NCBI GenBank assembly: GCA_043778225.1
Contig: JAYWGM010000013.1
Coordinates: 1 to 42,712 of the forward strand
Length of the DNA stretch: 42,712 nucleotides
Origin: Deinococcales bacterium
Lineage (GTDB): Bacteria; Deinococcota; Deinococci; Deinococcales; JAAFIG01
Direction of reading: 5' to 3'
This document shows positions 1-42,712 of this stretch, piece by piece. The notes beneath the pieces are model-generated. The model saw nothing but the letters and a program-made list of their open reading frames with translations, had not been told where the DNA came from and did no database searches. The translations under genes and the position numbers were made by a program. Numbering within the stretch: position 1 is the stretch's first letter; each line of letters opens with the position of its first letter.

Positions 1-17
1 CGTGCAGAGCGACAAAG

Positions 18-46
18 AATGTATCACCCTTCTTGGGTCTTGTCAA
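18..46 (-). promoter_or_regulatory. Sigma70-type promoter firing leftward out of the window
   Basis: Minus strand TTGACA (46-41), 17 nt spacer, TACATT (23-18) preceded by TGn; near-consensus. Confidence 0.75.
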
Positions 47-218
47 GCAAGTCCGAAGGGTCTCGAGGATAGATGGATTATGTCGTGAAACACAGGGAAA
101 TAAGAAGTGTTGGCATTATTTTGAAGTGCGTGTGAACTCAGGTATAAATCATTTTGTATCAAATTGACCTCAAAAAGTGGTCTCGAGACCGCCAAGTGAC
201 CAGTACAATGACCCAATC

Positions 219-1313
219 ATGAAAGATACCCACGCACAAATCAAACTCGAGGCAATAAAAGCCAATGCTCTAAGTCTCTCGAGTTTTGCAAATCGTCCAA
301 TACTTGCACCAATCAAAGCCGATGCTTACGGGCATGGTGCGGTTCGGGTAGCACAAATCCTCGAGCCAGAAAGCCATATTTGGGGTTTTGCAGTCGCCAC
401 CACTTCCGAAGCCCTCGAGTTACGAGCGAATGGAGTTTATAAAGAGGTGCTGCTTTTAACCCCACCGCCATCCGATAAAATAGCTGCTTTGATTCACAAC
501 CAAATTAGTTTTGTGGTCTCGAGCCAAGCCGAATTAGAAGCACTCTCGAGCCAAGCCACAACCCAAAACGAACGCCCGAAAATTCACCTAAAAATCAATA
601 CGGGCTTAAACCGTTTAGGAGCAACACCAGAAGAAGGCGCAAGTATTCTCAAAGCAAGTCTGCATTCGAGGGTTGAACTTTATGGCATCATGACGCATTT
701 GGTGGATTCTGAGGATGTACCAGCCGAACACGCTTTGGTGCAAATTGAGCGTTTTAGAAATTTTCTCGAGACCCATCAGCCAGATGTCAAATACCGCCAT
801 GCGGCTAATACAGGCGGGGTGCTGAATAAAGCCTTAAATGCCGAATTCGATTTGGTGCGTCCGGGGATTGGCTTATATGGCTATGCGCCGGGTGCAGACT
901 GCGAAAATATTGTGCCGCTCGAGCCAGCCATGACGCTTTTGGCTCGGGTGATTTATGTCAAACCACTTGCCAAAGGTCAGCCTGTGTCTTATAACGCCAC
1001 TTGGACAGCCTCCGAGGATACCCACGTGGCGACAGTGCGCCTTGGCTACGCCGACGGCTATCCTCGAGCGGTCTCGAGCCAAGCCCAGATGGTGTTGCGT
1101 GGGCAAAAAGTCCAGCAAATCGGGCGGGTTTGTATGGATCAGCTGCTTTTGGATATTGGCGGTCTCGGAGTTGATTGCGGCGAGATGGTCGAGGTTTTGG
1201 GGGCTGGACAAATTACGGCTGACCACGTGGCGACTTGGGCAAAAACCAACAGTTACGAAATTTTAACAGGCATTGGCGCTCGAGTACCACGAGTCTATGA
1301 AACCGCCGCCTAA
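219..1313 (+). CDS. alr: Alanine racemase
   Basis: PIKADAYGHG PLP-lysine motif, HLKINTGLNRLG, GYADG, GRVCMDQ. Start moved to ATG 219, with TACAAT at 204-209 upstream. Confidence 0.95.
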   Translation: MKDTHAQIKLEAIKANALSLSSFANRPILAPIKADAYGHGAVRVAQILEPESHIWGFAVATTSEALELRANGVYKEVLLLTPPPSDKIAALIHNQISFVVSSQAELEALSSQATTQNERPKIHLKINTGLNRLGATPEEGASILKASLHSRVELYGIMTHLVDSEDVPAEHALVQIERFRNFLETHQPDVKYRHAANTGGVLNKALNAEFDLVRPGIGLYGYAPGADCENIVPLEPAMTLLARVIYVKPLAKGQPVSYNATWTASEDTHVATVRLGYADGYPRAVSSQAQMVLRGQKVQQIGRVCMDQLLLDIGGLGVDCGEMVEVLGAGQITADHVATWAKTNSYEILTGIGARVPRVYETAA

Positions 1314-1329
1314 TGCAAAACGGGCGCTG

Positions 1330-4254
1330 TTACTTAGGCAGTTTAATCGGCTCGAGAAACGGCACAATCGGTAAGCGCAGTTGGTCACGGTCAATGTCCA
1401 GTAAGGTTTGGCTACCATATGGCAAACTTAGGACCACACTAAAAATATAATTGGCACTGTTCGAGGTCGCAAGAACAGGCTTTAAGCTGATGGTCAGGCT
1501 ATAACAGCACTGGTCATAAATAATTGTAAAAGCGGGTTGAAAAACGGTCGTCCCCGTAAATGTAGGACTGTCTTGAAAAGCAAAGGTCTGGTTGATCGTC
1601 ATCGCAAAGAATAAATTTGGGCGCTGTGAGCCACCAATGCTAAACGCAAATGCCACACCGAGCGAACGCACCCCAAAGGTATCGATAAAAATACCATTCT
1701 CGAGTCGACGATTATAGGTTAAATCGCCAAAAAGACTGACCCCAGCCCGCACGTCCCAACCAAAACGCAGGGTTAAATTGCTCCAAATCCATTGGTCGTT
1801 GTCTGGGTCGGGCAAGCGCAAACTGATTTCGATGCCAAATTCAAAAGTGCTGCCTTTTAAAGTGTCAAACCGCGCCGTCAGGGTTGGATTATAGGCTTGG
1901 AAAATGGCTAAATCGAGCCGACTCGAGAAAGTAAATGCCAAAGGGGTTATTCCAGAAAAATTGGCTTGCAAACTGATTTCGCTGGTTGGTAAAAAATTGC
2001 TGTTTGGGTCGTATGGTGTAAAATCAAAAAGCTGACCCAAACGTAAATCCAAACCCGTAAAAAGAGGGCGCTCAAGCTCAGAACTTATAAAATTATAGCG
2101 CACCCCAAGGCTGCCCATTAAGCGGCTTGCGGTGGCTAATAAAGCTGGGGTAAACGTTTGATTAAGGCTGAGGGTGACTGGATTTTCACGGTTTCCTAAA
2201 ATCAGGCTCGAGCTTAGGCTGGTGGTTTTAAGGCTGGCATCGGTCAGGCTTTGAACTAAACTCAAGCTGACCGTAAAAGCACGATTGGTGGTGGAGAAGC
2301 CAACTGCTAAATTGAGGTCTTGGAATGTACCAACCGTACTGCTTAGACTTGGGAAAGTATACCCAAAGCCAATCCCAAAACTGGCATTGCCAGAGCCACT
2401 GCTCGAGAGCCGCAGACTGTACGCCACAGGTTTTCCAGTCTCGAGGTTGTATTGCCCGTTCAGTGCCAAAGCAATTGGGGCTGGACTGAGCGTTAGGCTG
2501 GCAGAAAACGGTTCAAATAAACCATCGAAAGTGGTGGTATTGCGAAAATTGACCGTAAAGCCATATTGCTGTGAAGCACCCAAACTCAACCACGTCAGTG
2601 GGCGCAGACCTAAATTCGCGGCAAAATTGCCGTTGCCAGGGCGATTAGACGAAAAAGACTGGTCAGCAGAAAATGGCGTTTCGCCTCGAGACACATTGTA
2701 GCGCCCAGCCAGACCAAACTCGAACCATGTACCAATATTTTGTTGCAAGCCCAGATTGGCATTAAAAACCACATTGCGCTCGAATTCGCCATCGAATACC
2801 GATGGCGAATTACTTGGGTTGCTGCTGTTGCGGCTGCTGTAATAACGCCCAGCAAAATCGGTGCTGCCAAAAACCCGCGCTCCAGTCCAAAGCGGTTGCT
2901 CGAGTGCCACGGCTGCTGCCACAGTAAAGCGAAACGCACCGATATTGACTTGTGGTGGTTGGACGGTCGGGTCTGGATTGATGCTCAGTTCGGCACTTGG
3001 GTTCAGACGGTTGTATGCCGCACTCAGCCAGCCAGCGCTCCAATTCCAACTGGTCAGCCGAAAAGCGCCAACCGTTGGCAGCAGTGGCTTTCCAGCCTCA
3101 AATTTAATTTCAAAACGATACGGCTGATTGATTGTGCTTTGGCTGGCTTGGTGATTCCAAAGGTATTCCCCAGCCAAATCAAGGTTAAAAAGCGGTTCGC
3201 GGAAAGTCTGGCTGTTGATGTCAAAACGCTGGGCTGACCACTTTAGAGAAAAATTAAATACAGTTTGCTGATTGGCACTGACCGACGGGAAACCACGCAG
3301 TTCTTGGCTTGCACCAGTGTCGGCTCGAGTTAAACTGGTGCTGAGTAAAACATCTGCCCAACGGTCTTCGGGTTCACGCCCTAGAATTGGAATCCGCACC
3401 TCCTCGAGCGCAAAGCGAAATGCCCATTGCAATTCTGTGCCAGATTGCGGTGGCAACATTAAAATCGCGGCTCGAGCCTTATTGGAAAAACCAAAAAGAT
3501 TAACAAAATTGACATCAAAGCCAATCCCAAAAGCTGGAGTCCGCGCTGCATAATAGCGCAGTAACCAATAGCCAAAGCCATTATCGCCAACTGTAAACGG
3601 CAAATCCAAACCAACCGTTGGGCGATCGGTTGTGACTCCTAAATTCAGTTCAAGTTTTGGATAGCGCGAGGGTTCGGATAAAAAAACCACCACAATCGGC
3701 AAATACATAATCGGCACGCCACCCAAAAGAATCGTCACATCTCGAGCAATCAGGCGATCGCCCGGGTAAAGCGTCAGTTCTCGAGCCTTAAAGCCGTAAG
3801 CATCGGTAGTTGTGCCGCACCTCGAGCAAGGCGAAAAATAGCCATCTTGAACATTAACTTGTCCGGGTAGGCGCTCGCAGTTGATGCCTTCAACATCTAT
3901 TTCTTTGGTCGAAATAAAGACATCGGCGGCACTTAGCCCTTCGGACTCGAGGTCAACTTCAAAATCGCGCCCCGCGATTGTGTCGTTTTTGCCCTGAAAA
4001 ATGCCCGCCCCAACAATTCGCAGTTTTCGGGTGGATTTGTTGTATTCGATGCGGTCAGCCGTGATTTCGTCTTCGTCTACTTTAATAATCGCTGGGCTGC
4101 CAATAATCACAATGTATTCTTCGCTGCGCCCGTCTGGGGTTGCCACACTTGGGCGCAATTCGACCTTGGTGGCTTGGATAATCGTTATTTTACGCGCTTC
4201 GGCAAACGAAAAAAAACACAACAGCGCCAAAAAGAAGCCAAGAAAGCGTTTCAA
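1330..4254 (-). CDS. lptD: LptD/OstA-like outer-membrane beta-barrel protein
   Basis: Signal peptide; N-terminal jellyroll-like ITADRIEY...FSPCSRC...YGFKARELTLYPGD...GVPIMYLP; long amphipathic beta-strand region with a late DQCCY motif; clustered with two LptF/G permeases. Confidence 0.7.
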   Translation of the reverse strand: MKRFLGFFLALLCFFSFAEARKITIIQATKVELRPSVATPDGRSEEYIVIIGSPAIIKVDEDEITADRIEYNKSTRKLRIVGAGIFQGKNDTIAGRDFEVDLESEGLSAADVFISTKEIDVEGINCERLPGQVNVQDGYFSPCSRCGTTTDAYGFKARELTLYPGDRLIARDVTILLGGVPIMYLPIVVVFLSEPSRYPKLELNLGVTTDRPTVGLDLPFTVGDNGFGYWLLRYYAARTPAFGIGFDVNFVNLFGFSNKARAAILMLPPQSGTELQWAFRFALEEVRIPILGREPEDRWADVLLSTSLTRADTGASQELRGFPSVSANQQTVFNFSLKWSAQRFDINSQTFREPLFNLDLAGEYLWNHQASQSTINQPYRFEIKFEAGKPLLPTVGAFRLTSWNWSAGWLSAAYNRLNPSAELSINPDPTVQPPQVNIGAFRFTVAAAVALEQPLWTGARVFGSTDFAGRYYSSRNSSNPSNSPSVFDGEFERNVVFNANLGLQQNIGTWFEFGLAGRYNVSRGETPFSADQSFSSNRPGNGNFAANLGLRPLTWLSLGASQQYGFTVNFRNTTTFDGLFEPFSASLTLSPAPIALALNGQYNLETGKPVAYSLRLSSSGSGNASFGIGFGYTFPSLSSTVGTFQDLNLAVGFSTTNRAFTVSLSLVQSLTDASLKTTSLSSSLILGNRENPVTLSLNQTFTPALLATASRLMGSLGVRYNFISSELERPLFTGLDLRLGQLFDFTPYDPNSNFLPTSEISLQANFSGITPLAFTFSSRLDLAIFQAYNPTLTARFDTLKGSTFEFGIEISLRLPDPDNDQWIWSNLTLRFGWDVRAGVSLFGDLTYNRRLENGIFIDTFGVRSLGVAFAFSIGGSQRPNLFFAMTINQTFAFQDSPTFTGTTVFQPAFTIIYDQCCYSLTISLKPVLATSNSANYIFSVVLSLPYGSQTLLDIDRDQLRLPIVPFLEPIKLPK

Positions 4255-4303
4255 AAAGCGCTCCGAATCTCGAGGTTTTTGAGGTCGCTCTCAATACTGA
4301 GTT

Positions 4304-4564
4304 TCACGCCACACTCCGAACTCCAAACCAATGTGTTTTTGCAATTTGTAATTGCTCGCGGGTCGTATGCAACACCACCAATTCTCGAGTCGGTTCTTGG
4401 TCATGAATTTTTTCATAATCGTCCAAAGCAGCTTCTGCATCCAAAAAAGTATCCAGAACCGACATTTTTTTAATCATCCAATAACCATTTTGGCTACTCG
4501 AGTCAAGGGCTTCTACCAGCACCCATGTGTCTGGAAATTGTTGCCGCACTTCTTGCCAAGTCAT
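4304..4564 (-). CDS. Small conserved hypothetical protein (MxWxEVRxxFPxxWVLVE type, DUF5678-like)
   Basis: 86 aa ORF with TAAAGT 6 nt before the ATG. Family assignment is from recalled motif resemblance only. Confidence 0.7.
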   Translation of the reverse strand: MTWQEVRQQFPDTWVLVEALDSSSQNGYWMIKKMSVLDTFLDAEAALDDYEKIHDQEPTRELVVLHTTREQLQIAKTHWFGVRSVA

Positions 4565-4579
4565 GTCAAAACTTTAGCG

Positions 4580-4639
4580 CCTCGAGATGAGATAAGTCAC
4601 GCCCTCGAGATGAGATGTGTCACGTCCTCGAGATGAGAT
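4580..4639. repeat. 23 bp tandem repeat, ~2.6 copies: CCTCGAGATGAGATnnGTCACGy
   Basis: CTCGAG at 4581, 4604 and 4627, each followed by ATGAGAT. Confidence 0.95.
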
Positions 4640-5779
4640 TTAGCGCCGCCGCGCAAGCCATAAAAAAGCCATGCCAGCCCCAGCATAAATGACATTTGGC
4701 ATCCAAGCGGCTAAAAAAGGAATCAGTGCGCCATTTTCGCCCATGACCCGAAAAACCGTGCTGGTCGCATAATAAAAAAAAGTAAAAAAAGCCGCGCCGG
4801 TAAAACCAAAATTTTGATTACTGCGAAGCGCCCACAAACTCACACCGATGCCAAACAGCGCAAAAGCAATGGCTGCCATCGGCTCAGCAAACTTGCGATG
4901 CAAAGCCGTCAGTTCGTTGTTCGGCACAAAGCCCTGAACGCGGTAGGTATTGATTCTCGAGAGCAAATCAAAAACCGACAACTGCATCGCATCGGCACTT
5001 AGCCCACTGCCTTGGCGAAGTTGCCGAATCGGAATAATCGCTCGAGCAAAACGCGCCACCGTGACTGGTCGGGCATCACCGCTTTTATAGGTTGTGCGTG
5101 TGCCGTTCTCGAGCAAAATCGCACCTTCTTCTTTGAGGATACTGCCCGTTGGCGCTCGAGTGATGCTGCTTGGCACTTGTCCGGATTGACCTTGCAGCAC
5201 CGTGATGTTGCTTAAATTTCCATCGGCGGATAAACCACCCGGCGCAATATAAATCACTTGGTTTTGCGAATCCTTAAAAAATTGTCCATCGGCAACCACA
5301 ATTCGTGGATTGGATAAAACAATGTCCTTAAAAACCCGTTGGGCTTCGGTAAATGCCCTTGGTTTAATCGTTTCGGCATTGATAAAAGCCAGCAATGCCA
5401 CCACCGCGCCCATGGCTAAAACTGGAAAAACCAGTCGGGTCGGGGGTACACCACTGACAATTGCGGCTTTTAATTCGCTGTCTTGGGTTAAACGGCTCAA
5501 ACCCATCAGCACCGCAAAAAGCATCGCCAGTGGCAAGGCTCGAGACATCATATCGGGGATGTTAAACGCCATAAATTGCAGCACCAGCAAAGGATTTGCA
5601 CCCTTGGTCAGGATTTCGCCAGCTTGGGCAAACATTGCACCCATAATCAGCACCAGCGCCATGACCGTTAAACCACTTAAAAGCCACGGCAGAATTTCGT
5701 TGATTAAATACCAATCGAGCTTGGTGATGCGCGGCAAGCGTGGCTCGGCTTGTTTTCTGGCGATTTGGGCTGGAGTCAT
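4640..5779 (-). CDS. LptF/LptG (YjgP/YjgQ) family permease
   Basis: LDWYLINE, LPLAMLFAVLMGLSRLTQDSELKA, LHRKFAEP and AAWMPN motifs. Start trimmed to ATG 5779. Confidence 0.92.
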   Translation of the reverse strand: MTPAQIARKQAEPRLPRITKLDWYLINEILPWLLSGLTVMALVLIMGAMFAQAGEILTKGANPLLVLQFMAFNIPDMMSRALPLAMLFAVLMGLSRLTQDSELKAAIVSGVPPTRLVFPVLAMGAVVALLAFINAETIKPRAFTEAQRVFKDIVLSNPRIVVADGQFFKDSQNQVIYIAPGGLSADGNLSNITVLQGQSGQVPSSITRAPTGSILKEEGAILLENGTRTTYKSGDARPVTVARFARAIIPIRQLRQGSGLSADAMQLSVFDLLSRINTYRVQGFVPNNELTALHRKFAEPMAAIAFALFGIGVSLWALRSNQNFGFTGAAFFTFFYYATSTVFRVMGENGALIPFLAAWMPNVIYAGAGMAFLWLARRR

Positions 5780-5825
5780 GACAACCCTTGAATGGCAAGG
5801 CGTAGGACAACGCCGATGGTTAGGC

Positions 5826-6884
5826 TCATGACAACCGCCGTATAGCGATGGCTGCACCGACCGCAAACAGCATTGTTGGTAGCCACGCTGCAAACCAGAA
5901 TGGTACAGCTTGCGAAGCCGCTAACTGCTGCCCCATAATCCACATTGCCCAGTAGGTCGCAAGCACCACAATCGTGGCTAAAAAGCCAGTTGCACGGCTA
6001 CTGATGCCTAAGCCAACAGCCGCCCCCAAAAGTGCCATCATTAAGGCAGCAAATGGGTCAGCAAAGCGGCGTTGCAACAAATAGTTGGCGGTGTAACGCT
6101 CTTGAAGGCTCTGCACCGTACTCGAGGCTCGGCTGGCGAGTTCTGGCAGACTCAGATGCTCGGGCAATTTGGCATCTGGCTCGAGCGCTGCTTGGAAAGC
6201 AAATTCTTTACGGACTTGCGGTGCGCCCTCGAGTTTACCATTTTGGTCGGTGCGGTAGACCGTAAAAAGCTGCCATGTTTTGGCTCGAGCATCCCATGTG
6301 CCGCGAGTGGCAGTAAACGTTCCATTGGGCGTAATGACAGTCACACCATACAAGTCGGCAATTTTTTTATCCTCGAGTTTTGGCGCAACTGTACCCGCAT
6401 GAAACAGTGTTTTGCCGTCTGGGCTGGCAAAACTTTTCAGTTCTTGGGTGGTGCTGGGTTCTGAGTTAAAAAGTTTGGAAAAACTGGTCTTGAAACGCTC
6501 TTCGGCACTCGGTTGCCAAACGTTGGTACTATAAAACTGAAAGGCACTGATGCACAAACCAAAACCGATAAAAACCCAAAGCATCCAAGCCGGGCGCACG
6601 CCAAGCGCATAGAGGGCTTTAAGTTCGGAGTCTTTGCCAAGTCGCCCTAAGCCAACTGGAATCGCAAACGCCAAGGCTGGGGCAATCATATACGACAAAA
6701 AAAATGGAATTCGGTCGGCAACATTTTGCAGAATCAAACCAATTGGCGAGTTGTTACGCAAGAAAAAACCAATCAGGGTTGCAAAATAATCTAAGAGCAG
6801 CAAAACCAGAATGGTAAAAACACCAACAAAATACAAAGGCACAGACTCGCGCAATAAATACAATGAGACACGACGACCCAGCAT
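5826..6884 (-). CDS. LptF/LptG (YjgP/YjgQ) family permease
   Basis: LYLLRE, LGRLGKDSELKALYALG, LQRRFADP and AAWLP motifs; TAGCCT 6 nt before the ATG. Confidence 0.92.
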   Translation of the reverse strand: MLGRRVSLYLLRESVPLYFVGVFTILVLLLLDYFATLIGFFLRNNSPIGLILQNVADRIPFFLSYMIAPALAFAIPVGLGRLGKDSELKALYALGVRPAWMLWVFIGFGLCISAFQFYSTNVWQPSAEERFKTSFSKLFNSEPSTTQELKSFASPDGKTLFHAGTVAPKLEDKKIADLYGVTVITPNGTFTATRGTWDARAKTWQLFTVYRTDQNGKLEGAPQVRKEFAFQAALEPDAKLPEHLSLPELASRASSTVQSLQERYTANYLLQRRFADPFAALMMALLGAAVGLGISSRATGFLATIVVLATYWAMWIMGQQLAASQAVPFWFAAWLPTMLFAVGAAIAIRRLS

Positions 6885-6951
6885 GGCAAAAGGCTAACTT
6901 CTCGAGATGAGTATTGTTACAGAAATTGGATGAGGTTAGAAAAGAAAAACA

Positions 6952-7073
6952 GGGCGACCCCCGTCGCTAGATGCTCCGTCGCCCCTACAAAACAAATTTT
7001 CATACCCTTTTTGTAGGAACAGACCCCTCTTGACCATAAACACGCACCTATCGGGCATGGTCGTCTGTGTCTA
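6952..7073. repeat. Pair of divergent GTAG-type REP-like palindromes
   Basis: Minus strand GTAG-GGGCGAC...GTCGCCC (6988-6952); plus strand GTAG-GA-ACAGAC..GACCAT..ATGGTC-GTCTGT (7013-7068). Confidence 0.55.
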
Positions 7074-7119
7074 ACGATGATAGGATATTCTTTCGGAGGC
7101 TCTAGGATGAGGTAATTAC

Positions 7120-7962
7120 TCACGCCACAATCAAACCAATACTAACCAAGCATAAAGCTGCACCAAACAATTGCCAGCCCTGCAAACGCTCGCGCAGTAC
7201 CAAAACTGCTAACACCAAAGTGAAAGCTGGATACAACGAACTCGAGACTGCACTGACATCCAAACGCCCCACTTGCCCAGCCAAAGCAAAAAAGATATTG
7301 CCAAGGCTATCGCAGATGCCCGCCACCGCCGCTAAAGGAACAAGCGCTTTTGGTAAAGCTGGCACACCGCCACGCCAAGCAATCAGGGCAAAAATCAGCA
7401 CCACGGTCGTGATGCGTAAACAAACCACGCTCCAACCAACATCGGCACTCGAGAACTGGGCGGTAATCGCAAAAATACCACCAAAAGAAACACCTGCCAG
7501 CACCGATAAACCTAAAGTCTGGCTCGAGAGGCGAATCTGACCTTCTGGGCGACTTAAAAACCAGACTCCAAGGGCTGCCAATAAAAAACCAGCCCATTTA
7601 AGCAAATCTGGAATACCTTCTGTGGCAGCACTGATGCCAACCGCCACGATATTGGCAACCACCGCCGTGATGGGGGCAACCAAGCTCATTTGTCCACCCG
7701 CCAATGCTCGATATAAAGTGATTAAGCCAATCACGCCAACCGCACCACCAGCCACACCAAGCAGTGCATCTTGCAAACTTGGTAGTGGCGAACCACGCAG
7801 CAGCGCCAAGCCGACCAAAAAAACCAAGCCCAGCACACTCGAGACCCGCATGACCGTTAATTCGTCAGAACGCCGTGTTGCCAAGCCGCCAGCAAAATCG
7901 CCAAAGCCCCACGCTGCGGCTGCCGCTAAGCCCCAAAGTGCTGCCAACATATCGGGGGTCAT
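7120..7962 (-). CDS. EamA/DMT family transporter
   Basis: About 10 TM helices; WGFGDFAGG, LYRALAGGQMSLVAPI, SSLYPAFT...LRERL. Confidence 0.92.
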   Translation of the reverse strand: MTPDMLAALWGLAAAAAWGFGDFAGGLATRRSDELTVMRVSSVLGLVFLVGLALLRGSPLPSLQDALLGVAGGAVGVIGLITLYRALAGGQMSLVAPITAVVANIVAVGISAATEGIPDLLKWAGFLLAALGVWFLSRPEGQIRLSSQTLGLSVLAGVSFGGIFAITAQFSSADVGWSVVCLRITTVVLIFALIAWRGGVPALPKALVPLAAVAGICDSLGNIFFALAGQVGRLDVSAVSSSLYPAFTLVLAVLVLRERLQGWQLFGAALCLVSIGLIVA

Positions 7963-7981
7963 ACACAACCTCGAGTGGTAT

Positions 7982-8674
7982 TCAACTTGTTGCTCCAAAA
8001 AACTCGGTTTGGATTTCACAAGTTGGTGACACGAGTTTCAAATAACTTATCAGTTCGTCGCTTGCTGCTTGCATTTGCTCGAGTGAATAAGGGACTAAGC
8101 GGTCTAAAATAAAATAGGCATTGACAGAAGTGTTGGTTAAACGAGTCCGAATTCCCTGCCGCCAATTCCAAGCGCGGCAGGTGACACGACTCCCATCTGC
8201 CCAAATCACCTCGCCTTGGTTTGGATGCTCTAGCATAGCTTGCCCATCTTTGGTTGTATCAAAAACCTCTGTCCCATCCGAAAAACGCAATACCAAATCA
8301 TGCTCGAGTTGGTCCCAATCTTCGCCACCAATTGGAATAACATGATTGATACTGACCGCATTGTACAAATCAACCAAGGTGTTAATGCTTGGTAAATCTT
8401 GTCCTTTGACGACTCGAGTCAGCAGGGCTTCGACCGAACAAGGGAATTTACTGGGTTTCAAACCAAAATCCGAATAAGCCGAACGCCACGCCATGATATG
8501 AGGATGCTCGGCTGGTTTTTGCAATTTCAGGCGCTGTTGTTCTTCGGCTTTTCTCAGTATTTCGCTACTCCAAGGCTGACTTACCGAGTTCTGCAAGCCT
8601 CGAGCATAAATCACCATCAGCGAATAGTGCGGAAAACGCTGCAACACCTTTGAATCAACTCGAATACGAAACAT
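7982..8674 (-). CDS. Stand-alone B3/B4 domain protein (PheRS-beta editing-like)
   Basis: WRSAYSDFG.KPSKFPCSVEAL, INTLVDLYNAVS, CRAWNWRQ; TAGACT 5 nt before ATG 8674. Confidence 0.92.
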   Translation of the reverse strand: MFRIRVDSKVLQRFPHYSLMVIYARGLQNSVSQPWSSEILRKAEEQQRLKLQKPAEHPHIMAWRSAYSDFGLKPSKFPCSVEALLTRVVKGQDLPSINTLVDLYNAVSINHVIPIGGEDWDQLEHDLVLRFSDGTEVFDTTKDGQAMLEHPNQGEVIWADGSRVTCRAWNWRQGIRTRLTNTSVNAYFILDRLVPYSLEQMQAASDELISYLKLVSPTCEIQTEFFGATS

Positions 8675-8713
8675 AAGCCAGTCTAACAAGTCTTTGAGAT
8701 TGGGTGTCGGCGC

Positions 8714-8986
8714 TCAACTATCCAAAGACTTTATTCCGCCCTCGAGAATCAAAACATTTTTCGCTCCAAGCGCCTCAAGCAGCGCCGCCGCGTATTCGGA
8801 CTGCCGCCCGTTGTTGCAAACCACCACCAACGGACAAAGTGGCAAGGCGGGGCTTCCATCCTCGAGTTCGGCTATAGAAATAGCTATCGAACCCAGCCGC
8901 AAAGGTTTAGCATGGCGCTCTAGGTCGTCGCGGATGTCTATCAGGACCGCATCGGTCGGGATATTTTGGGGCAGAATAAATTGCAT
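8714..8986 (-). CDS. Single-domain rhodanese-like protein
   Basis: LIDIR, VVVCNNGRQS..AA, LEGGI motifs. Confidence 0.9.
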   Translation of the reverse strand: MQFILPQNIPTDAVLIDIRDDLERHAKPLRLGSIAISIAELEDGSPALPLCPLVVVCNNGRQSEYAAALLEALGAKNVLILEGGIKSLDS

Positions 8987-9001
8987 CTGTTTGCTTTTTT
9001 T

Positions 9002-10120
9002 CTATTTTAGATTCTCGGGGTTTAAGCCGTGCAAATCGCTTGGCAAAAATAAGCCGTCCCTACGAATCACCTCACCGTCAAAAATAATTTCGCCGCCGCC
9101 ATATTCTGGGGTCTGGATAAAAACCATGTCCCAATGCACCGAACTGCGGTTGGTGTTATCAGCAGTTTCGTAGGCTTGCCCCGGCGTAAAGTGAAAACTG
9201 CCAGCAATTTTTTCATCGAACAGAATATCAAGCATTGGCTTGGTGATATACGGATTAAAACCAATCGCAAATTCGCCGATGTAGCGTGCGCCTTCGTCGG
9301 AATCAAGAATTTCGTTGAGCCGAGTCGTGTTGTTGCTGGTGGCGGAAACAATTTTGCCATCCCGAAACTCGAGCGCAATGTTTTCAAAACGCACCCCATG
9401 GTAAAGCGTTGGGGTGTTGTAATGAATTATTCCATTGACACTGTTTTTGACCGGGCTGGTAAAAATTTCGCCGTCTGGGATGTTGCGGTCGCCACTACAA
9501 GTGACCGCCCCAATGCCTTTAATGCTAAACTCGAGGTCGGTGTTCAGACCCGTTAAACGCACTTTATCGGTCTCGAGCATTCGTTTTTTCAGGGGTTGCT
9601 GAGCGAGGTGCATTTTGTTGTAATCGAGCGTACAGACATTAAAGTAAAATTCTTCAAAGGCAGCGCTGCTCATGCCAGCGCTTTGGGCAAAGCTCGAGCT
9701 TGGGTAGCGCAAGACCACCCATTTGGTGTGTGCCACCCGATGTCGATGGACTTCTCCCCAAATATGCTTTTGGTAATGCGCCATACGGTCGCCCGGCACA
9801 TCAGACATCTCGAGGGCGTTGTTGCTGCCACGAATGCCAATGTAGGCATCCATCTGTGTCATGCGCTGATGCTCCCACGATGCCCAACGGGTCATCATTT
9901 CTTCCGAAGCATTCATGTAGAGTTTTCGCAAAACGCGATTGTGTTTGGTCTCCACAAATGGAATCGCGCCCGCCTGTACCACACGATCTATTAGGGTCTC
10001 GAGTAAACTTTCGGGAATATCAAAAGCCTCGATTAAGACCCGTTCGCCAGCCTTTAATTGAGTCGAATGCGAGACCAGCACCTCTGCCAATTGCTCATGT
10101 TTTGAGTTCATGCTCGCCAT
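9002..10120 (-). CDS. Aminopeptidase, peptidase M29 family (AmpT/PepS-like)
   Basis: NIPDGEIFTSP, DEGARYIGEFAIG, ILFDEKIAGSFHFTPGQAY, NRSSVHWDMV. Confidence 0.95.
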   Translation of the reverse strand: MASMNSKHEQLAEVLVSHSTQLKAGERVLIEAFDIPESLLETLIDRVVQAGAIPFVETKHNRVLRKLYMNASEEMMTRWASWEHQRMTQMDAYIGIRGSNNALEMSDVPGDRMAHYQKHIWGEVHRHRVAHTKWVVLRYPSSSFAQSAGMSSAAFEEFYFNVCTLDYNKMHLAQQPLKKRMLETDKVRLTGLNTDLEFSIKGIGAVTCSGDRNIPDGEIFTSPVKNSVNGIIHYNTPTLYHGVRFENIALEFRDGKIVSATSNNTTRLNEILDSDEGARYIGEFAIGFNPYITKPMLDILFDEKIAGSFHFTPGQAYETADNTNRSSVHWDMVFIQTPEYGGGEIIFDGEVIRRDGLFLPSDLHGLNPENLK

Positions 10121-10189
10121 TTTGGCGCATTCTCAGGTTTCAGTACAAGGGGAAAAGATAAGAATAGTTTTCTCGAGCAAAGCAATAAT

Positions 10190-11557
10190 CTATTGTGATT
10201 GCAATGTCAGTCGATAAGACCGATTATCCAGTGATAAAACCCCAGAAACAGTACCTTGATTGGTAAATTGAAAGAAGTAAAAACCACCAACTTTGACACC
10301 ATTTTCAAACACTTCTGGTGGAGATACTTTCGGCATCGGTATCGCTGCTGTTTGCGCTTGGAAACGTTGGCAAATTAAACCGGGTGGATTCGACTCACAA
10401 AGCTGAAGAATTTCTCCTGCAAATGTTAAGTTTCGTGTTCCGATTTGCAACGAGCCATTGACCGTATACACATCTTTATCTTTATACAATGGTACAGATT
10501 TAATTTGCAGGGTAAGTTTTTCAGGGGTCGAAACGCCGATTTTTTGCTCGAGTAAAAGGTCGTTGCGAAGATCAAAAAACTGCTGACCACAAAAATTTCC
10601 ATCAGAAAGTGTAGCTAGACTTCGAGTCAAGTTGGGTGAGTAATTAAAAATGTTGCGATTGAGGTTAATGATTTTTTGCTTGGTTTGTAAATCCCAAGCC
10701 TCGAACTTATTCGAGTCTGATTTGACCGCAAATAAACCATTAGGTAAAACTTGTGAGTACCCAAGTTCAAGAAATGGTTGTAATTTCTCTTGACCATCCA
10801 TCCATGACCAAACCCCAATATAGCCGTTCGCACCCGTATTCTTAGTGTATTGACGCAGAGAAACAAATAATTTTTCGTTCTGAAAAGCGATATCACTAAA
10901 ATTCCACGCCATATCCACACTGGGTGTTTGTTGAAAAACAGCTTGACCAGTGGCAACATCAAGCACAACAATTCCTGCGCTATAATCGTAATAAACCACC
11001 CGAGAACCGTCTTGATTCAAAACTACCCGTACATAATTTTTTTCCAACCATGGTTCGGTCAAGGTTTTCTCGAGTACCAAAGTGCCATTGGTGGTGTTCC
11101 AAATTTGCAGTAGCTTATCTGTTACGGTCACACCACGTTTGAGGTCATCACTAAATTTGTATATCTTGCGTGGCATCACTTGGCTCGAGGTAAGAACTCC
11201 TGTAGCAGTGTAGCGCTCGAGGGTGATGACATCCTTGACCACCCGTTGCACCATCAGTTCGTTACCATTTGGTGTGAGTTCAATCGAAGCAGCATTGGTG
11301 ACATCAACGCTGCCAAGTTGGGTGGCGGTTTTGACATCCCAAACACCAATTTCATTGCCAGTCATTGTTGCAATCCGCGTCGCGTCAGCACTCCATCTGA
11401 GACTCGAAAACCTAGCTTCACAGTCATAAATTGCAGTTCCGTTGAATGTGCCACGTAAAATTCTTGATCCTGTGGCTAGGCTGACATCCACATAAAGGGT
11501 GTAACAACCGCCAAGAAAAAAAACCATCAAAACACTCAGCAGCATTCTCGCAATCAT
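10190..11557 (-). CDS. Lipoprotein with WD40-like beta-propeller
   Basis: Lipobox FLGGC; repeated IGVWDVKT, LQIWNTTNG, VVLDVATG, EAWDLQT blades; TAGACT 6 nt before the ATG. Confidence 0.8.
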   Translation of the reverse strand: MIARMLLSVLMVFFLGGCYTLYVDVSLATGSRILRGTFNGTAIYDCEARFSSLRWSADATRIATMTGNEIGVWDVKTATQLGSVDVTNAASIELTPNGNELMVQRVVKDVITLERYTATGVLTSSQVMPRKIYKFSDDLKRGVTVTDKLLQIWNTTNGTLVLEKTLTEPWLEKNYVRVVLNQDGSRVVYYDYSAGIVVLDVATGQAVFQQTPSVDMAWNFSDIAFQNEKLFVSLRQYTKNTGANGYIGVWSWMDGQEKLQPFLELGYSQVLPNGLFAVKSDSNKFEAWDLQTKQKIINLNRNIFNYSPNLTRSLATLSDGNFCGQQFFDLRNDLLLEQKIGVSTPEKLTLQIKSVPLYKDKDVYTVNGSLQIGTRNLTFAGEILQLCESNPPGLICQRFQAQTAAIPMPKVSPPEVFENGVKVGGFYFFQFTNQGTVSGVLSLDNRSYRLTLQSQ

Positions 11558-11662
11558 TGTTTTAGTCTACAGCTTCAAATCAAAAACATTCAATTCGCCC
11601 TAAAACACTACCCATACCAAATGTCAGGTGAAAATTGGCTTTATGGGCATAAGATTCCTCGC

Positions 11663-12391
11663 GTGGAAAACTTTTCAAAGGCACAGCAATCTTCTCGAGG
11701 TGAATTGTACTTAGCAGTTGCCTGTTTACTTTGGCTGATGTGGCTATTTGGTGCATTGTCGCAGTCGTTTACCCGCACACTTTCGGTGTTTTTATTCGAT
11801 TTACTCGGGGCAACCATGCTGCTTGTTTTGTCGCGGCATTTACCAACGGCTTTGCGTTTTACAGTCATGGGTTTAGGCTTGGCACTTTTGTCTATTGGGA
11901 TTGGTGATGGCAACCTGAGTGCAGCTTTAATCACCCAAACAGACCCCGCGATTTGGTTAGCGTGGCGACGACCATTTTATTATTTTGGCTCGCTTTTGGT
12001 GACTGTTTTTACCTTGGCTTTACCATTTGCCTTGCATCGGCAGGGTTTGTACCACAAAGCCAAACCTGTTTTGGTGGTTTTGATTGGCTTGATTGTATCT
12101 GGTCTGCTGACCAGTGGGTTAATTTTGGTCAACAAAACCGAGGCTTTTCAGGTTATTTTCTTTTTTGTGGGTTGTTTGATTGCCTGTATTTTTGCAATCC
12201 AGAACTTTATCTTGCGCCATAACGAACTTTCAAGAATCTTTCGCCAGTTGTCGGTGGTTTTTGTGTTGGTCAGCCTTGGGCGCTTGGTTTTGATTATTTT
12301 GAACGGTTCTTTTTTGGGCGATGTGATTTACGACCTCCTCTGGTGCGCTGGGGTCAGTGCAACCGCTTGGACATTGATAACTCGAGAATAG
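11663..12391 (+). CDS. Hypothetical polytopic membrane protein
   Basis: About 7-8 hydrophobic segments. Probable GTG start at 11663 (TAAGAT 7 nt upstream); the ORF is open from 11621. Confidence 0.75.
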   Translation: MENFSKAQQSSRGELYLAVACLLWLMWLFGALSQSFTRTLSVFLFDLLGATMLLVLSRHLPTALRFTVMGLGLALLSIGIGDGNLSAALITQTDPAIWLAWRRPFYYFGSLLVTVFTLALPFALHRQGLYHKAKPVLVVLIGLIVSGLLTSGLILVNKTEAFQVIFFFVGCLIACIFAIQNFILRHNELSRIFRQLSVVFVLVSLGRLVLIILNGSFLGDVIYDLLWCAGVSATAWTLITRE

Positions 12392-12419
12392 CTCATCACC
12401 AAAATGATAAAATAAAGCC

Positions 12420-14747
12420 GTGCCAACTCTCGAGGAACTGCGTCAACGCCTAAAAAAACCGCTTGAACGCGAACTTGCCATGGGTTGCCAAGATAAAGTC
12501 GTGACAGCTGGACTCGAGGCACTGCTGGGCAATGTGGCGCAGCCATTTCCAAAGGTGCGAGCCATTCTGGATGGTTACAGCACTTTCGCACAAGAAGAGC
12601 GCAAATCACGGCTGCTCGAGGCGCTGGCAATGCTCGAGGAAGGAAAAAAACCAGTTACCGTGGCTCGAGTGAGCCTTCCCAAAGACTTACCCACCGAGCG
12701 CACCCCTGTGCATCTCGATAGCCCACTCGAGCGGCTGACCCTACCGATGGGGGCGGTCAAAAAACTGGCACTGCTGAATGTCCGTTCGGCTCGAGATTTG
12801 CTGCATTTTTATCCACGTCGTTACGAAGACCGCCGCAAATTACCAGGCTTTCACTTAATCGAAGATGGTTCTAAAGTCACGATTGTCGGCACAGTCACCA
12901 GTAAATCCAGGGTCCAACCGCGCAAGGGAATGCTGATTTTGAAAGCCGAACTGCGCGACGATTACGGCAATATCGCGGCTGCCACATGGTTTAACCAGCC
13001 GTGGGTCGAAAAAACCCTGCGCGAAGGGGCGCGTTTAATCGTGACTGGCAAAGCCAAGCGCTTTGGGCGCAAGCTCGAGGTTGCCACCGAATACTTTGAA
13101 CTCGATGACGACGGCGAAAGTTTAAGCACCGACCGAATTATTGGCGTTTACAGCACCACCGATGGGATTTCGCAGGCGTTTTTGCGGCGTTGCGGACAAG
13201 CTGTTCTCGAGGCATTTGGCGAACTCGAGGATTATTTAAGCTCTAAAACCCGTGGCGAATTTAAGCTGCTGCCTTTGGCGCAAGCCCTGCGCGAAGCCCA
13301 CCAACCGACCGAACTCGAAATGCTCGAAACGGCACTCGAGCGCCTTAAATTTGATGAGTTTTTGTTTCTCGAGTTGCGGGTCATGCTCGAAGGCAAAAGC
13401 CATTTATTGGGTAAACAATTTCGCGCCACACTCGACGACATCAATCGTTTTGAAGCCGAACTGCCATTCAAGTTTACCAAGGCTCAGCGCCGTTGTTTGC
13501 TCGAGATAGCCCAGAGTATGCGTTTACCTAAACAGATGGCGCGGTTGTTGCAAGGCGATGTCGGCAGTGGCAAAACGGCAGTCGCAGCCTGTGCGCTTTA
13601 TTTGTGTGCGCTCGACGGGATGCAGGGCGCATTGATGGCACCGACCGAGATTCTGGCGCGGCAACATTTTTTGAATTTACAAAAGTATCTCTTTCCACTC
13701 GGCATCAAAATTGAGCTTTTTATTGGGGCAATGACGGTGCGAGAACGCCGTGCGGCGCGAGAACGGCTCGAGAGCGGCGAAATTGATATTGCGGTTGGCA
13801 CACAAGCCCTGATTCAAGAAGGGGTGGTTTTTAAGAACCTCGGACTGGCAGTCATAGACGAAGAACACCGCTTTGGTGTCATTCAACGCCGAGCGCTCTT
13901 AGTCAATCGCCCAGATGTTCTGGTGATGAGCGCTACACCGATTCCCCGCAGTCTGGCACTCACTGCTTACGGCGACCTCGAGCTAACGATTATTGACGAA
14001 CTGCCGCCAGGGCGCACCCCGATTCAAACCAAGTTGCTGCTGGACACGCACCGTCGCCAAGCCTACAGTTTTGTATTGCAACAAATTCGGCTGGGCAGGC
14101 AAGCCTTTGTGGTTGCGCCATTAATTGAAGAATCCGAAAAAATGGAAGAGATTCTGGCTGCCACCCAACTCGCCGCCGATTTACAGGAAATTCTGCCCGA
14201 GGCTCGAGTCGAATTGCTGCACGGCAAAATGCCACCCGAGCAAAAAGATGAAATCATGCAGCGCTTTAGAACAATACAATTTGATATTCTGGTTTCTACC
14301 ACCGTCATCGAAGTTGGTGTGGACGTGCCAAACGCCACGGTTATGGTTATAGAAAATGCCGAGCGCTTTGGCTTATCGCAGTTGCATCAGTTGCGTGGGC
14401 GGGTCGGGCGTGGCAGCGAACAAAGTTATTGTTTACTGGTAGCTGGCGACCACAGCAAAAAAACCAAAGAACGCCTGAAAGTCATCGAATCCACCACCGA
14501 CGGCTTTAAGATTGCCGAAGCCGACCTTAAATTGCGTGGACCGGGCGAAATCATGGGGACACGGCAAAGCGGCTTAGCAGACCTTAAACTTGGCGACATT
14601 GCCCGCGACACCGAAATTATCGAACAAGCCCGCAACCTTGCCAAGCGCATTCTCGAGTTTGACCCGACGCTCGAGAAACCCGTCAGCGCTCACTTGCGCC
14701 AAGAGCTTCAAGCCAGAGGCGATGGTTTTGTCAAAGATGTGATTTAG
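12420..14747 (+). CDS. recG: ATP-dependent DNA helicase RecG
   Basis: [58 protein letters not shown], plus an OB wedge domain. Confidence 0.98.
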
Positions 14748-14764
14748 GATGCTAGTCTAAAGCC

Positions 14765-15823
14765 ATGAAAGGCTTAATTCCAGCCGCCGGACTCGGAACT
14801 CGTCTGCGCCCTTTAACCTACACTTTGCCTAAACCGCTTTTGTGTGTTGCCAATAAACCCATTATTCAGTATGCAATTGAAGATTTACGCAATGCTGGCA
14901 TTACCCAAATTGGGATTATTGTCTCAGATTTTGTCAAGGCAGCCCTCGAGAAAGAAGCCTTAGAAGTCGAAGGCGTACAAATTAGCTACATCACCCAAAA
15001 AGAGCAGCTTGGTATTGCTCACGCGGTCAAAGAAGCCGCCTCGTGGCTGGATGGCGCGGATTTTTGTTTGTACTTATCGGATAATCTGTTTGAACAAGGT
15101 GTCTCGAGTTTTGTGCAAAGTTTCCAAAAAGGTGATGTGGATGGGGTGATTGCCTTGGTCAAAGTCGAGAACCCCAAGGAATTTGGGGTGGCGGTGCTGG
15201 ATGGCGCTGGCAAAGTCGAGATGATTCTCGAGAAACCGCAAAACCCACCGAGTAACTTGGCGGTGGCTGGGGTTTACTGCTTCAAAAACCGTATTCTCGA
15301 GGTGATAGACCAGCTTGCACCATCCGCCCGTGGTGAGTACGAAATTACCGACGCAATCAGTGGCTTAATGAAAATTGGTTCAATTCGTGGGCTAGAAGTC
15401 CAAGGCTGGTGGAAAGACACTGGCAGACACGATGACCTGCTCGATGCCAACCGCTTGTTGCTCGAGCGTATTGAACCAATCAACAACGGGCAAGTCGAGA
15501 ACTCGAGGTTGGTTGGTCGGGTGCGTATCGAAAGCGGCGCAGTGGTTAAAAACAGCACCATCATCGGACCGGCTTTAATTGGTATTGGCGCAAAACTCGA
15601 GAATGTCTATGTTGGTCCGTTTACCAGCATTGGCGAGGGCGCAAGCCTAAAAAGTGTTGAACTTGAATTTAGTGTGATTCAAGACGAAGCCAAACTCGAG
15701 GATATTGCGGTGCGCTTGCACGAGTGCCTGATTGGTCGCAAAGCCATTGTGCGCGGCTCGAGTACCATCCCAAGGGTTCACCGCTTGGTTTTATCCGATG
15801 CCAGCGTGGTCGAACTTGGGTAA
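14765..15823 (+). CDS. rfbA: Glucose-1-phosphate thymidylyltransferase, long form
   Basis: AAGLGTRLRPLT...PKPL, PSARGEYEITDA, WWKDTG; C-terminal left-handed beta-helix. Confidence 0.9.
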   Translation: MKGLIPAAGLGTRLRPLTYTLPKPLLCVANKPIIQYAIEDLRNAGITQIGIIVSDFVKAALEKEALEVEGVQISYITQKEQLGIAHAVKEAASWLDGADFCLYLSDNLFEQGVSSFVQSFQKGDVDGVIALVKVENPKEFGVAVLDGAGKVEMILEKPQNPPSNLAVAGVYCFKNRILEVIDQLAPSARGEYEITDAISGLMKIGSIRGLEVQGWWKDTGRHDDLLDANRLLLERIEPINNGQVENSRLVGRVRIESGAVVKNSTIIGPALIGIGAKLENVYVGPFTSIGEGASLKSVELEFSVIQDEAKLEDIAVRLHECLIGRKAIVRGSSTIPRVHRLVLSDASVVELG

Positions 15824-15862
15824 CTGGTGGCTCGAGTTGGCTTACACAAGTCTTTTTCCCCT

Positions 15863-15890
15863 TTTAACCTTTAACCTTTAACCTTTAACC
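15863..15890. repeat. Heptamer tandem repeat (TTTAACC)4
   Basis: Four exact copies immediately upstream of trmL. Confidence 0.97.
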
Positions 15891-15898
15891 TTAGTCCT

Positions 15899-16384
15899 GT
15901 GCTTAATGTTGTTCTTTATCAGCCCGAAATTCCTCATAACACGGGTGCAATTGCCCGAACTTGTGCCTTAATCAAAACACGGCTGCATTTGGTCAGACCT
16001 TTTGGTTTTCAATTACTCGATAAGCGCATGAAACGTGCCAGCATGGATTATCTCGAGGATGCCGAACTGACCGAACACGCTTCTTGGCAAGCCTTCGAGG
16101 CAACCATTCCCGATGCTTCTCGGGTGTTTGTCTTGTCGGGTTGGGCTTCGCAAATTTATTCGCAAGTCGAATATCAAAAAGATGATTACTTGGTCTTTGG
16201 ACGTGAATCAGACGGTGTACCTCGAGAAATCCTCGAGAAATACCGCACTTTACGAATTCCAATGCCGGGTGCAGAAGCCAATCCCCGAGACGACCACCGT
16301 TTTCATAGTCTTAATTTATCGGTCAGTGTCGGCATTGCGGCATTTGAAGCAGCGCGGCAAATCAGTAAAAATTGGAGCTTGTAA
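15899..16384 (+). CDS. trmL: tRNA (cytidine/uridine-34-2'-O)-methyltransferase, SPOUT family
   Basis: VVLYQPEIPHNTGAIARTC, LVFGRESDG, LRIPM, SLNLSVSV. Confidence 0.93.
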   Translation: MLNVVLYQPEIPHNTGAIARTCALIKTRLHLVRPFGFQLLDKRMKRASMDYLEDAELTEHASWQAFEATIPDASRVFVLSGWASQIYSQVEYQKDDYLVFGRESDGVPREILEKYRTLRIPMPGAEANPRDDHRFHSLNLSVSVGIAAFEAARQISKNWSL

Positions 16385-16427
16385 CGAATTGGCTACCAAG
16401 ACTACAAATTTGCGCTAGTATGTTGAT

Positions 16428-17570
16428 ATGCAAGCCGTGATTGCCTCGAGTGATTTAACCATGACCATGGCTTTACAAACAGCCTTGGACGGCTTTGATG
16501 TGCGCCATATAGACACAGCCGACCAAGCCTTGCTCGAGGCACACCTTTCAAATCCCTTGGTGGTGATTATTCACGCCAACTTAGGCGGCACAATCGCTGC
16601 CCATGAGGTGGCTGGTCTGCTATCGCGGCGGGCAGATTTACGCAATACATGGCTGGTGGCAGTTTCGCCACTCGAGCAGATGATTCAATTTTATGAAGCG
16701 GGTATCGGAGAAGTTGAACCCGAGCCATTTCAGGCGGCGCGTTTTAAGGTGCGGCTCGAGCTTGGTTTACGCAGCAAACAAGCCCAGCAGGGTCTGCATG
16801 GGCGTTTAGATACCCTCGACCAAAAATACACCAATTTACTCGAGGAAGAACGCTTGCGCGACCGCTTAACCCATATGCTGGTACACGACCTTAAAAATCC
16901 GATTACCGCCATCATGGGGGCAGTTGATTTTGTGCGTTCGGACGCGCCAACCATGACCCAACAGCACCGCGACTTAATCGAAATGGCGTTTGAGGAATCA
17001 CAGCGTTTATTGTACTTGGCGAGCAATATCCTTGAAGTGCGTAAAATGCGCGATGGCAAACTGCGGCTCGAGCCAAAAGCCATGGCGGGTAAAGACTTAC
17101 AACGTGTCATTGAAAACGCAATCATGGATGTCGGTATCGGGATGCAGCAGCGCCGTGTTCGCGCTCGAGTACCAAACAGCCTAGCGCTCTTTAGCGCCGA
17201 CGAAGACATTGTGCGCCGTATTTTAGCCAATCTGATTTCTAATGCCTTAAAGCACACCCTGCCCCAAGGCAGAATTCAAATCGAAGCTCGAGTCGTTGCC
17301 ACAATGATTGAAGTTGCCGTCCACGACGACGGTGAAGGTATCCCAGATGAAGATGTCGAACGGATTTTTGCCGATTTTGAACGCTCGAGACTGACCAACA
17401 GCACCCGTTTTGACACCGGCATGGGTCTGGCTTTTTGTAAATTAGCGGTCGAGCAGCACGGTGGTAAAATTTGGGTCGAAAGCGCCCGCGATAAAGGCTC
17501 GAGCTTTTTCTTTACACTGCCTCAGGAAGTCCCAGAACCAGTCGAGGTCGTTGAATTGCTGGATACCTAA
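16428..17570 (+). CDS. Cytoplasmic histidine kinase with degenerate N-terminal receiver-like domain
   Basis: H-box HDLKNP, N-box NLISNALK, G1 DDGEG, G2 TGMGLAFC; the N-terminus is receiver-like but lacks canonical acidic residues. Confidence 0.9.
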   Translation: MQAVIASSDLTMTMALQTALDGFDVRHIDTADQALLEAHLSNPLVVIIHANLGGTIAAHEVAGLLSRRADLRNTWLVAVSPLEQMIQFYEAGIGEVEPEPFQAARFKVRLELGLRSKQAQQGLHGRLDTLDQKYTNLLEEERLRDRLTHMLVHDLKNPITAIMGAVDFVRSDAPTMTQQHRDLIEMAFEESQRLLYLASNILEVRKMRDGKLRLEPKAMAGKDLQRVIENAIMDVGIGMQQRRVRARVPNSLALFSADEDIVRRILANLISNALKHTLPQGRIQIEARVVATMIEVAVHDDGEGIPDEDVERIFADFERSRLTNSTRFDTGMGLAFCKLAVEQHGGKIWVESARDKGSSFFFTLPQEVPEPVEVVELLDT

Positions 17571-18799
17571 AATTCGACGTTATAGCCCGTGCCATCTTCG
17601 GAGCGCAATAATTTGCCGTTGATGTCCCACTGGAAACCTTGGTTGCTGGCACTAAAAGGGTCGGTTGGCATTTTGTCAAAGTAACGTCCTTCGAGGGCAT
17701 TGATATTGGCTGGTGGGACACCTTGGGTCAGGGCAACCGTGGCGTGTAATGCCAAAGTCACTTGGGTTGCCCGAAAGGCTTGCTCGAGCTTACAGGTTCT
17801 GGTGGCTAAGCCATAAGGCGGAACCCAACTGGTCAATAAGGCATTGCCAATGCTATTGGGAATCAGTGGGTTGGTGTTCAAAAAACTTGGGTTAGCAGGG
17901 GCTTCGGCTTCTTTGGCTTCGGGGCAGTTCCCAGCCCGTTGTAAAATACCCTCGAGCCAGAGCGTGTAGGTTTCGAGTGTTTTACCGCTTTGTAAGGCAT
18001 AGGCTTTGGGCATAAAACGCACCAACGGCGAAGCAACGTTAATCTGCAAGGTCTGATTTGGGGTTTTGCCTGTAGCAGCGTCCAGAGCTAACCTAAAAAA
18101 GCGCCGTTCAGATTTCAGGCTTTCCTCGAGCGCGGTGCTGCTCGGCGCTTGGCTTTGTAGGTTTTTGAGTAAACTGCGCCATGTTTTATCCTCAAACTGA
18201 CTGGCTCGCATGGCATTTCGCATCTGAGCTAAAACCAACTGCCCAAGGCTATCGCCAACGTCTAGCTCGAGTAATGACCCTTTAGAATTACGAATTAAAT
18301 TGGCGGCTTTCCAGACCAAGAAAAAGTCTTGCCACGCGCCTTTTGAATCGCCGCTTTTGAGTTTTAAGTTCGCCCGCAATAAAAGTAATTCGCCTAACTG
18401 ATGCCAACCTTGGACATCACGCGGTAGGGCAACCACACTGACTTGATCGTAGGTTTGAAAATAGGGGTCTCGAGCAGGACTGAACGACTTATTTTTGGCA
18501 ATTCCTACCTCAAAGGTTTCTAGTGCCTCGGTATTACCCGAGAGTAAACGAGCGGCTTCGGACTGAATCCAATTGCCTGGTTGTAAAAATAAGCGTGGTT
18601 CAATTTTTTTTAAATCCATTTTAGCGGTTGCCCTTGAAAAAAAAGGCAAGGCATTACCTAGGTCTGGCACAGGCTCGAGTTTGGGTTCTAAGTTGGCTCG
18701 AGTTGGGCTGGGTTGGTCTGGTGCAAAAAGCGGTAAACCCAAGTTAAAACCAAGCAACAACACGAAAACCAAGGCAATACCCACTAAAAACGGACGCAT
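17567..18799 (-). CDS. Hypothetical membrane-anchored helical protein
   Basis: N-terminal TM helix, all-alpha body, C-terminal P..L.G.Y....PTDPF motif reminiscent of pseudopilin-like tails. Start uncertain (18799-18841). Confidence 0.7.
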   Translation of the reverse strand: MRPFLVGIALVFVLLLGFNLGLPLFAPDQPSPTRANLEPKLEPVPDLGNALPFFSRATAKMDLKKIEPRLFLQPGNWIQSEAARLLSGNTEALETFEVGIAKNKSFSPARDPYFQTYDQVSVVALPRDVQGWHQLGELLLLRANLKLKSGDSKGAWQDFFLVWKAANLIRNSKGSLLELDVGDSLGQLVLAQMRNAMRASQFEDKTWRSLLKNLQSQAPSSTALEESLKSERRFFRLALDAATGKTPNQTLQINVASPLVRFMPKAYALQSGKTLETYTLWLEGILQRAGNCPEAKEAEAPANPSFLNTNPLIPNSIGNALLTSWVPPYGLATRTCKLEQAFRATQVTLALHATVALTQGVPPANINALEGRYFDKMPTDPFSASNQGFQWDINGKLLRSEDGTGYNVEF

Positions 18800-18907
18800 G
18801 ATGGGCGAAGTGTACCGCATTGGCTCGAGGGCAGGAGTCACACACTGGCTCGAGTGGGCTAGAAATGCCTATCGCAACTGGCTTAGAAAAAAGGCATAAT
18901 AAAAGAA

Positions 18908-21900
18908 ATGTCGCTTGCCACATTATCGCGGTATCAGGTTGTCAAGGAACTCGGCGCGGGAGCAATGGGTCGGGTTTCTTTGGCATTGGATACCGAAACT
19001 GGCGAATTGGTTGCTCTAAAACGACTGCACGAAATGGTGGCACTGCAAGGTGGCGCTCGCTTGCGGCGCGAATCCAAGGCACTTGAGCGAATCAGTGACC
19101 CCAATGTGGTTAAAGTTTTGGGCTACGGCGAAGACGAAGGCATTCCGTATTTGGTGATGGAATATGTGCGCGGCACAGATTTAACCCAGTATGTGACCGA
19201 AAAACCAAGCATTGACCGAATTATTCAGGTTTTTATTGGCATTTCTAATGCCTTAGCAGCCGTCCATGGGCAAGGCATAATTCACCGCGACTTAAAACCC
19301 GATAACATCCGTGTAACGCTGGATGGCGAAGCCAAACTGATGGACTTTGGCTTAGCAAAATCGCTCGAGGGAACAGTTGCCTTGACTCGAGCCGGGGCAG
19401 TGGTTGGCACGGTGTTGTACATGGCACCCGAACAGTGCCGAGGGGCGCAACTCGATTACCGAGCAGATTTGTATGCCCTTGGTGCGGTTTTATTTTGGGC
19501 ATTGACCGGCAGACCACCGTTTATGGGTGATGGGCTTGCTCAAGTGATTATGCAGCACATTCAAGCCCCACCACCCAAACCAAGCAGTCTTAACCCACAG
19601 ATTCCAGCCCCGCTCGAGCAAATTGTCTTAAAACTGATGGAAAAAAATCCTGCCGAGCGCCCAGCCAGCGCTTTGGCAGTTCGAGACCTCCTGATTGGTT
19701 TGTCCAACCAGACCATGGAAATTAACTTGTCTTCTGAAGTGGCTCGAGCCGATGCACTCTTGATTGCGCCTTTGATTGGGCGCGACAGCGAAATGGCACA
19801 ACTGCTGCCACTCTTGGAAGAACCCGAGCCGATTTATGGGGTCTATGCCATCACTGGCGATGTTGGCAGTGGTAAAACCCGTTTGGTCAGGGCTTTTTCG
19901 GACATGGCTCGAATCACGGGGACGCGCTTTGCCCCCGGCGAAGCCATCCCAGACGACCCCACGCCATTTGGGGCAATCTCGAGAATGATTAGCAACCTGC
20001 AAAAAAGCAATAAAAACTTTGTGGATAACCTGCCCGAAGCCTTAAAAAACGAACTGGCACGAATTGTGCCAAGTCTGGGTAGCGCCGCCTTAACCGACCC
20101 AAACCTACCAGCCGATGTGGCGCGTTTGCGCTTATTTGAAGCCTTTAGCGAATTTTTAGAACGCGCCAGCCAAATTACGGTCGTGGTTCTCGAGAACTTG
20201 CATTGGGCAGATGAAAGCACCCTGACCGCCTTGGCGCACGCCACCCGAGCGGTGCAAAAACCGCGTTTATTGGTGACTTACCGGCTTGAAGATTTACCCG
20301 AAGGACAAACCCTGCCCAAAGGTTTAGCCCGACCGCGCACAGTTGTCAATCTTAAACCGATGTCGGATGATTCAATGCGTGAGTTGCTCAATTCTTGGTT
20401 GGATGGCGACCTTGATAGCACACTCGAATCCGAACTGGTCAGCCATGCAGCAGGCAACCCGTGGGTACTCGAGGAACGACTCAAGGCAATGATTGAATCA
20501 GGGGCAATTTATCGCCAAAACGGTGTTTACCAGTGGCGGCACTCGATGCAGAGCCTGCCCGAAAGCCTCAACGACCTCTTGGCACACCGCATTGAAGCCC
20601 TCAGCCCACAAACTTTAGAATTTGCTCGAGCCGCCAGTGTGCTGGGCAGGGCGTGGCAATACGAAGATGTGCGCCAACTGCTTGAATGGGACGACGACCA
20701 AGCCCTTGATTCGCTCGAGAGCCTAACCCGAGCCAGATTAGCCACCGAAATTCCAGGCAGCAACGGCGAGGGGTTTAGGTTTACCCACCCGTTGTATTCC
20801 GAAATTCTGCTTGAGGGCATCATGGCACTTAAACGCCGCCGACTGCATAAAAAAGCGGCTGTTTTGCTCGAGAGTCGCGCTACGGCGGTCGAATTGGCAC
20901 ACCATTATTACCATGCCGAACAGTTCGAGCTTGCCCTCGAGAAAGCCCTTGAAGGTGGTTTAGAAGCCCAAGCCGCTTTTGCTTACCCACAAGCCGAACG
21001 GGCTTTTCGGATGGCTTTGGATGCCGCCGACAAATTGCCAAGCCAGCCCTTGGCAGCTTATGAAGCACGCTTGCACCTTGGGGAAGTTCTGAGCAGTTCT
21101 GGACACAACGACGAAGCTATTCGGGTCTGGCAATATGTGATTGATAACGCGGTTGGGATCGAAAATAGCCAAGTGATTGTGGCACAAACCCGCCTTAAAT
21201 TTGGCAATGTGCTGCGTTTTTCTGGTTCGATTGATAAAGCCCGAGATGTGATTGGTCAGTACGGCATAGACGACCCTTTTTATGAAGAACTCGAGATTGA
21301 AGCCAGCCATATTCATCGCCTTAAAAAAGATTTTATGGCGGCTCGACACCATGGTTTAGAAGCCTTACGCGCCAGCAAATTAGCTCAGAATCCACGCGGC
21401 ACTGCCAGTGCCTTACTTGCCCTATCACAACTCGAGGTCGCGCTTGGCAACCTTGAACGCGCCACGACTTTAGCTAAAATTGCCACCAAAATCGTTGAAA
21501 GCACCGAAGATGACATTCTAAAAACCAAAGCCTGGAACGACCTTGGCAGCCGTTACTATATGCTCGACCAACAAAAGCAATGTATCGAGGCTTGGAATAA
21601 AGCCAGCGATTATGCCCAAAAGACTGGCGATGTGCGCTCGAGAATTGTGATTCAAACCAATTTAGCCTTATCTATTGCCTCGGATGACGATTTTGAAGAA
21701 GCCCGAAGCCGTTTCAAAGCCACTCGAGAAATGGCAATTCGGGCTGGGTTTTATGCCCAAGAAAAACAAATTTTATACAACCTTGCCGAAATGGAATATG
21801 CTTTGGGCAACCTTGAAGTGGCTCGAGAACATTTTCAGGATGTTAAAAATAATGCTTACGAAAACCCAGCCAAAATCTGGGAATCGCGCATTACCTTAGA

Positions 21901-22315
21901 GCTTGGCGATGGTTTTGTTTTTGAACTGCCCGAACTCGAAGGGCGTTTTGGCGCAGAGAATCGCCGATTACTGGATGTGCTGTATGCCCTGTCGTTTGGC
22001 GATTACGAAAAAGCCTACGAAGACACCGCCATGCCCAATACCGAACAAGGTTGGTTCTGGAATTTGGCTCGAGTCCACGCCGCTTGGCGACTTGGGCAAG
22101 ACACCTCCCAAGCCTTGGCTGCTTTGCGGCAACCAGCCCCAGACACCAAATTAGCGCCACATTTGCGTTTGGCTTACCTTGATTTTATTCAACAATTGCT
22201 GCTCGAGACCACAACCGAACGCAACAAGACCCTAAAAATTTTAGCCGACAAATACCGTACCTCGAGTGTTGGTTTGTTGGCTCGAGATGTGCTTTTGACC
22301 TTACCTGATGGCTAG
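18908..22315 (+). CDS. Hanks-type Ser/Thr kinase fused to STAND-like AAA ATPase and TPR repeats
   Basis: [56 protein letters not shown]; helical repeats in the C-terminal part. Confidence 0.93.
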   Translation: MSLATLSRYQVVKELGAGAMGRVSLALDTETGELVALKRLHEMVALQGGARLRRESKALERISDPNVVKVLGYGEDEGIPYLVMEYVRGTDLTQYVTEKPSIDRIIQVFIGISNALAAVHGQGIIHRDLKPDNIRVTLDGEAKLMDFGLAKSLEGTVALTRAGAVVGTVLYMAPEQCRGAQLDYRADLYALGAVLFWALTGRPPFMGDGLAQVIMQHIQAPPPKPSSLNPQIPAPLEQIVLKLMEKNPAERPASALAVRDLLIGLSNQTMEINLSSEVARADALLIAPLIGRDSEMAQLLPLLEEPEPIYGVYAITGDVGSGKTRLVRAFSDMARITGTRFAPGEAIPDDPTPFGAISRMISNLQKSNKNFVDNLPEALKNELARIVPSLGSAALTDPNLPADVARLRLFEAFSEFLERASQITVVVLENLHWADESTLTALAHATRAVQKPRLLVTYRLEDLPEGQTLPKGLARPRTVVNLKPMSDDSMRELLNSWLDGDLDSTLESELVSHAAGNPWVLEERLKAMIESGAIYRQNGVYQWRHSMQSLPESLNDLLAHRIEALSPQTLEFARAASVLGRAWQYEDVRQLLEWDDDQALDSLESLTRARLATEIPGSNGEGFRFTHPLYSEILLEGIMALKRRRLHKKAAVLLESRATAVELAHHYYHAEQFELALEKALEGGLEAQAAFAYPQAERAFRMALDAADKLPSQPLAAYEARLHLGEVLSSSGHNDEAIRVWQYVIDNAVGIENSQVIVAQTRLKFGNVLRFSGSIDKARDVIGQYGIDDPFYEELEIEASHIHRLKKDFMAARHHGLEALRASKLAQNPRGTASALLALSQLEVALGNLERATTLAKIATKIVESTEDDILKTKAWNDLGSRYYMLDQQKQCIEAWNKASDYAQKTGDVRSRIVIQTNLALSIASDDDFEEARSRFKATREMAIRAGFYAQEKQILYNLAEMEYALGNLEVAREHFQDVKNNAYENPAKIWESRITLELGDGFVFELPELEGRFGAENRRLLDVLYALSFGDYEKAYEDTAMPNTEQGWFWNLARVHAAWRLGQDTSQALAALRQPAPDTKLAPHLRLAYLDFIQQLLLETTTERNKTLKILADKYRTSSVGLLARDVLLTLPDG

Positions 22316-22408
22316 GTCTGACTGTACCTGAGGTGTAGAATGGGTTGTGTAACGCTTTTGTGACGATTATTGTGTACAATACACTTCGTAAACGTCCTAG
22401 GAGGCACT

Positions 22409-23095
22409 ATGAAAACAAAAGTTATGCTCGGTTTGGCAGCAGTATCGTTACTTGCATCGTGTGGTTTAATTAAGACCCCACAAATTGCAATCGGCACAGA
22501 CACCACAAAATCTGTCGTGGCTGGCAGTGGTGTTGGTGGAGGGGCGCTTGGTATTGATGGTAAAGGCGCACCGCTTGACCTCTCTAAAGACCGAATTTTG
22601 CTACAAGGCGTGAACACCAATGTGGCAATTGCTGGTGGTACATTCGCTGATGATACATCCCCAGATACCCTAGCTAACATCGGACGTTTGGATGAATGGA
22701 GTGCAACCCAAACCATGCCTTTGGCAACACTCGCCCCCGGAGTTCTCAAGTCCTGCCCAGCTTCGTTCCAATTGACTTCAGTGGCTTTCACGCTCAAAAT
22801 CACTGACCCAGCCAATACTACCGGCGTAAGCCACACCGTTTCTTTTACTGCGGTTGATTTTACCCAAAAAGGTACAACCTGCGATTACGACATCAAAGTC
22901 AATGGACAAGAAGCCTTTGTGCAGTTTGTTCTTGCTGCCCAACAAGCCAAAGCGTTTGGCACAATTCTGACCTCTGGTGGAGTAAATACCGCCGCCCTAA
23001 CTGGCACTTACACCGCGCCCGCAAGCGTTGAAACTGGTAAATTGACGATCAAATTTGGTGGCTCAAAAGCCTACATCGTCGCAACCGTTCTCTAA
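22409..23095 (+). CDS. Hypothetical lipoprotein
   Basis: SD TAGGAGG before ATG 22409; lipobox LLASC; Thr/Gly-rich, beta-rich sequence. Confidence 0.85.
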   Translation: MKTKVMLGLAAVSLLASCGLIKTPQIAIGTDTTKSVVAGSGVGGGALGIDGKGAPLDLSKDRILLQGVNTNVAIAGGTFADDTSPDTLANIGRLDEWSATQTMPLATLAPGVLKSCPASFQLTSVAFTLKITDPANTTGVSHTVSFTAVDFTQKGTTCDYDIKVNGQEAFVQFVLAAQQAKAFGTILTSGGVNTAALTGTYTAPASVETGKLTIKFGGSKAYIVATVL

Positions 23096-23106
23096 GCCAA
23101 AAATTG

Positions 23107-23136
23107 TGGACGAGCCAAAAGGCTCGTCCATTTTTT
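23107..23136 (+). terminator. Rho-independent terminator
   Basis: TGGACGAGCC-AAAA-GGCTCGTCCA followed by TTTTTT. Confidence 0.92.
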
Positions 23137-23153
23137 ATGCCGTACAATGACCC

Positions 23154-23669
23154 ATGAAAAACCTATTTGGGGCAATTTTAGCCAGCACCGCCCTCTCGAG
23201 TTTTGAACTTCAAGCCAACGACACCACATGGTTTGTGATTAACGATGGTGTGATGGGTGGAATCTCGAGCAGCACAGCAAAAATTGTATCGGGCAAGCTC
23301 GAGTTTGCTGGTCGGGTTCGGCTCGAGAACAACGGCGGTTTTGCCAGTATTCGCTCTAATGCTGGGCAGTACAACCTTGGTGCTTTCTCGAGTCTGACCT
23401 TACGTGTGCGCGGCGATGGCAAAAAATATGGTTTTCAAATTGGCACAAACTCGGCTCGAGGGGTGCTGTACCGCTTTGAATTTAGCACCAAAGCAGGGCA
23501 ATGGCTCGAGATTGACGTTCCATTCAAGAATTTACAGCCAACCCGTTTTGGGCAAGTGCTACCACGCCCAGCTTTTGACTCGAGTAACGTCGAGCATTTT
23601 GGTTTTATTATCGCCAACAAAAAAGCTGAAGATTTTAAGCTCGAGTTGGATTGGATGAAAACGCAGTAG
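23154..23669 (+). CDS. CIA30 family protein, copy 1
   Basis: W.VINDGVMGGISSS, GRVRLENNGGFASIR, LRVRGDGKKY. Confidence 0.92.
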   Translation: MKNLFGAILASTALSSFELQANDTTWFVINDGVMGGISSSTAKIVSGKLEFAGRVRLENNGGFASIRSNAGQYNLGAFSSLTLRVRGDGKKYGFQIGTNSARGVLYRFEFSTKAGQWLEIDVPFKNLQPTRFGQVLPRPAFDSSNVEHFGFIIANKKAEDFKLELDWMKTQ

Positions 23670-23713
23670 ATTCAAACACAGTCTTTTGCTGGCATCACCC
23701 CTAGACTGTACTG

Positions 23714-24232
23714 ATGAAGAAATTGATTCTGTTAGCGGCTTTGCTGCTCTCTACTGCTTTCTCGAGTACACTTTTTGAATTTACCGATAACCAAGGCAAT
23801 TGGTTTGTGCGTAACGATGGTGTGATGGGTGGCATCTCGAGCAGCCGAGTTCGATTTTCCAATGGTGTTCTGCTCTTTAGCGGTCGGGTGCGGCTCGAGA
23901 ACGGCGGGGGCTTTGCTGGGTTTCGCTCGAGTGTGGGGCAATATGATTTGCGTAATTTCTCAGGAATTCGGCTGCGGGTGCGTGGTGATGGCAAACGATA
24001 TGCTTTTCAGGTCGTGACCCGCACCAATATGTATCAAATTGGTTTTAGTACCAAGGCTGGGCAGTGGCTCGAGGTCAGCTTGCCGTTCAATAAAATGCAA
24101 GCAACCTTGCGCGGTGAACCAATTCGGGCGGTCAGGCTGAACTCGAGCAGCATTCGGCAATTTGGTTTAATTGTCGGCAACGAACGCGCTGAGAATTTTA
24201 GGCTCGAGTTGGATTGGATTCGGGCGCAATAA
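23714..24232 (+). CDS. CIA30 family protein, copy 2 (signal peptide)
   Basis: W.VRNDGVMGGISSS, GRVRLENGGGFAGFR, LRVRGDGKRY; tandem paralog of the previous gene. Confidence 0.92.
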   Translation: MKKLILLAALLLSTAFSSTLFEFTDNQGNWFVRNDGVMGGISSSRVRFSNGVLLFSGRVRLENGGGFAGFRSSVGQYDLRNFSGIRLRVRGDGKRYAFQVVTRTNMYQIGFSTKAGQWLEVSLPFNKMQATLRGEPIRAVRLNSSSIRQFGLIVGNERAENFRLELDWIRAQ

Positions 24233-24269
24233 AATAAACTCGAGCTACCTAAAGACTGGTAGCTCGAGT
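24231..24269 (-). terminator. Terminator between convergent CIA30 and acnA
   Basis: 12 bp stem ACTCGAGCTACC/GGTAGCTCGAGT (24238-24269), followed on the minus strand by TTATTTT. Confidence 0.8.
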
Positions 24270-24279
24270 GATGTGTTGC

Positions 24280-27003
24280 TTAGGCTGTGACTGCCATACT
24301 TTCGCGTGCCAATTGCCGCAGCACAAATTGCAGAATGCCACCATTTCGGTAGTAATCTATTTCGACTGGGGTGTCTATTCTGCACCAGAGCGTAATTTCG
24401 CGCACTGTACCGTCAGGCGCGGTAACTCGAGCGATAATGTCTTGGCGTGGTTTAAGGTCATCGCCAATCAGAAAATCAAAGGTCTCGAGTCCAGTTAAAC
24501 CAAGGCTCTCGGCATTCTGACCGTCTTTGTATTGCAAAGGCAGTACGCCCATGCCAACCAAATTAGAGCGGTGAATGCGTTCAAACGATTCGACAATCAC
24601 GGCTTTAGCGCCGAGTAGCATCGTGCCTTTGGCTGCCCAGTCGCGGCTGCTGCCCATACCATAGTCCTTGCCTCCAAGCACCACAAGCGGTGTACTCGAG
24701 GTTTTGTAGAGCATCGCGGCATCGTAAACACTCATCACTTCGTTGGTTGGTAAATAAGTCGTTACGCCGCCTTCTGTGCCGGGTGCAAGTTGGTTTTTAA
24801 TGCGGATATTAGCGAATGTGCCTCGAGTCATCACGCGGTCATTGCCGCGTCTCGAGCCGTAAGAATTAAAATCGGCTACGGGTACGCCGAGATCAACAAG
24901 GTACTTACCAGCTGGGGATTTAGCACTAAACGCACCAGCCGGTGAAATATGGTCGGTGGTGATGCTGTCGCCCAGTTTCAGCAGCACTTTTGCGCCATGA
25001 ATGGCTTGGATTGTGCCGACCTGCATGGTCAAACCTTCAAAGTACGGTGGATTCTGGACATAGGTGCTGTTAGGGTCAAAGTCGAATAAATCGCCGCCTT
25101 TGACTGGAATGGCATTCCATTGTTGATTGCCTTGTTCGATACCATCGTAAATGCGGCGAAATTTCTCGGCAGTGACAGTCGCATCCATTGCCGTTTGAAT
25201 TTCGCTGCTCGAGGGGAAAATATCGCGCAAAAATACTGGATTGCCGTTTTGGTCATTCCCCAGTGGTTCAGTCTCGAGGTTCAGCTTGACCGTACCAGCA
25301 ATGGCGTAAGCTACAACAAGCGGCGGCGAGGCGAGGTAATTGGCGCGGACGTGCGGATTGACCCGACCTTCAAAGTTACGATTGCCCGACAACACACTGG
25401 CTGCCACCAAATCGCCTTCGTTAATAGCGCTAACCAGTTCGTCTGGCAGTGGTCCGGAATTGCCAATACAGGTGGTGCAACCATACCCCACAGTTTGGAA
25501 ACCAAGTTGGTCAAGGTACGGGGTAAGCCCAGCATCATCAAGATACGCGGTCACGACCCTCGAGCCGGGCGCAAGACTGGTTTTGACCCAAGGTTTGACG
25601 GTTAAGCCTTTCTCGATGGCTTTTTTAGCAAGTAAGCCTGCGCCAATCATCACGCTTGGATTGCTGGTATTAGTGCAAGAGGTAATGGCAGCAATCACCA
25701 CATCGCCATGTCCGATTTGTCCATTAAAACCGTTGAAGTTTGTAACTGTACCTTTAGACTCGAGTTTTGCACCCTCAAGCGCATAACCGCGTTTGTCTTT
25801 GGGGGCGGTTAATGCCTCAGCAAAGACTTGAGGCATATCCGACATCAGCACACGGTCTTGCGGACGCGCAGGACCCGCCAGGCTTGGCAAAACCGTGCCT
25901 AAATCCAATTCGATGTAACTCGAGAACACGGGGTCTGGGGTGCTATCGGTGCGATACAAGCCATTGGCTTTCATGTACGCCTCGAGAATTTCGACTTCCA
26001 TCTCCAAACGCCCAGTGCGCTTCATAAACCGCATGGCTTCATCGTCCATCGGGAAGAAACCCATGGTTGCACCGTACTCTGGTGCCATGTTAGCAATCGT
26101 GGCACGGTCGGGTAAGGTCATGCTGCTCAGACCAGTGCCGTAGAATTCAACGAATTTACCAACCACATTGTGCTTACGAAGCAGTTGCGTCACGACCAAT
26201 GCAAGGTCGGTAGCGGTAGACCCTTCGGGCAATTGACCCGAGACCTTAAAGCCCACCACTTCGGGGGTCAGCATATACAAGGGCTGCCCGAGCATCACGG
26301 CTTCGGCTTCGATACCACCAACGCCCCAACCAACAATCCCAAGTCCGTTAATCATCGTGGTGTGGCTGTCTGTACCAACCAGACTATCGGGAAACAGCAC
26401 CTCGAGACCATGTTCGTCGGGTTTACTCATCACACCTTTAGCCAAATACTCGAGATTGACCTGATGCACAATGCCCGAAGCTGGCGGCACAACCCCGAAA
26501 TTATCAAGGGCTTGTTGACCCCAACGCAAAAATTCGTAACGCTCGAGGTTGCGTTCAAACTCGAGTTCAGAGTTTTTAAGAAGCGCTTCAGCACTGCCGT
26601 AATAATCCACTTGGACAGAGTGGTCAATCACCAAATCTACTGGCACAATCGGATTGATTTTTTTCTCATCGCCGCCAAGGGCTTTCATCGCGTGGCGCAT
26701 AGATGCTAAGTCCACAACGACTGGTACACCTGTGAAATCTTGCAGAATGACCCGAGCCAATTTGAACGGAATTTCGACCTCAAGCGGCGCGGACGCATTA
26801 TACGCTGCCAGTTGCTTCACATCGTTTTCGGTGACATCGTAATTGTTGCAATTACGCAACAGACTCTCGAGCATGACCTTGATGCTAAACGGCAATTTAG
26901 CCAAATCATAACCAAGTTCGGCTAGTTTCTCGAGTTTATAATAATAGAATTTTTGCCCAGCCACTTCGAGGGTTTCACGCGCACCAAAAGAATTCTTGAC
27001 CAT
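24280..27003 (-). CDS. acnA: Aconitate hydratase A
   Basis: [77 protein letters not shown]. Confidence 0.98.
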
Positions 27004-27136
27004 TAGCTTTCTCCTTGTTTCTCGAGGTCAGTTTACCGCACTCGAGGTGATGCCAATAGTTTAGTATGCCTCTTAGTTACCATGCAAGTTTTTGTTGTCA
27101 CCAATAGGGGTACAAAAAACTTGCTATACTCAATCC

Positions 27137-27697
27137 ATGCCAAGAGTCGCCACCAACACCGAACCGCTAACCTTCGAGCAGTACCTGAAACTCGAGGAGC
27201 GTCAAGTCACCCGCCATGAATTTGTGGATGGTTTTATGTTCGCCATGGCTGGTGGTACAAAGTTTCATAACAACATTGCTGGGAATATTTTTATGAAAGC
27301 CAAACTGGCGGCTCGAGCAGTCGCCAATTGCAGCGCCTATATGGAAAATGTGAAAGTCCGCACGCCAAGTGGAATTGGCTACTATCCTGATGTGGTTGTG
27401 ACTTGCAATGATGATGTGACTGACTTACTGATTTATAATCCTTGCCTAATTATTGAAGTGTTATCGAGCAGCACCGAAGACATTGACCGAGGCGAAAAAC
27501 TTTTTAACTACCAGAAATGCTTGAGCCTGAAAATGTACGTGCTGGTGCGCCAAGATAAGAAGTTTCTGGAGATTTACAAACGCAATTTAGATGGGAAATG
27601 GGAATACAGTATTCTCGAGGAACATGGCACACTCGAGTTTAGTTGTGCCGATTTTTCCATGACCGTAGAAGAAATATACGAGGACGTAACTTTTTAA
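27137..27697 (+). CDS. Uma2 family putative endonuclease
   Basis: RHEFVDG...AMAGGT..HN, YYPDVVVTC, PCLIIEVLS.ST...DRGEK..Y; TATACT 6 nt before ATG 27137. Confidence 0.93.
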   Translation: MPRVATNTEPLTFEQYLKLEERQVTRHEFVDGFMFAMAGGTKFHNNIAGNIFMKAKLAARAVANCSAYMENVKVRTPSGIGYYPDVVVTCNDDVTDLLIYNPCLIIEVLSSSTEDIDRGEKLFNYQKCLSLKMYVLVRQDKKFLEIYKRNLDGKWEYSILEEHGTLEFSCADFSMTVEEIYEDVTF

Positions 27698-28344
27698 GTC
27701 TCGAGCAATGTTTCTAAATCCACCAAACCGATTTTTAAGGCATACAGCGCCGCTTGGGTACGTGAGCGCAAGCCAAGTTTTGCCAGTAAATTCGAGACAT
27801 GGGTTTTGACAGTCCGTTCTTCGATGCTAAATTCTCGAGCAATCAGTTTATTGGCAAAACCCTTGGCAATCAGCCGCAGCGTTTCGGTTTCACGCGGCGT
27901 TAAAGATTCAGACTTATCTGGCGTTTGGACTTCGCGCATTAAACGTTTGGCGGCTTCGGGCGAAAGGCGCACTTCGCCGCGTCCAGCCGCATGAATCGCC
28001 TCGACCAATTGGTCGGCATTGGTGTCCTTTAACAAGTAGCCCATTGCGCCAGCTTGCATTGCACTCATCACTTTGGCATCCTCGAGAACGCTGGTCACGG
28101 CAATCACTTCAACTTCGGGGAAACGGGTTTTGATTTCGCGGATAGCCGTGATACCATCCATCACGGGCATCAGTAAATCCATCAGCACCACATCTGGCAA
28201 AAGTTCTGCCACCATCTCGAGGGCAACCGCGCCATTGTTCGCTTCTCCCACGACCTCGAGTTGATCGTCGAGTGCCAAAAACATTTTTAAGCCCTGACGC
28301 ACCACACTATGGTCATCGCACAGCAATAAACGGGTTTTTTCCAT
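27694..28344 (-). CDS. NarL/LiaR family response regulator
   Basis: DDH.VVRQGL, PDVVLMDLLMP, GYLLK, LTPRE, NK.IA, TVKTHVSN LuxR-type HTH. Confidence 0.95.
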   Translation of the reverse strand: MEKTRLLLCDDHSVVRQGLKMFLALDDQLEVVGEANNGAVALEMVAELLPDVVLMDLLMPVMDGITAIREIKTRFPEVEVIAVTSVLEDAKVMSAMQAGAMGYLLKDTNADQLVEAIHAAGRGEVRLSPEAAKRLMREVQTPDKSESLTPRETETLRLIAKGFANKLIAREFSIEERTVKTHVSNLLAKLGLRSRTQAALYALKIGLVDLETLLET

Positions 28345-28446
28345 GAACTCGAGTATGCCACAAATGACAGACAGCAGCATCCAACCAAAGGACTGAATTC
28401 GTAGTACAAAAGTTTCTCGAGACGCTCATGCTCATAGCCAAACTCA

Positions 28447-28860
28447 CTAGGCTTGTGCCAACGGTGTTTTCGGGGCCTCCTCGCGCATCAGTTGCCTAAA
28501 TTCACGCATCGCACTGGCAAGTAAATCTATTTGTCTGCCCAGCACCGGAAAGACATCCTCGATTTTGCTATAAAAATTTTCGATTGCGACACAGACATCG
28601 CTCTGCATGATGTAAAACTTAGCGGCTTTATAGTCGGTGTTCAGTTTCATAATCACTTTGGTGGCACGTTCGGTTTCTTCTTCGGACTCGAGTTCCCAAA
28701 AATACGGAACCATCAGCCGAAAAAAAGTTTCGTCTTTTTCGTTGGCAAACAGCACAAAATTGATCCGTTCGTGCTTAAAAGAAATATCTTGATCGTTATC
28801 AAGTTCGGGGCGATAGCCTTGTTCGTTGAGCCACGCCATATAGGTTTCGGTCTTGGTCAT
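28447..28860 (-). CDS. YbjN-like (chaperone/sensory transduction regulator fold) protein
   Basis: WL.EQGYRPELD.DQDI.FK.E, FFRL, LN..YK.AK pattern. Confidence 0.65.
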   Translation of the reverse strand: MTKTETYMAWLNEQGYRPELDNDQDISFKHERINFVLFANEKDETFFRLMVPYFWELESEEETERATKVIMKLNTDYKAAKFYIMQSDVCVAIENFYSKIEDVFPVLGRQIDLLASAMREFRQLMREEAPKTPLAQA

Positions 28861-28892
28861 GGGTCATAGTCTGGCGTGTTTTGGGCGATACG

Positions 28893-29615
28893 TCAACTGC
28901 TTTTGATTGACTCAATGGCTCGAGTTACAATTTTTCGTAAACTAGAACTTAAATTCAATTGCAACACCGCTTCAAAGATAGGTTGCGCTCGAGCATCAGT
29001 ACAGCTTTGAGTTAGGGCGTAAATTGCAGCAAAGCGCACTTTGATATTGTCGTCCTCCAGTGCAATACAAAGTAAATCCGATATGAGGTCATCGGGATTT
29101 TCTAAATTCGAGATTTTACAAGCCTCACAAGAAATCGCATGAATTGCCGCCCGACGAACTCGAGGAATTGGGTCTTGCATCAATTTTCGCAACATCGGTG
29201 TACAACTTTTGTCTGCCATATGGTCAAGTGCCATAGCACAATCAAAGCGCACTCGAGGCTTAACATGAGTGCAGCCAAGCAATAGCCCATCGACTAAAAT
29301 TCTAAGCACACCAGCTTCAAAGGCATAATTTCGGACACTTAGAATTTCATGCAAAGGCATCAGCGCAAATCTCGAGCCAAGTGCCACCCCATCCAAAGCT
29401 GCAAACTCGAGTAATTCTTTGGTCAATACACTTGGTCTGGAAAGCCGAATGGCTTTGGCTTCGACAAAGTTTTTCAAGCGAGTCCAACTTGGGAAACCAT
29501 AGCTTTGGGCTAAAGAAAATTGGGCTTGGGCTAAAGTGATTTTTTCAAGCGACTGTTTCTTCTTTGCCTGATTTTTCAAATGCTCTAAGTTCGGCTTGGA
29601 TGGTAATTTTGACAT
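28893..29615 (-). CDS. Protein with N-terminal LPxxPNLEHLKxQAK...LAQAQ..LA..YGFPSW domain plus HEAT-like repeats
   Basis: Motif read directly from the translation; HEAT-like PRVRFDCA.AL, PRVRRAAI.AI, KVRFAAI.AL; SD GAAAGGGG. Confidence 0.85.
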   Translation of the reverse strand: MSKLPSKPNLEHLKNQAKKKQSLEKITLAQAQFSLAQSYGFPSWTRLKNFVEAKAIRLSRPSVLTKELLEFAALDGVALGSRFALMPLHEILSVRNYAFEAGVLRILVDGLLLGCTHVKPRVRFDCAMALDHMADKSCTPMLRKLMQDPIPRVRRAAIHAISCEACKISNLENPDDLISDLLCIALEDDNIKVRFAAIYALTQSCTDARAQPIFEAVLQLNLSSSLRKIVTRAIESIKSS

Positions 29616-29728
29616 AACGCCCCTTTCAGTTATCCCGTGTCTGCAAACAGGTATGAAAGAAGGCGAATCAAATTGTTAAAACCGTGGGCTATGCCCTATT
29701 CGCAGACTGAACGCGAACGGCTTCGCGC
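29616..29728 (-). ncRNA. Candidate structured cis-regulatory leader RNA (pseudoknot)
   Basis: 7 bp hairpin at 29728-29711; 13 bp helix 29707-29695/29651-29639 with two G-U pairs; loop segment 29665-29654 complementary to the SD region 29628-29618. Confidence 0.65.
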
Positions 29729-29848
29729 TGGTTCTATTTTTACTTTTCATCTGGGATTTATGCAATGCGCCAAAAAGCGTATTACTCCAGATATAACGTG
29801 TTGTTTTGAAAACAATTTTCTAACCCAAAGGCAAAGCATAATAAAAGC

Positions 29849-30808
29849 ATGAAAGCCATTCGTGTTCACGCCACCAACCAGATGCAACTCGAGGAAATCC
29901 CAACCCCAGAACCAAGTGCGCTCGAGGTGCGGGTCAAGCTCGAGTACGCTGGCTTAAACTTTATTGATATTTACCAACGCAGTGGGGTTTATAACGTTCC
30001 AATGCCATTTACGCTGGGCATGGAAGGGGCTGGGGTGGTGGATGCACTTGGCAGCGGTGTCACCGATTTTGAAGTTGGGCAGCCTGTGGCGTACACCATG
30101 ACCCGTGGCAGTTATGCCGAGTATGCGGTTGTGCCAGCCCAGAATCTGGTCGAAATTCCGCGTAAAATCTCGAGTCAACAGGCGGCGGCTATCATGTTAC
30201 AAGGCATGACGGCGCATTATTTAGCCTTGAGCACCTATAAACTCGAGGCGGGCGATACAGCGCTGGTTCATGCGGCGGCAGGTGGCGTTGGGCAGTTGTT
30301 GGTGCAAATTGCCAAGCGCTTTGGGGCAAAAGTAATCGCCACCGTTGGCAGCCTCGAGAAAGCCGAATTGGTGCGGGCGCTGGGCGCAGACCACGTGATT
30401 ATCTATACCCAAACCGATTTTGAAAGCGAAGTTAAAAAACTTGCCCCCGATGGTCTTGAGGTGGTTTACGACAGCGTTGGTAAAGATACGTTCACCAAGG
30501 GGCTAAACTTATTAAAACCACGCGGCATGATGGTTTTGTACGGTGGCTCGAGTGGGCAAGTCGAACCTCTGGATTTACAAGTGCTGAGTGCTAAGGGAAG
30601 TCTATTTGTGACCCGTCCGACCCTTGGGCAGTACATCGCCGACCGCGACGAACTCGAGTGGCGGGCTGGTGAATTGTTTGATTGGCTCGCCAATGGGCAG
30701 CTAAAACTCGAGATTGACCGTGTGTTCCCGTTGTCCGAGGTATCGGATGCTCACGCCTACATCGAAGCCCGAAAAACCAAAGGCAAGGTTCTGCTCGAGA
30801 TACAATGA
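29849..30808 (+). CDS. qor: NADPH:quinone oxidoreductase (zeta-crystallin/MDR family)
   Basis: [58 protein letters not shown]. Confidence 0.93.
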
Positions 30809-31923
30809 ATAAAATTGCGCTGTTAGGGGTCTTTTGTGCAGCCTTTGGCGCTTTTTTGCCATTCTTAACGCTGAAAGCCAACCGCTTGTTGGCGGGAACA
30901 GCGCTGGGCTTTTCTGCTTTTGGGTTTGTGTATTTGCTTGGGCTGGGTATCATTCTTTTGACACTGCCCTTAGCGTGGTTCAAAATAAAATCTCGAGCTG
31001 TATTTTTAGTTCTGCTGGGCAATTTTGGTCTACTGGCTTTATTTACTGGGCTGAGTTTATTGAGTCAGGATTTAGGCGTAAACCCAATCTCGAGGGTTTC
31101 GCCAGCTTCGGGGTTTTGGCTTTGGCTCTTGGCGGCATGGCTTGTAGCCTATGCTGGGGCGCTCGAGCTTCGCCAAACTTGGTTAGCTGGGCTGGGCTTA
31201 CTGGCTGGAGCGGGGTTTTTGGTCTTTGGGGCGTTTGATTCGCTCAGTCTATTGCGCGAATACAGCGCCAACCAAAACGAATTCTGGACAGAAGTGCTGC
31301 GCCATTTAGCATTGGCGTTTTGGGCTTGGGTTCTCTCGAGTCTGCTTGGTCTGATGCTTGGGGTCTATGCAGCTTCTCGAGCTTGGGCTTCGGGCTTTAT
31401 TTTAGGAATTGCCAACGGGCTACAAACCATCCCGAGCATTGCTTTATTTGCCTTATTGATTCCATTTTTTAGTGCTTTATCTCAAGCCATTCCGTGGCTC
31501 GAGACTTTGGGGATTCGTGGTATCGGCTTTGCGCCAGCTTTAACCACTTTAACGCTCTATGGTCTATTACCGGTGCTGCGTGGCACGATTCTGAGCCTAC
31601 AAAATGTTGCCGAAGCTCCGCTTGAGGCGGCTCGAGGTTTGGGATTGACCGATAATCAAATTTTTTGGCAAGTGCGCCTGCCGTTGGCAGTGCCACTGCT
31701 GCTCGAGGGTTTACGATTAGCCGCCGTCAGCTTGGTTGGTTTGGCAGCCCTCTCGAGTTTAATTGGCGCAGGTGGACTTGGGGCGTTTATTTTTACAGGG
31801 CTGGGCAATGGCGCAATTGATCGGGTTTTGTTGGGCGCAATTCCGACTTTACTTTTGGCGGTGCTGGTCAATTCAGGTTTGCGTGGACTCGAGTGGGGCA
31901 TAACCCCAAAAGGCTTAAAGTGA
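30805..31923 (+). CDS. Osmoprotectant-type ABC transporter permease (YehY-like)
   Basis: KANRL..G N-terminus, [19 protein letters not shown] loop, IGAGGLG. Confidence 0.88.
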
Positions 31924-32633
31924 TTCGTTTAGAAGCTGTTTCAAAGCAATACGGGCAGATTCTCGCCGTGGATGACCTCTGGCTCGAGATTCCCAAAGGG
32001 CAATTGTGCGTTTTGATTGGCTCGAGTGGTTGCGGTAAAACCACAACCCTAAAAATGATCAACCGACTAATTGAACCCACCGCCGGAAAAATCTGGATAG
32101 ATGGTATAGACTCGAGTTTGCTTATACCGCACGAATTGCGGCGGCGCATCGGCTATGTCATTCAGAGCGTTGGTTTATTGCCGCATTTAACGGTTGGGCA
32201 GAATGTGGCGGTTGTGCCAAACTTATTGGGCTGGGAAAAATCTCGGGTGGCGGCTCGAGTTGCCGAGTTGCTGGAGTTGGTGGGTTTGAGCAACTTGGAG
32301 CATTCTTTTCCTAAATCCTTATCGGGTGGTCAAGCCCAACGGGTTGGGGTGGCTCGAGCCTTGGCTGCCGACCCGCCGATGCTTTTGATGGACGAACCCT
32401 TTGGGGCAGTTGACCCACTGACACGGCGGCATTTACAAAGCGAGTTTTTAGCCCTACAGCGCCAATTGCAAAAAACGGTGGTTTTAGTGACCCACGATAT
32501 GAACGAAAGCCTGAAACTGGCTGACCGAATTGTTTTACTTAAAAACGGAAAAATCGAGCAGGATGGCAAACCCAAAGATTTTCTCGAGTCGCCAGCCACG
32601 GATTTTGTGCGCGATTTTATGGATACGGCATGA
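31920..32633 (+). CDS. Osmoprotectant-type ABC transporter ATP-binding subunit (YehX/OpuA-like)
   Basis: GSSGCGKTT, LSGGQ, LLMDEPFGAVD, VTHD; GTG start overlaps the upstream stop. Confidence 0.93.
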   Translation: MIRLEAVSKQYGQILAVDDLWLEIPKGQLCVLIGSSGCGKTTTLKMINRLIEPTAGKIWIDGIDSSLLIPHELRRRIGYVIQSVGLLPHLTVGQNVAVVPNLLGWEKSRVAARVAELLELVGLSNLEHSFPKSLSGGQAQRVGVARALAADPPMLLMDEPFGAVDPLTRRHLQSEFLALQRQLQKTVVLVTHDMNESLKLADRIVLLKNGKIEQDGKPKDFLESPATDFVRDFMDTA

Positions 32634-33328
32634 ATCGGGTTTGGCTTGTACTTTCTGGTCTGGGCTTATTGGCATTGTTTGCGGCACAACCACTTTGGGA
32701 GCTTGGCTTACGGGCATTGTATCCACTCGAGCAAAAAGTGCTGCATGAAATACCTTTGCTGACTTTGGTCTTGGTGCATTTGGGATTACTTTTAAGTTCA
32801 AGTCTGGTCAGTCTATTTTTTGGCGTGGCTTTAGGGGGCTTGGTGACTCGAGCCAGTTGGCGCGAATTCTTGCCTTTGGTTTTGGGTCTCTCGAGTTTGG
32901 CACAGGTTTTTCCGCCCGTAGCAGTGCTGGCGCTGGCTTATCCGACTTTGGGCTTTGGTTTTGCCCCAACCCTTTTGGCGTTGGCGCTGTACGGCTTACT
33001 GCCAATTATTTCTGGCACAATTTCAGGGCTAGAAAATGTTGAAAGCGATGTTCTCGAGGCAGCCAAAGGGCTAGGAATGTCCGAAAGTCAACTGTTTTGG
33101 CGCGTGGCACTGCCTTTAGCCCGCCCAAGTATTGTGGGTGGCATCCGTACCAGTGTGGTCATCAATGTTGGCACAGCCGCCATTGGGGCAGCCATCGGGG
33201 CGGATGGCTTAGGGCTGGCGATTTTTGCTGGACTCGAGCGTCAGAACTTTGCTTTGGTCTTAGAAGGGGCAATCCCAGTCATGCTGTTGGCTTTGTGGCT
33301 CGATGGTCTTTTGGCTCGAGTCTCGTGA
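32630..33328 (+). CDS. Osmoprotectant-type ABC transporter permease (YehW-like)
   Basis: QVFPPVAVLALA.P.LGFG, EAAKGLGM, GIRTSVVINVGTA. Confidence 0.9.
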   Translation: MNRVWLVLSGLGLLALFAAQPLWELGLRALYPLEQKVLHEIPLLTLVLVHLGLLLSSSLVSLFFGVALGGLVTRASWREFLPLVLGLSSLAQVFPPVAVLALAYPTLGFGFAPTLLALALYGLLPIISGTISGLENVESDVLEAAKGLGMSESQLFWRVALPLARPSIVGGIRTSVVINVGTAAIGAAIGADGLGLAIFAGLERQNFALVLEGAIPVMLLALWLDGLLARVS

Positions 33329-33339
33329 CCATCATTCAA

Positions 33340-33384
33340 AGCGTCACACGAGGTCATCTGGTCGTGTGACGGTCGTGTGACGCT
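33340..33384. repeat. Combined inverted and direct repeat
   Basis: AGCGTCACACGA (33340-33351) is inverted against TCGTGTGACGCT (33373-33384); GGTCGTGTGAC occurs in tandem at 33360 and 33371. Confidence 0.85.
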
Positions 33385-33444
33385 GCTGGTTTAGAGTATT
33401 GGCAAGACCAAGCACTTTAGCCCTCTCGCCATAGGAAGTGAACC

Positions 33445-33789
33445 ATGATGATGCCAGCCTTTGAAGAAAGAGAAAGTTTTTTTGGAAGCCTCGAGCAAGA
33501 TGAAGCTCTGGATTTACGTGGCGCAGATTTGGATTTCTTTGGGCGTAACTTTATTGCTCTCGAGGGGCGCTTATGGGCATTTAACCAAGAGACTGGCGAA
33601 GCCCGTGGCTTGGTTGTGGTCGAAGCCAGTGGTCGCCCAAGTATGGTTTCGTCCGAAGTGCATTTGCGCTTACGCAGCAAAAGTTTTACCCTGTCCACCA
33701 TTTTGGTGCGCGATGGCGACCGCCCGGGCGAATTGGTGATTCGTTTCTTTGCCCACAGCCGCACCAACTCCGATTTACCACAAGCCTAG
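33445..33789 (+). CDS. Hypothetical protein
   Basis: 114 aa beta-rich ORF followed by a terminator. Confidence 0.7.
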   Translation: MMMPAFEERESFFGSLEQDEALDLRGADLDFFGRNFIALEGRLWAFNQETGEARGLVVVEASGRPSMVSSEVHLRLRSKSFTLSTILVRDGDRPGELVIRFFAHSRTNSDLPQA

Positions 33790-33799
33790 CCCTGTCCTC

Positions 33800-33819
33800 A
33801 GCGCGACCTCGCGCTTTTT
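33800..33819 (+). terminator. Rho-independent terminator
   Basis: AGCGCG-ACCT-CGCGCT followed by TTTT. Confidence 0.7.
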
Positions 33820-33825
33820 CTCCCT

Positions 33826-33860
33826 ATAGGAGCGTCGGTCCCTCCCACCCGACGCTCCAC
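33826..33860. repeat. REP-like 10 bp inverted repeat
   Basis: GGAGCGTCGG (33829-33838) / CCGACGCTCC (33849-33858). Confidence 0.6.
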
Positions 33861-33953
33861 CTTTTTTTGGCTCGGAGGGGTAGCTCGAGGTAGGCATCCG
33901 TCAACGCTCGAGGTAGGTCACGTTCCTTCTTGGCTCGAGGTATGCTGTCAGCC

Positions 33954-34373
33954 ATGTCCGAACTCCCAAAAAAATTAAATGATGCCTTAAAAATGCTTGC
34001 CCGCGCACCAAAGAACATCAAAATCGAATTACTGCTCGATTTTGCCAAACGGATGCCAGCCTTGCCCGAAGGTATGAAAGCCAATCTCGAGCAAGTTCAT
34101 GAATGCACCACGCCCTTTTTTGTTCATGCCGAACTCGAGCACCATAAAGTCCACCTGTGGTTTGATGCCCCCGAAGAAGCCCCGACCGTGCGGGCTTTTG
34201 CGGGTTTACTTTCCGATGGCTTAGAGGGCGAAGATGTGGCTACAGTCTTAGCCATACCCGAGGATTTTTACCGCTTGGGTAAACTCGAGGAAATCATCAC
34301 GCCCTTGCGTTTACGGGGCTTACAGGCGGTACTGCGGCGTATTAAACGTCAAGTGACCGAAGCCCAGAGCTAA
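33954..34373 (+). CDS. sufE: SufE family sulfur-acceptor protein
   Basis: LLLDFAK.MP.LP, VHECTTP, FDAP.EAPTVRAFAG, ITPLRLRGL; TATGCT 7 nt before ATG 33954. Confidence 0.9.
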   Translation: MSELPKKLNDALKMLARAPKNIKIELLLDFAKRMPALPEGMKANLEQVHECTTPFFVHAELEHHKVHLWFDAPEEAPTVRAFAGLLSDGLEGEDVATVLAIPEDFYRLGKLEEIITPLRLRGLQAVLRRIKRQVTEAQS

Positions 34374-34374
34374 G

Positions 34375-34406
34375 AAAAGAGCCGCGCAACTGCGCGGCTC
34401 TCTTTT
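34375..34406. terminator. Bidirectional terminator
   Basis: AGAGCCGCGCA/TGCGCGGCTCT stem flanked by A and T tracts, between convergent genes. Confidence 0.88.
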
Positions 34407-34412
34407 GGTTTT

Positions 34413-35219
34413 TTATTTAGCACAAGTTGGGTACGGCACGGGCAAGCCTCGAGTCTGGGTCACAGCAATGCGGCAACCGGGGTAAGTGTAAAAGGTGTTG
34501 ATCATCCGAGATTCGTTGTCGAGTAACCAACGGCGCATCTCTTTTTCGGGGACATTGTTCATCAGCCATGCCTTGGCAATTCGTCCTTCGCCAATCTGTA
34601 AGCTGTTGGCATAGTAACCAAGCGCTCCACTTTTTTGACCATTCATATCGTTTTGTTCAACGGCTCGTAAGTAATCGTAATAATGAAACAAAATCGTGGT
34701 GCGAATCCGCTTGGGGTAGAGCGCAGTTGCATCGGCTAGACGCAAGCCATCCCAGCTTAAAACATTGGTCAAAAACGGTGAACGGGTGTTATCTAAGCCG
34801 ACCAAAAAAGAAAGCGGCGTGCCGAACATTGCAATTTCGGCTTTGCCGTCGTTGTCTAAATCTTCGATTTGGGTAATCCCACTGCCTTGTCCATCCACAA
34901 CCCCCAAATTACGCAGACCGCCCTCGAGTGTAAAAAAGTAATCTGTCCAAGCATTGCCAGCATTTTTGGCACGCAACCACAATTCGCTGTTGCCTTGTCC
35001 AGTCAGTTCGACCAAGTACGCCTCGAAGTCGAGTGCCGAAATCGAGCGTTTGGTCTGACCGTCTTTGACGATCCGAAAAAGGCTATTTCCCTTGATTTTA
35101 CGGTCAGCGTCTACCCTAAGCCCATGGTCGCCCCAAGGGGTGGGAATAAATTGCACCGTGCCGTAAGCCGCCCCAAGCAAGCCAGCAATGAGCGCCAATG
35201 CGAGTAATGTCTTCTTCAT
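34413..35219 (-). CDS. Hypothetical exported protein
   Basis: Signal peptide MKKTLLALALIAGLLGAA; one DLDNDGKAEI (FG-GAP/VCBS-like Ca-binding) motif. Confidence 0.8.
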   Translation of the reverse strand: MKKTLLALALIAGLLGAAYGTVQFIPTPWGDHGLRVDADRKIKGNSLFRIVKDGQTKRSISALDFEAYLVELTGQGNSELWLRAKNAGNAWTDYFFTLEGGLRNLGVVDGQGSGITQIEDLDNDGKAEIAMFGTPLSFLVGLDNTRSPFLTNVLSWDGLRLADATALYPKRIRTTILFHYYDYLRAVEQNDMNGQKSGALGYYANSLQIGEGRIAKAWLMNNVPEKEMRRWLLDNESRMINTFYTYPGCRIAVTQTRGLPVPYPTCAK

Positions 35220-35308
35220 CTGCTCTTATTATGCACATTTTGTGCCTAGAACGTCAAATGCCACAAGCCCTTGCGAGAACCTAAGCCGAATATGTCAGAA
35301 TAGAAAAT

Positions 35309-36043
35309 GTGATTAAAGCCCAGCATCATTCGTTATACACACCATTTTGGCGTTGGTACATCCAAAATAGTCTGCGCCAGCATTTCTCAAGTGTCCGACT
35401 TTATACCCCCCAAAATTGGCTCAAAGCCATGCCAATGCTCTGGCACAGCACCCATGTTTCCTTTTGGGATGGGTATTTGGGACTGCACATGGCAAGCCAC
35501 TTAGGGCTTGAATTCCGCGTGATGATGCTCGAGGACAACCTCAAAAAATTCGATTTCTTGAGGTTTGTTGGTGCATTTGGCATAGACCGTGGCAGTCCTC
35601 GTGGGGCGCTCGAGAGTTTACGCTATGCCGTCACAGAATTACAACAAACGCCACCTCGAGCCATGCTGATGTTTCCAAGTGGCGAAATTGGCAGTCCACA
35701 CCTTCGCCCAATTCCTTTTGAATCGGGTGTGGCAGCCCTTGCCAACCTTTGCGCCAAAGAACAAGATTTGGTAGTCTGTGCCTTAGCCATCCGTCTTGAG
35801 TACCACAGCCAAGAAAAACCAGTTGCCTATTTGCGTTTAAGCCCACCACGCACGGTGCAGGTTGGACAAAAGACCAGCCAACTGAGGGCTTTACTCCAAG
35901 ACGACCTAGAGCGCCAAGCCAATGCACTGCATCAGGATTTACTCGAGTCAAATTTTGATCAATACCAAACCATTTTGCGCGGTAGTTTGAGTGTGCCAGA
36001 ACTCTGGGATAATTTCCGACAAAAAATTGGGCTGAAAGTCTAA
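35309..36043 (+). CDS. Lysophospholipid acyltransferase (PlsC-like) family protein
   Basis: HVSFWD (HxxxxD), GAFGIDR, MFPSGEI blocks. Confidence 0.88.
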   Translation: MIKAQHHSLYTPFWRWYIQNSLRQHFSSVRLYTPQNWLKAMPMLWHSTHVSFWDGYLGLHMASHLGLEFRVMMLEDNLKKFDFLRFVGAFGIDRGSPRGALESLRYAVTELQQTPPRAMLMFPSGEIGSPHLRPIPFESGVAALANLCAKEQDLVVCALAIRLEYHSQEKPVAYLRLSPPRTVQVGQKTSQLRALLQDDLERQANALHQDLLESNFDQYQTILRGSLSVPELWDNFRQKIGLKV

Positions 36044-36066
36044 GGGCTTGATACAGGGAAGTGGCA

Positions 36067-38187
36067 TTAATCTTCTATTTCTAGGGTGCGTCGTAAACTC
36101 GAACGATTAAAAGCCGCGAATTCAAGATTTGGCAACTTTTCAAGGGTCATTTCTATTTCCTTGATGATGGGCGCATCTAACGTCCCACTGCTTGCCACAG
36201 TCCATATTTTGCTACGGGTTAAGGCAACAAAAGCACTATTACGGGCATGAACTTCCCCTTTTTCATAGACTCGAGTTGCTCCAAATTCTAAGCGACAGGC
36301 ATAAACTCGTCGAGCTTCATTACCTTTTGCACGGTAAACATGGGCAATATTTATCGCTCCAACGCCGCGAAGTGGCGCATTGATAATAATGTGAGATTTG
36401 ATACTTTGTTGCGCCAAATCTCGTTTAATTGCTTCAAGATAATCTGGAGTATCGGGCGAAAATAACGCAACGATTAAAATATCATCTGCTTGGAATCCAC
36501 GAGCTAAGTCAGCCTGAATACTTTTAACGATAAAAGCCCGCTCAAGCGCAGAACTGCTGAATCGTTTTACCTCAAGAATTGACGCAATCTGTTCAACCTG
36601 AGACCGCAACTCTTGGTTTGTATCTATCGGATGCAAACTAACTTCATCACTTCGGTGTGCAATCACTCGAGTACCTGTTTTGCGTAAATCCCCTTCAAGA
36701 ATCTCGTAACCGATTGCTCGCCATTCTTCTTGTCGAGTTAAACCTTGAATCGCGCCGCCAATTCTATACAGCCCCATATTGATAGCATGGGCGACCATAA
36801 GGCTATGACGCGGAGTTCGGTAACAACGCCGCATGGTCATACTCTTTGGAGCGCCACCTGAATAAACACCAAACAAATTTACTCGAGGTTCACCATTCTG
36901 GTTACGTCCAAAAACAGTAGCTGCTTCAGGAACACTCAATTGTTCGATTCCCTGAGCTTCATCGTATGCCCAATATAGTCGTTTGGGCTGACGTAACCGA
37001 GCATAAGCGAGGCGATAAAAAACACTAGGGAAGTCTTGCCCTTCATCAATGAAGATGGCATCAAAACGCTCAAGTCGTTCAGCAAATGCTTCACCTATCG
37101 CTTCAGGCATTTGTTTATGGTCTATAAATGTTTCAAGAGATTCACAAACATTGGCAAAATTATTTCCCTGACGGCGATATTGTTGAAAGGTCGCTTGTAA
37201 ATCACGACACATTTGATGGTAGAAACCCTCTTCTTGTATACCACCCCAAGCGTGCATAACCAATAAACGTGTCCAATCAGGTTCGCTATTATCTTCGGTT
37301 AAAAATTGATATTCGAGACGAATTCGTCTAACAATTTCATCACGTAGCGCTCGCGTGAAGAATAAAAATGCAAGCTCAAGTTGCGGTTCGGCAAAATGCA
37401 AACGTGCAGCACGCTTTGCCAAAAGTACGGTTTTGCCACTGCCAGCCAAACCACGCAGTCTTTGTGGACCACTCGGGTTTTGCAATAATCGTATTTGTAT
37501 TTCATCAAATTTCGCCATCTTTTGTTCAAGTAAAGCAATAACTTCGGCTGGAGTAGGATGTGTTGCATTTGCTGCTTTTGTCATGCCTGTTGTACTTGGG
37601 GATTCTGGTATTTTATTAACACCACTGCCTAAAGCAATTTCTATTACATCCAGTTGATGATGACTTAACTCTAGCTGTCTTGAATTAGCAGCACAGCTTT
37701 GACAGTGTGCCAACAAATGATGTGGTTCGAGGTCATCCTTAAACCAAAGTAGCTCTAAGGGTTCAAAACCTGCATCTAACCACTCGCATTTTTGAATAAA
37801 AGGCAAAATAACCCGAGCATGGTATTTCAATAAACCGCGTAAATCACGGTGCTTCTCGAGTCTACCTTTCACTGCATAGGCTTGGTCTTCTACTTGAAAC
37901 ACTGGTTGAATGCTTTGGGCATAAAACCCTTGGCGCATTGTCCAAGTATGCCCATCTATACGAGCAATGTCGCGTATGGTCACACCTTTGACTTCAAGTA
38001 CAAACGCGCCATATTTTGGATGAATCAGCAAAACATCTGGCTCGAGATGTTTTTCAGCGCCTTCACGCCAAATTGGATACCGATAGTAGGCTATTCCCAT
38101 ATCATGAGCAAAAGCACGCTGAAGAGCATCCCAAGCAGCGTGCTGACCTCTGAACTGGTCGTATGGAGCTAGGGGGAAAAATTTCAT
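36067..38187 (-). CDS. NERD-type nuclease domain fused to superfamily 1 helicase
   Basis: EPDVLLIH...LEVKG; GPQRLRGLAGSGKT, IFIDEGQD, WAYDEAQ, CYRTP, VYRAKGNE, FVALTRSK. Confidence 0.9.
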   Translation of the reverse strand: MKFFPLAPYDQFRGQHAAWDALQRAFAHDMGIAYYRYPIWREGAEKHLEPDVLLIHPKYGAFVLEVKGVTIRDIARIDGHTWTMRQGFYAQSIQPVFQVEDQAYAVKGRLEKHRDLRGLLKYHARVILPFIQKCEWLDAGFEPLELLWFKDDLEPHHLLAHCQSCAANSRQLELSHHQLDVIEIALGSGVNKIPESPSTTGMTKAANATHPTPAEVIALLEQKMAKFDEIQIRLLQNPSGPQRLRGLAGSGKTVLLAKRAARLHFAEPQLELAFLFFTRALRDEIVRRIRLEYQFLTEDNSEPDWTRLLVMHAWGGIQEEGFYHQMCRDLQATFQQYRRQGNNFANVCESLETFIDHKQMPEAIGEAFAERLERFDAIFIDEGQDFPSVFYRLAYARLRQPKRLYWAYDEAQGIEQLSVPEAATVFGRNQNGEPRVNLFGVYSGGAPKSMTMRRCYRTPRHSLMVAHAINMGLYRIGGAIQGLTRQEEWRAIGYEILEGDLRKTGTRVIAHRSDEVSLHPIDTNQELRSQVEQIASILEVKRFSSSALERAFIVKSIQADLARGFQADDILIVALFSPDTPDYLEAIKRDLAQQSIKSHIIINAPLRGVGAINIAHVYRAKGNEARRVYACRLEFGATRVYEKGEVHARNSAFVALTRSKIWTVASSGTLDAPIIKEIEMTLEKLPNLEFAAFNRSSLRRTLEIED

Positions 38188-38252
38188 TCAGTATTGTAAC
38201 GGCAAAATAAGTTTCTTTCGTGACTAAACCTACGTCGAAACTCAATAATAAC

Positions 38253-39176
38253 CTAACAATCTGGCAAATCAAAAAACTGTACCAACGCATTTTTGACACC
38301 GCGTGCAACGGCTGCCCGAAATGTTTCTTGCCTCAACGCCCTGCCATCTATAGCATTGGTATGAAACGCGACCTCGAGAATCACGCTTGGCATTAAAGCA
38401 AAGCCATTTTCGCCGTACTGGTTTGAACCCGTTGTGCTGCCATTGCTCCAAGCCAAATCTGGGCGCTCGAGCCGAATGGCTTTTGGCACAGCCAAGGCTA
38501 AAGTTTTTGCAAGACATTGACTTTTAAGCGGCAATTTGGGGTTGGCAGCCCGTAAAAAACCACGAGTTGCATAAAAAACTTGTGTGCCTCGAGCCAATGG
38601 ATTGCCAGCGTTGCTGTGCAGACTGAGCAGCACATCGGCTTTTTGAAGGTTGGCGTAAAGCGGTCTGGCACGAATATCTTGGGCAGCACGGCAGTCGGAG
38701 CGCAAAGAAAAACCACGCGAATTCCAAATGCCTTTTTCTACCCCAAGCCGTGATAAATGATGCCGTGTAGCCTCGCGCCACAAAGGTTCGCCGCTTGCGC
38801 CAATTTTTTGACTGCTCAGTTCTCGGGTGGATAAAACAGTTGCTCCAGCCGCCTCGAGAACTTGTTTGATACTGCGAGCCAAACGGATATTAGAATCATC
38901 CTCGAGAACAAAAACACTGAATCCATTGGCTTTTGGGCGCTGAAAGCCCCATGTGTTTTTGTCGGTCAAGATAATTCCATGTCCGGGGTTAAGCATAACT
39001 CGCGCCCCACGCAAGGTTTTGGGTAAGCTGCGCGAGGCTGTAAAATTGGGGGTTGATGTACCAGCACAGCCATACTCGAGGGCAGGTTCAAAGATTTTTC
39101 TCGAGAACCACAAACCTGCTACTAACCCCAGCAGAATCAGGAGCAGCACCATCCAACCGGGTTTGACTCGAGACAT
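38253..39176 (-). CDS. N-acetylmuramoyl-L-alanine amidase (Amidase_3), membrane-anchored
   Basis: VMLNPGHG, E..SN, ADVLLSLHSNA, PSVILEVAFHTN; N-terminal TM helix from ATG 39176. Confidence 0.9.
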   Translation of the reverse strand: MSRVKPGWMVLLLILLGLVAGLWFSRKIFEPALEYGCAGTSTPNFTASRSLPKTLRGARVMLNPGHGIILTDKNTWGFQRPKANGFSVFVLEDDSNIRLARSIKQVLEAAGATVLSTRELSSQKIGASGEPLWREATRHHLSRLGVEKGIWNSRGFSLRSDCRAAQDIRARPLYANLQKADVLLSLHSNAGNPLARGTQVFYATRGFLRAANPKLPLKSQCLAKTLALAVPKAIRLERPDLAWSNGSTTGSNQYGENGFALMPSVILEVAFHTNAIDGRALRQETFRAAVARGVKNALVQFFDLPDC

Positions 39177-39228
39177 TGGCTTTAATTCTGACAAGCCAAA
39201 AATGAGTAGTGTGGTGTACCCTGTTGAT

Positions 39229-39633
39229 ATGGCTAAACCAAGCAAACGAAAGTACCTACAAGCCTTTCTCGAGCGGAGTTTAGCGATTCAAACTGCCAGC
39301 CCGTATCCCGAAAGTTTTGATGATTTGCTGCATTGGGTACGCACACGACTCGAGGCACAGCCAAATCCGAAAAAATTAAACCAGACCAATGTCAAACTTG
39401 ATGACGATCTACAAGCCTTATCTGCCAAGCAGTTACGCAAAGAAATCGTGCGGCTTCGCAATGCCATCCGCCAACACCGCGACGAAACTGGACATGGGCG
39501 CTGCTGGCTCGATGACCAAAGGCTTTACACAATTTTGCCAGACAACCAAGACCCAGATTTAGCGTTGCCACCTCGAGCCGAGTTTTTAGCCAATTGCGCC
39601 TTGTATTGGCAAGAACGTCAGCCACCAACTTGA
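39229..39633 (+). CDS. Hypothetical protein with LRxAIRxHRD..GH..CW...LP...P....FL..C motif
   Basis: TACCCT 6 nt before ATG 39229; divergent from the amidase gene. Confidence 0.75.
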   Translation: MAKPSKRKYLQAFLERSLAIQTASPYPESFDDLLHWVRTRLEAQPNPKKLNQTNVKLDDDLQALSAKQLRKEIVRLRNAIRQHRDETGHGRCWLDDQRLYTILPDNQDPDLALPPRAEFLANCALYWQERQPPT

Positions 39634-39717
39634 GGCAACAATAAAAAAACAATTTCACCTTCGCGCATAAGTTGGATTCAATTTTTTAAGCGCCGATAAT
39701 GAATTACCGCCATAAGT

Positions 39718-39749
39718 CTCGAGAAGAAAAGCTAAGGCACAAGCTCGAG
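39718..39749 (+). repeat. CTCGAG-bounded direct repeat, copy 1
   Basis: CTCGAGAAGAAAAGCTAAGGCACAAGCTCGAG. Confidence 0.9.
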
Positions 39750-39764
39750 CAGACAATACCCAAT

Positions 39765-40196
39765 TTACTGAATTAATTGCTCCAAAAATTCTGGCGGCTG
39801 CACTGCAAAAAACCCTAAAGCATTGGCTGCTTTCAAAACTTTTTTATCCCTTGTCACAATAAAATCTGCGCCAGAAGCAAACGCCAAATCGAGTATCCAC
39901 CAATCTTTTTTATCGCTCAAACTAATCCAATCAAAACGTTCAGGGCGATACAATTCGCCCATTAAACCGAGCATCAAACCAGCTCTAAAAATTCGTTTCG
40001 GTTCAGGATGATGCAGTGCAAAGAAATCTCGTGCCAGAACTGCGTTGAGTTCGCGTAAACCTGCATCCGACAAAGCCAAACGCGCCAAGCCAGTCTCGAG
40101 CGCCAATAAAGTACGAGCATCCGATCCACCCACCAAACCCATAATTCCAGAAACAACCACCATCGTATCCAAAACACAAAGTGGAGCAAGTATCAC
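39765..40196 (-). CDS. PIN-domain putative toxin
   Basis: VLDTMVVVSG, ELNAVL.R, DKKDWWILDLA...ADFIVTRDK.VL; start overlaps the stop of the upstream HTH gene. Confidence 0.88.
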   Translation of the reverse strand: MILAPLCVLDTMVVVSGIMGLVGGSDARTLLALETGLARLALSDAGLRELNAVLARDFFALHHPEPKRIFRAGLMLGLMGELYRPERFDWISLSDKKDWWILDLAFASGADFIVTRDKKVLKAANALGFFAVQPPEFLEQLIQ

Positions 40197-40567
40197 AAGG
40201 TTTGCCTACTGGCTCGTCTGGCTTGAACTTCGGCAACACTCGGTTGTGGTAAACCTCGAGCAGGTAAAGGCGCAGCTTCTCGAGCCTCACGCACCAATTT
40301 TTCGGCAATGGCAACAGCTTCGGCTTCGGGCAAACCACCACTACCAACCAGCTTACGAAAATCTTCACGCCAAGCAAACCACTCGAGAAACCGAGCTTCG
40401 CCAAGGTACGCCACCAAATCACTCGAGGCAATACGGTACTGTTTACCAATGCGTTGCGCCCCAAGGTGATTCGCCCGAATTTCACGACGCACAGTTTCTT
40501 CGCTGATTCGTAAAGTCTTAGCGACTTCTTCGGGAGTGTAGACACTGGGCTCGGTCATGAGCATCAT
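40193..40567 (-). CDS. Excisionase-like HTH (HTH_17) putative antitoxin
   Basis: YTPEEVAKTLRISEETVRREIR..L.A.RIGKQYRI; TATACT 7 nt before ATG 40567. Confidence 0.88.
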   Translation of the reverse strand: MMLMTEPSVYTPEEVAKTLRISEETVRREIRANHLGAQRIGKQYRIASSDLVAYLGEARFLEWFAWREDFRKLVGSGGLPEAEAVAIAEKLVREAREAAPLPARGLPQPSVAEVQARRASRQTL

Positions 40568-40605
40568 GACAGTCAGTATACACAAAAATCAGCAAAAGCC
40601 AAAGC

Positions 40606-40637
40606 CTTGAGGAGAAAAGCCAAAGCTCAAGCTCAAG
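40606..40637 (+). repeat. CTCGAG-bounded direct repeat, copy 2 (degenerate)
   Basis: CTTGAGGAGAAAAGCCAAAGCTCAAGCTCAAG; 26/32 identical to copy 1. Confidence 0.75.
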
Positions 40638-40678
40638 CAAAACCCATCTGTAGTACAATCATTGTCAAGGAGGACACC

Positions 40679-40909
40679 ATGACTTTACAACTCGAATTAG
40701 AACCAAACCTAGCCCATAAAATCCAACAACTTGCCAATCAAACACACAGCAGTCCCGAAGAATACATCCTCGAGTTACTCCGCCGTGAAGCTCAACCCAA
40801 GGCAAAACCAGCATGGGTTGGTATGGGAAACTCTGGACGCTCAGATTTAAGCTCGAGAACCAAAGAACTTCTGTTTGAAACTTTGGAACACCCAAGCAAT
40901 GACCAGTAA
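40679..40909 (+). CDS. VapB-like (RHH/CopG-type) antitoxin
   Basis: SD AAGGAGGA; MTLQLEL...KIQQLA; WVGMGNSGRSDLS.R..E.L tail; overlaps the PIN gene. Confidence 0.85.
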   Translation: MTLQLELEPNLAHKIQQLANQTHSSPEEYILELLRREAQPKAKPAWVGMGNSGRSDLSSRTKELLFETLEHPSNDQ

Positions 40910-41312
40910 ATCTATTTTGCTTGATACCAGCGCAGTTATTGCCTTACTTGACATTGGTGATGCTTACCACAAAGCCATCGAACCATACTGGCAAGAACAC
41001 TTGTTGTTACCAATGACTTTACTCGCGGAAGTTGACTACATGGTCAGCAAATACTTAGGCGCTCATGTAGCACGGGCTTTCTTTTCAGGCATCGAAAACG
41101 GCGACCTTGAACTGATTGGCTTTGACACCACCGATTTTGCTCGAGCCAATGCAATCATGAAAAAATACCCAAGTGTGCCTTTGGGTGTTGCCGACGCAAG
41201 TGTGATGGCACTGGCAGATCGATACAAGATTCAAAGAATTTTAACGCTGGACAGACGGCACTTTTCTTTGGTGAAACCGAGCAATATGGATTATTTTGAG
41301 CTGCTGCCGTGA
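40899..41312 (+). CDS. vapC: VapC-type PIN-domain toxin
   Basis: ILLDTSAVIALLD..D.YH, LAEVDY, LGVADASV.ALA, ILTLDRRHF. Confidence 0.92.
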   Translation: MTSKSILLDTSAVIALLDIGDAYHKAIEPYWQEHLLLPMTLLAEVDYMVSKYLGAHVARAFFSGIENGDLELIGFDTTDFARANAIMKKYPSVPLGVADASVMALADRYKIQRILTLDRRHFSLVKPSNMDYFELLP

Positions 41313-41314
41313 GC

Positions 41315-41344
41315 CTCGAGAAAAAGCCAAGGCACAAGCTCGAG
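41315..41344 (+). repeat. CTCGAG-bounded direct repeat, copy 3
   Basis: CTCGAGAAAAAGCCAAGGCACAAGCTCGAG; differs from copy 1 by a 2 nt gap and 1 substitution. Confidence 0.9.
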
Positions 41345-41346
41345 GA

Positions 41347-41428
41347 GAGAAAATCTGGGCAAAGCCCAGCCTACACGCTTTCAGCACCAGCTCGAGCTGA
41401 GAAAATCCAAGCGAAGCCCAGCCTACAC
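41347..41428 (-). repeat. Two GTAG-type REP-like units in a 52 bp period
   Basis: GAGAAAATC.....AAGCCCAGCCTACAC at 41347-41376 and 41399-41428; the minus strand reads GTAG-G-CTGGGC-TTT-GCCCAG in the first unit. Confidence 0.75.
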
Positions 41429-41472
41429 ACTCGAGCAAAGAAAAGCTGGGTGAAGCGTATTTTGCACACAAA

Positions 41473-42312
41473 TCAGGTATTTACCATTTTTGATAGTATT
41501 GGTTCAAAATCAAGTAGTATTGACGAAGAAATTACGAACCCAAGGTTTGTTGGTATGTTGGAAAGAGCCAATGCTCTGGTTGTAATCGGAACTTGAACCA
41601 CTTGTATTTCGCCAGTCGCAGTATATTGTGGTCCTGCGTAAAGTGTACCGAGTAAAGCAATTCTTGTACCCGAACATAGCGCTCCCGTAGCATCTACAAA
41701 ACTTCCAATATTTGCCAAAAAAACAGGAGAACCACTTGAACCTGGGAAACACGCGGCATCAATAAGAAATTCGGGTCTATTATTCCAATCAAGACGTGGA
41801 TGCGTTGCAGTTATTCCTTTACGAATAATTGGGAGATTATGCTTTTGATCCCATAATCCTATCGGATAGCCAATCATTACAATATCTTCCATTGAGCTTA
41901 AAGAATTTAAAAAATTTGAATCTGGCAGAAAGTTGTTATTAAGAGAAATAAAATAACATTCCTGACCCTGTTGTCTAGCCCTGTGTAAAATCGGAGCTAT
42001 TGGGAAAACAGCTAGGTCAACATCTGGATTTGGGTGTTTAATCCACATATTTTCAAAATTATCAAAATCAAATCCGAAAGACTGCCCAAGTTGAGGCTTA
42101 TTTTCTGAGTCTTTTAAGGTGAGGCAAAATCTGCCTTTATTTGCGCCAGAAATTACGTGTTTATTGGTAACGATACAGAGAATGTTCTCGTCGCCCTTAG
42201 GAAGAAAACCAAAAAAGTAACCACTGCCATAACTTATACCATTTGCTGTTTGGCATTCTATGCGAACCGTACTATGAATCAATTGTTCAATTGGACTTGT
42301 GTAAGCGGTCAT
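41473..42312 (-). CDS. Trypsin-like serine protease
   Basis: GSGY, VTNKHV (His), DVDLAV (Asp), FPGSSGSPV (Ser). True start ATG 42312, with TACTAT 7 nt upstream; the longer ORF runs through the tRNA. Confidence 0.9.
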   Translation of the reverse strand: MTAYTSPIEQLIHSTVRIECQTANGISYGSGYFFGFLPKGDENILCIVTNKHVISGANKGRFCLTLKDSENKPQLGQSFGFDFDNFENMWIKHPNPDVDLAVFPIAPILHRARQQGQECYFISLNNNFLPDSNFLNSLSSMEDIVMIGYPIGLWDQKHNLPIIRKGITATHPRLDWNNRPEFLIDAACFPGSSGSPVFLANIGSFVDATGALCSGTRIALLGTLYAGPQYTATGEIQVVQVPITTRALALSNIPTNLGFVISSSILLDFEPILSKMVNT

Positions 42313-42324
42313 AAATACAATAGT

Positions 42325-42356
42325 AACACGCGACAAACAATTGTTTGTCGCGTGTT
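42325..42356. terminator. Perfect 32 bp palindrome after tRNA-Gly (probable terminator or processing hairpin)
   Basis: AACACGCGACAAACAA-TTGTTTGTCGCGTGTT. Confidence 0.7.
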
Positions 42357-42359
42357 TTT

Positions 42360-42435
<76 letters not shown>

Positions 42436-42634
42436 ATTCCATATTCTATTAGTATTCTCGAGTTCTTGGTGTTCTCGAGCTGATAGTGTACTGCTTGTGT
42501 GGTTGTTTTTCAACTATCTCTTGTACATCTATTTTGCTTCTATTTTCTTTGTACTTCTCGAGTCTCGAGCTTAGGTTTTACTTTTAACCTTTTAACCCTT
42601 TGCCCTTTTAACCCTATCTTCTTGGGATAATAAA

Positions 42635-42712
42635 AACCCCCCGCATCGACCTACTCTTCCAAAATCGTAGACTTAAGTACCATCGGCGCACACACGTTTA
42701 ACGACCCAGTTC
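42635..42712 (-). rRNA. rrf: 5S rRNA, 3' portion (truncated by the window end)
   Basis: GAACTGGGTCGTTAAAC...GCGCCGATGGTACT...GAGTAGGTCGATGCGGGGG, with conserved 5S motifs. Confidence 0.93.

Follow-up and report, generated by a model that had tools for sequence, protein, structure and literature searches.

The gene at positions 28893-29615 (minus strand) of the analyzed stretch of DNA, 42.7 kb in length and hereafter called the window, is preceded by a leader RNA belonging to a class of cis-acting leaders that is widespread, as yet uncatalogued and absent from Rfam 15. Across many bacterial phyla, leaders of this class are found almost only directly upstream of genes whose products begin with one and the same small domain of about 55 aa (LPxxPNLExLKxQAK…YGFxSW, hereafter the N-domain), and the predicted leader fold includes the Shine-Dalgarno (SD) region of the gene that follows.

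Structure and conservation of the leader RNA

The features of the locus are listed below, with the basis of each assignment in brackets where several were used.

28893-29615, minus strand: open reading frame, ATG at 29615
29445-29615, minus strand: coding region of the N-terminal domain, aa 1-57, LPxxPNLEHLKxQAK…YGFPSW (phmmer homologues, AF2 model)
28893-29444, minus strand: remainder of the gene, HEAT-repeat part and stop codon (Pfam matches within aa 110-215)
29760-29765, minus strand: predicted -35 box TTGCAT, 17 nt upstream of the -10 box (sequence reading)
29737-29742, minus strand: predicted -10 box TAAAAA(T) (sequence reading, related loci)
29613-29733, minus strand: whole leader up to and including the start codon, as matched by R2, the covariance model of the family (60.3 bits, E 4.4e-13)
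29711-29728, minus strand: P1 hairpin, GCGCGAA / UUCGCGU with loop GCCG (reading, MFE fold, inverted repeat)
29718-29721, minus strand: 5′ strand of pseudoknot PK2, P1 loop GCCG, pairing with CGGU at 29684-29681
29681-29684, minus strand: 3′ strand of PK2, CGGU, one base past P3, pairing with the P1 loop
29699-29711, minus strand: P2 mini-hairpin, UUC / GAA stem (29711-29709 with 29701-29699), 7-nt loop AGUCUGC
29702-29707, minus strand: 5′ strand of the kissing helix PK1, GUCUGC in the P2 loop, core of the 13-bp helix of the preliminary description
29639-29644, minus strand: 3′ strand of PK1, GCAGAC in the P4 loop
29686-29696, minus strand: P3 hairpin GGGC-AUA-GCCC
29666-29680, minus strand: variable linker from the 5′ domain to the SD hairpin, differing in length and sequence among relatives
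29654-29665, minus strand: anti-SD strand CGCCUUCUUUCA (reading, MFE fold, inverted repeat)
29618-29628, minus strand: SD region UGAAAGGGGCG, paired with the anti-SD strand (reading, MFE fold, family alignment)
29634-29651, minus strand: P4 hairpin, CCUG / CGGG around the loop with GCAGAC (MFE fold)

The -10 box predicts a transcription start at about 29730, at the foot of P1, and the TTGCA of the predicted -35 box is kept in the same-genus orthologs (loci L002-L004). At 70 of the 79 related loci a hexamer of the form TANNNT begins 25-30 nt upstream of the core pattern of the RNA, and it is almost absent from the rest of the 80 nt preceding that pattern, which argues that the RNA starts at P1; the predicted 5′ UTR is about 115-118 nt long. 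The preliminary description, made from the window alone, had noted a lack of CTCGAG in the leader, and none is present in 29616-29848. The CTCGAG-free stretch was considered as a mark of recent import of the 5′ module and rejected, the 482-nt gap being only the 11th longest in the window and not significant.

The minimum free energy (MFE) fold of 29745-29600 (-41.4 kcal/mol, z = -2.45, with 4 of 200 shuffles as stable) includes the P1 hairpin, the anti-SD helix and P4. Several of these elements had been proposed in the preliminary description. The hairpin GCGCGAA-GCCG-TTCGCGT is present at 29728-29711 of the minus strand, and CGCCTTCTTTCA (29665-29654) is indeed complementary to TGAAAGGGGCG (29628-29618), upstream of the ATG at 29615. 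As had been stated, this helix does cross a second one, between GTCTGCGAATAGG (29707-29695) and CCTGTTTGCAGAC (29651-29639), and both the pseudoknot and the masking of the SD are backed by covariation. The second helix extends over 13 bp in the window, two G-U pairs included (85% complementarity at the DNA level in an inverted-repeat search), but conservation among relatives is limited to the initial 6 bp (GUCUGC/GCAGAC); the remainder overlaps P2, P3 and P4 of the family structure, and the full helix was dropped as a conserved element. The additional pairing suggested between a CCC of the loop and the GGG at 29636-29634 gives way in the family model to pairing of this GGG with CCU(G) at 29651-29648 within P4.

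The comparison of homologue leaders and the building of a covariance model, both proposed in the preliminary description, revealed a conserved, covarying structure. Among 89 leaders, 91.3% of the cells are in standard pairs versus 82.5% in shuffles, none of 500 of which reaches the observed value, and slid-partner controls have only 40-53% of the cells paired; 26 of the 36 pairs change on both sides. In an independent set of 20 leaders found with the model, 91.0% of the cells are paired versus 80.2% in shuffles. The covariation supports the whole predicted family structure, including both pseudoknots. R2 gives a single match in the window, namely its leader, and exactly one in the 4.03-Mb genome to which the window belongs; judging by this and by the covariation controls, the leader signal is more than chance.

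With regard to individual helices, the P1 stem varies by compensatory changes (outer pair CG 42 / GC 23), its paired percentage being understated because about 40% of the rows stand in a shifted register. The PK2 pair columns contain GC 37, AU 21, CG 9, GU 5 and UA 2. The 3-bp P2 stem is paired in all 89 rows, with CG 79 / UA 10 at the middle pair, and occurs as UAC/GUA and CGA/UCG in model-found members. P3 has 99.7% of its cells paired in the family and 100% in the 20 model-found members, where all four of its pairs change on both sides. The kissing helix PK1 is paired in all 86 rows having both sides, as well as throughout the model-found set (100%), with the pairs swapped to GUCCGC/GCGGAC, GUCCAC/GUGGAC, GUCCGU/ACGGAC, GCCUGC/GCAGGC, ACCCGC/GCGGGU and, by eye, GACCCGC/GCGGGUC; its 3′ strand is complementary in every row though it was not constrained by the search pattern. 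The alignment of relatives thus shows the 5′ and 3′ halves of the leader to be tied together by a 6-bp kiss between the P2 and P4 loops. P4 has 96.8% of its cells paired (inner pair CG 59 / UA 14 / UG 7), and the anti-SD:SD helix, which stacks on P4 in the family structure, is missing only from three truncated leaders among the 89; nine of its ten pairs change on both sides, 89% of the cells are paired, and its mean duplex energy over the 86 leaders is -14.7 kcal/mol. Joining nucleotides UCC-N, GG-AAA and the A after P3 are near-invariant. An alternative 'ON' pairing of the anti-SD strand with the SD-like GGAAAGGG in the 5′ domain was rejected, with -9.1 kcal/mol versus -9.0 when reversed and -7.6 when shuffled (86 leaders).

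The preliminary description could not assign the leader to a named riboswitch class, and this holds against Rfam 15. At E ≤ 10 the region 28800-30000 yielded only a 17-bit chance match to HOTAIRM1_5 on the other strand, and at E ≤ 1 twenty diverse leader loci yielded only a tRNA located elsewhere in locus L087. The stretch GCGAACAGG… bears some resemblance to the ZTP (pfl) riboswitch; this assignment was rejected, as RF01750 gave no match and the downstream genes encode ankyrin, HEAT and similar proteins, not purine or folate functions. No description of the leader RNA or of the N-domain was found in the full-text literature, the supplement of PMC5737381 lying outside the material covered.

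Association of the leader with the N-domain

A DNA pattern derived from the RNA core alone, with 14 fixed bases, was searched in about 185,000 genomes. It occurs at no fewer than 120 sites, and the titles of the records concerned name at least ten phyla. Among 80 of these loci that were retrieved, 78 have an ORF starting with the N-domain downstream on the same strand, and in 71 of these 78 the domain starts 100-136 nt past the pattern start. In five whole genomes, 30.7 Mb in total, each of the 16 RNA matches adjoins an N-domain ORF, and the leader is present at 16 of the 17 N-domain genes; five further genomes have four RNA matches, all directly upstream of N-domain genes, giving 20 of 20 for the ten genomes together, with no leader copy away from such genes. 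The genome of the window contains one RNA match and one N-domain gene, and up to six N-domain paralogs occur per genome. In a sample collected from the protein side, four of six N-domain genes have the leader according to the model, plus one variant recognized by eye. The earlier statement that N-domain genes tend to have similar leaders is thus confirmed by both the pattern and the covariance model, and the association is strongly supported in both directions (78/80 loci; 16/17 genes).

The C-terminal parts of the 78 leader-linked ORFs are ankyrin (53), HEAT (13), Glyoxalase_8 (6), kinase (1) and LRR (1) domains, among others, and no coherent metabolic, transport or signalling theme was found in these ORFs. 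Nor was any upstream neighbour gene conserved across phyla found beyond within-genus synteny. Given such varied C-termini and the lack of a conserved neighbour, the leader is not likely to be a pathway signal.

HEAT orthologs without the N-domain (L005, L007-L010) lack the leader too, which suggests that leader and N-domain are gained or lost jointly. One of these, L005, shows the same synteny as the window and is the only locus to share the YbjN-like and QOR neighbours of the window's gene. There are exceptions to the association: locus L027 (N-domain with a glyoxalase-like part) and the N-domain gene G366:C465 have no leader, and the leader of L100 precedes a 64-aa FliG_C-like ORF, with an N-domain gene 431 nt downstream. 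Three leader copies consisting of the 5′ domain only resemble deletion remnants.

The N-domain and its relatives

A phmmer search at E ≤ 1e-3 places the N-domain in 821 cluster representatives. Its fusion partners include ankyrin, HEAT, glyoxalase-type, Clp_N, ClpS, DUF3471 and LysR_substrate domains, in agreement with the preliminary description, which had described it as widespread and joined to variable partners. In the window's protein the C-terminal part is a HEAT-repeat region, above the Pfam gathering score (HEAT_2, E 1.8e-13, 51 bits, cut-off 27.7; HEAT, E 2.6e-11, 43.1 bits, cut-off 23.5), and the N-terminus has no Pfam match at E ≤ 1. There is no stand-alone Pfam model for the N-domain. 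It corresponds to the first 58 or so profile positions of PF20066 Glyoxalase_8, which several N-domain homologues match at profile positions 4-62 only and which the window's protein does not match at E ≤ 1.

The AF2 model of the N-domain is a three-helix bundle (pLDDT 82.6). The best structural matches, homeodomains by Foldseek (E about 0.6, TM 0.40) and sigma-28 and the Tn4430 transposase by VIA (Z 4.9), are below the level that would indicate more than the common three-helix arrangement. A likeness to HeH/SAP domains is our own reading of the motif. The PDB sequence search gave no matches at E ≤ 10, NCBIfam gave a weak, sub-threshold likeness to the first 50 or so residues of NF004629, the PADLOC matches are confined to the repeat parts of the protein, and in the ESM Atlas the domain resembles only 'hypothetical protein' clusters, below 0.9. 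As neither its fold nor its sequence has a significant counterpart among solved structures, its role as an RNA binder is one that we infer. The net charge also counts against this role, being no more than slightly positive (mean +2.5 across the matched stretch; 71% of 77 positive). LysR regulators have an N-terminal HTH, and in protein P0135 the N-domain stands in the slot of this HTH, which suggests that it may occupy a nucleic-acid-binding position there.

Proposed control of translation and its alternatives

The co-occurrence of the RNA and the domain points to an RNA-protein control module; common descent of a 5′ gene module without RNA-protein contact could look alike, and a shared small-molecule signal would yield the same picture. 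We see about an even chance that translation is controlled through sequestration of the SD and that the effector is the N-domain itself, i.e. that the gene is autoregulated, one of the two options of the preliminary description. The leader would mask the SD and so control translation initiation, and the N-domain of the encoded protein would read the folded 5′ domain together with the kissing complex, thereby exerting feedback. This feedback is probably negative, in that the masked state would be locked by free protein but no longer by protein whose C-terminal repeats hold their target. Leader and N-domain would move as one 5′ module, joinable to different C-terminal domains. One argument against this reading is that the anti-SD:SD hairpin is stable alone, so that an opener would be needed; the regulation may run in either direction.

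Among the closest known systems are the autoregulatory leaders of ribosomal-protein and related genes, for instance the rpsO/S15 pseudoknot of E. coli, the leaders of L1, L10 and L20, and the thrS operator. As in these, a structured and pseudoknotted RNA lies in the 5′ UTR of the presumed binder's own gene across species, the ribosome-binding site is involved, and there is a one-to-one correspondence of RNA and protein family. The present system differs in that the product is neither a ribosomal protein nor a synthetase, that binding would rest with a small module at the N-terminus, which occurs with many different C-terminal domains, and that no Rfam leader family matches the RNA. We know of no primary cellular RNA target which the leader would mimic.

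The main rival, to which we assign a rather low probability, is a small-molecule or ion riboswitch in which the 5′ domain and the kissing complex would be an aptamer setting the SD-hairpin lock, the N-domain genes being the regulon of the ligand and the domain itself having no contact with the RNA. A conserved, covarying and pseudoknotted core, near-invariant joining nucleotides and a translational expression platform, here the anti-SD:SD helix, are typical of translational riboswitches; several copies with the same core occur per genome, and the leader of L100 stands before an ORF without the N-domain. SD-sequestering pseudoknot riboswitches of the SAM-II, preQ1-II, guanidine-III and ZTP types likewise are 5′ UTR elements with conserved junction nucleotides that mask the SD when folded, and the ZTP riboswitch also has two subdomains joined by a variable linker. 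However, their Rfam models are unmatched here (window at E ≤ 10; 20 loci at E ≤ 1), as are all other Rfam families, and the SD hairpin lies outside the conserved 5′ domain, being linked to it by a loop-loop kiss. Moreover, the genes downstream share no common enzyme, transporter, pathway or conserved neighbour, but the N-domain alone (78/80 loci), and such a near one-to-one tie of an RNA to a protein family is the pattern of protein-binding leaders, as known for ribosomal proteins.

It is less probable still that the opener is another trans factor or a physical signal, such as an RNA-binding protein, an sRNA, the ribosome or S1 (standby, entrapment) or temperature, with the N-domain merely marking a gene family under shared control. 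The stability of the SD hairpin without a ligand would call for an opener, and the anti-SD strand in many members is like the 16S 3′ end, which reads CCUCC. No partner gene is conserved beside the module across phyla, however, all copies of the element in the ten whole genomes stand at N-domain genes, and two pseudoknots with conserved unpaired nucleotides would be superfluous for a simple thermometer. A non-regulatory role, as a stable 5′ RNA forming a ribonucleoprotein with the N-domain that brings along the C-terminal domain, the other option of the preliminary description, or in mRNA stability or localization, would suit the compact, 5′-terminal, double-pseudoknotted fold, the strict pairing with the N-domain and the swappable C-terminal domains, but is highly improbable, as the SD is always inside the structure, pointing to translational control, the ten genomes have no free-standing copies, and the 5′-domain-only copies look like products of deletion.

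Returning to autoregulation, two further kinds of systems may be compared with it. ANTAR proteins and the CAT-PRD antiterminators BglG, SacY and LicT are modular RNA-binding regulators with variable sensor domains. Similarly, a small helical module is combined here with diverse partner domains and presumably binds a defined structured leader; unlike the present RNA, which is always in cis to its own gene and on the SD, those regulators antiterminate in the leaders of other genes via two-hairpin (ANTAR) or RAT elements, and the N-domain has no sequence or fold similarity to them. The mycobacterial ClpC2 is described in PMC10030653 and PMC13345244 as an autorepressed Clp_N decoy whose C-terminal domain captures a ligand, upon which its own repression is lifted. 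The protein proposed here would likewise be a binding or decoy protein with a ligand-capturing C-terminal domain that relieves its own repression, and Clp_N or ClpS is present in some N-domain proteins. According to PMC10030653, ClpC2 acts on transcription, which it represses via the DNA palindrome CGTCAAC-n5-GTTGACG, and a leaderless mRNA is suggested for it, in contrast to the predicted leader of about 115 nt here. A ClpC2-type operator was rejected for the window's gene, with no such palindrome within 3 mismatches in 29600-29860 and two matches elsewhere in the window at chance level, and the solved ClpC2 N-terminal domain was not detected as a relative of the N-domain (0 PDB matches).

More tentatively, and with a clearly lower probability than autoregulation as such, leader and N-domain could be a portable feedback cassette in which target occupancy of the fused domain releases the ribosome-binding site. 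The first 55 or so residues of the nascent or free protein would recognize the 5′ end of the mRNA that encodes them, with its two pseudoknots, and lock the ribosome-binding site; this grip would be lost once a target fills the repeat domain (ankyrin, HEAT, Clp_N, glyoxalase-like or others). The cassette would in this way turn whichever binding domain it is fused to into a titration sensor made on demand, and kissing-loop sequences specific to each paralog would keep the fold of each mRNA private.

If the ligand is a small molecule, the leader would still be an orphan riboswitch candidate with a defined regulon. If autoregulation is confirmed, the leader would represent a new class of structured RNA that has two tertiary pairings and is genetically linked, with unusual clarity, to one protein domain, the leader with 55 codons would be a compact natural part for autoregulated expression, and, in thousands of proteins now listed as 'hypothetical', ankyrin, HEAT or glyoxalase-type, the N-terminus would gain a function in nucleic-acid recognition and feedback.

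The leader and its gene in the window

All the leader stretches named in the preliminary description were located by reading the minus strand of 29745–29600, and an inverted-repeat search of the DNA returned the same arms (I1, I6 and I11).

Features of the leader and its gene (minus strand)
29765–29760: predicted −35 box TTGCAT, read in the sequence
29742–29737: predicted −10 box TAAAAA, read in the sequence, 17 nt from TTGCAT
29728–29711: hairpin GCGCGAA-GCCG-TTCGCGT, read in the sequence, its arms forming inverted repeat I11
29707–29695: GTCTGCGAATAGG, 5′ strand of the long-range helix of the preliminary description (I1)
29665–29654: CGCCTTCTTTCA, strand masking the Shine-Dalgarno region (anti-SD), complement of TGAAAGGGGCG (I6)
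29651–29639: CCTGTTTGCAGAC, partner of GTCTGCGAATAGG (I1)
29618–29628: TGAAAGGGGCG, Shine-Dalgarno (SD) region, complement of CGCCTTCTTTCA (I6)
29615: start codon ATG, read in the sequence
28893–29615: HEAT-repeat gene, 240 aa, Pfam HEAT_2 E 1.8e-13

Transcription is predicted from these boxes to start near 29730. The single-sequence fold of 29745–29600 has an energy of −41.4 kcal/mol (z = −2.45, matched in 4 of 200 shuffles) and includes both the 29728–29711 hairpin and the anti-SD:SD helix. No Pfam match was found within the first ~100 residues of the encoded protein, which begins with a domain of about 55 aa (LPxxPNLExLKxQAK…YGFxSW, hereafter the N-domain). The Deinococcales orthologs linked to the leader retain in their HEAT part a Cys/His pattern, RVRFDC…ALDH…C…HS.SC[DE]ACK (window 28971–29288, minus strand; L020–L028), and its residues suggest a putative metal site in a HEAT-repeat protein.

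Downstream, 32 nt past the HEAT stop and on the same strand, lies a gene resembling YbjN or type-III chaperones (28447–28860, minus strand, sub-threshold Pfam matches), followed by a LuxR-type response regulator (27694–28380, minus strand), and the three genes may be co-transcribed. The divergent quinone-oxidoreductase gene (29849–30808, plus strand) looks leaderless, since CATAAT ends 6 nt before its ATG (29831–29851), in agreement with the earlier remark that neighbouring genes have no leaders. The window contains 274 copies of the hexamer CTCGAG and the 4.03-Mb genome about 24,880, compared with 2,854 for the next commonest palindromic hexamer there. The leader is indeed free of CTCGAG, as is the whole of 29406–29888 (N-domain codons, leader and intergenic region), which is merely the 11th longest such gap in the window.

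Family structure and covariation

Aligning 77 non-redundant leaders with MAFFT (A4) provided the basis for the second covariance model, R2, which gave 89 matches in 91 sources, one per source.

Elements of the family leader, 5′ to 3′
P1: hairpin at the 5′ end
PK2: last 3–4 bases of the P1 loop paired with bases one position after P3
P2: 3-bp stem UYC/GRA with a 7-nt loop N-GUCCGC
P3: 4 bp with a 3-nt loop
Linker: variable, after P3 and before the anti-SD:SD helix
Anti-SD:SD helix: about 10 bp, stacked on P4
P4: 4 bp, with GCGGAC in its loop as the partner of the P2 loop

The pseudoknotted leader with a masked SD proposed previously is supported across the family, with the kissing helix, PK2 and the anti-SD:SD helix all part of a structure backed by covariation in 89 leaders. 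The 13-bp long-range helix can be read in the window as described; its family form, between the P4 loop (GCGGAC) and the P2 loop, is a loop-loop kiss of 6 bp.

In the 89 rows, standard pairs fill 91.3% of cells; shuffles give 82.5% (none of 500 as high) and slid partners 40–53%, and both sides change in 26 of 36 pairs, these counts being of sequences and not of independent events, with 15 rows from one genus. In the kissing helix 86 of 86 rows pair, though the search pattern fixed its 5′ strand alone; for P1 the alignment sets two loop-length classes out of register, so its paired share of 74% is an underestimate. Twenty leaders that the model identified in whole genomes, 15 not selected by the pattern, are 91.0% paired (80.2% shuffled, 46–53% slid), with the kissing helix and P3 paired in every one despite far greater variation than in the 89-row set. 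Kissing loops are even swapped between paralogs of a single genome, G367 (GUCCGC/GCGGAC and GCCUGC/GCAGGC), and a further swap, ACCCGC/GCGGGU, is present in genome G365. A TANNNT hexamer starts 25–30 nt upstream of the core pattern (the DNA pattern of the RNA core) in 70 of 79 loci and is almost absent elsewhere in the 80 nt upstream, a position which would place the start of the RNA at the foot of P1.

Distribution of the leader and the N-domain

The DNA pattern was built from the RNA core alone (J1/2, P2, P3) and run on about 185,000 species genomes, where it matched at least 120 stretches (chance expectation about 4 at even base composition, by hand arithmetic). According to the record titles, the 80 loci fetched belong to Actinomycetota, Gemmatimonadota, Acidobacteriota, Pseudomonadota, Planctomycetota, Chloroflexota, Armatimonadota, Latescibacterota, Dormibacterota, one Flavobacteriaceae MAG and Deinococcales. 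Downstream on the same strand, 78 of them have an ORF that matches the profile of the N-domain, and in 71 its start is 100–136 nt past that of the pattern, in agreement with the earlier remark that N-domain genes tend to share similar leaders. The two others, L041 and L046, together with L104, contain the 5′ half of the RNA only and look like deletion remnants; in L054, L092 and L097, likewise decayed copies, the N-domain genes are frameshifted or interrupted. Across phyla the leader loci have no conserved upstream neighbour.

Five whole genomes (30.7 Mb) contain 17 N-domain genes and 16 RNA-model matches, up to six per genome, all 16 adjoining an N-domain ORF; the sole gene without the RNA has a partial domain match only. 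Starting from the protein, the N-domain was found in 6 of 121 evenly sampled Actinomycetota genomes, five of them new; in these five the model placed the RNA before four of six genes; the fifth, which it missed, has by eye a variant leader with GACCCGC/GCGGGUC, and the sixth (L191) a 3′-half-like remnant only.

Two further arrangements were observed. L100 (1144–1600) is alone in having a first gene after the RNA that lacks the N-domain: the leader is followed by a 64-aa ORF (FliG_C-like match), and 431 nt separate the core pattern from the start of the N-domain gene. In L065 and L081 the leader's SD is separated from the N-domain start by about 85 additional bases and a second SD, and a 28-codon frame begins at the first SD.

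Within the phylum, 13 of the 364 genomes searched with the N-domain profile A2 contain the domain, and all 12 leader-bearing genes are N-domain+HEAT orthologs. The window genome (4.03 Mb, 107 contigs) has one N-domain copy and one match to the RNA model. The first covariance model, R1, detected a single copy per genome in 5 of 19 family genomes; with filters off, it matched immediately before the N-domain gene in seven of nine new loci, with no match in L026 (a gene fragment) or L027 (N-domain and glyoxalase-like part). A protein search of 41 related genomes gave orthologs in 10, including the window's own. Four of the nine others, namely L002–L004 (same genus) and L006 (another genus), have the N-domain start and a clearly alignable leader; L005 and L007–L010 are HEAT-only, with a short upstream region unrelated to the leader and nothing in R1 (filters off) other than noise at E>2. 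L005 (genome G006, same genus) is the sole locus with the window's quinone-oxidoreductase and YbjN-like neighbours (window 28447–30808), the module-bearing L002–L004 being located elsewhere, and as it has neither element, N-domain and leader are present or absent together at this locus.

The N-domain alone (60 aa) retrieved 821 cluster representatives at E ≤ 1e-3 among 1.84 billion. The variable fusions described earlier proved correct: Pfam on 52 representatives showed ankyrin repeats in 22, HEAT in two, DUF3471 in two, ClpS in one and the first ~60 positions of Glyoxalase_8 in six, one of these also with Clp_N; two gave weak other matches, 17 none, and in P0135 the N-domain is fused to a LysR substrate domain in place of the LysR-type HTH. 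The 78 ORFs linked to a leader, most of them truncated at about 370 aa where the locus ends, include 53 ankyrin, 13 HEAT, six Glyoxalase_8-type, one kinase and one LRR protein. AlphaFold2 (30-row alignment) modelled the N-domain as a three-helix bundle (H10–24, H28–38, H44–59; pLDDT 82.6), for which neither Foldseek (homeodomains best, E ~0.6) nor VIA-align (best Z 4.9) returned anything significant, and a PDB sequence search gave 0 matches. The domain is mildly positive in net charge and the remainder of the proteins negative. Its second half is repeated in tandem in some proteins (G364:C56, G368:C161, G365:C207), and the first ~50 positions of NF004629 (PRK05973, 'DNA helicase') weakly resemble the N-domain of P0011, P0004, P0010 and P0135 (E 2e-5 to 7e-3, far below the cut-off).

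Possible function and relation to known systems

The leader is a conserved, covarying, 5′-terminal fold with the SD inside a helix, tied near-exclusively to one N-terminal protein domain. The anti-SD:SD helix has a mean energy of −14.7 kcal/mol and the SD hairpin is stable by itself. A candidate alternative pairing for the anti-SD strand, an SD-like segment in the 5′ domain, was no better than controls. The leader would control translation, with the N-domain as the putative effector acting on it. We prefer autoregulation by the N-domain, giving it about an even chance, because this domain is the only thing common to the downstream genes, because its loss goes with leader loss and because in P0135 it occupies the usual place of the DNA-binding HTH. 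A small-molecule riboswitch is rather unlikely. That another trans factor or a physical signal reads the leader is less probable still, and a non-regulatory RNP role of the RNA is very improbable.

The leader would work in the manner of ribosomal-protein leaders and of SD-masking pseudoknot riboswitches, though no curated family matches it. Rfam 15 gave no match to the window leader at E ≤ 10, and Rfam none to the leaders in 20 of the 80 fetched loci at E ≤ 1. The mycobacterial decoy ClpC2 is reported to repress its own gene via a DNA operator, repression being released by its ligand (PMC10030653, PMC13345244), which is a functional analogy only: the ClpC2 operator is absent near the window leader, and a PDB sequence search detected no kinship between the N-terminal domain of ClpC2 and the N-domain. 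In the article texts searched, no description of the leader RNA or the N-domain was found. We regard the leader as a new class of RNA whose dedicated partner is a portable protein domain.
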